Shown: in pieces, positions 1-55,494 of the stretch
Layout of the letters: every line of letters starts with the position of its first letter
How positions within the stretch are numbered: the stretch's first letter is position 1
Origin: Paenibacillaceae bacterium
GTDB lineage: Bacteria > Bacillota > Bacilli > Paenibacillales > JAWLCZ01
Direction of reading: 5' to 3'
Assembly (NCBI GenBank): GCA_041686835.1
Contig: JAWLCZ010000002.1
Coordinates: 1 to 55,494, forward strand
Length of the DNA stretch: 55,494 bases
Notes under the pieces: model-generated
The model's input: only the letters and a program-made list of their open reading frames with translations
Database searches by the model: none
What the model was told of the DNA's origin: nothing
Position numbers and translations under genes: made by a program

Positions 1-79
1 GGATTTTTTAACAGAATTTTATTCTATACATAGAATATATTTTTAAAAACATAAGAAAACGTCATGGATTGAAGGAGAT

Positions 80-640
80 GTGAGGAAATGTATGACTCGC
101 CAACAGCACCGTCTTCATGGTGACCCGTCACGTTTTGATGTACTTGCAAGCTTCATCTACGACCGATTTGGAAATTCAATCCAATATATAGCGGATGTCG
201 CTGGTGGACAAGGGATGTTGACACGCATTCTTAATAAGAAATATAACTATAAGAGCGAAGTCGTTGACCCTCGTGGATGGGTTTTGAAAGGAGTTCCGAA
301 TCGATCCATAGAATATAAACCGGATGATGCAATATTTTATGATCTGATTGTCGGGCTTCATCCCGACGAAGCAACAAAGGCTGTTGTGTACTCGGCACAT
401 CACCGTCCTACAATCATCGTGCCTTGCTGCAACTTTTGGGCGGAAGAGAAACTAGGAACGAAAGAACTGTTGTTTTCTATCGAGAGATACTATACCAAAA
501 ATTGTATTCAGCACGAGCGAATTCATCTAAATTTCAGAGGTCCGAAAAATATTGCTTTGGTGACAACGTATCCGCGTGGTAATGCTTCCTTCACAATAAA
601 GCCCGATTTTAGCTGCATTGGCGAGAAAAATAGGCTTTAA
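80..640 (+). CDS. Class I SAM-dependent methyltransferase-like protein
   Basis: IADVAGGQG (motif I-like), VVDPR, LIVGLHPDEAT and IVPCC motifs; RBS GAAGGAG upstream; start GTG 80 or ATG 92. Confidence 0.6.
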   Translation: MRKCMTRQQHRLHGDPSRFDVLASFIYDRFGNSIQYIADVAGGQGMLTRILNKKYNYKSEVVDPRGWVLKGVPNRSIEYKPDDAIFYDLIVGLHPDEATKAVVYSAHHRPTIIVPCCNFWAEEKLGTKELLFSIERYYTKNCIQHERIHLNFRGPKNIALVTTYPRGNASFTIKPDFSCIGEKNRL

Positions 641-658
641 AGAAATGAGGAGAGAATA

Positions 659-1648
659 GTGATTAAATATTCGGATTGTCTCGGTGTTATCAATGTAAAT
701 CAATTTCAGATGGCTCTGGAGAAATTTAATCTAGGCAAGTTTGTCAAAGCGGAAAAAGTTCCTTTTGGTAGTGTTGGACAGAATGTTTTTTTAACAAGTA
801 CTGAAGGTGATTTTGTTTTACGCGGTAACCCCTTCTATTCTCATCAATTTGCAGTCGAGAAATTCATGGTCGACAATCTACATGAACGCACAGATGTCCC
901 TGTTCCGTGGCCCTACTTACTTGACACTTCTACAGACATCTTTGGATGGAAATACGTCATTATGCCAAGGATGCCAGGCTTACCATTAGCAGACGGAAAC
1001 ATAAAGGGGAAGATCAATAAAGAAAACCGTAAGAAGATTGCACGTTTAATGGGAGAAACTTTGGCTCGAATGCAGGAGTTTACTTGGGATTTTTCGGGCA
1101 TCCATACAGATGATAGCACCGTAAAACCATTTGAACCGAGCTATGGAGAATGGATTATTCAAGGGATTCGACGTCACTTAGAGGAAGCGCGTGAAATATC
1201 CAATATTACTATCGAGGATGTTTCATGGATAGATAATTTAATTGCCCAAAATAAGGAAGCTCTTCACGTTCCGTTTCAACCATGTTTTGTTATGGGGGAT
1301 TACAAAGAAGATAATGTGGTAGTTTCTTGCAATGGTGGGAACTGGTGTGTAAGCGGAGTATTCGATTTTGCAATGTCACACTTTGGTGACGGTGAATTCG
1401 ACCTTACTCGTTTGTATGCCATGTACTTGGACGAAGATCCAGCTTTGGCTAAGGAATTTGTCAGCACCTATATGCATTGCAAAACTCCACGCGAGGGATT
1501 TGTCAAACGTTTGCAAATATACATTCTGAATGAACGATTGACCATCTGGGAGTGGGCGAAGCGAGCCAAAATCGTCTGGTGGGAAGACAAAATGTCGCTT
1601 CGAGATTGGATAGAACCCTACATTGCTATTGAACAGCTGAATCTGTGA
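659..1648 (+). CDS. Aminoglycoside phosphotransferase (APH)/choline kinase family protein
   Basis: MGDYKEDN (Brenner-like) and GVFDF motifs; N-lobe FVLRG; RBS GAGGAG. Confidence 0.85.
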   Translation: MIKYSDCLGVINVNQFQMALEKFNLGKFVKAEKVPFGSVGQNVFLTSTEGDFVLRGNPFYSHQFAVEKFMVDNLHERTDVPVPWPYLLDTSTDIFGWKYVIMPRMPGLPLADGNIKGKINKENRKKIARLMGETLARMQEFTWDFSGIHTDDSTVKPFEPSYGEWIIQGIRRHLEEAREISNITIEDVSWIDNLIAQNKEALHVPFQPCFVMGDYKEDNVVVSCNGGNWCVSGVFDFAMSHFGDGEFDLTRLYAMYLDEDPALAKEFVSTYMHCKTPREGFVKRLQIYILNERLTIWEWAKRAKIVWWEDKMSLRDWIEPYIAIEQLNL

Positions 1649-1765
1649 TTACATATCCCTCTGTTGTCTTACGGGTTGTCAGATCGTTTATAATAGTCAC
1701 GAAAGGTTAGCGGTCTTTTTCCTTGGATCGATTGATATGTACATAACATATCTTGGGGGGCATTT

Positions 1766-2564
1766 ATGAAGCGTTTTAAGATTCTAATTCCAGTCTTTCT
1801 CATCATTTCTTTGCTGGGTGGCATCGCTTATGCAAGAACCACGTTGACGAAAGTACAAAATGCAGAAGTGGGCGTTCACCCAAGCAAAACAGCAGCCGGA
1901 AAAGCTTTTGATCAGCGTGATTAATTCAGCAAAATCATCTCTGGATATTGCGATCTACAGTCTGACATACACTGAAATCGTTGACGCCATCAAGAAGGCA
2001 AAGAAACGCGGTGTTAACGTCCGGCTTATCACTGACAAAATACAATCGGCCGGAAAGACGCAAACGGAAGCGCTAAAAATTCTCGGCAGCGCCGGAGTGC
2101 CAATGAAGGTGAATAGCCACAGCGGAGTCATGCATTTAAAAATGGTTGTAGCAGACAAGAAAATAGCGACAACTGGTTCGTATAACTATTCAAAGGCAGC
2201 CAGCACCACGAATGACGAGGTACTAGTGGTCATCCGCAATGCAGATGTGGCTAAATCATTTGCCGAGCAGTTTGAATCGATGTGGAAAGATTCAAAGAGG
2301 TTTAAACGATCAATTTGAAGATCGCCCAGCCAGAACCATCGAAACCTGCGACGAACTCATCTGTTAAAACAGCGCCCAAAGCAACTTCGAAAGCAACGAC
2401 AGCAGCCTGCAAAAATCCGACCATAAAAGGAAATATCAATAGCAAAGGCGAGAAGATTTATCACGTCCCTGGTGGCCAGTTCTATGATAAAACCGTTGCG
2501 GAAGGAGATGTTCTGCACGGCAAAGGAAGCGGAAGCGGCCGGATACAGAGCATCGAAGCGATGA
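1766..2564 (+). pseudogene. Secreted phospholipase D-family (Nuc-like) nuclease with a C-terminal CxIKGN...YH...FC...GYRA domain, interrupted by three frameshifts
   Basis: ATG 1766 (RBS GGGGGG) gives signal peptide MKRFKILIPVFLIISLLGGIAYA; shift near 1860 into the PLD domain (HLKMVVAD, GSYN); shift near 2306 into a linker plus CKNPTIKGNINSKGEKIYHVPGGQFY; shift near 2504 into EMFCTAKEAEAAGYRASKR-stop (TGA 2562-2564). Confidence 0.8.
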
Positions 2565-2637
2565 TATTTACATATCCCAAAACTTCCCACCTCTATCCCA
2601 AAAACGGACTGCTACAATGAGAATAGAGGTGGTTTTC

Positions 2638-3495
2638 ATGTTCAATCCTCCAATGCTAGCTGAGACTGCAGAAGCCCCATTTTCCCACCCTGACTTCATA
2701 TTTGAACCGAAGATCGACGGCCACCGCGCCATATTGGTACGCCGCAACGGCACCACACACATATTCACCCGACACAAAACGGACTGCACGCGGCAGTATC
2801 CTGAATTGCATGACATCGCTCTTGACGATGTTGTCCTTGATGGGGAAATTGCCTGTACGGATCCGGAAACAGGAATGATCGACTTTGAATCTGTGATGGA
2901 GCGTTTTTCCGCTCGGAGGGCAGACCGCATTCAGGCATTTTCTATACGGAAGCCAGTGAATTTTGTCGTGTTCGATGTGCTGCAATTGAATGGCATTGAC
3001 ATCCGCGGATTACCTTTAATGCGGCGCAAAGAAATTCTCAGCCAGCTCGATTTTGGGAACCCTCATATCACACTGACGCCTTACATTGACACAGAAGGAG
3101 AGCGCCTTTTTGATGAAGTTCGTGCGCGAAAGCTTGAGGGAATGGTTGCAAAGCGGAAGGAAAGCACATACGTATCACGGCGCTCTCCAGCTTGGCAGAA
3201 AGTCATCAACTGGAAGTATGCAGAGGTAGTTATTACTGGATACAGGAAAGACGAATTTGGTTGGCTTACTGCGATTCCAGACGAAAATGGAAATCTCCGG
3301 CCGGCCGGCTTCATTGAACTCGGCGTGACACCGTTTCAAAAAAAAGCATTTTATGGCGTGGCTAAATTGATTGTCGTCGGAGAGAACCGGGACTTCGTCT
3401 TTTTGGAACCGCGAATTCGGGCCCGTGTTAAAATGCGGAACTGGACAAAGAGTGGTTTGCTGCGCAGTCCGGTGTTCGTTGATTTTGTTATATAA
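2638..3495 (+). CDS. ATP-dependent DNA ligase (SPbeta LigB / LigD ligase-domain-like)
   Basis: EPKIDG adenylation motif, LDGEI, FVVFDVL, EGMVAK, WQKV and LRSPVF motifs; RBS GAGGTGG before ATG 2638. Confidence 0.92.
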   Translation: MFNPPMLAETAEAPFSHPDFIFEPKIDGHRAILVRRNGTTHIFTRHKTDCTRQYPELHDIALDDVVLDGEIACTDPETGMIDFESVMERFSARRADRIQAFSIRKPVNFVVFDVLQLNGIDIRGLPLMRRKEILSQLDFGNPHITLTPYIDTEGERLFDEVRARKLEGMVAKRKESTYVSRRSPAWQKVINWKYAEVVITGYRKDEFGWLTAIPDENGNLRPAGFIELGVTPFQKKAFYGVAKLIVVGENRDFVFLEPRIRARVKMRNWTKSGLLRSPVFVDFVI

Positions 3496-3534
3496 AAATC
3501 CCCGCTAGCTTATTGGTCAGAGGGGATTTTGTTT
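3495..3534. terminator. Intrinsic terminator after the ligase
   Basis: AAAATCCCC...GGGGATTTT inverted repeat with A/T tails. Confidence 0.7.
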
Positions 3535-3535
3535 A

Positions 3536-3624
3536 GGTTATTGACGCGTGGCTTACTGTTGAAAGGTCCCCCTGGGGCGGAGAATTCCAGAAAGATTTCA
3601 AACAGCAAGACACGCGCAATGACT
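3536..3624. other. Long imperfect rod hairpin, possible structured RNA
   Basis: ATTGACGCGTG/CACGCGCAAT, CTTACTGTTGAAA/TTTCAAACAGCAAG and CTGG/CCAG nested pairings. Confidence 0.5.
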
Positions 3625-3695
3625 ATTGTACCACCAGAAGCAAAACCGAGGAAGCAGGTTTGCCTAAAGCCAGAGCAAGCTCTGGCCTTTTCTTG

Positions 3696-3788
3696 TTAGA
3701 TGATGCCTGTGGGAACGAGAATGATTACCAGCAGAATAAACAAAACAAGAACGATACCGATGACTGTGAATCCGCGGAAAAAGCTCAT
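3696..3788 (-). CDS. YjcZ/SscA-family small hydrophobic sporulation protein (30 aa, MSFFRGFTVIGIVLVLFILLVIILVPTGII)
   Basis: LVLFILLVII signature; strong RBS AAAGGAGGTG; hairpin GCCAGAGC/GCTCTGGC just downstream. Confidence 0.8.
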   Translation of the reverse strand: MSFFRGFTVIGIVLVLFILLVIILVPTGII

Positions 3789-4011
3789 CGTTTCCACCTC
3801 CTTTCTAAAGAGGTTCATTATATCGTATTTACCGGACCTTAAAGGGGATTGGACAAATCGCAGAGGAAAACAAAAAATGTGCGACAGAAACTGTACAAAG
3901 AACGGCTTGTTGAGAGGATCGGTGTTCATGGAATTCGATATATAAAAACGAATCCCGCTGGCTTCGGCTGGCGGGGATTTTTTTTGTTTTCCATCTTTTG
4001 ACCTTGAACAT

Positions 4012-4053
4012 AGAACATTCATTCGGTATATAATATATACAAACAAGTGTTCG
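4012..4053 (+). promoter_or_regulatory. Two LexA (Cheo) boxes flanking a sigA -10
   Basis: AGAACATTCATTCG (4012-4025) and CAAACAAGTGTTCG (4040-4053) versus consensus CGAAC-N4-GTTCG; TATAAT at 4029-4034. Confidence 0.75.
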
Positions 4054-4069
4054 TAATGGAGGTCAAAAG

Positions 4070-4499
4070 ATGCACCAAACAGACACGAAACCCAACATCC
4101 TAACACACGATGAAATGGTCTGCATCCGCGACTTCGCGGTGCTCCCGATGATGCTTACGATTGTCGAAAACAATTTACGCCAGATCGAAAGCTCGACATA
4201 TTCACTGAAAAAGCTGTACATTGAAGCAACTCAATCATTGATGAATCTGATTCATTCCGACCTGGTCCGGACGAAAAAGGCACTCAAGGAAAGCAACATC
4301 AAAGTCTGGGAGGACGACCGTCTCGACAGCGCCATCCATTACCTGCTTCATTTGCCGAGGATATGAAGATCGGTTTTCAATCATGCGGGATGTGGCGCGG
4401 GCAGAGATACAGGTGCGGTTGGGACAGTATATTGCGAAGTTGTTTCAGTTCGATGTGTCCGGAAGCACCGGCGCAGAAATCCCCCGTATGCGGAAGTAG
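4070..4499 (+). pseudogene. YhjD-like SOS-inducible protein, frameshifted near 4343
   Basis: LPMMLTIVENN...NIKVWEDDR resembles B. subtilis YhjD; removing one C at ~4343 continues as CFICRGYEDRFSIMRDVARAEIQVRLG... to TAG 4497-4499. Confidence 0.7.
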
Positions 4500-4530
4500 C
4501 ACCGCTGCGGGGGATATTATTTATGTAAGT

Positions 4531-4617
4531 TCGTCCCCAATTTGTCCCCATGGTTATTTTCCGACGAATTCAGGGTCTGAAACAAAAAGAAAAGAAGCCT
4601 TGAATATCAAGGCTTCT
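4531..4617. repeat. Putative att-site arm repeats and tRNA-proximal hairpin
   Basis: GTCCCCA at 4533-4539 and 4544-4550 (11-bp period); AGAAGCCTTGA-ATA-TCAAGGCTTCT at 4593-4617. Confidence 0.55.
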
Positions 4618-4623
4618 CGATTA

Positions 4624-4696
4624 TGACCTGTAGTGGGTTCGAACCACTGACCCCCACCCTGTCAAGATGGTGCTCTCCCAGCTGAGCTAACAGGTC
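4624..4696 (-). tRNA. tRNA-Val(GAC), CCA not encoded
   Basis: Cloverleaf: acceptor GACCTGT/ACAGGTC, D-arm GCTC/GAGC, anticodon loop TTGACAG, T-loop TTCGAAC; followed by A-TAA. Confidence 0.97.
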
Positions 4697-4718
4697 ACGT
4701 TTTTCAGCGACAAGTGTT

Positions 4719-4747
4719 ATTATAGCAGGGCTGATTGGGGGTGTCAA
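4719..4747 (-). promoter_or_regulatory. sigA promoter of tRNA-Val
   Basis: TTGACA-N17-TATAAT with extended -10 TG on the minus strand. Confidence 0.9.
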
Positions 4748-4820
4748 GAATGAATCGCGAAATTTTTTGTCCGTCTGAAAAGCGGATGCAGTGTGCTGCG
4801 CAGATGGTTCCGTCAACAAA

Positions 4821-5018
4821 TTACCCGTTTCCGGAGCGCAGCATCGGATAATCTTCTTTCAACCGTTCTATGGAGTCGTATTTTGGCGTTTCAAACAGAA
4901 ATTTTGCCGGAGCCGCTTCGGTTTTGTCTCTAACGATATGCCCGTAATACTTCCCGTTTTTTTCAAAAACAAACATCGTCTTGCCCGGTTCGTTCAGCAG
5001 CGCATATTTTTCGATCAT
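4821..5018 (-). CDS. Small hypothetical protein (65 aa, MIEKYALLNEPGKTMF...)
   Basis: Strong RBS AGGAGGTG before ATG 5018. Confidence 0.75.
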   Translation of the reverse strand: MIEKYALLNEPGKTMFVFEKNGKYYGHIVRDKTEAAPAKFLFETPKYDSIERLKEDYPMLRSGNG

Positions 5019-5093
5019 ATGACACCTCCTCGTGTATAGTGTTCCACGCGGAAATGGAAAATCCTCCGTCACCGGATGGATTGCACCCCAAAA

Positions 5094-5107
5094 TGATAGC
5101 GTTTGCA
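5094..5107. promoter_or_regulatory. cre/LacI-type operator upstream of the dehydrogenase
   Basis: TGATAGCGTTTGCA immediately before TATAAT (5109-5114). Confidence 0.55.
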
Positions 5108-5170
5108 TTATAATATATGCATAGGATCAGATGAACATTATCAAAAGACTTCACGATTGGAGGGAAAGAG

Positions 5171-6124
5171 ATGAAAGCATGCGTAGTTGCGGGGCCCCGC
5201 AAACATGAAATCGTGGAATTGCCCGTGCCGCAAATCGATGAAAACGAAGTGCTCATCAAAGTAAGCGTATGCGGTGTTTGCGCATCGGAGCTGCATCCGT
5301 GGGAGAACGGCATTGGAAAGGAATTTCATGTATTCGGACACGAGCCTGTCGGCGTCATTGAGAAGGTGGGCGCTCATGTCACGGGATTTCAAGCGGGAGA
5401 CCGGGTCACCGGATTGATTCATCGCGCGTTCGCCGAATACGCCAAGGCGGATTACCGCCATATTGTTAAAGTTCCGGACGAACTGGACGATCTGGAAGCT
5501 TTGGGAGAACCGCTGTCGTGTTTAGTGAGCGGCGCGAACCGCACCCCCGTATCGATAGGCGATAAAGTGGCGATCATCGGCACCGGTTTTATGGGATTGG
5601 GATTTATGCAGCTGATGAAGATGAAGGGAGCAGGCACGATGATCGCCGTCGGTTTGCGGCAGGATGCGCTGCAACATGCTCTTCGTTTCGGGGCCGACGC
5701 CGCCGTTTTACCTCATGAGGTCGACGAAAAATATAAAGTGGTTGACTGGGATCAAATGGATCGAGGCGTGAACGTCGCCGTGGAAGCTAGCGGCACGCAG
5801 GGCGGCCTGGATCTGGCGGGCGAAATGACAGCCGTACATGGGACGATGGCCGTGGTCGGTTATCACCAGGGCAACGGAGGATCAAGAAACGTGAATATGC
5901 AGCTGTGGAACTGGAAAGCGATCCATGTGATCAATGCCCACGAAAGAAGAAACCACGTTCATATGGAAGCGATGAAAACAGGCTTGGAGCTCATACGGCA
6001 AGGACGGTTCAACATGAAAGAGATGATAACCCACGTATACCGGTACGATGAAGTGGACAAAGCTTTCGAGGCGATAAAACATAAGCCCCAAGGATTTATC
6101 AAAGCCGTCATCCAACTCAGTTGA
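5171..6124 (+). CDS. Zinc-binding (MDR family) alcohol/polyol dehydrogenase
   Basis: CGVCASE, GHEPVG and GTGFMG motifs; lacks the structural-zinc Cys lobe. Confidence 0.9.
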   Translation: MKACVVAGPRKHEIVELPVPQIDENEVLIKVSVCGVCASELHPWENGIGKEFHVFGHEPVGVIEKVGAHVTGFQAGDRVTGLIHRAFAEYAKADYRHIVKVPDELDDLEALGEPLSCLVSGANRTPVSIGDKVAIIGTGFMGLGFMQLMKMKGAGTMIAVGLRQDALQHALRFGADAAVLPHEVDEKYKVVDWDQMDRGVNVAVEASGTQGGLDLAGEMTAVHGTMAVVGYHQGNGGSRNVNMQLWNWKAIHVINAHERRNHVHMEAMKTGLELIRQGRFNMKEMITHVYRYDEVDKAFEAIKHKPQGFIKAVIQLS

Positions 6125-6270
6125 GAATGGCGCTATAAAAACCGTGCGGAAGCGCTGTCTGGGTGTTAGTTGAAAATATGAACGTTGAACGTTTACCCAA
6201 TCAACATGTGCGGAGGTTGTATAGGATAACCGTGTAACCACATTTTACCCGGGAAAGGGGAATGATGACT

Positions 6271-6375
6271 ATGGGCGGTGCAGTAGCTGGGGTTGGAGGT
6301 TTTTGGTCGGTAACGGGGTTCGTACTCGTCTTGTTCATTTTGCTGGTCATTGTAGTCCGCTTTTGTGCTTTTTGA
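6271..6375 (+). CDS. YjcZ/SscA-family small sporulation protein (34 aa, MGGAVAGVGGFWSVTGFVLVLFILLVIVVRFCAF)
   Basis: Gly-rich N-terminus plus LVLFILLVIV signature; RBS AAAGGGGA; not in the supplied ORF track. Confidence 0.8.
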   Translation: MGGAVAGVGGFWSVTGFVLVLFILLVIVVRFCAF

Positions 6376-6448
6376 CGTCGATCGATCGTGATGCGCGTCA
6401 TCGAACGAATACGGAATGAGAAGTAAACGAATAAAGCGCTCGAATACA

Positions 6449-6492
6449 AAGGCCTGCCGGAATGGGAGACTCCATTCAGATCGGCAGGCCTT
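6449..6492. terminator. Hairpin between convergent genes
   Basis: AAGGCCTGCCG...CGGCAGGCCTT. Confidence 0.65.
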
Positions 6493-6621
6493 ATCGCTCA
6501 AGCCGGCGCGTGTAAAGCTGACATGTGGTTGACCGCCATCATGTGGCGGGTCGCGCGCTGGGGAGTCGCCCGAGGCGAAACGGCGGCGCCGGATTCAGCC
6601 GCGGCTTGTTCGTTCACGCGC

Positions 6622-7449
6622 CTACAAGTAATCCTCGGCAATTTTCCGGATACGCTCGATGCCGGCCCACTGATCGCCAGGCCCGTCGTAAACCAGCGTA
6701 AACGGCCCTTCATATCGCGCTTCGCGCGCCAAATCGAGACAGCGCCGGAATTCGTCCGTATCCGGAAAGCCGTTGTCGTCATAATGCGCTTTGGCATGGA
6801 CCGACTCGGCCCGGGGGAGAACGGCGGCGAGCGCGTCATATTTGCCCGGCAAAGCGAAGTTGCCGTAGTCGGCGGTCAATCCGATGCGGTCTTCGCACGC
6901 TTTCAGCAACTGGAGGCAGTTTTCCGCAGTCGAAGCAAACTTGTGGAAATTTTCGGTCACGACGCGTACGCCTTTGCTCCCGGCGTAGCCTGCAAGATGG
7001 TTAAGCGCTTCCACAGATCGGGACATGGCTTCGCGGTCATCCGGGTTGGCGTTGCCGGCGATAATTCTGACGCGCTCGGCGCCTGCCTGCGCGGCAACGT
7101 CTATCCACGATTCGATAAAGCGGATATCGGCGCTGCGGCGGGACTCGTCGCTGCTCGTAATATCCCCGTAATCGATGAGCAGCGAGTAAAAGAGGATGCC
7201 GGCTTCCTGAAACGCCTTCCGCAAACGGATCAAATAATCCGGTTCCGTACTCGGAAAATGAAAGTGGCAAATTTCCAGGGCTTGAAAACCTTTGGCGGCA
7301 GCCGCCGCGGGCAAGTCAAGCAGGGATAGCGTCTCCGGCTGCGGCAGTTCTTCCGTAACATGCCGCTTCGTTTCCGCGTCCCAGCGGGTCATTCGCAAAG
7401 GGCCCAAATTGCGGTGCAAGCTCCAACTCGTTAAAGATAAAAATGGCAT
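6622..7449 (-). CDS. Sugar phosphate isomerase/epimerase (xylose isomerase-like TIM barrel)
   Basis: VTENFH, TADYGNF, SVHAK and YEGPFTLVY motifs; RBS AGGAGG before ATG 7449. Confidence 0.85.
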   Translation of the reverse strand: MPFLSLTSWSLHRNLGPLRMTRWDAETKRHVTEELPQPETLSLLDLPAAAAAKGFQALEICHFHFPSTEPDYLIRLRKAFQEAGILFYSLLIDYGDITSSDESRRSADIRFIESWIDVAAQAGAERVRIIAGNANPDDREAMSRSVEALNHLAGYAGSKGVRVVTENFHKFASTAENCLQLLKACEDRIGLTADYGNFALPGKYDALAAVLPRAESVHAKAHYDDNGFPDTDEFRRCLDLAREARYEGPFTLVYDGPGDQWAGIERIRKIAEDYL

Positions 7450-7523
7450 CGTCCCAACCTCCTGTAATGAAAACTGGTAACACTTTATTTTATTTCTACA
7501 GGAGAAGAGAAAATTCCTACCCA

Positions 7524-7766
7524 TTAACGCGCCTTTATTTTGAAGGCGAACCAGTCCGCAAACAATCCGAGCAAAAACCATGATACGATCGTCAGCAAAT
7601 AAACGAGAAACGGGTGGACTATATGTATATCTGAAAAAGCGTCAATAATCCATACGGGAATGCTGAAGAAGTACAAGTAGAGGCTGTAGGGATCATATCC
7701 TGCGTAATTGATGGCGCACAGAACGACGGCAAACAGCGTAAACATCATGCTGAACCAGAATTTCAT
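7524..7766 (-). CDS. Small membrane protein (80 aa)
   Basis: Hydrophobic segments; RBS AAGGAG before ATG 7766. Confidence 0.75.
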   Translation of the reverse strand: MKFWFSMMFTLFAVVLCAINYAGYDPYSLYLYFFSIPVWIIDAFSDIHIVHPFLVYLLTIVSWFLLGLFADWFAFKIKAR

Positions 7767-7920
7767 GCGACGGCTCCTTAAAAGATGGATTTGCTGCAAT
7801 AGGATCAGTATGGATTGTTTTTTTCAATTTATACAAACGGCAATAACCCCTCTCGCTCAGCCAATGGAGACCGCCGGGGGAATCCGCGACATGTTCTGCG
7901 CGAGGTGCCGTCGCCTGTTT

Positions 7921-9525
7921 TTATTTAGGGAGCACATTATGCTGTTGCGACGCCAACGGCAGGGTGATGCGAAAATTGGTTCCTGCGCTGCTCGTGCTTT
8001 CCAGCTCGATCGTTCCGCCATGATCCTGGACAATTTTGTGGCAGATCGAAAGGCCGAGCCCCGTACCGTGTTCTTTGGTGGTATAAAAAGGATGGAATAC
8101 TTTGTCCAACTCCGATTCCGGTATTCCTTTCCCCGTATCCTGAACCTCGACCACCGCATGATTGTCGGCATGGTACAGGCGAATGGTGACTTCCCCTTCG
8201 TCATTCATCGCCTCGAAGGCGTTTTTGACGAGATTGAGCAGAAGCTGCACCATTTTATCCTGATCCATTAATACATAAACGGGCGACGGTTCGTGTTGGA
8301 ATTGGATTTTATGGCCGAGACGGGTCGACTCCGATTCCATCAGCGAGATGACTCGTTGGATGCAATCGTTTAACGACTGGACTTTGAACTGGGTCGCATG
8401 CGGTTTGGAAAATTGCAAAAATTCGGCGGTCAGCTCGCTCATTCGCGTAATTTCATCCATAATCAGATCGTACCACGGCTCCACGATATAGCCGTTTGCG
8501 CTGGAAATTTGCAGAAATCCTTTTATGGTCGTAAGCGGGTTGCGAATTTCGTGCGCCATTCCCGACGCCAGTTCTCCGACGACTTTCAGTTTCTCGGCTC
8601 GGAACATGTGCTCTTCGCGTTTCAGCCAAATTTCCCGTTTCATCGAGAACAGATTTTTCTCCGCCACGAGAATCAAATCGTCCTTTGCTCTCGCGTCATC
8701 CGGATAAACGGCATATCCGTACGTCAGTTGGATTCCGATAAGCCGGGGCAGCTCCGAATTGAGTACATCGGACAGGCGGACGGCCGTTTGGGCGGGATCC
8801 TCCGTTTTTAAAACCAGAGCGAATTCGTCGCCGCCGTAACGGGCTATCATTAGCGCTTCGTCGGAAAATACGATTTTCAACAGATCGGCGATTTGCTTCA
8901 GCACCCGGTTGCCGCCTTGAAAGCCCTGTGCGTTGTTCATCGATTTCAAATCGGTGCAGTCAATATGGACGAGGACGAGCATATCCTCCTTCAGAAGTAG
9001 CTCCTCCAGCCGGTTATGGTAGGCTTCAAAATTCATCAGACCGGTCAGACCGTCATGCGTGGACAGGTGATCTTTTTCATGGTTCAATTGCTGTTTCTGC
9101 CGCTCCGTTGTGAAGAAATGGCCGCAAATATGCGCCAGTACGGCGGAAATAAAGAAATCGACCACAAGGATCAGCAAGCTTCGCAAATTCCACTCGGAAA
9201 AAGACAGGCGGACGGAAGAATAAACGGCGACGTAAAAATAAAAACGAATGTGCGCCAGCTTGTGTTGAGGGTTGCAGTAATAATACCTTCCCGCAAGAAA
9301 GCAGTACATCGGCATGCACCAGTTCAATTGGCTGAACCAATGAAACAAAGCAAGCAGGAATATTTGCCACAGCTCCCGGAAAGGAAGCTTGTCCTTAAAA
9401 TATTCGCATATAATGAACAAGGAAGCGGAACACAGTAAAAGCACGGTGCTGCGCGGCAATTGCAACGACAACGAGGAGACGGTCAGCAGCAACGTGTATG
9501 CCGGTACGATGAAATTTAATAACAT
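7921..9525 (-). CDS. Membrane-bound GGDEF-HisKA-HATPase fusion kinase (sporulation-kinase-like H-box)
   Basis: N-terminal TM helices; DGLTGLMN...ARYGGDEF; MAHEIRNPLTTIKGFLQ; NLVKNA, DTGKGI, FYTTK and GTGLGL boxes. Confidence 0.9.
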   Translation of the reverse strand: MLLNFIVPAYTLLLTVSSLSLQLPRSTVLLLCSASLFIICEYFKDKLPFRELWQIFLLALFHWFSQLNWCMPMYCFLAGRYYYCNPQHKLAHIRFYFYVAVYSSVRLSFSEWNLRSLLILVVDFFISAVLAHICGHFFTTERQKQQLNHEKDHLSTHDGLTGLMNFEAYHNRLEELLLKEDMLVLVHIDCTDLKSMNNAQGFQGGNRVLKQIADLLKIVFSDEALMIARYGGDEFALVLKTEDPAQTAVRLSDVLNSELPRLIGIQLTYGYAVYPDDARAKDDLILVAEKNLFSMKREIWLKREEHMFRAEKLKVVGELASGMAHEIRNPLTTIKGFLQISSANGYIVEPWYDLIMDEITRMSELTAEFLQFSKPHATQFKVQSLNDCIQRVISLMESESTRLGHKIQFQHEPSPVYVLMDQDKMVQLLLNLVKNAFEAMNDEGEVTIRLYHADNHAVVEVQDTGKGIPESELDKVFHPFYTTKEHGTGLGLSICHKIVQDHGGTIELESTSSAGTNFRITLPLASQQHNVLPK

Positions 9526-9605
9526 TACTTTCACGCTCCGTTGTAATGTTACAACATAAACCAATCGATTTGCGAAATCGCTTCCATTTGCAGTTTGGGC
9601 AATCC

Positions 9606-9635
9606 GCATATCTGCCAACCGTTTCGGATACAATA
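9606..9635 (+). promoter_or_regulatory. sigF-like promoter of the DUF3892 gene
   Basis: GCATA-N15-GGATACAATA fits the GYWTA-N15-GGnnAnAnTA consensus. Confidence 0.6.
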
Positions 9636-9669
9636 ACCGATAAATGACAAATTGAGGTGATTATCAATC

Positions 9670-9924
9670 ATGAAACAGCAAACCGGCAACCCAAACCGGC
9701 AGCGCGAATCGTTTGTAGCGGTGCAAAAAAACGGCGACGGCGAAATTACGGCGTTTAAAACATCCTCGGGCCGGGTGTTGAATTACGAGCAGGCCCTGCA
9801 GGAAGTGCAAAGCGGAAACATCGCAGGCGTTAACGCCTTCAAGGGCCGCGACGGCGAAACGTACATCCGCGGCGACGCCGACGGCGATCCGAGCAACAAC
9901 CTCGACAACTTGCCGACATTTTAA
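9670..9924 (+). CDS. DUF3892 domain protein
   Basis: VAVQKNGDGEITAF...YIRGDADGDPSNNLDNLP; RBS GAGGTG. Confidence 0.8.
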   Translation: MKQQTGNPNRQRESFVAVQKNGDGEITAFKTSSGRVLNYEQALQEVQSGNIAGVNAFKGRDGETYIRGDADGDPSNNLDNLPTF

Positions 9925-10121
9925 AATTTTTATTGAGATGGAAAAAGTTTCATGTACCATGATATTAGCACATAAGAGACAAGGAAACAATGAACGGTCT
10001 TGGGGGAGATGAACAATGGCCCGGGTACAGGAATGAGAAAGCGGCGGCGGGAAAGGGGAGGAGAAGCCGTATCGGCTTAAGAAAGATGGCGAAAGGAAAG
10101 AAAAGCGGAAACCTGGGGTTT

Positions 10122-10319
10122 CTATGGCGTATTCGATAGATGGACGACGTTTGACGTCGGAGCGGATTGTTTCATGACAGTCAAGATGAGCTCGTCGAGT
10201 CTTTGGCTGACGGCAAGCACACGGGGATGACGAAAATTGTACTGATGACACTGAGCTGTATATTCCAGCTTTTTTTTCATTTGTGCGATTTCCTGATCCA
10301 GTCTCGTTTTATCTTTCAT
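10122..10319 (-). CDS. Spo0E-family aspartyl-phosphate phosphatase
   Basis: HPRVLAVSQRLDELI (SQxLD signature), 65 aa helical protein. Confidence 0.85.
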   Translation of the reverse strand: MKDKTRLDQEIAQMKKKLEYTAQCHQYNFRHPRVLAVSQRLDELILTVMKQSAPTSNVVHLSNTP

Positions 10320-10572
10320 ACCTATAGCCTGCTTCCTGTTTTCTAGTATATGTATAAGTTTACATGATTGGTATAAAAAATGTAATAAAAATCCAAACGC
10401 GTCAATTTTTCTTTACAAAATACTTAATATGAGATATAATGAATTGCTTTTTTTATTTTGTTTGCTCACAGGCGATCGTTTCATTCATTTTTTTGCCGAA
10501 TAACGCAACTCTTTTTCCGGCTTGGAGTATACACTAGCAGGAAAGCGACAATAGGTTGGAGGTAATGAATGG

Positions 10573-11163
10573 ATGAAGTTGAAGAAGTTCGCGCTGTTGG
10601 CATCCGTGTTATTTTTGCTTAGTACGGCTACCGTATTTGCCGACGACGTATACGGGTGGTACAAAGGCAAAAAAGTGAAAGTTTATGTGAACAACATCGA
10701 ACTTATGGAACCGGGACTTTCCATCGACGGCAAAACGATGGTTCCGCTCCGCGACGTCGCAGAGCCGCTCCAAGCCATGGTTTCATGGGACGATGCGACG
10801 CAGACGGCGCGCATCTATAAGCCGAATGTGCATATGTTTGTATTTGAAGTGGTCAAAGACAAGATTACTCAATCGTTCGGAAAAGTTTTGAAAGGGAAAT
10901 ACAATTTTATCATATTCACTCAGGTTGACAGCTTGTATTCCAAGGCCGAATCCGTCAAATTCGTCATTGAAGATCCGTCCGGTACGGCGGTGACGGTAGA
11001 CGAGAAATCGATTGAAGTACAAAAAGACAATTTTTGGTACAGTACGCCGAGCATTACTTTTGACTTTAAACAAACGGGCAAGTATACGGTCAAAATGTAC
11101 ATGAAACTCGAAAAGACGGAAAATTATGCGCTCGTATCCGAAAAAGCGATTGTATCCGAGTAG
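10573..11163 (+). CDS. Secreted protein with copper amine oxidase N-terminal (stalk) domain
   Basis: Signal peptide; IDGKTMVPLRDVAEPLQAMVSWD motif. Confidence 0.8.
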   Translation: MKLKKFALLASVLFLLSTATVFADDVYGWYKGKKVKVYVNNIELMEPGLSIDGKTMVPLRDVAEPLQAMVSWDDATQTARIYKPNVHMFVFEVVKDKITQSFGKVLKGKYNFIIFTQVDSLYSKAESVKFVIEDPSGTAVTVDEKSIEVQKDNFWYSTPSITFDFKQTGKYTVKMYMKLEKTENYALVSEKAIVSE

Positions 11164-11171
11164 GTGAAAGA

Positions 11172-11666
11172 ATGGAAACAGCAGGGGCAAGTCTGTTCGA
11201 TCTATTTGTTCCGGCTGAAACGGAACAGGAATACCGGGAATTGAGGCGGCTTGCGGAACAGGGCGGCTATTCGCGATTCAGCGGCTTCCTGAACGAATTG
11301 AAAGAAATGCTGCGCCGCTCGGAAGAGACGGAATTGGAACAAGCCGAAGCGTTGATCCGCAAAGGGAGAGCCGTTTTCCCGCAAACGGGGGCAATCAGTC
11401 CGGCATGGGAGCATGTCTGGGACGAATTCGCCCAAATCGCGGCTTATAAACGGGAAGTGCTGAAAGCCGTATCCAAGCGGGACAGGGAAGGGGAATGGCA
11501 GGTCATTATTGACAACCCGTACACGAGTGACGGGGTCATCTGCCATACCGGATTGGCGTTTGCGGAGGCCGCTTTTTTATACGCCTATTTTCGCCCTTCT
11601 TTGAAGAACGCCGAATATATCCGCCTGCAAAAAGTGTGGAGCGTCATTACGCATTTTGGAAGGTAG
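11172..11666 (+). CDS. Hypothetical protein
   Basis: 164-aa ORF 8 bp after the previous gene; RBS AGGTGA. Confidence 0.7.
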   Translation: METAGASLFDLFVPAETEQEYRELRRLAEQGGYSRFSGFLNELKEMLRRSEETELEQAEALIRKGRAVFPQTGAISPAWEHVWDEFAQIAAYKREVLKAVSKRDREGEWQVIIDNPYTSDGVICHTGLAFAEAAFLYAYFRPSLKNAEYIRLQKVWSVITHFGR

Positions 11667-11755
11667 GGCGATCCGCACGAACGATCCGTTGATCCGCTTC
11701 CGCTAAAATGTTACGATACGTACGAAACCAAATAACGAGGAAATGAGGTCTTGGC

Positions 11756-12034
11756 ATGAGCGACCATAGAAACGAAGAGCATGAGGAAGAAGAAGTGTTT
11801 CTCGTAACGGATGAAGACGGGAACGAACACGAAATGGTGATGGTATACACATTTGAGTCGGACGAAAAAGCTTACGCCGTGCTGCTGGAGCGGAACAATC
11901 CGGAAGCCGACGGCATTATTTTCCGGTTGGAAGAAGAGAACGACGAAGTTTATCTTGTCAGCATAGAAGACGACGAGGAATGGGAGAAGGTCGCTTCTGC
12001 TTATGAGCGCATTGCCGCGGAAGAATCGGAATAG
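11756..12034 (+). CDS. DUF1292 (UPF0473) acidic protein
   Basis: LVTDEDGNE...YAVL...IEDDEEWEKV. Confidence 0.88.
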   Translation: MSDHRNEEHEEEEVFLVTDEDGNEHEMVMVYTFESDEKAYAVLLERNNPEADGIIFRLEEENDEVYLVSIEDDEEWEKVASAYERIAAEESE

Positions 12035-12040
12035 GCTGAT

Positions 12041-12087
12041 AAAAAAAGGGCTTTCCAAAGCAACTCCATCCGCTTTGGAAAGCCCTT
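12041..12087. terminator. Bidirectional terminator
   Basis: AAGGGCTTTCCAAAGC/GCTTTGGAAAGCCCTT 16-bp stem between convergent genes. Confidence 0.8.
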
Positions 12088-12117
12088 CGCCGTTTTTGCG
12101 GTACCGGTGAAACTCCT

Positions 12118-12537
12118 TTATTTGCGCGGGTTAAAATACATGATTCTGCCGTTAAAAAGGTGCAGCTCCGCCTTCCAGGCGCGGGCCAAATATTTGCAAA
12201 ATTCGTTTCCTTTCGCTTTATCCCCATGCGTACAATCGTCCGGGAGAACAACCTGCACGAAATGTCTTTCCTCGCCGCCATCTTCTTTATGGCCCACGCC
12301 GAATATAATATATTTGTACAGATCGTTTTTGCCTTTCAGATAAAACCAGGATTCGCCCGCTTCGGGCTTCGTTTCGATCGTATACGGAAAAGCCGCGTCG
12401 GCGTAATCCCACCCCAGCTGCCGGCCGGTAAGAGCCGTCTGTTCCTTGTAATGGAGCAGCTGCTGCTTCACTTCATCGACAGTAACGGAGGGGACGGCCG
12501 ATCCTTGCACAAAATAAATGAAAGCACTTTGACTCAT
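12118..12537 (-). CDS. DUF1885 family protein
   Basis: TGRQLGWDY...FPY, THGDKAKGNEFCKYLA, LHLFNGR; usual neighbour of DUF3055 and speA. Confidence 0.8.
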   Translation of the reverse strand: MSQSAFIYFVQGSAVPSVTVDEVKQQLLHYKEQTALTGRQLGWDYADAAFPYTIETKPEAGESWFYLKGKNDLYKYIIFGVGHKEDGGEERHFVQVVLPDDCTHGDKAKGNEFCKYLARAWKAELHLFNGRIMYFNPRK

Positions 12538-12725
12538 CAAGCACACCTGCCTCGTTTCGTTGAACGATCCCATTGACGACAATTTCCAAGTTCATTCTAG
12601 CATGACGGCTCCTGATTGACAACAGTTGCCATTTTGCTTCAGCGCAGTGCCGGAAACAAGAAATTATGGTACAATGCAAATTATACAAACTTTCAGATAA
12701 TTTGGCATAAAGGAGGACGGAACGC

Positions 12726-13016
12726 ATGTTTGAACGATTGTATGACGTGACGGAACAGTCCCGGGTCAATTTTTTCGGTTATATTTCGGAAAGGAACCGG
12801 TATGATTTTGCCATTATTTATACGAACCATTTTTTCGGAAAGCCGTTAGTCGTATGTATGCAGACGGGAAAGTCGTCTCTTCTCAGTATGGAAGATGTAA
12901 GCCATCTCGAGAATTTGCAGAAACTGTTCAGCATCCGCAGCCGCGATGAGGCGGAAGAACTGTCCGTTTTTTTGCGGCAGAGGCTTCCGGACGTCCCGAT
13001 GTCGGACCAATATTGA
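12726..13016 (+). CDS. DUF3055 family protein
   Basis: LYDVTE...RYDFAIIYTNHFFGKPLVVCMQTG. Confidence 0.8.
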   Translation: MFERLYDVTEQSRVNFFGYISERNRYDFAIIYTNHFFGKPLVVCMQTGKSSLLSMEDVSHLENLQKLFSIRSRDEAEELSVFLRQRLPDVPMSDQY

Positions 13017-13084
13017 AGCGTATTCGAATGAACGGAGGGCCGAAGCGGCGGAAGCATGCTTTGGCCCCTCCTTGTTTTTCGGCT

Positions 13085-14554
13085 TCAAGATATAGGTTCG
13101 GTCTCCACAATCACTTTCACGTAGCGCATCGATTTGTCTTCCGGTCCCTGAACCGGCAATCCGACCTTGAGATGATCCATAATGTAATCAATGTTTTCCT
13201 GGGAAATCACTTCTCCCGGAAGCAGAATCGGAATGCCCGGAGGGTACACGAAAATGAATTCGGCAATGATGCGGCCGGCCGCTTCCTTTAACGGCACGAT
13301 CTCCGTGTCCGCATAAAAAGCGTCACGCGGCGAAAGCGACAAATGCGGTATTTCCGGAATTTTCACCGTGATGTTGTCCGCTTCGCGCCTGCCGGAATGC
13401 TGCTCGGATAATTGCCGGAGGGCGGAAATGAGCAGTTCGACGGTCTCTTCCGTATCGCCCGGTGTAATCAGGCACAGGATGTTGTACATATCGCTTAATT
13501 CCACTTCGATGTTGTGGTTTTCCCGCAGCCATTTCTCCACTTCATAGCCCGTTAACCCGAGTTTGCGGATATGGATCGTAAGCTTGGTCGGATCATAATC
13601 GTATGTTGCTTCCGTTCCGATGATTTCTTCCCCGAAGCAGTACAGTCCGTCGATTTCGTTAATCTTTCTCCGCGCGTATTGGGCCAGGCGTATCGCTTTT
13701 TCCGCCAGTTCCCGTCCGTGCAGCGCGAGATTTTTGCGCGCCGTATCCAATGAAGCGAGCAGAATGTAGGACGTCGAGGTCGTGGTCAGCATGCTGATAA
13801 TCGACTGGACCCGTTTCGGATTCACCAGACCTTTCTTTACGTTCAGCACCGAACTTTGCGTGAGCGATCCGCCCAGCTTGTGTACACTGGTGGCGGCCAT
13901 ATCGGCGCCGGCCTGCATGCCGGAAAGCGGAAGCTTCTCATGGAAATGAATGTGCGCGCCGTGCGCCTCGTCGACGAGCACCGGGATGTTGTGGCTGTGC
14001 GCCAAATCGACGATCTGCTTCAGATCGGTGCATACGCCGAAATACGTCGGATTGATGACGAGCACCGCTTTGGCATCGGGATGGGCTTTCAGCGCCCTTT
14101 TTACCGAACTGACGGTGATGCCGTGAGCGATGCCGAGCTGATGATCCATCGCCGGGGAAACGAACACGGGTTTGGCCCCCGCAAAAATAATGGCGGTCAT
14201 GACCGATTTGTGAACATTGCGGGGAACGATGATTTTGTCTCCCGGGGAGCAGACCGACATAATCATCGTCATGATCGCCCCGCTTGTCCCCTGCACGGAA
14301 AAAAAAGTATAGTCGGCGCCGAACGCGTCGGCCGCAAGCTCCTGCGCTTCCCCGATAATGCCGGAAGGCGCGTGGAGGTCGTCAAGCGGCGCAATATTTA
14401 TCAAATCTATGGAAAGAACGTTGTCTCCGATAAATTGTTTGAACTGTTCATCCATGCCGGCGCCTCTCTTATGGCCGGGGATATGAAATTGAATCGGTTT
14501 CTTCTTTGCATGCTCAACCAATCCGGAGAACAGGGGAGTACGTTCATGATTCAC
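13085..14554 (-). CDS. speA: Arginine (Orn/Lys/Arg family) decarboxylase
   Basis: QFHIPGHK, VDEAHG, SVHKLGG (PLP lysine) and YPPGIP motifs; GTG start at 14554; gene context. Confidence 0.88.
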   Translation of the reverse strand: MNHERTPLFSGLVEHAKKKPIQFHIPGHKRGAGMDEQFKQFIGDNVLSIDLINIAPLDDLHAPSGIIGEAQELAADAFGADYTFFSVQGTSGAIMTMIMSVCSPGDKIIVPRNVHKSVMTAIIFAGAKPVFVSPAMDHQLGIAHGITVSSVKRALKAHPDAKAVLVINPTYFGVCTDLKQIVDLAHSHNIPVLVDEAHGAHIHFHEKLPLSGMQAGADMAATSVHKLGGSLTQSSVLNVKKGLVNPKRVQSIISMLTTTSTSYILLASLDTARKNLALHGRELAEKAIRLAQYARRKINEIDGLYCFGEEIIGTEATYDYDPTKLTIHIRKLGLTGYEVEKWLRENHNIEVELSDMYNILCLITPGDTEETVELLISALRQLSEQHSGRREADNITVKIPEIPHLSLSPRDAFYADTEIVPLKEAAGRIIAEFIFVYPPGIPILLPGEVISQENIDYIMDHLKVGLPVQGPEDKSMRYVKVIVETEPIS

Positions 14555-14646
14555 GGAAATTCTTTCCCTTCTGTATGATTTCGAATTCGTAAACAAAGTT
14601 GAGTATAACAAAAATGATAACCGATGCAAACTCCTTTTCCGCGGCA

Positions 14647-15759
14647 TTAGGAACGGTTTTTTTTCGGTTTTTCCCAATACTGCTCGTTACCCGGCAAGTC
14701 GTCAAACCAGGCCGCGTCTTTCGGGCAATCGAGAATCATAAACTTGCCGCATTCATCATCCCGGGACTGGTGGTATTTAAGATAAGCCTTTCCGTTTTCG
14801 ACAGCCAAAATTTCGATTTTGCCGGAAGTATGGCTCATGCAGAGCCTTACTCTTTTGCCCAGCCCCGAAGTCCGCGCTTTCGCTTGTTCAACGATGCGGT
14901 ACACTTCCTCCAGAGTCAGGACAAACGAGCGGTTTCCCGCCACCGGCCGGTTGACAAAGAAATAATAGGGTGTGATGCCCGCCCAGGACAGTTTGTCGAG
15001 CAATTCGCCGAGAACGGCCGGATCGTCGTTGATGCCTCTCAGGACCGGAGTCTGATTGACGATAATCGCCCCGGCGTCATGCAGCGCCCTGAAACCTCGT
15101 TTCGCCTCATCTGTAAGCTCTCTAGGATGGTTGATATGCGCCATAATATATATCCGCTTTTCTTCTGTGGAGTACTCGCGGATAATATCCAGCAGTTCCC
15201 GGTCTTCGTAAATTCTCATAGGATTGAATACCGGCATTTTGGAACCGATTCGGATGATTTTCACATGGTCGATTTCCCTCAACTGCTCAATGATCTGCCG
15301 CAGTCTGCGGGTTGACAGGGCGAGCGGGTCTCCGCCGGTTAAAAGCACATTGTTAATTTCCGGGGTGTTGGCGATATATGCGATTCCTTCCGCAACGTCC
15401 GAACTCGCTTCCTTCACATCTTCGCGAAACAACCGTTTTCTGAAGCAATACCGGCAATAGGCGCCGCACACTTCGGAGACCAGCAAGAGAGCCGTCGTGC
15501 CGTACTTGTGCTGACAGCCTGCGGCCACATAATTCGTCTCTTCGTCCGACGCATCCCAACGGCCGTATTCTACCAGCTCGCTTTCGGTAGGAATGACGAT
15601 CTTGCGGATCGGATCGTCCGGATCGGACCAATCAATCAGACTTAAATAATAATCGTTGACACGGAACACGTATGTTTCCGTCACCTGTTTCAGAACGTTC
15701 TTCTCATTGTCCGTCAGGTGGGGAATCTTCGCTATATCCGTAATATACTTCGGCTTCAT
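14647..15759 (-). CDS. KamA-family radical SAM/PLP amino acid 2,3-aminomutase
   Basis: CGAYCRYCFRK (CxxxCxxC), LLTGGD, IRIGSK, HINHPRE, NQTPVLRGIND, PYY and SGK (PLP lysine). Confidence 0.9.
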   Translation of the reverse strand: MKPKYITDIAKIPHLTDNEKNVLKQVTETYVFRVNDYYLSLIDWSDPDDPIRKIVIPTESELVEYGRWDASDEETNYVAAGCQHKYGTTALLLVSEVCGAYCRYCFRKRLFREDVKEASSDVAEGIAYIANTPEINNVLLTGGDPLALSTRRLRQIIEQLREIDHVKIIRIGSKMPVFNPMRIYEDRELLDIIREYSTEEKRIYIMAHINHPRELTDEAKRGFRALHDAGAIIVNQTPVLRGINDDPAVLGELLDKLSWAGITPYYFFVNRPVAGNRSFVLTLEEVYRIVEQAKARTSGLGKRVRLCMSHTSGKIEILAVENGKAYLKYHQSRDDECGKFMILDCPKDAAWFDDLPGNEQYWEKPKKNRS

Positions 15760-16948
15760 CACGGTCGGGTTCTCCTTCTTCTGAAGTTTCGGAAACGGAG
15801 CTTAGACCGGATATTTTGGGCAAGCCGCCGGTATAAAGATACCTGGCATATTCCAGCGGATTGATAAACGCTTTCTGCACCGTTTCACGATCGTACGCTT
15901 TATTCAACGACACTTTCGCGGATTTCGCATTGCATTCGATAAACCAGATTTTTCCTTTGTTGTCGATTCCCAAATCAATTCCGATTTCCCCGAACGGACC
16001 GTAAAATTTTTCCATGCTGTGATAGACCATAAAGAGGAATTTTTCCACTTCGCCTCTTGCCTGCATAATTTGCTCATCGCTGTACTTCAATTCGTTCTGG
16101 AGAAAATGTTCAAGCGGATACGCATCGGAGTGAATCGTGATAGGCGATTGTTTGCGTCCGACGCGTGCGCATATCCCGACAATTTCCAGCTCTCCGAGTT
16201 TGTTTCTTTGCAGCTCGGCGCGGAAATCGACAATGCGGTTATTGATCTTCAGCAAAGGAATGGCTTGTTGGACAATCACTTTGTTGCCTTTAAAGAAGCG
16301 GCGTATGATTCGGTACACACGGTCAAAACTGTTCTCTCTGCCGATAACTAAACGCTCGACGAAGTAACTGTACTCATAGCGGCCGCCGGGGAGCTTTTCG
16401 AGACGCATAACTTTTTCGCCGCGGCTTCCGTTCACCGATTTCAGATAGACTTTATCGCTGATTTTCAGCAGATCCTTCAGGTCGTTTTGATCCCGGAACC
16501 GGCGGGTGACAGGCAAATACGGCCTCATTTGTTCGACTTCCCGCAATTTTTTATACAAATCCCACTTATCGAAGTAATGCTGCGCATTCAACTTTTGAAT
16601 TCCCATTCGGGTAATCCGTTTTCTGACCCGCAAGGCGCGTTCCCACTGGCTTGTTGTTATTCCTCCGCAGCGATCGTAAAAAATATCCGGCAGGGGAAAC
16701 GTTTTTCTTTCCCATGTGCCTTTTCGGCTGTTATACAGAGTTCCTTTCACCGTCCGTTTGGCGAAGTTCACATCATTCACAGAGAAAAAATACACCGGTA
16801 CCCCTGTTTTTCGGCTTGCCCGATAAAGCCCGGCAAAACGAAAATTGTTCTGAATGTCGCCGCTCGAACTGTTCAAGTATTGAATGACGCCGCTGGATAC
16901 AAAAACACCCACATACGGATTGCGATTTTCGTTGGCGATTTTGCACAC
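15704..16948 (-). CDS. YheC/YheD-family ATP-grasp protein (start uncertain)
   Basis: FPLPDIFYDR, FDKW, YLKSVNGSRG, IVQQAI, DFRAELQR, EIGIDLGID and WFIECNAK motifs. Confidence 0.88.
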   Translation of the reverse strand: MCKIANENRNPYVGVFVSSGVIQYLNSSSGDIQNNFRFAGLYRASRKTGVPVYFFSVNDVNFAKRTVKGTLYNSRKGTWERKTFPLPDIFYDRCGGITTSQWERALRVRKRITRMGIQKLNAQHYFDKWDLYKKLREVEQMRPYLPVTRRFRDQNDLKDLLKISDKVYLKSVNGSRGEKVMRLEKLPGGRYEYSYFVERLVIGRENSFDRVYRIIRRFFKGNKVIVQQAIPLLKINNRIVDFRAELQRNKLGELEIVGICARVGRKQSPITIHSDAYPLEHFLQNELKYSDEQIMQARGEVEKFLFMVYHSMEKFYGPFGEIGIDLGIDNKGKIWFIECNAKSAKVSLNKAYDRETVQKAFINPLEYARYLYTGGLPKISGLSSVSETSEEGEPDRDEAEVYYGYSEDSPPDGQ

Positions 16949-17079
16949 CCCCAAACCAAGATAAATGCAACTATGCAACTTTTAGTGCGCTGCTTCTGCA
17001 AAGATGATTCATTATATTACCGAAAAGCGGAAAGAACACGGCAGTTGACTATAATTCCGTGATATTGCAGGACGTTCGT

Positions 17080-18438
17080 TCAAAGGGCGCCGGACGCTTC
17101 TTTGGCAAGGTATGTCGCATATTGAAATACGGACAAGTATTGGGGAGAAACGGATTTCGTGTCTTCAAGCCCGCGTATGGGAAGCTTCTCCGGCTTCGAG
17201 TTCGCTTCGATAAACCAAAGCTTTCCTTCCTTATCGACGGCCATATCCATTCCGAGTTCTCCGAGCAAACCGAACTCTTGTTCAATATATCGGGCAATCA
17301 TGACGGTTTTTCTTCGTATCTCCCGGCCGCGAGGAATATTTTCCGCACCGTTTCTTCTTTTCCAGTAGCGGTAAATCTCTTTGTATTTCCTGTAATTTTT
17401 TCCGATGGTCGTAATGGTCGCCCCGCGTTTGGCCACGTTAGCCTGGTTGTAGATCACTTTCCATTGTCCCGAACCGTTTTTGCAAATGAGCACGCGCAGA
17501 TCGAGCTTCCGCCCTTTAAAAGTCAATAAATCGATTCCTTTCTGCACGATCAGAGGTTTATCGCCCAGGAACCGGTAAATGCGGTTCTCCAGTTCCGAAT
17601 CGTTCTTCACGATCGCTCTTTTAAGACCGTGATGATAATGGTTTACAATTAACCCTTTTTTGGATTGTTCAACGGACATGACCTCTCTGCCCCGGCTGCC
17701 GTAAAACGATTTGATGTAGATCAGTCGGTGTCTCTCCAGCATGTCTTTAATGTCTTCGAATGACGTGCAGCGCATCGTCTCGGGCAAATATTCCCGCAAT
17801 TCGGCGTGTTGGCTCAACCGGTCATACAGTTCCCACTTTCCGAGATAATCGCTGTTGTTAATCAACCGGACAGCGGGATGTTCGGCAAACAGTTTCCGGA
17901 TGAGCTTTACTTCCGGTTTGAGCTCCCGATCAAACTTGACGCCGCAATCATAAATAATGTTGGGAAACGGAAAAGAACGGCATATCCATTTGCGCGAATC
18001 CGGAGCTTGCGCATACCCTTGAATCGACTGGTCTTTCCAGCGGATCTGGTCGATCGAAAAATAATAAATGAAACATTTTGCAGCCTTGTTGGCCTGTACG
18101 TTTTTAACGGCGGGCAACGGAATTTTTCCGCGCGCCAAGGAGGAAATAAACCGTGGATTCACAAAAATGCCGACCACCGGTCCTAAATAAATCGTCCGTC
18201 CGGCTTTCCATACATTCAGACGAATGCCGTTTATCAGCAGCAGCCGTTCGAAAAGATAGGCAGGCAAATAGATCGCGGCTGTGTGTTCATCCGTTTTTTT
18301 AACCGTTATATTTACGTTGAAATGCCCGACGGCCAGCGTGCAGTCTTGTTCGTCGATGAGGTCCAGCTGGTCGAAAATGTCCGAAGAAACATAGCACGCG
18401 TTTTCTTTACTGCGAAGCCTTTTTACAAGAACGTCCAT
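17080..18438 (-). CDS. YheC/YheD-family ATP-grasp protein
   Basis: LGPVVGI, FPFPNIIYD, LGKW, YIKSFYGSRG, IVQKGI, DLRVL, ELGMDMAVD and WFIEANSKP motifs. Confidence 0.9.
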   Translation of the reverse strand: MDVLVKRLRSKENACYVSSDIFDQLDLIDEQDCTLAVGHFNVNITVKKTDEHTAAIYLPAYLFERLLLINGIRLNVWKAGRTIYLGPVVGIFVNPRFISSLARGKIPLPAVKNVQANKAAKCFIYYFSIDQIRWKDQSIQGYAQAPDSRKWICRSFPFPNIIYDCGVKFDRELKPEVKLIRKLFAEHPAVRLINNSDYLGKWELYDRLSQHAELREYLPETMRCTSFEDIKDMLERHRLIYIKSFYGSRGREVMSVEQSKKGLIVNHYHHGLKRAIVKNDSELENRIYRFLGDKPLIVQKGIDLLTFKGRKLDLRVLICKNGSGQWKVIYNQANVAKRGATITTIGKNYRKYKEIYRYWKRRNGAENIPRGREIRRKTVMIARYIEQEFGLLGELGMDMAVDKEGKLWFIEANSKPEKLPIRGLEDTKSVSPQYLSVFQYATYLAKEASGAL

Positions 18439-18495
18439 TTTTTCCCTCCCAAGCCATGATTCATCATCTGTATCATCTTATGAGGAATCCGCCGA

Positions 18496-18511
18496 TTGGA
18501 ACGCGTTCCAA
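18496..18511. promoter_or_regulatory. Perfect 16-bp palindrome, possible operator
   Basis: TTGGAACGCGTTCCAA between the divergent ATP-grasp and MFS genes. Confidence 0.4.
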
Positions 18512-18622
18512 GAGAAAATGGACAAATGCCGTCTTCCGGCAATTTTTCTCCGTCCTCAACTTGTGGTACGATAGTAGGGGATTGTCAACATGACTACAGC
18601 ATGGCGGATGAGGAGGCATACA

Positions 18623-19774
18623 ATGAAGAAGCAGCTTTCCATGATTATGGTGTTGCTGATGACGACATTTATCGGGTTCGGGATCATTATTCCCGTCCTG
18701 CCTGCGGTGGTGTCTCCTTTTCATCTCGGAATGATGCTGGCGGTCTATTCCGCCGCTTCCTTCATGATGTCGCCGGTTTGGGGAGCGTTATCCGACCGGT
18801 TTGGCAGGCGGCCCGTCATCATTGCGGGAATATTCGGGTTCGGCGTCAGCTTTTTCCTGTTTGCCATTGCGGGGGGCAATCTTGGGCTGATGTATGTTTC
18901 GCGCGTACTCGGAGGATTGTTTTCCGGAGCCGTCACTTCATGCGCGGTCGCTTACGTGGCGGACATCACGACGGAGGAGAACCGGACGAAAGGAATGGGC
19001 CTGGTCGGGATGTCCATCGGTCTCGGGTTCATATTCGGGCCGGGCATCGGCGGTTTGCTGAGCCGATTCGGCTACGATGTTCCGTTTTTTGCAGCCTCCG
19101 GCTTGGCGTTCGTGATGATGCTGACCGCTTTCCTGTACCTGGGCGAATCGCTTCCGCAGGAAAAAAGGACGCGGCGGCGCGAGGCGAAACCTTCCAGATG
19201 GACGGCCTTTACAGGCCCGCTTAAATATTTGTACATACTCGGTTTTTTCGTATCGTTCACGCTGGCCGAACTGGAAACGACGCTGCAGTATTTTCAAATG
19301 GCGAGGTTTAACGCCACCCCGGCCGATATCGGCTTCATGCTCACCGTCAGCGGCATCGTCGGCGCGGCGATACAAGGAGGCGTCGTCCGCAAATATGTAA
19401 AAAAGGGCGGCGAACACAAGGTCATTCTCTACGGGCTCGTATTGTCGGCGGCCGGCTTTTTTCTGCTGCTGCTGTCCGAAAATTTGCTGACGGCGACCGT
19501 TTATTTAACGGTGTTTGCGGCCGGAAACGCGCTGATTCGCCCCTGCGTCACATCGCTCATTTCGCAAAAAACGACCGTCGGGCAGGGAACGGCTGCGGGT
19601 CTCAGTTCTTCGATGGACAGCCTGGGCCGCATTACGGGACCATTGCTCGGTTCGGGAATGCTGCAGCTCCAAATTTATCTGCCGTTCATCATCGGCGGAT
19701 TGTTGTCGCTGGCCGCCATAGGGCTGCTTTACCGCTACATCGCCTCGGACAGGGAAACTTCCTTGTCATATTGA
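18623..19774 (+). CDS. MFS transporter (DHA1/TetA-like)
   Basis: GALSDRFGRRP motif A, GFIFGPGIGG motif C; RBS GAGGAGG. Confidence 0.9.
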   Translation: MKKQLSMIMVLLMTTFIGFGIIIPVLPAVVSPFHLGMMLAVYSAASFMMSPVWGALSDRFGRRPVIIAGIFGFGVSFFLFAIAGGNLGLMYVSRVLGGLFSGAVTSCAVAYVADITTEENRTKGMGLVGMSIGLGFIFGPGIGGLLSRFGYDVPFFAASGLAFVMMLTAFLYLGESLPQEKRTRRREAKPSRWTAFTGPLKYLYILGFFVSFTLAELETTLQYFQMARFNATPADIGFMLTVSGIVGAAIQGGVVRKYVKKGGEHKVILYGLVLSAAGFFLLLLSENLLTATVYLTVFAAGNALIRPCVTSLISQKTTVGQGTAAGLSSSMDSLGRITGPLLGSGMLQLQIYLPFIIGGLLSLAAIGLLYRYIASDRETSLSY

Positions 19775-19811
19775 ACGCCATCGCAAAGTATGCTAGTTTT
19801 AAAACAAATCG

Positions 19812-19825
19812 TGAAAGCGTTTTAG
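19812..19825. promoter_or_regulatory. cre site
   Basis: TGAAAGCGTTTTAG upstream of the dehydrogenase-larA operon. Confidence 0.65.
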
Positions 19826-19874
19826 GAAGTTTCCTGGAGAGCAGTCCAGATGAATTGGGAGGGGAACGAGTGCC

Positions 19875-20900
19875 ATGAAAGCGGCTGTCATCACCGAACC
19901 GTACCGCATCAGCGTCCGGGACGTTCCGAAACCGGCGCCGGGACCGGAGGAAGTGCTCGTCGCCATAAGAGCGGCGGGCATATGCGGAAGCGACATGCAC
20001 TTTTACGACGGATCGAGCCCGATTGTTTTTCCGCAAATCCTGGGGCATGAGCTGGCCGGGATCGTGGAGGAAGTCGGCAACGAAGTGAGGCATTTGAAAG
20101 CGGGCGATCGCGTCGTCATCGAGCCGGGTGTTGCTTGCGGGCGCTGTTATCCGTGCCGGATCGGCAAATACAACTGTTGCGTCAACATCCAAACGATAGG
20201 CATCGAAAGAGCGGGCGGGTTTGCGGAATATGTAGCGGTACCGGAAAAATACGCCCACAGGATGCCGGACGGGATGAGTTTTGAAGTCGGCGCTCTGGTC
20301 GAGCCGTTTACCATCGGGGCGCAGATTGTCGATCGGGCCGGCATCCGGCCGGGCCATACGGTTACCGTCATCGGCACGGGTCCGATCGGTCTCACGGTAA
20401 TCGTTCTGCTGAAAAGGCTGCACAACGTGAAGCTGTTCGCCGTCGACGTCGTTCCCGAAAGGCTCGACAAGGCGTTACGGTTCGGCGCGGACGTGCCGAT
20501 TAACGCCGGAGAGCGAGATCCGATCGAAGCGATTGCCGAGCTGACGAACGGGGAAGGCTCCAACATCGTCATCGAATGCGTCGGCGCGAAGCGGACGATC
20601 GAGCAGACCGTCGATATGGTGAGCCATGGCGGCAGAATCGTCGTCGCCGGAGTGACGTTTCAGGACGTGAGCTTCCACGGCCGATCGCTGACGAAAAAAG
20701 AGGTCGAGATCGTCGGGAGCCGCAACAGCGCGGGCAAATTTCCGTCGGTGATCGACTTTCTGAACCGGAACCGCGACATCGCGGATCTGTTTATTACGCA
20801 TAACATGCCGTTCCAGCAGACGTCCGAGGCTTTTCAAATCGCGAAAACCAAGCCGGACGAAGTGACGAAAATCATCCTCGGTTTCAAGGAGGGCGCATAA
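19875..20900 (+). CDS. Zinc-binding MDR dehydrogenase (sugar-acid 5-dehydrogenase-like)
   Basis: GICGSD, GHE, CGRCYPCRIGKYNCC, GTGPIG and GSRN motifs. Confidence 0.88.
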   Translation: MKAAVITEPYRISVRDVPKPAPGPEEVLVAIRAAGICGSDMHFYDGSSPIVFPQILGHELAGIVEEVGNEVRHLKAGDRVVIEPGVACGRCYPCRIGKYNCCVNIQTIGIERAGGFAEYVAVPEKYAHRMPDGMSFEVGALVEPFTIGAQIVDRAGIRPGHTVTVIGTGPIGLTVIVLLKRLHNVKLFAVDVVPERLDKALRFGADVPINAGERDPIEAIAELTNGEGSNIVIECVGAKRTIEQTVDMVSHGGRIVVAGVTFQDVSFHGRSLTKKEVEIVGSRNSAGKFPSVIDFLNRNRDIADLFITHNMPFQQTSEAFQIAKTKPDEVTKIILGFKEGA

Positions 20901-21680
20901 ATGAAAGGACTTCGGGACAAAACGGCCGTCATTGCCGGCGGAGGCCGCGGAATCGGAAAAGCGGTCGCGGAAAAACTGGCCGGATACGGCGCGAATGTCG
21001 TCATCGGCAGCCGCACGGAGGCCGAGTATGCGGAGACGGCGGAGAAGATTCGTTTGAGCGGGGCGAAAGCGTTCGGATTTCATCTCGACGTTTCCGATCG
21101 GGCGAGCGTCGAACGTTTTGTCGAGCAGGCGGCGGCTGTATGCGAATGCATCGACATCCTCGTTTACTGCGCCGGAGTGAACACCCGCCTGCCGGCGGAA
21201 GAGTATCCCGAAGAAGTGTGGCTTAACGTGCTGAACATTAATTTGAACGGCGCTTACCGCATGTGCCAGGAGGTCGGCAAACGGATGATTGAAAGCGGAG
21301 GCGGGGCCATCGTCAACATTACGTCGATGATGTCCCATGTGACGACTCCGAATCAGAGCGCATACTCGGCGTCGAAGGGAGCGCTGCTGCAGTATACGAA
21401 GCTGCTTGCCGTGGAATGGGCCAAGTATAACATCCGCGTCAACGCGGTAAGCCCCGGATATATCGCGACCGAATTGAACGCCGACGCGCGCAGGCAGGCG
21501 TCGTACACCGACAATGTGCTGCATAAAACGCCGCAGAGGCGTTTCGGCACGCCGGAAGAAGTCGCGGAAGCGGTCTGTTTCCTCGCTTCTCCCGAAGCGT
21601 CGTTTATTAACGGGGCTTGCCTGCCCGTCGACGGAGGCTTTCTCGCCGGACATCCGGCGATTGTCGCCAGAACGACATGA
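20901..21680 (+). CDS. SDR oxidoreductase (gluconate 5-dehydrogenase/KduD-like)
   Basis: GGGRGIG, YSASK, NAVSPG and VDGG motifs. Confidence 0.88.
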   Translation: MKGLRDKTAVIAGGGRGIGKAVAEKLAGYGANVVIGSRTEAEYAETAEKIRLSGAKAFGFHLDVSDRASVERFVEQAAAVCECIDILVYCAGVNTRLPAEEYPEEVWLNVLNINLNGAYRMCQEVGKRMIESGGGAIVNITSMMSHVTTPNQSAYSASKGALLQYTKLLAVEWAKYNIRVNAVSPGYIATELNADARRQASYTDNVLHKTPQRRFGTPEEVAEAVCFLASPEASFINGACLPVDGGFLAGHPAIVARTT

Positions 21681-21737
21681 CGGACGGCGGGGAAATCGCC
21701 TTCTTTCGGAAAGGGCCCATGGAAAGGAGAATGCAGG

Positions 21738-23012
21738 TTGAAGGTTGAGTTGGCATACGGGAAAACCGGACTCCGCATCGAGGTCCCGGACCATACCCGC
21801 GTCATCGAACCCCGGCACGTGCCCGGTCTACAGGACGAAAAACAGGCGGCGCTTGACGCTTTAAGGAATCCGATCGGCACGCCGCCGCTAAAGCGGATGG
21901 TGAAAGCGACGGACAAAGTGTCCATCGTCATCAGCGACATGACAAGGCCGACGCCGAATCATAAGCTCGTGCCGTGGCTGCTGGAAGAGCTGGATCATGT
22001 GCCCCGCGAGAACTTTGTGATCATCAACGGCACGGGAAGCCACCGCGACAACACGCGCGAGGAGCTGGAGCAGATGCTCGGCAAACCGGTGGTCGATGCC
22101 GTGCGTGTCGTGAACAACAACGCTTTCGACAAATCGACGCAGGCTTATTTGGGAAAAAGCTCGACCGGAGCGGAAGTGTATTTGAATAAGGAGTATGTGG
22201 AAAGCGATTTTAAAATTGTGACCGGATTCATCGAACCTCACTTTTTTGCCGGCTTCAGCGGGGGGCCGAAAGGCATTATGCCGGGCATCGCCGGAATTGA
22301 CACGATACTGCATTTTCACAGCGCCAAGCTGATAGGCGACCCGAACAGCACGTGGGGACTTATCGAGAACAACCCGGTGCAGGCGGAAGCGACGGAAATC
22401 GCGCTCATGTGCAAGCCGGACTTTATGTTCAATGTCACGCTGAACGGCAGCAAACAAATTACGCGTTTTTTCGCCGGCGACGTGATCGCCGCGCACCGCG
22501 CCGGGTGCGAATACGTGCGGCGCCAAGCGATGGTGGAATGCGAACACCGTTTTGACATCGTGATTACGACGAACAGCGGTTATCCGCTGGATCAAAATTT
22601 ATATCAGGCCGTCAAAGGTATGAGCGCGGCGCAATCGATCGTCAAACGGGGCGGGGCGATCATTTGTGCGGCGGAGTGCAGCGACGGACTGCCGAATCAC
22701 GGCAATTACGCAAAAATTTTACAGATGGGGAAGACGCCGCAGGAAATATTGGACATCATTAACGCGCCGTCGTTTCAAATGTTCGATCAATGGCAGGCGC
22801 AAAAGCAAGCGCTCGTGCAATTATGGGCCGATGTCTATGTGTATTCTTCTTTGGACGAAGCGCAAATCGCCGGCGCGATGCTGAAACCGGTATCCAGCAT
22901 CGAAGCGGAGCTGCGACGGCTGCTTGATCGGTACGGCGGGGACGCAACGGTTGCCGTCATGCCGCTAGGCCCGTTAACGATACCGTACGTGACGGAAAAG
23001 GCCGTCCGATAA
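21738..23012 (+). CDS. larA: Nickel-pincer-dependent lactate/2-hydroxyacid racemase
   Basis: SDMTRP, TGSHR, EPHFFAGFSGGPK, HFH and YPLDQNLYQAVKG match LarA catalytic and cofactor residues. Confidence 0.88.
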   Translation: MKVELAYGKTGLRIEVPDHTRVIEPRHVPGLQDEKQAALDALRNPIGTPPLKRMVKATDKVSIVISDMTRPTPNHKLVPWLLEELDHVPRENFVIINGTGSHRDNTREELEQMLGKPVVDAVRVVNNNAFDKSTQAYLGKSSTGAEVYLNKEYVESDFKIVTGFIEPHFFAGFSGGPKGIMPGIAGIDTILHFHSAKLIGDPNSTWGLIENNPVQAEATEIALMCKPDFMFNVTLNGSKQITRFFAGDVIAAHRAGCEYVRRQAMVECEHRFDIVITTNSGYPLDQNLYQAVKGMSAAQSIVKRGGAIICAAECSDGLPNHGNYAKILQMGKTPQEILDIINAPSFQMFDQWQAQKQALVQLWADVYVYSSLDEAQIAGAMLKPVSSIEAELRRLLDRYGGDATVAVMPLGPLTIPYVTEKAVR

Positions 23013-23020
23013 AGGGGGGA

Positions 23021-23758
23021 ATGCGCGTGAACGATAAGGAAAAGTATTTGTTCGATGTGCAGGGGTACATTGTCGTCGAAAATGTGCTGCGCGCGGATCA
23101 GCTCGCCAGGTTAAACCGCGCCATCGACGAGAAGCAGGCGGCGGGCGAGCCGCTGCAAGATTTTCTCACGTGGGAGGAACCGGAATTCCGCAACCTGATC
23201 GCCGACGCGAAAATCAGGCCGTATTTGCTGGAAATGCTGGGCGAAGAATACCGGCTGGATCACGAGTACCCGATCATTCACCGCAAAGGAGCGCCTTCCC
23301 TGCAATTGCACGGCGGCGGCACGCCGTACGATCCGGGACAATATTATCATGCGAAAAACGGCAAGATGTTTTCCGGGTTAACGGTCGTTTCCTACGCCTT
23401 AACGGACATCGGCCCGGACGACGGCGGATTTTGCTGCATTCCCGGCAGCCATAAGGCGAATTTTCATGTGCCGGAGGAATATGTCCATTATGCGGAGATC
23501 GGACCGACGATTCATGTCCCGCAAAAAGCCGGGGACGTTCTCATCTTTACCGAAGCGTTGACGCACGGCACTTTTCCGTGGCAGGGGGATCACGAACGCC
23601 GGTCGCTATTGTACAAATATTCGCCCGCCGTCATTTCCTGGGGACCGTATAAACGGCGGCAGGAACTGCTGGACCTGCTGACCGAAGAGCAGCTGAGAAT
23701 CGTCACGATGCCTTCCCATCCGGTCTACCGCAAATATTTTGCGCCTAAGGAAAACTAA
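23021..23758 (+). CDS. Phytanoyl-CoA dioxygenase (PhyH)-family Fe/2OG enzyme with HGG in place of HxD
   Basis: FDVQGYIVVENVL, GGFCCIPGSHK, KAGDVLIF, LTHG, RR; LQLHGGG at the first iron-ligand site. Confidence 0.85.
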   Translation: MRVNDKEKYLFDVQGYIVVENVLRADQLARLNRAIDEKQAAGEPLQDFLTWEEPEFRNLIADAKIRPYLLEMLGEEYRLDHEYPIIHRKGAPSLQLHGGGTPYDPGQYYHAKNGKMFSGLTVVSYALTDIGPDDGGFCCIPGSHKANFHVPEEYVHYAEIGPTIHVPQKAGDVLIFTEALTHGTFPWQGDHERRSLLYKYSPAVISWGPYKRRQELLDLLTEEQLRIVTMPSHPVYRKYFAPKEN

Positions 23759-23791
23759 AGCGGGGAAAACGGAAAACCGATGTGGATAAGT

Positions 23792-23829
23792 GAACCCGGA
23801 CGCGATCGATTGCGCCCGGGTTCTTTTTT
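23792..23829 (+). terminator. Intrinsic terminator
   Basis: GAACCCGGACGCGAT...ATTGCGCCCGGGTTC followed by a T-run. Confidence 0.75.
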
Positions 23830-23847
23830 CCGGCCGTATTTACGGAA

Positions 23848-24516
23848 TCAGCGGCTTTCTTCCGGCGCAAGTCCGCGTACGATAAACCGCACCATCATTT
23901 CGATTTCCCGTTCGTCATCCCACTCCTGATCCGGAGCGAGAAGATACCGCGTGATAAAAAAGCCGAGGATGTTCGAGGCCGTCATGCGGATGACCGAATA
24001 AGGCGGGATGTCGATGATTTGCCCTTCTTTCTGGTAATGCTCGACGATGTTTTTGAACCGTTCCAGCACTTTTCCCGCGACATGTTCCTTAAATTGCTCC
24101 TGCAGCTCCGGGTGGAAAGGAACTTCCTGCAGCAATATTTTAATGACCGGCAAATGTTTGCGCACAAATTCCTGGCGGTTATGAATGACCGCTCTCAGAA
24201 AATCTTCATACCTGGCATAGGTCGCGTCAAGCACTTTATTGAAATCTTTTAAGATGAACGGTGCGATCAATTTGCTCATCAGAGGAGCGACGATGGAGAG
24301 AAGCAGATCTTTTTTCGTCTTGTAGTGGCGGAAAATCGTTCCTTCCGCGACTCCGGCCTTCTGCGCGATTTCGCTGGTCGACGAAGCCGCGTATCCTTTT
24401 TCCGCGAATACTTCCACGGCGGCCTGAATTATCTTGATCTGCTTTTCCGTCAGCTTCACGTCTTCGTCGTTTAAATTAAGTAGCTCGTCGACCCACTGCT
24501 CAAATGGCTCAGCCAC
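23848..24516 (-). CDS. TetR/AcrR family regulator
   Basis: FAEKGY...IAQKAGVAEGTIFRHYKTK helix-turn-helix. Confidence 0.93.
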   Translation of the reverse strand: MAEPFEQWVDELLNLNDEDVKLTEKQIKIIQAAVEVFAEKGYAASSTSEIAQKAGVAEGTIFRHYKTKKDLLLSIVAPLMSKLIAPFILKDFNKVLDATYARYEDFLRAVIHNRQEFVRKHLPVIKILLQEVPFHPELQEQFKEHVAGKVLERFKNIVEHYQKEGQIIDIPPYSVIRMTASNILGFFITRYLLAPDQEWDDEREIEMMVRFIVRGLAPEESR

Positions 24517-24565
24517 GCCGATTCCTCCTGAAGTTTATTGTCATGGGTTGAATGTACAATACCCA

Positions 24566-25591
24566 TTATATCTTACGGTGCTTGCGCAGCGCCAGCACGT
24601 TGGCGGCTGCGAAAAACGCGGAAAATCCGGCGAGCGCGTAAATGTCCGGAGCGATATCCGCCCAGCCTTTGCCGCGTATCATGACATCCCGCAAAGCGTC
24701 TGCGCCGTACGTTAAGGGCATAACCGCTCCAAGCCAGCGCAGCCATTCCGCCATCGTGTCCATATTGAACAGGCCGGAGAAAAAGATTTGCGGCACGATG
24801 ACGAGCGGGATAAACTGGATCATTTGAAATTCATTGTTGGCGTACGCGGACAAAAACGTTCCGAGCGTGAGCGCCGTCAACGCCAGCAGCAGCGTGACCA
24901 GCAGCACATACCCGAATGAACCCTCCATGATCATGTCGAGAATGTCAATCGCAAACCAGGCGATAATCCCGGCTTGAATCATCGTAAACAGACCGAAGCC
25001 CAGCACATAGCCGATGACGATTTCCCATCTGCGCAGCGGAGTGGCGAGCAGCCGTTCCAGCGTTCCTCCGGTACGTTCCCTTAAAAACGCCACACCCGAG
25101 ATGAGAAAGACGAAGAAAAAAGCGAAATAGCCGATCAGTACGGGGCCGAAATTATCGAACGCCGCCATCTGCTCCGAGCCGTGCAAATAGGAAATGGACG
25201 ATTTCAGCGCATCCGCCGCGGGATTCATATCTTGGAGCAGTTTTTGCAGCAGCAGAAGCACCGATTTGTTGACCGACGGATCGCTACCCTCCAGCTTGAC
25301 ATGGGGAATGACTCCGTCAAAGCTGATGATGGCGTCGATCCGGGCGTCCTCCAGAGCTTTCTCCGCATCTTCAGGCGAATACTCGACAACGGTGGCGCCG
25401 TATTGTTCCAGCTTGTGGACAAGCGGAGCGGGAACGTTGACGGCGCCGATGTCCGGTTTGTATTCTTCGCCGTTAAAGACGAGCGACATCATGTACAATA
25501 TGACGACGGGGGCGACGATCATCAAAGCCAACGTCCTTTTGTCATGAATGAACTGCCGCCAAATGCGGACAATTAGCGCTTGCACTCTCAT
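24566..25591 (-). CDS. ABC-2 type exporter permease
   Basis: RERTGGTLERLLATP, QIFFSGLF and MPLTY motifs; multiple TM helices. Confidence 0.92.
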   Translation of the reverse strand: MRVQALIVRIWRQFIHDKRTLALMIVAPVVILYMMSLVFNGEEYKPDIGAVNVPAPLVHKLEQYGATVVEYSPEDAEKALEDARIDAIISFDGVIPHVKLEGSDPSVNKSVLLLLQKLLQDMNPAADALKSSISYLHGSEQMAAFDNFGPVLIGYFAFFFVFLISGVAFLRERTGGTLERLLATPLRRWEIVIGYVLGFGLFTMIQAGIIAWFAIDILDMIMEGSFGYVLLVTLLLALTALTLGTFLSAYANNEFQMIQFIPLVIVPQIFFSGLFNMDTMAEWLRWLGAVMPLTYGADALRDVMIRGKGWADIAPDIYALAGFSAFFAAANVLALRKHRKI

Positions 25592-26316
25592 GCGCGGGCA
25601 CCTCCGTATAGGAGAAACGCTTCCTCTATTGTTTGGGCGTTCGTTTCCTTCTTGAGCGATTCCGGCGAACCAACGGCGATGAGGCTTCCTTCGCGAATCA
25701 GCGCTAATTTATGGCATTTTTCGGCTTCGTCCATGACGTGGGTTGTCACCAATACGGTGATCCCTTGACCGCTGAGCCGCTCCAGCTCCCGCCAGATCGA
25801 CTGCCGCAGCACCGGATCGATGCCGACCGTAGGCTCGTCAAGGATGAGAATTTCCGGTTGGTGAAGCAGGGCGACGGCGAGCGACAACCGGCGTTTCATG
25901 CCCCCGGAATAATGAAGCACCTGCTTTTTCAAGTCGGCGGACAGATTGACCAACTTAGCCGCCTCCATGATTCGCCGCTTTTTTGTACCGCCCTTCAGGC
26001 CGTACAAAGATGCGAAAAAATCAAGGTTTTCGTAGCCGGTCAGTTCGCCATACAGCGCGTCCGATTGCGCCATATATCCGATGTTCGACATGACGTCGAG
26101 GCGCGGCATTTTTTGATTCTTTACGTATACTTCCCCATAGTCCGCTTCGTCAATGCCGGCGATCATTTTCACAAGAGTCGTCTTTCCCGCCCCGGAAGGA
26201 CCGAGCAGACCGAATATTTCCGATCTCGGTACGTGGAGCGTTATATCGCGCAGCACTTCTTTGCCGCCCAATCGTTTTCCCGCGCGTTCAACGCGTATGC
26301 ATGCATCTTGTGTCAC
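25588..26316 (-). CDS. ABC transporter ATP-binding protein
   Basis: GPSGAGKT, YSGGM, LILDEPT, TTH; GTG start at 26316 with RBS AGGAGAGG. Confidence 0.93.
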   Translation of the reverse strand: MTQDACIRVERAGKRLGGKEVLRDITLHVPRSEIFGLLGPSGAGKTTLVKMIAGIDEADYGEVYVKNQKMPRLDVMSNIGYMAQSDALYGELTGYENLDFFASLYGLKGGTKKRRIMEAAKLVNLSADLKKQVLHYSGGMKRRLSLAVALLHQPEILILDEPTVGIDPVLRQSIWRELERLSGQGITVLVTTHVMDEAEKCHKLALIREGSLIAVGSPESLKKETNAQTIEEAFLLYGGARA

Positions 26317-26343
26317 AGGCTGCCTCTCCTTTGCAATAAAAAA

Positions 26344-26410
26344 GTGAGTAAACACTTACAGGACAATCATACAATAATCCGAATCATTTGTATAGTGAGT
26401 AATCACTTAT
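26344..26410. promoter_or_regulatory. Two TetR-type operators
   Basis: GTGAGTAAACACTTAC (26344-26359) and GTGAGTAATCACTTAT (26395-26410), near-palindromic repeats upstream of the ABC-tetR operon. Confidence 0.7.
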
Positions 26411-26565
26411 TTTATGGCGGCGAAGCGAAGGCCCGTTTCAGGCATGAAGGCAAAAAGCAGCCGCGGCGGATTCCGCCGGGCTGCTTCAAAGTCCGTTTCA
26501 CCGGTTTGGTTTACCGTATTGTCATACTGCTTCTATGCTTTCGGAATGGCTGGCGAACAGCCGGT

Positions 26566-26694
26566 CTACAATCTGGCTTTTATCTCCGACAATGCTTTAA
26601 CTTTCCCTTTTCGGATTTTCACATACATTTTTCCGTTCGTTCCCTTCAGCAATCTGACGCCCATAATGTTGATAATCGTCGTGTAATAAGCCAT
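26566..26694 (-). CDS. Small basic protein (42 aa, MAYYTTIINIMGVRLLKGTNGKMYVKIRKGKVKALSEIKARL)
   Basis: Perfect RBS TAGGAGGTGA; upstream GCATA-N17-CATATATT (26746-26717), a sporulation-sigma-like promoter; not in the ORF track. Confidence 0.7.
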   Translation of the reverse strand: MAYYTTIINIMGVRLLKGTNGKMYVKIRKGKVKALSEIKARL

Positions 26695-26897
26695 AGGGCT
26701 TCACCTCCTAAGATCGAATATATGCTTGCCGGGCGATGTCCTATGCCGGATAATGATCGCGCCATTACAACATTTTCTCATTCCGGCAGGAAAATGATGA
26801 CATCGGAGAGAAGGAATAAAAGAACGACGGCCGTTATGCGGCATCAAGTGATACAACAGGAAACACTACAACGCGACCGAAGGAGTGGATGATAGAC

Positions 26898-27758
26898 ATG
26901 AAAAAGATGCCATGGAAGAAAACGTTGACGATGAGCGGAATCGCAGTCTTTTGTTTTGCGGCGGGGGCGTTCGCCGCGAATACGGCACAGAAAGTCGAGG
27001 CTTACCTTCGTCCCGATTTCAGCGTTGTGCTGAACGGAAGCAAGGTCAACCTCGGGCAGGCGCCGCTTGTTTACGACGGCAACGGATATTTGCCCATCAG
27101 AGCTGTGGCGAATTTGCTCGGCGTTGCGATCGATTGGGAGGAGTCGAGCAAATCGATCCTGATTTCTTTGCCCGAGTCGCCCGCTCAAAGCCCTGCGCCC
27201 AATGCCGGGAACGTGCCCGCTTCGCCGTCAACGGATCAATATACCGTGGAAACCGAAATCAAGCTGTCTTCGCTTGTTGCCTATAAAATGACGTATTTGA
27301 ACGCGGATTATCCCGTTCTCGCCAATTTTTACGACAATAACATGTATTTGCGCCTGAGCGATGTGCAGCGGATGGGGATTAGCACAACCGGGCTGACGCT
27401 TTCCAAAGAAAAGCTGACCGGAGAATATTATGTCCATGTTGAGCTGCTGAAGCCGCGCTGGAAGGAGATGCCGCTTACGAATTTGCTGAACGGTCCGGTC
27501 ATTACCGGCGAAACGAACACGGAGAAGATCAAGGCGCTGAAACAATTTGTGCCAGCGGGCTATAATCCGGAGCATGCCGGTGAACAGACGACAGTATATT
27601 CCATTCAAGCTTTGCCGGAGGAAAACACCTATTTGTATTTATGCCAGCAGTCCAACCGTGAATTTGTCGGTTATAAAGTGAAGCTTGGGCAAACCAGCAG
27701 CGGCGGATGGAATGTATACAGCGGAAGCTCGATACGCTACATCGATTCGGAGGAGTAA
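26898..27758 (+). CDS. Secreted protein with copper amine oxidase N-terminal (stalk) domain
   Basis: Signal peptide; PLVYDGNGYLPIRAVANLLGVAIDW. Confidence 0.8.
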   Translation: MKKMPWKKTLTMSGIAVFCFAAGAFAANTAQKVEAYLRPDFSVVLNGSKVNLGQAPLVYDGNGYLPIRAVANLLGVAIDWEESSKSILISLPESPAQSPAPNAGNVPASPSTDQYTVETEIKLSSLVAYKMTYLNADYPVLANFYDNNMYLRLSDVQRMGISTTGLTLSKEKLTGEYYVHVELLKPRWKEMPLTNLLNGPVITGETNTEKIKALKQFVPAGYNPEHAGEQTTVYSIQALPEENTYLYLCQQSNREFVGYKVKLGQTSSGGWNVYSGSSIRYIDSEE

Positions 27759-27772
27759 CCGCCCGCCCCGTT

Positions 27773-27802
27773 TGCCCGGGAGGCGGCTCCCGGGCATTTT
27801 TT
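27773..27802 (+). terminator. Intrinsic terminator
   Basis: TGCCCGGGAG-GCGG-CTCCCGGGCA followed by a T-run. Confidence 0.8.
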
Positions 27803-27959
27803 CGGTGGAAGATGGCGATGACAAGCTTTTTCGCGCCGCTCAAAAAATAATCAATAAACCAAGTTGCTAAATCATACAATGGAGTATAAGATATTGATAA
27901 GCAATAAGTTGTCTGAACATTCTGTCAAAAAATACGCTACATTACCGGGAGGGATTGCC

Positions 27960-28556
27960 GTGAACAAGGGTTATGAAGTAGAATACTGCAACCTTGAGTT
28001 GCGATTCGATCGCCGGCAAATCCAGAACTTCATCAAAGCACTCATCCAGGAAGGATACTCTTTGTATTGGAATGAAAACGATCAGCAGTTCATCATTTCC
28101 ATCCGGACAGGACGCAAACTGATCAAATTAAAATTCCAAAGAATCGGAGAGCGGTACAAGATTATCGGCGATTACTCGTTCAAGGACGAGAAGCTGGCGG
28201 AACTCATGGAGAAGATGATCAACGATACGCGAGGTCATGCTGTCGTCAAAAGAATTAAGGAACACCAGATTTTGATAGAAAACATCATGTTCGGCGAAAT
28301 CATTCGCATGGTCGAAATATCCGGGGTGGAACATAAAGTGCTGTTTCAAAAACAACCTCTGGTTACCATCGACGAAATGATGCAGGCGTTTAAATCGAAG
28401 AGGGCGGAAGAACGGGTATCCGTGTTAAGAATGGAGTTGGACTATGAGTTGTCGACACTGCACGAAGCCCTACAAATGGGGGATAAACAGGCGATACAAT
28501 CTTCGAAGGAGAGGCTGGCGGAGCTGCGGCATGAAATGCTGTTGCTTGAATTATAA
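27960..28556 (+). CDS. Hypothetical protein with an IDEAL-like C-terminal helix
   Basis: RBS GGGAGGG before GTG 27960; C-terminus ELDYELSTLHEALQMGD. Confidence 0.7.
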   Translation: MNKGYEVEYCNLELRFDRRQIQNFIKALIQEGYSLYWNENDQQFIISIRTGRKLIKLKFQRIGERYKIIGDYSFKDEKLAELMEKMINDTRGHAVVKRIKEHQILIENIMFGEIIRMVEISGVEHKVLFQKQPLVTIDEMMQAFKSKRAEERVSVLRMELDYELSTLHEALQMGDKQAIQSSKERLAELRHEMLLLEL

Positions 28557-28744
28557 TCGGGACGATTGACGGGGGCGCCTGTATACATACGGGAGCTCCT
28601 TTTTAAACGATGAAAAATATGGAAGATCGATGAACGGCAAGTTTCATTACGGATTCATGATTTTTGTTGGCTGGCAGGGTCTATTTGCGCGAGGGAGGCA
28701 TATATTGAAATGGCGGTTATTTTTTATCGATGGGGTGAATCGGT

Positions 28745-28924
28745 GTGAATGCTGTAATCGAAGCGAAAGAGCACACAGTAACTTACCGTGTTGGGGAGAA
28801 ACTCAATACGATTAGAGGGATACTGCAGGAACATAACGCAGCTCACGACTACTTGCGGATCAAGACAAAGAACAGTATCGAATATTTTATTCCTCTGTCT
28901 TACGTTGTCGATATCAAACCATAA
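28745..28924 (+). CDS. Small protein (59 aa), Sm/YolD-like beta-barrel pattern
   Basis: MNAVIEAKEHTVTYRVGEKLNTIRGILQEHNAAHDYLRIKTKNSIEYFIPLSYVVDIKP; RBS GGGGTGA; terminator at 28927-28952; just below the ORF-track cutoff. Confidence 0.7.
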   Translation: MNAVIEAKEHTVTYRVGEKLNTIRGILQEHNAAHDYLRIKTKNSIEYFIPLSYVVDIKP

Positions 28925-28956
28925 GGAAAGCACCCCAGCAGGTGCTTTTTTTCGCT

Positions 28957-29988
28957 TCACCGATTCCCGTCCAGAACGAGCTGCGCTTCCGCAATGTCCG
29001 GTTCAATGCTGTCCCAACGGTTCATGCAGTGATGAACAATCATTTCGAGATCATTTTCGTTTTGTTCGTCGTCCTTATTTCGGTACAAAATATTCATCAG
29101 CCAATTCGTCAAAATCGACAAATGACGCCGGTAAGCATAAAAGCGCAGCAAATCGGTATTGATAGAAACCGGCTCGCCAAACTCCCGTTCGTAATGCGGG
29201 AAGAACACAGCGAACTCTTTGCCGATGTAGTAAAACAAATCCCGTTCCGGCGGGGCAAAGACCGCCGCTTCCCAGTCTATGAAAAACAGTTCTCCGCCAT
29301 TTCGAATCAGGTTGCCTCCCCATATGTCGCCATGGCATAAAACCTGTGGTTTGCCGCTGGCGCGCACCGCCGAATGCAGGTGACGCACCAGGTCCCGCAG
29401 CCGCATCACTTCATCCTTCCGCGGCAGAACGATTTCCCTCAGAGCGCGATGATGCGCATTTCCGGCAAGCGGTAGATCTTCCAGAGCTGCGATACAGCGC
29501 ACAAGATCGCGATCGAACGAAATATCGAACGATTCCGTTTCGCATCGTTCCAGTTTGGGGGTCGAGCGGTGAATGTTTGCGACCGATTTCGCGATCGCTT
29601 GCAAAACGGATTCGGAAAAAGGATACGCGTCCGCAAGCGTATCGCCTTCAATGTAATTGAACAGAACGAGCGTCACTTGGTCCAGCGCCGTCTTGAACCG
29701 CCCGTTTACCGTTTGGATTGGATAAGTAAGGTTCGCAAAGAGCCCTTGGTGATACAAACGCCAAGTCAAAGGCAAATAAAAATCGAGCCGTTCGGCGTGT
29801 TTTCTTTGCCTGTCATTGTTCCGGTTAAGCAGTTTCAAATAATAACGCATGCCGTCCGCGCAGTTCACGATGTAAGAATAAGCCGAATCTCCCATCGGAA
29901 TGAATTCGACGTTGTCCGCACGTATTCCGTAATCGCGGATTAATTTGGCAATGAGCGCCGTTTCGTCGATGGGGTATTTTACCTTCAT
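28957..29988 (-). CDS. APH-family phosphotransferase (APH(9)-like)
   Basis: YYLKL, LCHGDIWGGN, FIDWE and PPERDL motifs. Confidence 0.85.
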   Translation of the reverse strand: MKVKYPIDETALIAKLIRDYGIRADNVEFIPMGDSAYSYIVNCADGMRYYLKLLNRNNDRQRKHAERLDFYLPLTWRLYHQGLFANLTYPIQTVNGRFKTALDQVTLVLFNYIEGDTLADAYPFSESVLQAIAKSVANIHRSTPKLERCETESFDISFDRDLVRCIAALEDLPLAGNAHHRALREIVLPRKDEVMRLRDLVRHLHSAVRASGKPQVLCHGDIWGGNLIRNGGELFFIDWEAAVFAPPERDLFYYIGKEFAVFFPHYEREFGEPVSINTDLLRFYAYRRHLSILTNWLMNILYRNKDDEQNENDLEMIVHHCMNRWDSIEPDIAEAQLVLDGNR

Positions 29989-30938
29989 TCTTTTCTCCTT
30001 TCCTGCAGCCTGTGCGGTGACAGTTTTGCCGTTTTTCTCGTCCTGACTTTGTCGGAAAACATCGGCAATTCGGCAATGATCATGCCGGCAAGAATGAACA
30101 AACAGCCTACGATCGTTTTTATGGTCATTACCGTTCCCAGAAACCAGACATCAGCCAAGGCAGCGAATACCGGTTCCGTCGCGAAAATGAGCGCCACATG
30201 GGAAGGAACGGTAAACTTTTGAAATTCGGTCTGCGCCACGAACGAAAGAACCGTTGCAGGTATGGCCGTAATAAGCAGCGCCCAAAAAACCGAAGGCTGG
30301 AGCAGGACGCTTGTGTCGTACGCCAGCGCCCCATCCGGTTCGATCCAGGGGGAAAGCGCCGCGCTGAGCACGGCGACGGTCGATAATTGGACGAATGACA
30401 AAGAGAGCGTCGGGTAATGAGGCGCGTATTTTCCCGTATACACGATTTGCATTCCGAAACAAAGCGCGCACAAAAGAACATAGAAGTCGCCGATATTGAT
30501 GTTCGTCATATCGCCGACAGTCAGCGTGTATAAACCGAACAAAGCGGAAACAGCGCCGAATATTGCGCCCCATCCGGGCTTTTCCCGCAGAATAAAATAA
30601 GCGAACAGCGGTACGAGCGCCACCGACAGTCCGGTAATAAACCCGGCCTTTCCCGAAGTCGTGTACTGCAGACCGACGGTTTGAAACGCGTATCCTCCGA
30701 ACAGCCAAATTCCTAGTACGATACCGCTGCCCATCATATTTCGGCTTATTTTTCCCGTTTGCTTGCGGTAGAACAGCAGGATGACGATAAGCAAACAGAA
30801 TGAAGCGATGGTGAAACGGACAGCGTTAAACGCCAAGGGAGGCAGTTGTTTGATCGCTTCCTGGACAACGACAAACGTGACGCCCCATGTAAAGGCGACC
30901 AGCAACAGCATCAGGTCGGCCACCCCTCTTTTTCTCAT
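29985..30938 (-). CDS. DMT/EamA family transporter
   Basis: WGVTF, AVRF, FQTVGLQYT, EPVFA; about 10 TM helices. Confidence 0.9.
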   Translation of the reverse strand: MRKRGVADLMLLLVAFTWGVTFVVVQEAIKQLPPLAFNAVRFTIASFCLLIVILLFYRKQTGKISRNMMGSGIVLGIWLFGGYAFQTVGLQYTTSGKAGFITGLSVALVPLFAYFILREKPGWGAIFGAVSALFGLYTLTVGDMTNINIGDFYVLLCALCFGMQIVYTGKYAPHYPTLSLSFVQLSTVAVLSAALSPWIEPDGALAYDTSVLLQPSVFWALLITAIPATVLSFVAQTEFQKFTVPSHVALIFATEPVFAALADVWFLGTVMTIKTIVGCLFILAGMIIAELPMFSDKVRTRKTAKLSPHRLQERRKE

Positions 30939-31124
30939 CCGTATCCCCCCGGCGTAAAACTTATCTCTATTATAGCGATTTTTTGCCCGATTCGATATCG
31001 TTAGCCGCGCTGAGAAAGCCGGGTTTCATAAATTGTCACAAAAATTCGGGGGATGCCGATTTGCAGAGCGGAGCGAATTGGTACAAAATGAAATAAACCG
31101 AATCACGAAAGGAACATCGCATCC

Positions 31125-31928
31125 ATGCCATTCGACCATGCAGCGGACAAGGCTTGTATACTGTCCAGAGAATCGCTGCCCGATCCGGAGCCGGGCATCT
31201 CGTTATCCTTCATGACATACAGCAGCCAAGGGCTCGCTGTAAATGGATATTTGGCCGTGCCGAAAGGCGAACCGCCGTATCCGGGTCTCGTATACTGCCG
31301 CGGCGGAATCGGAAAAGTCGGCATGGTGAAGATCGAACGAATCGTCCCCATCGCGAAGAGAGGTTTTGCGGTATTCGCCCCGTTTTACCGCGGATACGGC
31401 AACCGGCAAGGAAGGGACGAGTTCGGCGGGGAAGACCGGTTCGATGTTTATAACGCCATCGCGGTCATGCAGTCTTTGCCCGAAGTAAGGAGCGGCGCCA
31501 TTCCGCTCATCGGTTTTTCCCGCGGAGCGGTGATGGCGCTGCTTGCGGCCAAAGAGTGCGAAGCGGCGGGTCCCGTCGTCGTATGGGGCGGGGTCAGCGA
31601 TCTTTTCCTGACCTACGAAGAACGGGTAGACTTGCGCCGCATGCTCAAGAGGGTGGTGGGCCATCCGCAAAAACAGGCGGAGAAATACCGCAGCAGATCG
31701 GCCGTATACTGGGCCGGCGACATACGGACGCCCGTTCTTATCGTACACGGCACGAACGACGTTCAAGTTAGCGTGGAGCACGCCACTCGTCTGGCCAACG
31801 CGCTCAAAACAGCCGGGAAGCCATACGAGCTTAGGCTGTATGAAGGGCTCGGACATCATTTTCCGAATGAAGCCAATGAGCAGGCGCTGGATTACATTCA
31901 CCAGTGGATCCGGGAAAACATGACTTAA
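31125..31928 (+). CDS. S9/prolyl oligopeptidase-like alpha/beta hydrolase (YtmA-like)
   Basis: CRGGIGKVG, GFSRG nucleophile elbow, YEERVDLRRMLKRVVG, HGTND, GHHF. Confidence 0.85.
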   Translation: MPFDHAADKACILSRESLPDPEPGISLSFMTYSSQGLAVNGYLAVPKGEPPYPGLVYCRGGIGKVGMVKIERIVPIAKRGFAVFAPFYRGYGNRQGRDEFGGEDRFDVYNAIAVMQSLPEVRSGAIPLIGFSRGAVMALLAAKECEAAGPVVVWGGVSDLFLTYEERVDLRRMLKRVVGHPQKQAEKYRSRSAVYWAGDIRTPVLIVHGTNDVQVSVEHATRLANALKTAGKPYELRLYEGLGHHFPNEANEQALDYIHQWIRENMT

Positions 31929-31983
31929 AAGGCCGCACGATGGTGCGGAAGCGCACAATCAGTTCGGACAGGAGAGATGCAGG

Positions 31984-32787
31984 ATGTCCTACCGTACGCT
32001 AAAGCTGTTGACGATTCTTCTTCCTCCGCTTGTCATCGGAGGATTCGAATACATCCGCCACGAATTTTTGCTCGAGCAGTTTTCGATGGAAGCCGGCAAT
32101 TTGTATATCACAATTCTTACGCTGGTCGTCTCGTACTTGTTTTCCACATGGATGTTCCGCACGATCGAACGCACCAATCAGCGTCTTTCGGAAGAACAGT
32201 CGAGACGCGCCGTATATGAAGAGCGGGAAAGGATCGCCCGCGAGCTGCACGATAACATCGCGCAAATCTTATTTTTCCTGAACGTCAATTTAAAAAAAGG
32301 AAACCTGGACGAAGCGAAATCGGCCGTTTCCGAAATCGACAACCATCTGCGGCAGGCGATATTCAACCTGCGTTCACTGCCGTCGGAAGGGGCGGCCTTT
32401 AAAGCCCGCTTGCAAAAATGGCTGCGCGAATGGGGGGAAATTACGGGGATTGAAGTGACGGAGCGGCTCGATCTCCCGGATCATTATTTTACGACGGGGG
32501 AGGAAGTCCAGCTTTTTGCCATTATTCAGGAGGCGTTTACGAATATCCGAAAACATTCGCTGGCCCACCGGGCGCAAATCGATTTTTCGGCGATACCCGG
32601 CGGAGGTTGGGAATTGACGATTCGGGACGACGGCTGCGGCATCGCGGATCGCGGAATGCAAACGAATAAGTACGGGCTGTCGATGATGCGCAAGCGGGCG
32701 CACGAGCTCGGGGCGTCGTTCGCTATCGGGCAGGCTGAGCAGGGCGGCACGGAGCTCCGCTTGTCCGCGGAAAGGAGGAAACGATGA
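31984..32787 (+). CDS. HisKA_3 sensor histidine kinase with two TM helices and a minimal loop
   Basis: ERERIARELHD, QEAFTNIRKHS, DDGCG and YGLSMMRKR motifs. Confidence 0.92.
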   Translation: MSYRTLKLLTILLPPLVIGGFEYIRHEFLLEQFSMEAGNLYITILTLVVSYLFSTWMFRTIERTNQRLSEEQSRRAVYEERERIARELHDNIAQILFFLNVNLKKGNLDEAKSAVSEIDNHLRQAIFNLRSLPSEGAAFKARLQKWLREWGEITGIEVTERLDLPDHYFTTGEEVQLFAIIQEAFTNIRKHSLAHRAQIDFSAIPGGGWELTIRDDGCGIADRGMQTNKYGLSMMRKRAHELGASFAIGQAEQGGTELRLSAERRKR

Positions 32788-33452
32788 CGATGAACCGGTA
32801 TCGTGTCATTATTGCCGACGATCATCCGTTGGCGCGCAGAGCGATCAGGGGGCTATTGTCGGAGGATGACTTTTGCGACGTCGTAGGCGAAGCGGCGGAC
32901 GGGGCGGAAGCCGTTCGGCTGTGCGGCGAACTGCAGCCGGATCTTGTGCTGATGGACATTAACATGCCGGAATTGAGCGGCCTCGAAGCGACGCGCAGAA
33001 TCAAACAGCGGTACCCGCACATCAAAGTGGTCATGCTGACGGTGTCCGATGATGTGGCCGATTTGTTCACCGCGATACAGTTCGGAGCGCAAGGGTATTT
33101 GCTGAAAAATATGGAACCGGACGATTGGATGGCGTATCTGCGCGCCCTGCTCGACGATAATTCCGAAGTGTCGCGTCAAATGGCGGATCGGTTGTTTCAT
33201 CGTTTCCGTACCGGCAAATCGGCGGACGAACCGGACAGCAGCGTGCTGACTTCGCGGGAAATGGAAATTGTCAAATATGTCGCCGCGGGCGAAACGAACC
33301 GGCAAATCGGCGATCGGCTCGTCATTACGGAAAATACGGTGAAAAACCATATTAAAAATATTTTGGACAAGCTTTCGCTGGAAAACAGGGTACAGTTAAC
33401 CGCATATGCGATCCGTCATGGATTGACACACAATGGACACCATAAAGAGTGA
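32784..33452 (+). CDS. NarL/LuxR-family response regulator
   Basis: ADDH, LMDINMP, GYLLK, LTSREMEI...TVKNHIKNI. Confidence 0.94.
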   Translation: MTMNRYRVIIADDHPLARRAIRGLLSEDDFCDVVGEAADGAEAVRLCGELQPDLVLMDINMPELSGLEATRRIKQRYPHIKVVMLTVSDDVADLFTAIQFGAQGYLLKNMEPDDWMAYLRALLDDNSEVSRQMADRLFHRFRTGKSADEPDSSVLTSREMEIVKYVAAGETNRQIGDRLVITENTVKNHIKNILDKLSLENRVQLTAYAIRHGLTHNGHHKE

Positions 33453-33590
33453 AAAATAGCCCGGTAGAGTCATTTTCAATAAAGACCGGTTCCGGTATGT
33501 TGTTAATGGAGCCTCGGCGCAGCGCTGTGCCGTTGTTGATGTATGCCGGCAAAGAAGATGGACCGACTCATTGACGAAAGGATGGAAAAT

Positions 33591-34229
33591 ATGAAAAAAT
33601 GGATGTTGACATGCACCGCAAGCATGTTATGCATGCTGCTGTTTGCCGGAATGGCATGCGCTCATGTCACCGTATACCCGAAAGAAACGACGCAGGGCGC
33701 TTATGAAAAATTCACCGTCCGCGTACCGACCGAAAAAGACGTCCCGACCGTTAAAGTGGAAGTCAAAATTCCGGATGACGCGGAAATCAGCAGAGTCGAG
33801 CCGAAGCCCGGCTGGAAATACGAATTTGTGAAAGACTCGACCGGTAAAATTACAAGCGTCATATGGACGGCGACGGACGCGGGGCTCGGCCCGACCGAGT
33901 TCGGAGAGTTCAATATGCAGGGGAAAGTCGGCGATAAAGCGTCATCGCTCGCATGGAAAGCCCACCAGACTTATAAAGACGGAACCGTTGTCGATTGGGT
34001 CGGATCGGAAGGCTCGGAACACCCGGCTTCGGTAACCAAAGTGAAAGAAAAGGCGGCAGGAGACGCATCTCACAGCGATGAACACGGGAAGGCCGCATCC
34101 GGTAACGAAGCAGCCGGGGGAGCCGAAGCCGATAACGGTTCGTCCAATGTGCCGTTGTATCTTTCCATAGCCGCGCTGGCGTTAGGCTTATTTTCCCTTA
34201 TGGTATCTTTAAGGAGAAGAGTTGGATGA
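33591..34229 (+). CDS. ycnI: YcnI-family (DUF1775) copper-binding membrane protein
   Basis: Signal peptide ending A-HVTV (mature N-terminal His), VRVPTE, QTYKDG..VDW, C-terminal TM helix. Confidence 0.85.
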   Translation: MKKWMLTCTASMLCMLLFAGMACAHVTVYPKETTQGAYEKFTVRVPTEKDVPTVKVEVKIPDDAEISRVEPKPGWKYEFVKDSTGKITSVIWTATDAGLGPTEFGEFNMQGKVGDKASSLAWKAHQTYKDGTVVDWVGSEGSEHPASVTKVKEKAAGDASHSDEHGKAASGNEAAGGAEADNGSSNVPLYLSIAALALGLFSLMVSLRRRVG

Positions 34230-34711
34230 ATGTAAAACGGGCCGGTTCGGCCGCAATCCTCATCATCTTCCTGCTTGCTGCGGCTGCGTGCTCAAGTGAG
34301 CAGGAAGCCGCTCATAACCGGCATGTCGCCGAAAACGGGGACCTGCAGGAAAGAACGGCTTCGCTATCGGAACTGCCGACATTTCTGAACGGACAAGACG
34401 AACGGATCCGGCTGGTTTACCGGTTAGCCGGCGACAACTACGATTTGCTTCGCCGGATTCCGTGTTACTGCGGCTGCGGCCGCAGCGCCGGGCATCAAAG
34501 CAACGCGAATTGCTTCATCAAAGAAGCCGGCGAGGACGGATCGATCGTTTGGGACGATCACGGCACCCGCTGCAACTTTTGTCTTCTCATTGCGGCCGAA
34601 TCCGCAAAATTGAAGCGGCAGGGGAAATCCGATAAAGAAATTCGCGACTATATCGATGAAAAATATAAAGAAGGCTTCGCCGAACCGACTCCGACGCCGA
34701 TGCCGTCGTAA
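34226..34711 (+). CDS. PCYCGC motif-containing lipoprotein
   Basis: Lipobox AAAC; IPCYCGC, GHQSNANCF and WDDHGTRCNFC motifs. Confidence 0.9.
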   Translation: MNVKRAGSAAILIIFLLAAAACSSEQEAAHNRHVAENGDLQERTASLSELPTFLNGQDERIRLVYRLAGDNYDLLRRIPCYCGCGRSAGHQSNANCFIKEAGEDGSIVWDDHGTRCNFCLLIAAESAKLKRQGKSDKEIRDYIDEKYKEGFAEPTPTPMPS

Positions 34712-34744
34712 ACGACGGGTCATGCAGTCGGTGCTGCACGATTT

Positions 34745-34767
34745 TAAAGCCCCTTTCGGGGCTTTTA
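34745..34767. terminator. Bidirectional terminator
   Basis: AAAGCCCC-TTTC-GGGGCTTT between convergent genes. Confidence 0.8.
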
Positions 34768-34795
34768 TTGCTTTGAGGGGGCTGGGGATCCGTCG

Positions 34796-36148
34796 TCAAA
34801 AGATCGTTCCGTACAACAAGTATACATTAAGACCGGCAATGATGACGGCTACGACCCAAGCCAGGAAGCTGAGCCATTTCGGGGACACGAACGGTCCCAT
34901 TTTCCGTTTATCGCTTGTAAACATGACGAGCGGAATGACGGCGAAAGACAATTGCAGCGAAAGAATGACCTGGCTTAAAATCAACAAATCGCCGGTTCCT
35001 TTTTCACCGTAAACGGCAATCACGATGACGGCGGGAATGATTGCGATCAGCCGGGTGATTAACCTTCTGAGCCAAGGTTTCAGCCTTATATTTAAAAACC
35101 CTTCCATCACAATTTGCCCGGCAAGCGTACCTGTTAGCGTAGAGTTTTGTCCCGAGGCCAGCAAAGCCACCCCGAAAAGCACACTAGCAAGTCCGGTGCC
35201 GAGGAGCGGTGTCAATAATTTATAAGCTTCCTGAATTTCCGCTACTTCGGTATGCCCAGTGGAATGGAACGCGGCAGCGGACAAAATCAGTATCGCCGCG
35301 TTGACGAATAAAGCCAGCATCAGAGCGATCGTCGAATCGATCGTCGCGAATTTAATGGCGGCCCGCTTGCCTTCTGCAGATTCTTCATAACGTCTCGTTT
35401 GAACGATGGAAGAATGCAGGTACAGATTATGAGGCATAACGGTTGCGCCAAGTATCCCCAGAGCGATATACAGCATCTCGGGATTTTTTACAATCTCGGC
35501 ACTAGGGACAAATCCCCCGAAGATCCCGGCGACGTCGGGCTTGGAAAGAAACAGTTCAATCCCAAAGCAGGCCATAATCGTGGCAATCAGCGAAATCACA
35601 ATCGCTTCAATATAACGAAACCCTTTGTTTTGCAGCAACAGGACGAGCATGACATCCAATGATGTGATCAGAACGCCGGCCAATAGCGGCAAACCGAAAA
35701 GGAGCTGAAGGGCGATAGCGGACCCGATGACTTCCGCCAGGTCGCAAGCGGCAATGGCCAATTCGCACAACACCCACAATAAGAAGTTCACCGGTTTGCT
35801 GAAGTGGTCTCTGCAGGCCTGAGCGAGATCCCTGCCTGTCGCAATGCCTAACCGTGCGGTTAACGATTGCAGCAAAATAGCCATCAGGTTCGAAATGAGA
35901 ATGACCGAAAGCAGCGAGTAATTGAACATCGCTCCGCCGGCCAGATCGGTCGCCCAGTTTCCGGGGTCCATATAACCGACAGCGACTAAATAGCCCGGTC
36001 CTACGAAAGCGAGCAGCTTGCGCAGAAAACTTCCTTTATTCGGCACGGATAGCGATTTGTAAACTTCCGGCAAGCTTGGGACGTCTCTTTCTTTCCTCCA
36101 GTATGAATTTGAATTCGATTCTGCCGATCGTTTCGTAGCGATTTCCAT
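34796..36148 (-). CDS. mntH: Nramp-family Mn2+ transporter
   Basis: [35 protein letters not shown]; ATG at 36148. Confidence 0.95.
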
Positions 36149-36175
36149 AGCCGAACCTTCTTTCCTTGCATCAAT

Positions 36176-36295
36176 TAATTTGCCTCTAGGAAACTTTTGC
36201 TGTAAAAAAGAGATGTGCACGATGCACATGAATCCTATTCTTATCTTATAACAAAAGAATTGCATGCACAACAAAAAATTTGCCTGGGGAAAAAC
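36176..36295. promoter_or_regulatory. Two MntR-like boxes upstream of mntH
   Basis: TAATTTGCCTCTAGGAAACTT (36176-36196) and AAATTTGCCTGGGGAAAAAC (36276-36295) resemble the B. subtilis mntH MntR site. Confidence 0.7.
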
Positions 36296-36333
36296 CGGGC
36301 GATCCTGACGCGGATATTTGCCTTCTAAAACGG

Positions 36334-36347
36334 TGTTAACGTGTGCA
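36334..36347. promoter_or_regulatory. ExuR/LacI-type operator
   Basis: TGTTAACGTGTGCA versus the ExuR palindrome TGTTAACGTTAACA. Confidence 0.55.
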
Positions 36348-36379
36348 GCGATATGATATGATGATTTCGAGGTGGTCAG

Positions 36380-37384
36380 ATGAGTGTAACGATCAAAGAT
36401 ATCGCCAGATTGGCCAACGTTTCCCACACGACCGTATCGAGGGCTTTGAACGACAGCCCGCTCATCAATCCGAAAACGAAGCAGCGCATTCAAACGATCG
36501 CGAAAGAATTGCACTACTCGCCGAATTACAGCGCCAAAAGCCTCGTGCTGGATCGTTCCTACAACATCGGCTTGTTTTTTTCCACGCTCCATTCCGGCAC
36601 TACTTCCGGATTTTTTCATGAAATCGTCAGGGGCGTGAATGCCGTTGTGAAAGACCGGTACAACTTGGTGGTGAAAGGGATCGACGAATATAAAGACTTT
36701 CGCGGCATCACCCCGAAAAGCTTTGACGGGATCATTGTGATGAGCCAAAGCGCCCAGGACGATCCGTTTATCGGCCATGCGCTGGCGAGAGGAATACCCG
36801 TGGTCGTGCTGAACCGGCATGTCGAAAACGCCGCGATCACGAACATTTTATCCGACGATCGGGAGGGATCCCGCAGCATGGTCGAATATTTAATCAAGAG
36901 CGGCCACAGGCGGATCGCCATCATTGAAGGCAAGAGAGGCTTCAGTTCGACGCAGCTCAGGAAAGAGGGGTATTTGCAGGCTTTGAGCCGCTACGGCATT
37001 CCGGCTTTGCGCGAATATCAGGCGCAGGGGGATTACGATTTTGCAAGCGGCTACACGGCGATGCGCCAGCTGCTTCTGCTCGAGAAGAAACCGACGGCCG
37101 TGTTTTGTTCGAACGACGATATGGCTGTCGGCGCCATGAAGGCGATAGCGGAGCAGGGAATGAAGGTGCCCGACGACATTTCGGTGGCCGGTTTCGATGA
37201 GAACCGATTTTCCGCGTTTTTGTCGCCCGCGCTGACGACGGTGAAACGGCCGCTCGAACGAATCAGCCGAAAAGGGGCGGAAACGCTGCTGGAAGCGATG
37301 GAGCATAAACAGATGCGCAAACGGACGTTGTATATGAATACGGAACTGGTCATCAGGCAGTCCGTAGGAAAAGCGAAAGAATAA
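36380..37384 (+). CDS. exuR: LacI-family hexuronate regulator
   Basis: [44 protein letters not shown] and TVKRP closely follow B. subtilis ExuR. Confidence 0.8.
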
Positions 37385-37397
37385 GGTGGGGTGAGCG

Positions 37398-38669
37398 ATG
37401 AGCATTTTGCAACAATTGCTGCGGCATGTTCCGGTTCCCCGAATGGTGCGAATCCGGCAAAAATTCGACGGGACGGCGTTGGATAACGTTGCGGAGGAAC
37501 TGGCCATGCAGCTGCGCAAACCGGGCGGCATCGACCAGATTCGTCCCGGACAGCAGGTGGCGATAGCGGCGGGAAGCCGGGGGGTTGCCAATATTGCGCT
37601 GACGGTGCGTACCGTTGTCGATGCCGTGAAAGAGGCGGGGGCCCATCCGTTCATCGTGCCCGCCATGGGCAGCCACGGCGGAGCGACGGCGGAAGGGCAG
37701 AAGGAAGTGCTTCGCCATCTGGGCATTGACGAAGCGACGATGGGAGCCCCGATCCGCTCCTCGATGGAGGTCGTCAAGCTGGCCGAGCTGGAGAACGGCC
37801 TGCCGGTTTATGCGGATAAGCATGCCGCCGGAGCGGACGCGATTGTGGTCATCAACCGGGTGAAACCGCACACCGCCTTCCGGGGAACGTTCGAGAGCGG
37901 CATCATGAAAATGATTGCCATCGGCCTCGGAAAACAGAAAGGGGCCGAGGCGTGCCATCAGCTCGGGTTTAAACATATGGCGGAAAACGTGCCGAAGATG
38001 GCGCGCGTCATGCTCGACAAGCTGCCGATCGCGTTCGGGGTCGCGCTTGTGGAAAACGCTTATGACGAGACGTGCATCGCGGAAGTTTTGCCCGCGCGGC
38101 AAATTGAGGAGCGGGAACCGGAACTGCTCAAGGAGGCAAAGCTTCGCATGCCGAAAATATTGTTCGATCCATTGGACGTTCTCGTCATCGACTATATCGG
38201 CAAAAACATAAGCGGGGACGGTATGGACCCGAATATTACGGGCCGATTCCCGACGCCGTATGCGCACGGCGGGCCGGACGTCAGCAAAATGGTCGTGCTC
38301 GACTTGACTCCCGAGACCGAAGGAAATGCCAACGGAATCGGCACCGCGGATTTTACGACGCAGCGGGCGGTCGACAAGATGGACCGGGTTGCTACATACG
38401 CGAACGGACTGACATCGACGGTATGCGCGCCGACCAAAATACCGACAACGCTTCCTAACGACGAGTACGCGATTAAAGCGGCGGTGAAAACGTGCAACAT
38501 TCTGGACTATACGAAATGCCGCCTTGTGAGAATAAGAGATACGCTCCATCTCGGGGAGATCGAAATTTCCGAACCGCTGCTGGAGGAGGCGCGGCGCCAT
38601 CCGGATATCGAGATTTTGTCCGGGCCGTACGAATGGACATTTGACAGTGAAGGGAATTTGGCCAAATGA
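37398..38669 (+). CDS. LarA-superfamily nickel-pincer epimerase, GntE (gluconate 2-epimerase)-type
   Basis: AGSRG, PAMGSHGG, RVKPHTAF...ESGIMKMIAIGLGK...ACH, GKNISGDGMD; context with gntK and uxuB. Confidence 0.75.
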   Translation: MSILQQLLRHVPVPRMVRIRQKFDGTALDNVAEELAMQLRKPGGIDQIRPGQQVAIAAGSRGVANIALTVRTVVDAVKEAGAHPFIVPAMGSHGGATAEGQKEVLRHLGIDEATMGAPIRSSMEVVKLAELENGLPVYADKHAAGADAIVVINRVKPHTAFRGTFESGIMKMIAIGLGKQKGAEACHQLGFKHMAENVPKMARVMLDKLPIAFGVALVENAYDETCIAEVLPARQIEEREPELLKEAKLRMPKILFDPLDVLVIDYIGKNISGDGMDPNITGRFPTPYAHGGPDVSKMVVLDLTPETEGNANGIGTADFTTQRAVDKMDRVATYANGLTSTVCAPTKIPTTLPNDEYAIKAAVKTCNILDYTKCRLVRIRDTLHLGEIEISEPLLEEARRHPDIEILSGPYEWTFDSEGNLAK

Positions 38670-40216
38670 GCTTCGAAAAACGTTATGTCATCGCGGTGGA
38701 TATCGGAACGACAAGCACAAAAACATTGGTCGTCGGGCGCGACGGCACCGTGTTCGCCTCGCATGCCGTCGAATATCCGCTGTTCACGCCGGAGCCCGGC
38801 GCGGCCGAACAAAATCCGGATGAAATTTTCGCGGCGGTTATCCGAAGCATTCGCGAATCGGTGCGAAAAGCGGGGCTATCCGCAAGTCAAATCTTGTGCG
38901 TCTCCTTCAGTTCGGCGATGCACAGCATTATAGCCGTCGATCGGAACGGGCATCCGCTTACTCCGTGCATCGTATGGGCGGACAATCGGAGCGCCCGGTA
39001 TGCGGATATATTGAAACGGGACGGCAAGCAAATTTATATGGATACCGGAACGCCGATTCATCCGATGTCTCCCTTGCTGAAATTGATGTGGCTGAAAGAT
39101 GAACGGCCCGACATTGCCCATAAAGCGAATAAATATATCGGGATTAAAGAATTTGTATTCGCCAAGCTGTTCGGCCGATTCGTCGTTGATTACTCGATTG
39201 CCAGCGCCTCCGGCCTGTTCAATTTGCGGCGGCTCGATTGGGACGAACGCGCGCTGGCGGCGGCGGGCATTACGCGGGAAATGCTTTCCGAACCCGTGCC
39301 GCCCACCTACCGGTTGGAGGGATTGGATCCGCAGCATGCGGCGGACATGGGGCTTTCCATCGATACGCCGTTCGTGGCAGGCGGTTCCGACGGCGTTCTG
39401 GCCAACCTTGGCGTGGATGCCGTAGGGAAAGGCGTCTATGCGGTAACGATCGGCACAAGCGGCGCGGTGCGCGGCGTCGTCCGCAGTCCTGTGGCCGATC
39501 CGCAGGGACGGTTGTTCTGTTACGCGCTGACGGAAGACTATTGGGTCGTAGGCGGGCCGATTAACAACGGCGGCATCATGTTCCGCTGGGCAAGAGATCA
39601 GCTTGCCACGCTGGAAGCGGAGCAGGCGAGAAGCAGAGGACTTGATCCTTACGATTATTTGACGGAAATGGCCGCCGGTGTTTCCCCCGGTTCGGAAGGT
39701 CTCGTTTTTTTGCCGCTGCTCGCGGGGGAAAGAGCGCCGTTTTGGAACGCGAACGCGCGCGGCGTGTTTTTCGGCCTGTCGCTCAACCACGAAAAGCGGC
39801 ACATGGTCCGTTCGGTGCTCGAAGGTGTCGTATACCGCATCCACTCCGTCATGAGCGCCCTGGAGGAATTCGCCGGAAAAGCAGTGGAGATCCGCGCTTC
39901 CGGAGGATTCGCCCGCTCGCCGTTATGGCGGCAGATGATGGCGGATGTACTGGGCACGAAAGTCGCCGTGCCGGACACGATCGAAAGCTCATGCCTCGGG
40001 GCGGCTTTCATCGGCTTTTATGCGATGGGCGAAGCGTCCGGCCTGCACGAGGTAAGCGGATGGGTCCGCACGGGCAGCGAGCACGTGCCGGACGAACGCA
40101 ACAACCGGATTTACGGGGAGCTGCTGCAAATCTATAACCGCGTATATCACCGGTTAAAGGATGAATTCGATGAAATTGCGGCGTTTCAGCAAAAATACGG
40201 GAGGGGTAGCGAATGA
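38666..40216 (+). CDS. gntK: Gluconokinase (FGGY family)
   Basis: DIGTTSTK, FSSAMHS, TGTPIHPMSP, TIGTSGAVR and GERAP motifs. Confidence 0.9.
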   Translation: MSFEKRYVIAVDIGTTSTKTLVVGRDGTVFASHAVEYPLFTPEPGAAEQNPDEIFAAVIRSIRESVRKAGLSASQILCVSFSSAMHSIIAVDRNGHPLTPCIVWADNRSARYADILKRDGKQIYMDTGTPIHPMSPLLKLMWLKDERPDIAHKANKYIGIKEFVFAKLFGRFVVDYSIASASGLFNLRRLDWDERALAAAGITREMLSEPVPPTYRLEGLDPQHAADMGLSIDTPFVAGGSDGVLANLGVDAVGKGVYAVTIGTSGAVRGVVRSPVADPQGRLFCYALTEDYWVVGGPINNGGIMFRWARDQLATLEAEQARSRGLDPYDYLTEMAAGVSPGSEGLVFLPLLAGERAPFWNANARGVFFGLSLNHEKRHMVRSVLEGVVYRIHSVMSALEEFAGKAVEIRASGGFARSPLWRQMMADVLGTKVAVPDTIESSCLGAAFIGFYAMGEASGLHEVSGWVRTGSEHVPDERNNRIYGELLQIYNRVYHRLKDEFDEIAAFQQKYGRGSE

Positions 40217-40980
40217 ATTTGTTTGATTTGTCGGGAAAAACCGCGGTTGTCATCGGCGGTAACAGCACGCTTGGCGGAGCGATGGCGGTCGCTCTCGGAG
40301 GGCACGGCGCCGATGTCGCCGTCGTCGGGCGCAATAAGGAGACTTGCGAAGCGGTGCGCAAACGGATCGAAGAGGCGGGAGGGAGAGCCAAATGCTTTCA
40401 GGCCGAGGCGACGAAAGAAGACGATTTGCGAAGGACGCTTGCCGAAGTGCTCGAATGGACCGGTCGTGTCGACGTGCTGATGAACTGTCCCGGAAAAAAC
40501 AGCACGACACCTTTTTTTGACATCACGATGGAAGAATGGGACTCCATTATGGAAGTGAACGTCAAAAGCGTCGTGCTGGCCTGCCAGGTGTTCGGCAAAT
40601 ATATGGTGGAGCGGGGAGAGGGCGGCAGCATCATCAACGTTTCGTCCGTATCGTCGGATCCGCCGTTATCCCGCGTATTTACCTATTCTGCGTCGAAAGC
40701 GGCGGTCAACAACGTGACGAAATTTTTGGCGCGCGAATTTGCGCCGAGCCGGGTGCGCGTCAATGCGCTCATCCCCGGATTTTTTCCCGCCGTGCAAAAT
40801 CGCGGCATTTTATCTCCCGAACGGGTTGAAGCGATCATGCGCCATACGCCGATGGGGCGTTTCGGAGAGCCGGAAGAGCTGCAGGGGGCGGCCGTGTGGC
40901 TTGCTTCGGAAAAAGCGTCGGGCTTTGTCACCGGGGCTCTTATCCGGGTGGACGGCGGTTTCGGCGCGATGACGATTTAA
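40213..40980 (+). CDS. uxuB: SDR D-mannonate oxidoreductase (UxuB-like)
   Basis: PLSRVFTYSASKAA, PGFFPAVQNR, HTPMGRFG and VDGGF resemble SDR-type UxuB. Confidence 0.7.
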   Translation: MNLFDLSGKTAVVIGGNSTLGGAMAVALGGHGADVAVVGRNKETCEAVRKRIEEAGGRAKCFQAEATKEDDLRRTLAEVLEWTGRVDVLMNCPGKNSTTPFFDITMEEWDSIMEVNVKSVVLACQVFGKYMVERGEGGSIINVSSVSSDPPLSRVFTYSASKAAVNNVTKFLAREFAPSRVRVNALIPGFFPAVQNRGILSPERVEAIMRHTPMGRFGEPEELQGAAVWLASEKASGFVTGALIRVDGGFGAMTI

Positions 40981-41103
40981 ACGCCGTGCCATGCCGATTT
41001 TTATCGGACGAAGCATTTGCGCGATCTTCACGAATTCATGTAAAATGGTTAAAATGGACATGATGATTTTTGAACATCAATAATGATGAAGGATGGAGAG
41101 AAG

Positions 41104-42513
<1,410 letters not shown>

Positions 42514-42544
42514 TCGCCCGGATCCAATAACCGCCGGACTTTTT

Positions 42545-42850
42545 TTACTTGGGTTTGTCCGGGTGCAGTCCGTATGACGCTTCGTACAGCCATGTCTTGA
42601 GCCGGTCGGCTTCCTGGTCGAAGAAGCTTTTCCGGTGAATGAGCAGCATGGCAGTTTCGGCGAAATAACGGAAGTTTTGCAATAAACGTGGCTGTGAAAG
42701 CTCCAGCAATCGGGGGTCTTCATCAGCCACCTTTTTTTTGATATATTCCAGCATCCATACGATATCTTCCCGGCACAACGGACGGCCTGGGTCGAGAATG
42801 CTTTGCAGCTTGCGGTTGGTTGTGTCGGCAGGAAGGGCGGAATGCATCAT
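42545..42850 (-). CDS. Hypothetical protein
   Basis: ORF with RBS AAGGAG that fills the intergenic gap. Confidence 0.7.
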   Translation of the reverse strand: MMHSALPADTTNRKLQSILDPGRPLCREDIVWMLEYIKKKVADEDPRLLELSQPRLLQNFRYFAETAMLLIHRKSFFDQEADRLKTWLYEASYGLHPDKPK

Positions 42851-42995
42851 ACTCATCTCCTTATGAATCAATAACTACTATATCCTTACTACACCGGCGG
42901 CTTTTTTATACATGGCGCGGCAGGATTGCCGCTTTATTTTTGGCTGTGATATGATAGGAACAGTTTGGCGGCGACGATACATAGGAGTGTGGACG

Positions 42996-43511
42996 ATGAA
43001 GAAGGACAATATCGTGTTGGTCGGTTTTATGGGCACGGGCAAAACGACTGTCGGCCGCGTCATGGCGGAACGGCTCGGTTGGCGGCATATCGATACCGAC
43101 CGCATCATTGAAACGGAAGAAGGCATGTCCATACCGGACATTTTTTCAGGCAGAGGAGAGCCGTATTTCCGCCGGAAGGAAAGCGAAGTAATCAAGCGGG
43201 TGATGGAGAAAAAGGGACAAGTGATCAGCACCGGAGGAGGCGCCGTGCTGGCGGCGGCCAACCGCGAGCGGATGATGAACAACGGCTTTGTGGCGGCGTT
43301 AACCGCGTCTTTGGAAACGATAGTCCGGCGGGTGGGCAAAGACGAAAACCGCCCTTTGCTGCAGGGAAACAGCGAAGAGCGGGTCAGACGCCTGTTGGAG
43401 GAGCGAAAGTTTGCTTACGATTTTGCCGATATAAAAATAGATACGTCGCAGTTGTCCGTAAACGACATCGTGGACGCCATTCTGGAGGCGAGAAGCAAGC
43501 TCGGCGGTTAG
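42996..43511 (+). CDS. aroK: Shikimate kinase
   Basis: GFMGTGKT, DTD, GEPYFR, STGGG and RPLL motifs. Confidence 0.95.
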   Translation: MKKDNIVLVGFMGTGKTTVGRVMAERLGWRHIDTDRIIETEEGMSIPDIFSGRGEPYFRRKESEVIKRVMEKKGQVISTGGGAVLAAANRERMMNNGFVAALTASLETIVRRVGKDENRPLLQGNSEERVRRLLEERKFAYDFADIKIDTSQLSVNDIVDAILEARSKLGG

Positions 43512-43522
43512 ATTGGCCGACA

Positions 43523-43831
43523 TTACAATTTTTCCCAGGAGAGCATGCCGCCGGCCATGCTTTTTAATCCGGCAATACCGAGCGACTGCAAATATTCGCA
43601 AGCTTTACCGCTTCGGTTGCCGCTGCGGCAGACAACGATAATTTCGCCCGTTTGTTCGATTTCCGCATGCCTTGACGGAAGTTCGCCGAGCGGGATGTGC
43701 TTTGCGCCGGGGATCATGCCTTGAGCGACTTCTTCCGGCTCCCTGACGTCGATGATGTTCAGCTTTTCGTTGCGGCTGAGCCTTTCTTTTACTTCTTCGG
43801 GAAGTATCGTATTGATCTGGTTCATCTGCAA
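43523..43831 (-). CDS. Single-domain rhodanese-like protein
   Basis: IDVREPEE, IPGA, CRSGNRS, GGMLSW. Confidence 0.93.
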   Translation of the reverse strand: MQMNQINTILPEEVKERLSRNEKLNIIDVREPEEVAQGMIPGAKHIPLGELPSRHAEIEQTGEIIVVCRSGNRSGKACEYLQSLGIAGLKSMAGGMLSWEKL

Positions 43832-44018
43832 CCCACCTTCATCGGTTGAAATCTGGACTTATGGGGTTAATCATACGGATTTTCTTTTTTTGTGTCAACG
43901 CGCGCCGGAATTGTCGAGTTCATGTCATTTTTGCCGCAGCGATTTTCTTTCCATACCCCGTATGGTACACTGACTGTAAATCATTAGGAATAAGTAAACA
44001 GAATGAGGAGAGACAGCC

Positions 44019-45308
44019 ATGGATGTAGTCGTAAAACCGACCCCGCGGCTCCAGGGTGAAATCAACGCGTTGTCTTCCAAAAATTATACGACGCGATATA
44101 TGCTCGTAGCCGCATTGGCGGAAGGAACAAGCACGCTCTATTATCCCGCCCATAGCGAAGACAGCGACGCGCTGCGCAGATGCATCAGCGATCTGGGAGC
44201 CCTTATCGAAGAGGACAGCGAAAAGATGCGCGTCACCGGTTTCGGCCGCAACCCGAAGCCGGTGAAACAGCTCAATGTCGGCAATGCCGGAGCGGTGCTC
44301 CGCTTTCTGATGTCGGTTGCGGCGTTTTGTCCCGAAGTCACGTTTATTAACGCTTACCCGGAGTCTCTGGGCAAAAGACCGCACGACGATTTGATCGCCG
44401 CTTTGCAGCAAATGGGAGTCGGCGTCGAACATAACGGCGGCAGGCTGCCGATTACGATTCGCGGCGGCAATCCGAAGAGCGGCAAAATCACCGTTTCCGG
44501 GAAAGTCAGCTCGCAGTATTTGAGCTCGCTCCTGTTCATGACGCCACTGCTCGAAGGCGACAGCGAAATCGAAGTGCTCCACGATTTGAAATCCAAAGTG
44601 GTCGTCGGGCAAACGCTGGAAGTGCTCGAACAGGCGGGCATCCGCATTGAAGCGAGCGAGGACATGATGCATTATCGCGTTCCCGGGGGGCAGCGGTATG
44701 CGGCGAAAGAATACACGATTCAAGGGGACTACCCCGGATCGGCCGCTATTCTTGCCGCTGCCGCGGTGACGCATTCGGACGTTACGGTGCTGCGGCTTGC
44801 GGAAAACAGCAAACAGGGAGAAAGGGCTGCCGTCGACGTTCTGCGCGCTATGGGCGTTCCGCTGACCCATGAGAACGGAATCGTTCGCGTCCGGGGCAAC
44901 GGACGTTTACAGGCGGTTGAGTTTGACGGCGACGCTTTCACCGACGCCGTGCTCGCCATGGTAGCCGCCTCCGTGTTTGCGGAAGGCACATCGCGTTTTT
45001 ACAATGTGGAAAACCTGCGCTACAAAGAGTGCGACCGGATCACCGATTTCGTCAACGAGCTTCGCAAGGCCGGAGCCGAGGTCGAAGAAAGGCGGAGCGA
45101 AATTATCGTTCACGGGCGTCCCGAAGGGGTGGAAGGCGGCGTCGTCATCGACGCGCACTTCGACCATCGGGTCATTATGGCGCTGACCGTGGTCGGCCTT
45201 CGCTCACGGAAAGGACTTACGATAAAGGATGCTCACCATGTGGCCAAATCGTATCCGCAATTTTTCGATCATTTGAAGTCGCTCGGCGCGCAAGTGGAAT
45301 GGGTTTGA
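44019..45308 (+). CDS. aroA: EPSP synthase (divergent SKNYTTRY type)
   Basis: SSKNYTTR, GNAGAVLRF, SSQYLSS, LRYKECDR, DHR and KSYP motifs. Confidence 0.93.
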   Translation: MDVVVKPTPRLQGEINALSSKNYTTRYMLVAALAEGTSTLYYPAHSEDSDALRRCISDLGALIEEDSEKMRVTGFGRNPKPVKQLNVGNAGAVLRFLMSVAAFCPEVTFINAYPESLGKRPHDDLIAALQQMGVGVEHNGGRLPITIRGGNPKSGKITVSGKVSSQYLSSLLFMTPLLEGDSEIEVLHDLKSKVVVGQTLEVLEQAGIRIEASEDMMHYRVPGGQRYAAKEYTIQGDYPGSAAILAAAAVTHSDVTVLRLAENSKQGERAAVDVLRAMGVPLTHENGIVRVRGNGRLQAVEFDGDAFTDAVLAMVAASVFAEGTSRFYNVENLRYKECDRITDFVNELRKAGAEVEERRSEIIVHGRPEGVEGGVVIDAHFDHRVIMALTVVGLRSRKGLTIKDAHHVAKSYPQFFDHLKSLGAQVEWV

Positions 45309-45349
45309 CGTTCCAACGATAATACAGAACGGATGAGTGGATTTTTATC

Positions 45350-46174
45350 ATGACGGTAGTATGGCGGGCAGTGAAATATTTGTTTACGTTTGCGGCAATT
45401 ACGGCACTGATGTTTACAAGCGGTTTGTTCAGCGTGCTGCTTTACGGAAAAATGACGGGCAAGAATTGGACTCTTCTGGCGAGACCCGAAGACGCGGGCC
45501 GTTCGCAAGTCATTTCCAAAGAAGAAGGGAAACCGCGGCCCGGGACCGGGGAAAACGGAGCGGCGCCGGCGAAGCGCAAATCGATGATTCTTACCGCGCC
45601 AATCATAAAACAGAGGCCGGAATTGCCGGCGGGCTGCGAAATTACGAGCCTTGCTATGCTGCTTCAATATTACGGGATCGAGAAAAGCAAGATGGATCTC
45701 GTTGCGGAAATGAAAAAAGATCCGACACCCATGAAGAAAGACAGGAACGGCAACATCGTCTACTGGGGCAATCCTTATCACGGTTATGTCGGGGATGTTA
45801 CTGGGAAAAAGCCGGGTTTTGGCATTTACCATACCGCATTGTTTCCGCTGCTCAAAAAATATATCCCGACAGCCGAAAATTTGACGAACCGTCCGTTCGG
45901 GCAGCTGGAGCAAAAAATATCCGAGGGCATTCCCGTAGTGGTTTGGACAACGATGGGTTACACTAAACCGAAGAAATGGATTTCGTGGAACACTTCCGGC
46001 GGGCCGTTCAAGACGACTTTTGAACTGCATGCCGTTTTGCTCGTCGGATATGATGAAACGCACGTTTATGTCAACGATCCGTGGACCGGAAAACAAAAAG
46101 CGAAAGTCGACAAGCGGCAGTTTGTTTCCTCATGGGAGGCAATGGGAAGACAGGCTTTATCGTATAAAAAGTAA
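45350..46174 (+). CDS. C39-like peptidase (YvpB-like), membrane-anchored
   Basis: QRPELPAGCEITSLAMLL, HAVLLVGYD, VNDP; N-terminal TM helix. Confidence 0.88.
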   Translation: MTVVWRAVKYLFTFAAITALMFTSGLFSVLLYGKMTGKNWTLLARPEDAGRSQVISKEEGKPRPGTGENGAAPAKRKSMILTAPIIKQRPELPAGCEITSLAMLLQYYGIEKSKMDLVAEMKKDPTPMKKDRNGNIVYWGNPYHGYVGDVTGKKPGFGIYHTALFPLLKKYIPTAENLTNRPFGQLEQKISEGIPVVVWTTMGYTKPKKWISWNTSGGPFKTTFELHAVLLVGYDETHVYVNDPWTGKQKAKVDKRQFVSSWEAMGRQALSYKK

Positions 46175-46232
46175 CGCGGGCACGCTTATCGCCAGCGAAG
46201 ACGAATGTAAAAGTTAAAGGGAGGTCATGAGA

Positions 46233-46664
46233 ATGCCGTTTGAAAATCCGACGAGGGAACGGATCAAGGAAATTTTGCTCGCAACCCGAACGATTGCGGT
46301 AGTCGGCCTGTCCGACAATCCCGAGCGCATTTCCCATATGGTGGCGAAAGCGATGCAGCAAAAAGGGTACAGGATTATACCGGTTAACCCGAATGCGGAA
46401 CAAATTCTTGGAGAGCGCTGTTATGCGACTCTTCTCGACATTCCGGAGCCGGTCGACATCGTCAACGTTTTTCGCCGCAGCGAGCATGTCGTGCCGATTG
46501 CGGAAGACAGCGTAAAGATTAAGGCGAAGGTGCTGTGGCTGCAGCAGGGCATCGTGAACGAACAAGCGGCGCAAATCGCTGCAAACGGCGGTTTGGAAGT
46601 GATTATGGACCGCTGCATCAAAGTGGAGGATTCCATTCTTCTTCCGCACAAATCGGCGAACTGA
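46233..46664 (+). CDS. CoA-binding protein (YneT/YccU-like)
   Basis: IAVVGLS, IIPVNP, VFRRSE, LWLQQG, MDRC. Confidence 0.93.
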   Translation: MPFENPTRERIKEILLATRTIAVVGLSDNPERISHMVAKAMQQKGYRIIPVNPNAEQILGERCYATLLDIPEPVDIVNVFRRSEHVVPIAEDSVKIKAKVLWLQQGIVNEQAAQIAANGGLEVIMDRCIKVEDSILLPHKSAN

Positions 46665-46782
46665 ACTGGAGTGCCAGCAGTATCCATCATAAAAAGGTTT
46701 CGAACTTGAGACAATAACATAAGCTTCAACCGGTGCGATTCTTCGTTCCGGTGAAGACTTTAATCTCAAGGAGGATACTCGC

Positions 46783-47364
46783 TTGAACCAGTATCAGCAG
46801 CAGTCCCAGTCTTACCATGCGGCGAATTACCGCGGAAACGTCCCCGGACATGACGCAAGGTTCCGCTCCGATTCCCAGAATCCTTCCACTTATTCTTTCG
46901 GAGCCCCGGTCGCTTCGCAGTATCGCGGCGTGCAAAGAACGTTCCAGCCGGCAGGACAAGTGCAGTCTTTTTATGGCCAAAACCAAAGCGCGGTTGCGAG
47001 AAACGTTTCATCCTACGGTGCGCAAAACCAGAACTTGCAATCTTACCATTCGGCCAATTATAAAGGCAGCCAGCCGGGGCACGACGCGTGGAAACGCTCC
47101 GACTCTTATCAGTCCTCAAGCTTCAGCTCCGTCAGCCAAACGGGCAATCAGTCATTCGGAGCAGGCGCGCAATTCCGGGCTTCCCAACCGGCCTTGTCCC
47201 AGGCTCAAAGCCCGCAGTCGTACCATTTGGCCAACTATCAAGGCAACCAGCCGGGTCATGACGCCGCTAAACGAAGCGATTCGCTCCAGCCGTCGCAGCA
47301 GCAATACGGAGGCGCATTGCCGCAGCAGCAATACGGATACGGCGCATCGTCGCTGCCGCAATAA
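46783..47364 (+). CDS. Q/S/N/G/Y-rich low-complexity protein with three SYHxANYxGxxPGHDxxxRSDS repeats
   Basis: TTG start with RBS AAGGAGG; three internal repeats visible in the translation. Confidence 0.8.
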   Translation: MNQYQQQSQSYHAANYRGNVPGHDARFRSDSQNPSTYSFGAPVASQYRGVQRTFQPAGQVQSFYGQNQSAVARNVSSYGAQNQNLQSYHSANYKGSQPGHDAWKRSDSYQSSSFSSVSQTGNQSFGAGAQFRASQPALSQAQSPQSYHLANYQGNQPGHDAAKRSDSLQPSQQQYGGALPQQQYGYGASSLPQ

Positions 47365-47425
47365 CCAACGATAAGGCGGACCTTTGCAGGTCCGCTCGTT
47401 TATATCCGAAAAAGGAGGCCATGTT

Positions 47426-47644
47426 GTGACGAATCCGAATGCGAACATGACATCCAATCGAAATCTGCTGTCGGACAAGGAACTGCTCTACATGAAAGAC
47501 TTTTTATCGTGGGAACTGTTGGCGATGAAAAAATGCAGCGATGCCGCCAATCTGTGTACGGACACGCAAATCCAGAACCTGTTGAAACAAACCGGGAAAA
47601 AGCACCAACAGCATTATGAGACGCTTCTGTCCCATTTACAATAA
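47426..47644 (+). CDS. YuzM-like spore protein
   Basis: LYMKDFLSWELLAMKK...HQQHYETLLSHLQ; GTG 47426 with RBS AAAGGAGG. Confidence 0.8.
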   Translation: MTNPNANMTSNRNLLSDKELLYMKDFLSWELLAMKKCSDAANLCTDTQIQNLLKQTGKKHQQHYETLLSHLQ

Positions 47645-47668
47645 CAATGCTGAAGGAGGCTCGTCACC

Positions 47669-47995
47669 GTGACAACGCAAATCGCCATGCCTGAGTCGGG
47701 ACAAATGCCCGAGGTGAAAGGTCCGCAGATGAACGATCGGGATAGGCTGAACGATATTCTCTCGTTCGAAAAATATTTGTCGTACGGATACAACACCGGG
47801 TTGAACGAGATGCAAAACCCGCAGCTGCATAAAGCGGTGCAGGACATCCTCGTCGACGTGCATCAAATGCAGACGCAAATATTCGATCATATGTTCCAAA
47901 AAGGCTGGTATAAGATGAAAGCTGCCGACATGCAGGATATCAGCCAAGCGCATACGCAGTTTACGAATTATAAAACGCAATTTCCCGTATTTTAA
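47669..47995 (+). CDS. Coat F-domain spore protein (YusN-like)
   Basis: MNDRD...EKYL...Y...LNE...MFQKGWY. Confidence 0.85.
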   Translation: MTTQIAMPESGQMPEVKGPQMNDRDRLNDILSFEKYLSYGYNTGLNEMQNPQLHKAVQDILVDVHQMQTQIFDHMFQKGWYKMKAADMQDISQAHTQFTNYKTQFPVF

Positions 47996-48008
47996 CCCGA
48001 AAGCCAGA

Positions 48009-48249
48009 AACTCCGGAACTCCATGTCCGGAGTTTGGCTTGACGAGAAAGTCCTACGACAAGTATTCGTTGAAAATAGGGGTGTGGGGTATCTGCCGGAA
48101 AGTTTACGGCCACCTTTAAAATCGCTGTTATTTCCGCAAAATTCATTTAAGATAACACGATTTTACCAGTGGTGGAGGCAGATACCCCCTCCCTCCATAC
48201 ATAGGACTTTCCCAATATCCTCAACTCCGGATATCAATGTCCGGAGTTT
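48009..48249. mobile_element. MITE-like rod-hairpin element flanked by a duplicated hairpin
   Basis: Nested inverted repeats 48046-55/48202-11, 48085-96/48177-88, 48110-14/48171-75, 48117-24/48158-65 and 48126-31/48152-57; AACTCCGGA-N5-ATGTCCGGAGTTT on both sides. Confidence 0.6.
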
Positions 48250-48307
48250 CTTTTGACAAAAATGCCGTCAACCTTTACCATCTTTATTATAGAAAGGGGG
48301 CGCAGAA

Positions 48308-50200
48308 GTGAACTGGATGGGCAATTTGCAGCAGTTCGGACGATCATTGATGCTGCCGATGATTGCGCTGCCGGCTGCCGCCGTTTTTATCCGGCTCGGA
48401 CATTTTCCGTGGGAAGCGATCGGCATGGAAAGATTCGGACACATTTTCATTATGGCCGGCGAATCGATCTTATATTATTTGCCCTTTATATTTGCCGTCG
48501 GCGTGGCGCTCGGCCTGACCGAAAGCGCAGGCATGGCCGGAATGGCCGCGCTGCTCGGATATTTTATCTATTATCGCGTCAGCGGATTCTACCTCGGATC
48601 GTCGTTTCATCTCGGCGTCTCCGGCGGAATCATGATCGGACTGGTGGCCGCCTTGTCGTACCACCGCTTTAAAGAGATACGGCTTCCGGAATCGATACAA
48701 TTTTTCGGGGGACCCCGCTTCGTTCCTTTGTTTGTCAGCTTCATCACGCTCCTTTTGTCTTACGTGATTATATGGGTAGGCCCGGTGATGCAGTACAATC
48801 TGGAACGGTTCGGCGCCTATTTGCTCGGTTTGGGCGGATTCGGGACCTTCGTGTACGGAGTATTGTACCGTTTGCTCGTTCCGACAGGACTTCATCATAT
48901 TTTAAACAATTTCGTCTGGTTCCAGGTCGGCTCGTATCAAAAGCCGGGCGGGCAGGTTGTGTTCGGCGATCTGCCGCGGTTTTTCGCGGGCGATCCGACC
49001 GCCGGGGGGTATATGGCCGGGCTGTATCCCATCATGATGTTCGCGCTGCCGGCCATTGCTTTGGCCATCATCCAGGAGGCCAGGGAAGATTTGAAGCCGA
49101 AGGTGAAAGCTACGTTCCTTACTGCGGCGTTGGCTTGCTTTTTAACCGGCGTCACGGAGCCGATCGAATTCGCTTTTCTGTTTGTGGCCCCGTATTTATT
49201 CATCGTTCATGCGGTATTGTCCGGCCTGTCGATGTGGATCGCGTACGCTTTGAATATCCATCACGGATTCTCGTTCTCGGCCGGCGCGATAGATTTTCTC
49301 ATTAACGAACATTTGTCTACGAACGGGTGGAGGCTGATTCCGATCGGGATCGCTTACGGTCTGCTCTATTACTTTTTATTTCGCTGGGCGATCAGACGGT
49401 TTCAAATTCCTACGCCGGGAAGGGAGGAAGGCTCCCACTTGGAAGAATGGGCCGGAGACATCCCATACCGGGCTCCTTTGATTCTGCAGGCGCTCGGCGG
49501 CAAAGACAACGTCGTGCAGGTCGAAGCCTGCATCACGCGCCTTCGCCTTACCCTCGCCAACGACAGGCTTATGGACACCGCCGCTCTCAAACATTTGGGC
49601 GCCGCCGGAATTATCCGGCTTGGCGGGGGAAACGTGCAAGTTGTGTTCGGAACGTTCTCGGAATTGATTCGCGAAGAAATGATGAAAGTGATTCGCAAAG
49701 ATGTGCGTCAGGTTCATTTTCACGCTCCGGTTCAAGGGCGGATGATACCGCTTAAGGAAGTGCCGGATGCCACATTCGCGGAAAAGCTGGTCGGCGACGG
49801 CGTCGCCTTTTTTCCGGAGCGAGGCGAACTGGTGGCCCCCGTCGCGGGGAAAATCATCCACGTTCATCCTTCGATGCATGCGCTAGGCATCGAAACGAAG
49901 GAAGGTCTCGAGGTGCTCCTTCATATCGGGATCGATACGGTCCATCTTCCGGGCAAATGGTTTACGGCGCTTGTGCAGGCCGGTGACGAAGTGGAGCCGG
50001 GACAGCCGCTGATCCGTTTTGATCATGCCAAGGTCAAAAAACATTGCAGTTCGATGGCGACACCGATGATTATTACAAACCCGGATCGGGTCAAATCATG
50101 GAGCTTCGCTCCGTTTAAAAACGTGAAAAAAGGGCAGGCATCGGTCATGTCCGTCGTTCTTAAAGAGGCTGACACAGATGGAGGTAATTCTCATGTATAA
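48308..50200 (+). CDS. PTS glucose/GlcNAc-family EIICBA transporter
   Basis: GRSLMLP, GLHH, FLTGVTEPIEF (EIIC); ACITRLR (EIIB); GDG, HALG and LLHIGIDTV (EIIA). Confidence 0.92.
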   Translation: MNWMGNLQQFGRSLMLPMIALPAAAVFIRLGHFPWEAIGMERFGHIFIMAGESILYYLPFIFAVGVALGLTESAGMAGMAALLGYFIYYRVSGFYLGSSFHLGVSGGIMIGLVAALSYHRFKEIRLPESIQFFGGPRFVPLFVSFITLLLSYVIIWVGPVMQYNLERFGAYLLGLGGFGTFVYGVLYRLLVPTGLHHILNNFVWFQVGSYQKPGGQVVFGDLPRFFAGDPTAGGYMAGLYPIMMFALPAIALAIIQEAREDLKPKVKATFLTAALACFLTGVTEPIEFAFLFVAPYLFIVHAVLSGLSMWIAYALNIHHGFSFSAGAIDFLINEHLSTNGWRLIPIGIAYGLLYYFLFRWAIRRFQIPTPGREEGSHLEEWAGDIPYRAPLILQALGGKDNVVQVEACITRLRLTLANDRLMDTAALKHLGAAGIIRLGGGNVQVVFGTFSELIREEMMKVIRKDVRQVHFHAPVQGRMIPLKEVPDATFAEKLVGDGVAFFPERGELVAPVAGKIIHVHPSMHALGIETKEGLEVLLHIGIDTVHLPGKWFTALVQAGDEVEPGQPLIRFDHAKVKKHCSSMATPMIITNPDRVKSWSFAPFKNVKKGQASVMSVVLKEADTDGGNSHV

Positions 50201-51935
50201 GGGAACAGGGGCATCATCGGGGATTGCGATCGGCAAGGCATTCGTTCTCCCAGCCTGGGAATGGGACTTTCCGGACAAAATGATTGACGTAGCCGATCTC
50301 GCTTACGAGTTTGAGCGGCTTTACGAGGGCATCCGCACTTCAAAATCGGAGCTGGAAAACATTAAAAAGGACATTTCCGAATATATCGGAAACGAAGAAT
50401 CGTCGATATTCGACGCCCATCTGGCCATATTGGAAGATCCGATCTTTATGAACGAGGTGCAGGGAATCATCCAGCGCCAATACAAGGCCGCCGAAGTCGC
50501 CGTCAAAGAAGTGATCGAGAAATTCGTGGCCATGTTCGATTTGCTGGACGACGAATATATGAAAGAGCGGGCGCTGGACATTAAGGATGTGGGCAACCGG
50601 CTTTTAAAGCATTTGCTGGGAACGCCGGAAGTGGAACTGCCGGCGGACAATCAGCCTTATATTCTGGTGGCGAAAGAATTGTCGCCTTCGCAGCTCGTTC
50701 ACCTTGATCCGGCCAATATCCTCGGCATTGTGACCATGCTCGGAGGGACGACTTCCCACTCGGCGATTATGTCGCGCGCGTTCGGGATTCCGTTTGTGCT
50801 GGGGCTGGAAGGAAAATTGGAAACCCCGATAAAGACGGGCGACCTGCTCATTATTGACGGTGATGAGGGGACGGTATTCGTCAATCCGGAGCCGGCCATT
50901 ATCGAACAATACAATATACGGAAGCAAAACTGGCTGAAGTATAAGGAAAGGCTCCAGCAAATCGCCGATGTTCCCGCGGTGACGCTTGACGGACAGGAAG
51001 TGCAGCTCGAAGCGAACATCAGTTCGTTCAAGGAACTGGATCTGGCGTTGAAAAACGGCGCATCCGGCGTAGGATTGTTTCGCACGGAATTTCTGTATAT
51101 GGATCGTCCGTCGCTGCCTCAGGAAGATGAGCAGTTCGAAGTGTACCGGCAGGTGGCCGAGAAGCTCGGCGGCAAGCCGCTCATCATTCGGACGCTCGAT
51201 ATCGGGGGCGATAAGCAGCTCGATTATTTGTCTTTGCCCGAAGAAGACAATCCTTTTCTCGGTTATCGCGCGATACGCATTTCCCTCGATCGGCACGATT
51301 TGTTCAAGACCCAGCTGAAAGCGATACTTCGGGCAAGCTGCTATGGCAACGTGAAAATTATGTACCCGATGATATCGTCGATAGATGAAGTGAGGCAGGC
51401 GAATGCCATACTGGAACAAGCCAAGCGGGAACTGCGAGACGCGCAGCAGCCCTTTAACGAGCAAATCGAGGTGGGCATCATGATCGAAGTTCCCGCGGCG
51501 GTCGCCATAGCGGATCTCCTTGCGAAAGAAGTGCAATTTTTCAGTATCGGCACCAACGACCTGATTCAATATGTGCTTGCCGTCGACCGGATGAACGAAA
51601 AAATCGCCCACCTGTACGATCCGTTTCATCCCGCGATCATCCGTATGCTGAAGAACACGGTGGAAGCCGCACAGCGCCAAGGCATACCGGTAGGCGTTTG
51701 CGGCGAACTGGCGGGGGATGTCAGGGCGCTGCCGATATGGCTCGGACTGGGCATTCGCGAATTAAGCATGTCGGCCCATTCGATTTTGTACGTGAAAAAC
51801 GGGGTGCTGGACATTCGGGAATCGGAATGCCGCCGAATTTTGCAGGACATTCTGGCATGTGAAACGGGGGAACAAATCGGCCGCATATTGCACGACGATT
51901 ACCGCCAACGTTTCCAAATAGGGGGGAGCGAATGA
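50193..51935 (+). CDS. ptsI: PEP-protein phosphotransferase (PTS enzyme I)
   Basis: GGTTSHSAIMSR, GLFRTEF, RTLDIGGDK, IGTNDL and CGE motifs. Confidence 0.95.
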   Translation: MYKGTGASSGIAIGKAFVLPAWEWDFPDKMIDVADLAYEFERLYEGIRTSKSELENIKKDISEYIGNEESSIFDAHLAILEDPIFMNEVQGIIQRQYKAAEVAVKEVIEKFVAMFDLLDDEYMKERALDIKDVGNRLLKHLLGTPEVELPADNQPYILVAKELSPSQLVHLDPANILGIVTMLGGTTSHSAIMSRAFGIPFVLGLEGKLETPIKTGDLLIIDGDEGTVFVNPEPAIIEQYNIRKQNWLKYKERLQQIADVPAVTLDGQEVQLEANISSFKELDLALKNGASGVGLFRTEFLYMDRPSLPQEDEQFEVYRQVAEKLGGKPLIIRTLDIGGDKQLDYLSLPEEDNPFLGYRAIRISLDRHDLFKTQLKAILRASCYGNVKIMYPMISSIDEVRQANAILEQAKRELRDAQQPFNEQIEVGIMIEVPAAVAIADLLAKEVQFFSIGTNDLIQYVLAVDRMNEKIAHLYDPFHPAIIRMLKNTVEAAQRQGIPVGVCGELAGDVRALPIWLGLGIRELSMSAHSILYVKNGVLDIRESECRRILQDILACETGEQIGRILHDDYRQRFQIGGSE

Positions 51936-52372
51936 GACCGGCTCCTCATGGCGGACGGATAAAGGAAATGATGAGGTGGCTGCCCGCCGTCGTTTGGATG
52001 TCCGTTATCTTTTATCTGTCGCATCAAACGGGGGACGATCTGTCCTCCTTTCTGCCTCTGTTTCAAATCTGGTTTCCGCAAATGAAAAGTTTCGATTGGG
52101 GGCATTTTGCCGCCTATTTCATCCTTGCCCTTACGTATTATTGGGCGTTCGGGAGAAAATACGCCGGTATAAAAGGAAGGCTGATGGCCGTACTGCTTTG
52201 CTTTCTGTTCGGCATAACGGACGAATATCATCAGTCTTTTGTCGACGGCCGCATGCCGGATATGATGGATCTGCGCAACGACACGATCGGAGCGGCGCTG
52301 GCCATGATTCTCGTTTCGCTGCCTCCCGTTCAGCGGGCTTATATGCAGCTGCACCGTTCCAAAAAATACTAG
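51932..52372 (+). CDS. VanZ-family membrane protein
   Basis: IFYLS, HFAAYFIL, DEYHQSFVDGR, D..ND. Confidence 0.85.
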   Translation: MRPAPHGGRIKEMMRWLPAVVWMSVIFYLSHQTGDDLSSFLPLFQIWFPQMKSFDWGHFAAYFILALTYYWAFGRKYAGIKGRLMAVLLCFLFGITDEYHQSFVDGRMPDMMDLRNDTIGAALAMILVSLPPVQRAYMQLHRSKKY

Positions 52373-52473
52373 CTCCTGTATGCACACTTTTATGAAGGAG
52401 TTCTTCTGCACGGGTCGAATATAACAGGAGCAGTTTCGCTGTTTGGTGAAGCGCAAGAAGGAGTGGGAAGGTA

Positions 52474-52914
52474 TTGCAGAAGCTGTGTACATGCGGGGAA
52501 ACGATGAATATCCGGTTATGCACGATCATTTATTCCAACAAAGTGGAAATCGAAAACGTGCCGGTATTCTCCTGCGCGAAGTGCAGACGGAGCGAAGTGT
52601 ATTCCGGCGTGAAGCCGGATTTGACGAAATTGATCGGCAAGCTGGGCCATGAGCCGGAAAAGAAGCAGCTGTACTTTAACGAAATGAATGAGCTGGCGCA
52701 TTTGATGTATAAAGCGTCAAATAAGGACGGGACGGGCGGCGCGTCCGCGGAAGAAATTGTCGAGGAGCGAATCAATCAGCTGCTTGATTTGTTGTTGTTG
52801 GCCCAATCGCTGGGCGATCAAAAGTGGGGGGAAGACATTCGCGGGCGGTTGGCGCAAATCGCCAATCTTGCTTTCACTACATACTCTCTGTTTCCGAAAC
52901 AGGGAGCGCAATGA
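52474..52914 (+). CDS. Zinc-ribbon (YgiT-type) hypothetical protein
   Basis: CTCG...IENVPVFSCAKC. Confidence 0.75.
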   Translation: MQKLCTCGETMNIRLCTIIYSNKVEIENVPVFSCAKCRRSEVYSGVKPDLTKLIGKLGHEPEKKQLYFNEMNELAHLMYKASNKDGTGGASAEEIVEERINQLLDLLLLAQSLGDQKWGEDIRGRLAQIANLAFTTYSLFPKQGAQ

Positions 52915-52953
52915 CGATTTTTGCTCCGTATGTGAATAAATTGACGCGTCACA

Positions 52954-52982
52954 TTGCGAAAAGTTTAAAATTATCGTATCAT
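52954..52982 (+). promoter_or_regulatory. sigA promoter of ccpA
   Basis: TTGCGA-N17-TATCAT. Confidence 0.6.
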
Positions 52983-53039
52983 TATTTTTAATATGACAAT
53001 GTGCGAAAAATAAACTTTTCTAAATGGAGCGAATGAACA

Positions 53040-54044
53040 GTGACCGTTACGATTTATGACGTTGCCAGAGAAGCAGGAGTTTCCATGGCTACCGTATCGA
53101 GGGTAGTCAACAACAATCCGAACGTAAAGCCGCAAACGCGCAAAAAAGTGTTTGAAGCGATTGAAAGGCTCGGCTATCGGCCCAATGCGGTAGCCAGAGG
53201 ATTAGCCAGCAAGAAGACGACGACGGTGGGCGTCGTTATACCGGATATATCGAATCCGATCTTTGCTGAAGTGGCAAGGGGAATTGAAGATATCGCCAAT
53301 ATGTACCATTACAACATCATCCTCTGCAATTCCGACAAAAAGAAGGAGAAGGAAATCCGCCTCATCAACACATTGTTGGAAAAGCAGGTGGACGGGCTTC
53401 TTTTCATGGGAGGGGCCGTTTCCGACGACCATAGGCAAGCTTTCCGAACTTCATCCGTGCCTATCGTGTTGTGCGCGACGAAGGACGACAATGAGCAGAT
53501 TCCTTCCGTCGATATCGATCACGAGTCTGCGGCTTTTGATGCCGTTAGCGCATTAATCCGGAACGGTCATCGCGAAATCGCGATGATTAGCGGTCCGCTG
53601 CAGGATCCGGCCAACGGTTACGCGCGGTTCCAAGGATACAGAAAGGCGCTGGAACAAGCGGGGATACCGTTTAAAGACGAATATGTGCGGATAGGGAATT
53701 ACCGCTACGAATCAGGGATGGAAGTCATGAAATACTTCCTCGGACTGAAAATCCGGCCTACCGCAGTGTTTTCGGCCACGGACGAAATGGCGATTGGGGC
53801 GATACACACCGTTCAGGACCACGGCTTGAAAGTTCCCGACGACATATCGGTGATCGCCGTGGACAACATTCATATGGCGTCCATGGTAAGGCCGCAGCTT
53901 ACGACGGTAGCCCAACCGATGTACGATATCGGCGCCGTATCGATGAGGCTGCTTACCAAGCTGATGAATAAAGAAAATGTGGACAACCCTATCGTCGTGC
54001 TGCCCCATGAACTGATAGAACGCAAATCGGTGGCTCATTTATAA
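53040..54044 (+). CDS. ccpA: Catabolite control protein A
   Basis: [43 protein letters not shown] and [16 protein letters not shown] motifs. Confidence 0.97.
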
Positions 54045-54086
54045 TGAGCCGCTTTCTTTTGAATTTCATCCGGAGGAGGATTTGGC

Positions 54087-54788
54087 GTGAAGCTGTCAAC
54101 GATCGGCTTAATCGGCGCAATGAATGAAGAAATCGAATTGATCTACAAGAGGCTGGAAAACAGCAAAACGACCATAAAGGCGGGTATACAGTTTCACGAA
54201 GGGGGCTTTTGCGGCAAGCGGGTCGTATTGTGCAAATCGGGGGTAGGAAAAGTGAACGCCGCGGTTTGCACGCAAATTTTAATCGATCATTTTGCCGTGG
54301 ACGGCATTATTTTCACCGGTGTCGCCGGCGCGCTTGATCCGTCGCTGGACATCGGCGATATCGTCATTTCGACCGAGTGCGTCCAGCACGACATGGATGC
54401 GACGGCGTTAGGTTTTGCCAGAGGCGTCATTCCTTTCGCGGAAACGTCCGTATTCGTCGCGAATCCCGTTCTTGTGCAAGCGGCCTACGAATCGAGCTGC
54501 AAGCTGTTTGCCGGCCGGACGTTGAAAGGCAGAATTTTGTCGGGAGATCGGTTCATTGCCGACCGCGATGAGGTGAGAAAGCTCCACGAAGAGCTGGGCG
54601 GCGCTTGTACGGAGATGGAAGGGGCGGCGGTCGCTCAAGTGTGCGCGATGAACGATGTGCCGTTTGTCGTCATTCGCTCGATGTCCGATAAAGCGGACGG
54701 TTCGGCCCATATCAATTTTGCGGAGTTTACGGTGCGGGCATCGGAACATTCATGCCGGATTGTGGAACAGATGATGCAGAATCTGTAA
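54087..54788 (+). CDS. mtnN: MTA/SAH nucleosidase
   Basis: IGAMNEE, SGVGKVNA, TGVAG, EMEGAA and RSMSDKA motifs. Confidence 0.95.
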   Translation: MKLSTIGLIGAMNEEIELIYKRLENSKTTIKAGIQFHEGGFCGKRVVLCKSGVGKVNAAVCTQILIDHFAVDGIIFTGVAGALDPSLDIGDIVISTECVQHDMDATALGFARGVIPFAETSVFVANPVLVQAAYESSCKLFAGRTLKGRILSGDRFIADRDEVRKLHEELGGACTEMEGAAVAQVCAMNDVPFVVIRSMSDKADGSAHINFAEFTVRASEHSCRIVEQMMQNL

Positions 54789-54854
54789 GGTATGGTATAA
54801 TGTATTTTGCCATCCATCATTCATTTTTTGACAGTGCCGTTTTATAATGATCGA

Positions 54855-54881
54855 TGAAAGCGTTTTTGGAAAGCGCTTCAA
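54855..54881. promoter_or_regulatory. Tandem cre sites upstream of acsA
   Basis: TGAAAGCGTTTTTG and GGAAAGCGCTTCAA just downstream of TATAAT (54843-54848). Confidence 0.75.
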
Positions 54882-54931
54882 CGACATGCCGGTGGGCGAA
54901 GTCCGGCGCAAAACATACGGGAGGGGTAGTA

Positions 54932-55494
54932 ATGAGCAACGCTATTGAAATCATCGAGGCGGTGGCCGAGCGTCCGAACATGGCGGATTACGAGCAGGAA
55001 CGCGCGCAATTTCGCTGGGAAGATGTTGAAAAAGAGTTTTCCTGGCACAAAACCGGAAAAGTGAACATGGGTTACGAACTGATTGACCGTCATGCCGAAT
55101 CCTCGCGAAAAGATAAAATCGCCTTATATTACAGCGACGATCAGAGAGACGAAAAATATACGTTTGCGGAATTGAAAAGCAAATCGAATCAGTTCGGCAA
55201 CGTGCTGCGGAAGCTCGGAATCCAAAAAGGGGATCGCGTCTTTATTTTCATGCCGAGAACGCCCGAATTGTATATTGCTTTAATCGGGGCCATAAAAATC
55301 GGCGCCGTCGTAGGTCCGTTATTCGAGGCGTTCATGACGGCCGCCGTCAAAGACCGGCTGGAAGACAGCGGCGCCGTCGCCATCGTCACGACGCCGGCTT
55401 TGTTGCCGAGGGTTCCGGTTGACGAGCTTCCGGAATTGAAGCACGTTATCCTGGTCGGACACGATCTGAAGCTGCAGGAAGGACAGATCGATTA
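54932..55494 (+). CDS. acsA: Acetate-CoA ligase, 5' part (truncated by the window end)
   Basis: FSWHKTGKVNMGYELIDRH, KGDRVFIFMPRTPELY and GPLFEAFM match Bacillus AcsA; RBS GGGAGGGG. Confidence 0.93.
   Translation, partial: MSNAIEIIEAVAERPNMADYEQERAQFRWEDVEKEFSWHKTGKVNMGYELIDRHAESSRKDKIALYYSDDQRDEKYTFAELKSKSNQFGNVLRKLGIQKGDRVFIFMPRTPELYIALIGAIKIGAVVGPLFEAFMTAAVKDRLEDSGAVAIVTTPALLPRVPVDELPELKHVILVGHDLKLQEGQID

Follow-up and report, generated by a model that had tools for sequence, protein, structure and literature searches.

A candidate beta-amino acid ligation operon with a KamA-family aminomutase and two YheC/D-type ATP-grasp ligases in a Paenibacillaceae bacterium

The DNA examined for the current report (hereafter "the window", 55,494 nucleotides in its entirety) carries three co-oriented genes on its minus strand that a first-pass annotation had brought together as two YheC/D ATP-grasp ligases and a KamA-family aminomutase. 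All three ORFs exist at the positions listed in Table 1, and both ligases are intact members of the Pfam family PF14398. A divergent MFS transporter gene lies on the far side of the presumed promoter region and a decarboxylase gene follows the mutase. A consensus scan of the minus strand of the divergent intergenic region found no site and identified no convincing promoter for the operon, and the window as a whole yielded no match to Rfam families.

Table 1. Features of the mutase-ligase locus and its immediate neighbors
Feature	Position	Strand	Basis
First YheC/D ATP-grasp ligase, long YheD-like form, 452 aa	17080..18438	-	PF14398 ATPgrasp_YheCD
Second ATP-grasp ligase, shorter YheC-like form, 424 aa as longest ORF	15704..16978	-	PF14398
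KamA-family radical-SAM/PLP 2,3-aminomutase, uncharacterized R/S type, 370 aa	14647..15759	-	TIGR00238
Overlap of second ligase 3' end and mutase 5' end, 56 nt	15704..15759	-	sequence reading
Divergent intergenic region, presumed operon promoter	18439..18589	.	sequence + consensus scan
Divergent MFS transporter	18590..19774	+	PF07690 at E 3.7e-54
Orn/Lys/Arg decarboxylase, SpeA-like, ~489 aa	13085..14554	-	PF01276 at E 8e-115

The first ligase begins at ATG 18438, which is preceded by GGGAGGG, and matches the full 255-position model of PF14398 with its residues 191-444 (E 3e-67); it also has an extra N-terminal domain of ~85 aa, the Mg-site motif IEAN and a weak match to tubulin-tyrosine ligase. 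The second ligase likewise covers the full 255-position model (E 7.5e-72) and has the motif IECN, and its residues K158, R231, E326 and N328 are invariant in the corresponding alignment (A2). It may begin at 16978, 16954 or 16912, and comparison with relatives suggests that one of the two downstream positions, ~16954 or 16912, is the true one. The two ligases resemble the long and short architectures of Bacillus subtilis YheD and YheC, which are about 450 aa and about 365-385 aa in length, respectively, and which belong to the same Pfam family. The similarity is nevertheless remote; B. subtilis YheD and YheC are absent from the 71 relatives that were found for the first ligase, so that the link to YheD exists at the family level only. 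The best of these 71 relatives (52-61% identical) come from thermophilic Bacillota MAGs and a Brevibacillus MAG, and a predicted model of one homologue (P0273) matches full-length YheC/YheD-family clusters with TM scores of 0.87-0.89.

The mutase begins either at ATG 15759 or at GTG 15762, preceded by GAAGGAG, and its ribosome-binding site sits within the second-ligase gene. The overlap between the two genes (the ligase stop is at 15704) therefore measures 56 nt from the ATG or 59 nt from the GTG. The first-pass annotation had noted this overlap, and it is real in the window but is not conserved in relatives; its source is an acidic C-terminal tail of ~40 aa that is missing from the second ligase of other loci, where mutase and ligase genes are separated by 1 to ~250 nt or overlap only slightly.

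With 215.4 bits the mutase passes the cut-off (199.2) of the NCBIfam KamA-family model TIGR00238, and it falls under the cut-offs for the glutamate, lysine and arginine aminomutases and EpmB. Its only Pfam domains are Radical_SAM and Fer4_12. The best match of known structure is lysine 2,3-aminomutase (LAM; KamA/AblA, TIGR03820; PDB 2A5H, E 3e-55, residues 8-301), with which it shares the core, the CxxxCxxC motif, the carboxylate-binding Arg (R134 in LAM, R108 here), GGD, NQ(S/T) and the PLP Lys. The segments CGAYCRYCFRK, PYYFFVNR and LCMSHTSGK are all present in the translation. A HMMER alignment to 2A5H pairs R108 with R134 and R272 with D293. The pairing of S310 with D330 and of the PLP Lys, K315, with K337 comes from a MAFFT alignment to sequences scoring above the AblA cut-off, since the HMMER alignments end at LAM residue 322. 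Residues C99, C103, C106, R108, N271, R272, M309, S310, H311 and K315 are invariant in all 40 of the mutase sequences compared. Thus D293 and D330 are indeed both replaced, as had been proposed, and the loss of these two epsilon-amine-binding residues supports the view that the mutase is not a lysine enzyme. It further differs from LAM in its lack of the LAM_C domain, in a C-terminal third that does not align, and in a score of 212 against the AblA cut-off of 525.

The glutamate 2,3-aminomutase (TIGR04368) offers a parallel at these two positions. An exemplar that passes this model (P0221, 693 vs. 650 bits) reads PYYIFHAK and IVNAPKGLGK, which bears out the earlier statement of Lys and Asn at the two sites. 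The window mutase shares with it a cationic residue at the position of D293 and a small polar residue at that of D330. These are Arg and Ser instead of Lys and Asn, however, and its score is 231 against the 650-bit cut-off; it belongs to a separate subfamily, which is distinguished by a C-terminal domain of its own and by the motif MSHxxGK. Of the 114 representatives in which all three columns are covered, 52 have Arg at the R272 position. From these alignments, the R/S signature marks a large uncharacterized KamA subfamily that is neither of the lysine (D/D) nor of the curated glutamate (K/N) type. The exchange of D293 for a cationic residue and of D330 for a small polar one makes an anionic side chain a reasonable substrate, and an acidic substrate is accordingly plausible, if judged by sequence, although the frequency of Arg among the representatives implies that R272 is perhaps a feature of the subfamily instead of a determinant of specificity.

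The conservation of the yheC/D linkage, which the first-pass annotation had named as a point on which its proposal might fail, was followed in the best 80 of 216 related loci, all of whose carriers are spore formers. A tree of the 81 near-identical mutases (window included) divides into subclade A, with 19 rows, and subclade B, with 62; subclade A has 99% SH-aLRT support and is stable with 12 outgroups. YheC/D ligases adjoin the mutase in 18 of the 19 subclade-A rows (the window and 17 of the 18 other loci), as compared with one of the 62 subclade-B loci, in which an ATP-grasp gene lies 3 kb away. The exceptional subclade-A locus (L068) is without a ligase within 7 kb, and all eight of the neighboring ligases of relatives that were tested belong to PF14398. 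Fourteen of 18 subclade-A loci have an orthologue of the second ligase (36-54% identical) as the immediate neighbor of the mutase. The orthologue is upstream of the mutase in Bacillaceae, a Brevibacillus MAG and the window and downstream of it in the other Paenibacillaceae and in two further loci (L005 and L029), which means that the linkage outlasts rearrangement. The 18 rows are not 18 independent observations, as the subclade-A linkage goes back for the most part to a single event that was then inherited. At the 80% level the two subclades differ in just one alignment column, and by this measure A and B contain the same enzyme.

The genetic surroundings of the relatives provide clues to the kind of product that might be made. 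Eight of the 18 subclade-A loci have a PEP mutase and with it a 2-aminoethylphosphonate (AEP) core; in one of these (L024) the PEP mutase, phosphonopyruvate decarboxylase and AEP transaminase each pass their equivalog cut-offs. Such loci of Bacillaceae and Paenibacillaceae have up to five YheC/D paralogues, and APH-type kinase and Mur-ligase-like genes also occur in subclade-A contexts. Further afield, plasmids of Sinorhizobium meliloti, Rhizobium leguminosarum and R. indigoferae have an R/S-type mutase (37-40% identical) between two ATP-grasp genes; a Pfam search of the S. meliloti pair detected the L-amino-acid-ligase domain LAL_C2, and in R. leguminosarum and R. indigoferae the module has MFS genes upstream that are unrelated to that of the window. 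In other R/S-type mutases the fusion partner is a Ddl-type ATP-grasp domain (P0176, P0359-P0366), an NRPS condensation domain (P0166), or a TauD-like or NUDIX domain, and a Bradyrhizobium operon has the order mutase, gamma-glutamyltransferase, 7TM protein, ATP-grasp. Together, the subclade linkage and these distant pairings and fusions with other ATP-grasp families support a functional tie between the mutase and the YheC/D ligases, and the contexts point to ligase-built small molecules and not to modification of spores or proteins.

Precedents exist for such a partnership. In the EpmB-EpmA pair, a KamA-family enzyme and a ligating partner bring about the beta-lysylation of EF-P, and the window operon follows the same logic. 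It is also the logic of AblA-AblB, in which a KamA-family enzyme makes a beta-amino acid that a neighboring enzyme then acylates or ligates; the product, N-epsilon-acetyl-beta-lysine, serves as an osmolyte according to the relevant part of PMC9337991. The partners in the window differ from both in being two ATP-grasp ligases instead of a GNAT or an aminoacyl-tRNA-synthetase paralogue, and the substrate is a non-lysine one. Clusters of Paenibacillaceae in which several ATP-grasp ligases flank an AEP core and "may produce a peptide" have been described (Li and Horsman 2022, PMC8942020), and as far as that description is drawn on here, the same architecture surrounds the mutase subclade of the window; the portion of the paper in question does not mention a KamA-like gene. 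The window operon departs from AEP and L-amino-acid-ligase pathways in having no phosphonate core (a scan of 49 ORFs between 80 and 42513 revealed no phosphonate gene) and in its ligases of the PF14398 YheC/D type instead of the LAL type. In the Pbo cluster of Pseudomonas syringae pv. phaseolicola, as outlined in PMC8473136, the genes pboE-pboI include an MFS protein, the LAM-like radical-SAM protein PboF, the L-amino-acid-ligase-like ATP-grasp protein PboG, a 2OG dioxygenase and a second MFS protein, with a NUDIX gene nearby and a product given as unknown. The TauD-like, NUDIX and ATP-grasp domains of these partners recur in the fusions to R/S-type mutases, a likeness that for PboF itself is one of description. 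The Pbo cluster also has NRPS and PKS genes, which the window operon lacks.

On balance, and by a modest preference over all other possibilities combined, we favor the reading that the product of the three-gene operon is a non-ribosomal peptide or amide, assembled by the ligases and with a beta-amino acid among its constituents. The KamA-like enzyme, with its [4Fe-4S] cluster, SAM and PLP, would shift the amino group of a free amino acid from the alpha carbon to C3, as may be expected from its conserved catalytic residues. The substrate would be a non-lysine amino acid, most likely one whose anionic side chain is contacted by R272 together with S310 and H311; the conversion of glutamate to beta-glutamate is the leading candidate, at somewhat less than an even chance. 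On the strength of the family chemistry and the conserved linkage, each YheC/D-type ligase would then convert a carboxylate to its acyl phosphate and use this to form an amide bond, whereby the beta-amino acid is coupled to one or two more building blocks or is oligomerized. The product, possibly a small peptide, might be exported by the divergent MFS pump, a weakly indicated candidate exporter. In the AEP loci of Bacillaceae and Paenibacillaceae the product would be a phosphonate-capped peptide, of which the window would make a version without the phosphonate part.

The first-pass annotation, whose interpretation as a whole is partly supported, had tentatively placed the ligation step on the spore surface: beta-glutamate from the mutase would be attached to coat or other proteins, or polymerized on them, by ligases acting in the manner of RimK and TTL, to give a protease-resistant surface. 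We consider this quite unlikely. It is in keeping with it that every carrier is a spore former, that the architecture of the first ligase is YheD-like over its full length, that the ligase profile finds in the PDB a nearest solved relative, tubulin-tyrosine ligase, which is a protein modifier (E 0.002), and that a CATA-type -10-like element, a faint resemblance, precedes the first ligase by ~45 nt in the window and in one other locus (L003). The association of YheC and YheD with the B. subtilis spore coat is itself confirmed by the pertinent part of PMC7725329, but what stands behind the spore-surface claim is membership in that family, and the window has no coat context. Neither the window nor the loci examined show a linkage of the system to coat, crust or sporulation genes, a sporulation promoter that was looked for upstream of the first ligase could not be established, what is conserved in the surroundings is a phosphonate core accompanied by several ligase paralogues, and the non-sporulating rhizobia have analogous modules with L-amino-acid-ligase-type enzymes and MFS pumps. 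The opposite extreme, an ordinary lysine 2,3-aminomutase that lies beside unrelated YheC/D genes by chance, agrees with the label "lysine 2,3-aminomutase" that some JGI and NCBI records give to relatives and with LAM as the best structural match; it is disfavored as very improbable in view of the replaced Asp residues, the AblA score, the absence of LAM_C and the contrast in ligase adjacency between the two subclades.

The osmotic-stress connections of subclade B deserve separate consideration. A c-di-AMP riboswitch is located directly upstream of the mutase in 14 of the 30 subclade-B loci scanned, an opuC-like operon ends with the mutase gene in one locus of this subclade (L073), and White et al. 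(2022, PMC9337991, in the part cited here) connect ablA and eam, as genes under Na+ and c-di-AMP riboswitches, with the synthesis of osmoprotectants. These contexts and the Bradyrhizobium gamma-glutamyltransferase linkage plausibly lend indirect support to an acidic substrate, and they suggest that the free beta-amino acid is an osmolyte where the paralogue stands alone under riboswitch control, the ligase-linked copy having been recruited from that role. The ligases of the window might accordingly act on an anionic beta-amino acid to give an amide or dipeptide, neutral or zwitterionic, that is retained for osmotic balance, in parallel to beta-glutamine or to the AblA-AblB product, and the near identity of the sister enzymes and an AblA-AblB fusion among more distant relatives (P0235) would fit. 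We regard this as unlikely, however, as the riboswitch is found in none of the 18 subclade-A loci or the window, the subclade-A contexts resemble specialized-metabolite clusters, and a divergent efflux-type MFS protein favors export over retention. An equally unlikely option is that R272 and its neighbors may just take up space in a pocket meant for a small or neutral amino acid, as in a conversion of alanine to beta-alanine for instance, and that the peptide made by the ligases is a beta-aminoacyl one similar to carnosine. The ATP-grasp enzymes include carnosine synthase, and AEP is the phosphonate analogue of beta-alanine; moreover, the subfamily-wide Arg occurs in very different contexts, which is hard to fit to a single acidic substrate, and the curated glutamate enzyme has Lys/Asn. 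Against this, the position in question is the one at which LAM and the glutamate enzyme bind the distal group of the substrate, so that a cationic residue there is most simply matched with an anionic partner, and the gamma-glutamyltransferase and osmotic-stress linkages suit glutamate and beta-glutamate better.

Of the flanking genes, the divergent MFS gene is not conserved in its linkage to the mutase across the 80 loci, and its assignment as a Tet protein was rejected (177.6 against the Tet-family cut-off of 475). The Orn/Lys/Arg decarboxylase is probably a neighbor outside the system: a relative of it is found within 7 kb of the mutase in none of the 80 loci, and it has its own ribosome-binding site and a GTG start at ~14554, behind a promoter-like TTTGCA-17-TATACT with an upstream TG at 14630-14602.

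The two ligase genes and the mutase gene of the window are intact and lie in a run of four long ORFs (see table). The start codon of the first ligase is ATG 18438, preceded by GGGAGGG, and that of the mutase is ATG 15759 or GTG 15762, preceded by GAAGGAG; for the second ligase the start is ambiguous (16978, 16954 or 16912), since its relatives, which are 368-377 aa long, align from its residue 19-23. The 56-nt overlap of the second ligase with the mutase that had been seen in the first-pass annotation is present, with the ligase stop at 15704 and the mutase ATG at 15759, and is brought about by an acidic C-terminal tail of ~40 aa in the ligase (15704-15830, minus strand; SETSEEGEPDRDEAEVYYGYSEDSPPDGQ). 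None of the second-ligase orthologues in the comparison has this tail, which may be functional or the result of read-through. Over both ligase genes (16001-18000) the G+C content is 0.470, versus 0.53-0.59 in the 6 kb upstream and ~0.52 in the whole window, a mild difference that is compatible with acquisition of the operon. Scans of 12900-18800 returned promoter-like sites (8 vs 6.5) and terminator-like sites (9 vs 7.8) at the level of shuffled sequence; no inverted repeats were found, and no sigma-E or sigma-K promoter could be established by eye upstream of the first ligase in the window or in the Brevibacillus MAG locus L003. The Orn/Lys/Arg decarboxylase was considered as a member of the system that supplies an amine building block and was rejected; it is a neighbour only, with a start and a promoter-like site of its own and with linkage to the mutase in 0 of 80 related loci.

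Positions of genes and RNA elements (L numbers denote genome loci that encode relatives of the mutase)
Feature	Locus and position	Strand	Remarks
Four long ORFs	window, 13085 to 18438	minus	
First ligase	window, 17080-18438	minus	452 aa; PF14398 over whole model, E 3e-67
Second ligase	window, 15704-16978	minus	424 aa as longest ORF; PF14398 over whole model, E 7.5e-72
Mutase	window, 14647-15762	minus	above cut-off of NCBIfam KamA-family model TIGR00238
MFS transporter	window, 18590-19774		divergent from, and upstream of, the ligase-mutase genes
Orn/Lys/Arg decarboxylase	window, downstream of mutase		own RBS; GTG ~14554; promoter-like site 14630-14602
Mutase between two ATP-grasp genes	L081:5514-9337; L084:3540-7411; L085:3436-7329		
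c-di-AMP riboswitch RF00379	L020:6723-6863		equivalent positions in L014, L066, L044, L053, L064, L071, L057, L063, L079, L077, L072, L008, L074

By its score against TIGR00238 (215.4 bits, cut-off 199.2) the mutase is a member of the KamA family, and it falls outside the curated families for glutamate 2,3-aminomutase (TIGR04368, 230.9 bits, cut-off 650) or lysine 2,3-aminomutase (TIGR03820, 212.2 bits, cut-off 525.4); the models for arginine 2,3-aminomutase and EpmB gave 209 bits (cut-off 600) and 193 bits (cut-off 369). Pfam finds the radical-SAM core only, with no match to the LAM_C domain PF12544. The KamA hallmarks are present, namely CxxxCxxC, the carboxylate Arg two residues past the third Cys and the PLP Lys. 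HMMER aligned residues 8-301 with lysine 2,3-aminomutase (LAM, PDB 2A5H; E 3e-55), pairing R108 with R134, Q237 with Q258 and R272 with D293, and the numbering was confirmed by counting along the printed chain. Since this alignment ends at LAM residue 322, the remainder was mapped by alignment with NCBIfam-classified cluster representatives, which pairs S310 with D330 and K315 with K337; the invariant K315 lies opposite the Lys of DAPGGGGK in proteins that pass the AblA cut-off. Around D293 and D330/K337, the lysine-type representatives P0270, P0222 and P0235, which pass that cut-off, read PYYLYQCD and VVDAPGGGGK, the glutamate-type representative P0221 (693 vs 650 bits) reads PYYIFHAK and IVNAPKGLGK, and the window mutase reads PYYFFVNR and LCMSHTS--GK. 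Residues C99, C103, C106, R108, N271, R272, M309, S310, H311 and K315 are invariant in 40 close relatives. The mutase lacks the lysine-binding pair D293/D330, in whose place stand R272/S310, and the first-pass annotation was right in describing a pocket that differs from that of lysine 2,3-aminomutase and in stating a replacement by Lys and Asn in glutamate 2,3-aminomutase, as P0221 has K and N. The acidic-substrate pocket that it suggested is plausible: both Asp residues are gone, but the pair is R/S and not K/N, and the mutase lies outside the curated glutamate family.

The combination of Arg, Ser and the PLP Lys is frequent in this part of the family. All three columns could be scored in 114 of the nearest 150 cluster representatives (50% identity level); these 114 read R/S/K in 52 cases, D/D/K in 26 and K/N/K in two; none of the 41 nearest full-length representatives has a curated equivalog match. 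Taken together, these signatures place the window mutase, as judged by sequence, in a large, separate and uncharacterised R/S-type KamA subfamily that has (F/Y)xxRP and MSHxxGK as its hallmarks. Once assigned, the reaction of this subfamily would annotate many genes that are now mislabelled as lysine 2,3-aminomutase.

YheC/D linkage is a conserved property of the mutase subclade to which the window belongs. A scan of one genome per species yielded 216 loci with a close mutase relative, and in the best 80 of these, all from Bacillaceae and Paenibacillaceae and with mutases 75-82% identical, YheC/D ATP-grasp genes lie within 5 kb of the mutase in 18. A maximum-likelihood tree of the 81 mutases divides into subclades A and B (99% SH-aLRT), and the division is kept after the addition of 12 outgroup representatives. 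The 19 rows of subclade A comprise the window, 17 ligase-linked loci and one locus with no ligase (L068); the 62 rows of subclade B include an ATP-grasp gene in L017 only, at a distance of 3 kb. The prediction that the linkage would be conserved in neighbours is thus borne out within subclade A (18 of 19 rows), in counts that, among the best 80 of 216 loci, reflect largely one inherited event. In 14 of the 18 other subclade-A loci a second-ligase orthologue with 36-54% identity abuts the mutase; this gene lies downstream of the mutase in Cohnella, Paenibacillus and Gordoniibacillus and, as in the window, upstream of it in the Bacillaceae and the Brevibacillus MAG, so that the ligase-mutase pairing has outlived rearrangement. 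Among the 80 loci, the full order of ligase 1, ligase 2 and mutase recurs beyond the window only in L003, at 54-55% identity. Some genomes carry one copy per subclade, as in Halalkalibacter alkaliphilus (L004 and L021) and H. flavus (L019 and L017). Since only one alignment column tells A from B at the 80% level, the copies of the two subclades almost certainly catalyse the same predicted reaction. Gordoniibacillus kamchatkensis has its second-ligase orthologue in two overlapping ORFs (L010:8217-9318), owing to a frameshift that reflects a pseudogene or a sequencing error.

The YheC/D family of ATP-grasp proteins, reportedly defined by Iyer et al. in 2009, is large in Bacillota and to our knowledge without a known substrate. 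The first and second ligases score 226.9 and 242.1 bits against PF14398 (gathering score 26.8) and carry the Mg-site E-x-N motifs IEAN and IECN; K158, E326 and N328 of the second ligase are invariant in an alignment of its relatives. The first ligase is rare, with 71 relatives across the whole protein collection, among which a word-limited search did not return B. subtilis YheC or YheD. Comparison of the ligase sequences with solved structures gave nothing useful for either, and a ligase profile gave only a marginal match to TTL.

Phosphonate genes are frequent companions of the pair in subclade A. A PEP mutase accompanies the mutase and ligase in 8 of the 18 loci, usually together with phosphonopyruvate decarboxylase and 2-aminoethylphosphonate (AEP) transaminase, and in L024 all three exceed their equivalog cut-offs. 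Up to five YheC/D paralogues, in long and short forms, occur in the AEP-linked clusters, and all eight of the neighbouring ligases tested match PF14398. The 49 window ORFs scanned (80 to 42513) include no phosphonate gene, and hence none of this AEP core. In their treatment of Paenibacillaceae AEP clusters, Li and Horsman (2022; PMC8942020) describe flanking ATP-grasp ligases and remark that such clusters "may produce a peptide"; the mutase is not mentioned in that treatment. Elsewhere in subclade A, APH-type kinases are present in L061 and L065, and in Neobacillus rhizosphaerae (L046:3219-13286) the mutase and four YheC/D ligases lie amid two Mur-ligase-like genes and an NlpC/P60 peptidase, a context that suggests a cell-wall- or poly-amino-acid-related product. 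Rfam returned nothing in subclade-A loci except one group II intron fragment in Paenibacillus piri (RF00029, L051:6732-6806, 43.8 bits), just upstream of the mutase.

The association of mutase and ATP-grasp ligases recurs with non-orthologous ligases and in the form of fusions. Rhizobial plasmids commonly carry R/S-type relatives that are 37-40% identical (141 matching records), and gene contexts were drawn from the five of these records that were opened. In Sinorhizobium meliloti (L081), R. leguminosarum (L084) and R. indigoferae (L085) the order is ATP-grasp, mutase, ATP-grasp on one strand. Both flanking ligases of L081 carry the L-amino-acid-ligase domain LAL_C2 (Pfam, run on L081), and those of L084 and L085 are annotated as ATP-grasp proteins of the biotin-carboxylase family; upstream lie an MFS gene in L084 and L085 and the genes for aspartate kinase, aspartate-semialdehyde dehydrogenase and EctB (DABA-pathway) in L081. 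A Bradyrhizobium locus (L082:6770-11535) has the mutase, a gamma-glutamyltransferase, a 7TM protein and a Ddl-type ATP-grasp tightly packed, with overlaps at two of three junctions, and in L086 the mutase stands alone among insertion sequences. The mutases of L081 and L082 have the motifs PYYLFQGRP and MSHYTGK. Fusions join R/S-type mutases to Ddl-type ATP-grasp domains (P0176, P0359-P0366), an NRPS condensation domain (P0166), TauD/CsiD-like dioxygenases (P0350-P0353, P0355, P0356) and a module of NUDIX and metallo-beta-lactamase domains (P0357). The Pbo operon of Pseudomonas syringae pv. phaseolicola, as tabulated in PMC8473136, consists of MFS, the LAM-like radical-SAM protein PboF, ATP-grasp, 2OG dioxygenase and MFS genes; its ATP-grasp is L-amino-acid-ligase-like, a NUDIX gene adjoins, and the product is given there as not known. 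Apart from the Pbo table we found no published mutase-ligase pairing in open-access text, and an earlier description in a subscription journal is possible.

Subclade B presents a different setting for the same enzyme. A c-di-AMP riboswitch (RF00379, 47-84 bits) lies immediately 5' of the mutase on the same strand in 14 of the 30 subclade-B loci scanned, all from Paenibacillaceae or the unclassified L008; it is absent from all 18 subclade-A loci, from 11 Bacillaceae loci of subclade B and from two further Bacillaceae loci of that subclade. Where gene maps of riboswitch loci were printed, the flanking genes vary and frequently lie on the opposite strand, which makes the mutase there appear to stand alone. 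The window mutase is not of this riboswitch-controlled form, as it falls in subclade A and the Rfam scan of the window gave zero matches. In Paenibacillus albiflavus (L073:3521-8173) the mutase starts 6 nt past an opuC-like operon, as its last gene, behind genes for an ABC ATPase that carries CBS domains, one permease, an OpuAC binding protein and another permease. Overall, 14 loci have ABC+CBS genes in the vicinity of the mutase. White et al. (2022), in the part of their work that concerns ablA and eam, count these as osmoprotectant genes under Na+ and c-di-AMP riboswitches (PMC9337991). Based on the riboswitch, the opuC-like operon and this precedent, the free product of the mutase is probably a compatible solute; among the beta-amino-acid solutes known to us, the mutase pocket excludes those derived from lysine, and beta-glutamate would fit its cationic residue. 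The riboswitch on this paralogue offers an easy physiological handle for the product. A class-III aminotransferase adjoins the mutase in L048 (5343-6797) and 23 more subclade-B loci, in 23 of these loci on the opposite strand, often with an RpiR regulator and a TAXI-TRAP transporter close by; it resembles glutamate-1-semialdehyde 2,1-aminomutase (351 bits, cut-off 398) and might be a beta-amino-acid transaminase. A conserved ORF of ~258 aa, without Pfam or NCBIfam match, follows directly 3' of the subclade-B mutase on the same strand in L026 (8562-9503) and 22 other loci.

In the scheme that we favour for the operon of the window, the mutase would supply a beta-amino acid and the two ligases would use it in condensations that yield a small peptide or amide. 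Whether the putative substrate of the mutase is acidic we regard as evenly balanced, and glutamate in particular falls somewhat short of that; a small or neutral substrate seems unlikely. Going by the phosphonate and MFS contexts, the product could be an exported specialised metabolite; a modified osmolyte is likewise conceivable. The first-pass annotation had looked instead to the spore surface. The weak TTL-like similarity of the YheC/D family and the fact that every carrier is a spore former agree with modification of the spore coat by the operon product, but the one basis for this reading is the name of the family, and no coat or sporulation gene occurs among the 49 window ORFs scanned; we consider the proposed role very improbable.

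A more comprehensive picture, which we offer tentatively and consider rather doubtful as a whole, would make the R/S-type KamA enzymes a second, independently evolved group of 2,3-aminomutases for glutamate or another acidic amino acid, widespread in bacteria. In Paenibacillaceae their stand-alone form would provide c-di-AMP-controlled beta-glutamate as an osmolyte or K+ counter-ion, and a derived copy would have been captured by YheC/D ligases that build beta-peptides and AEP-capped phosphonopeptides, with the logic of the module arising anew with L-amino-acid ligases on plasmids of rhizobia. If so, free beta-amino acids would be the first inferred substrates for the YheC/D family. Three orphan problems converge here, namely the substrates of YheC/D, the reaction of the R/S-type KamA enzymes and the Paenibacillaceae AEP clusters, and the conserved coupling to a mutase predicted to form beta-amino acids turns the first of them into a concrete, testable substrate hypothesis; the AEP clusters gain a predicted beta-amino-acid building block.

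Two minor observations may be added. In P0342-P0349, which are labelled Planctomycetota, an R/S-type mutase is extended at its C terminus by a region that has a prepilin N-methylation motif. Farther along the window (7921-9633, minus strand) there is a histidine kinase with a GGDEF domain before HisKA and HATPase, whose top NCBIfam matches, both under cut-off, are AtoS-like and KinD-like.
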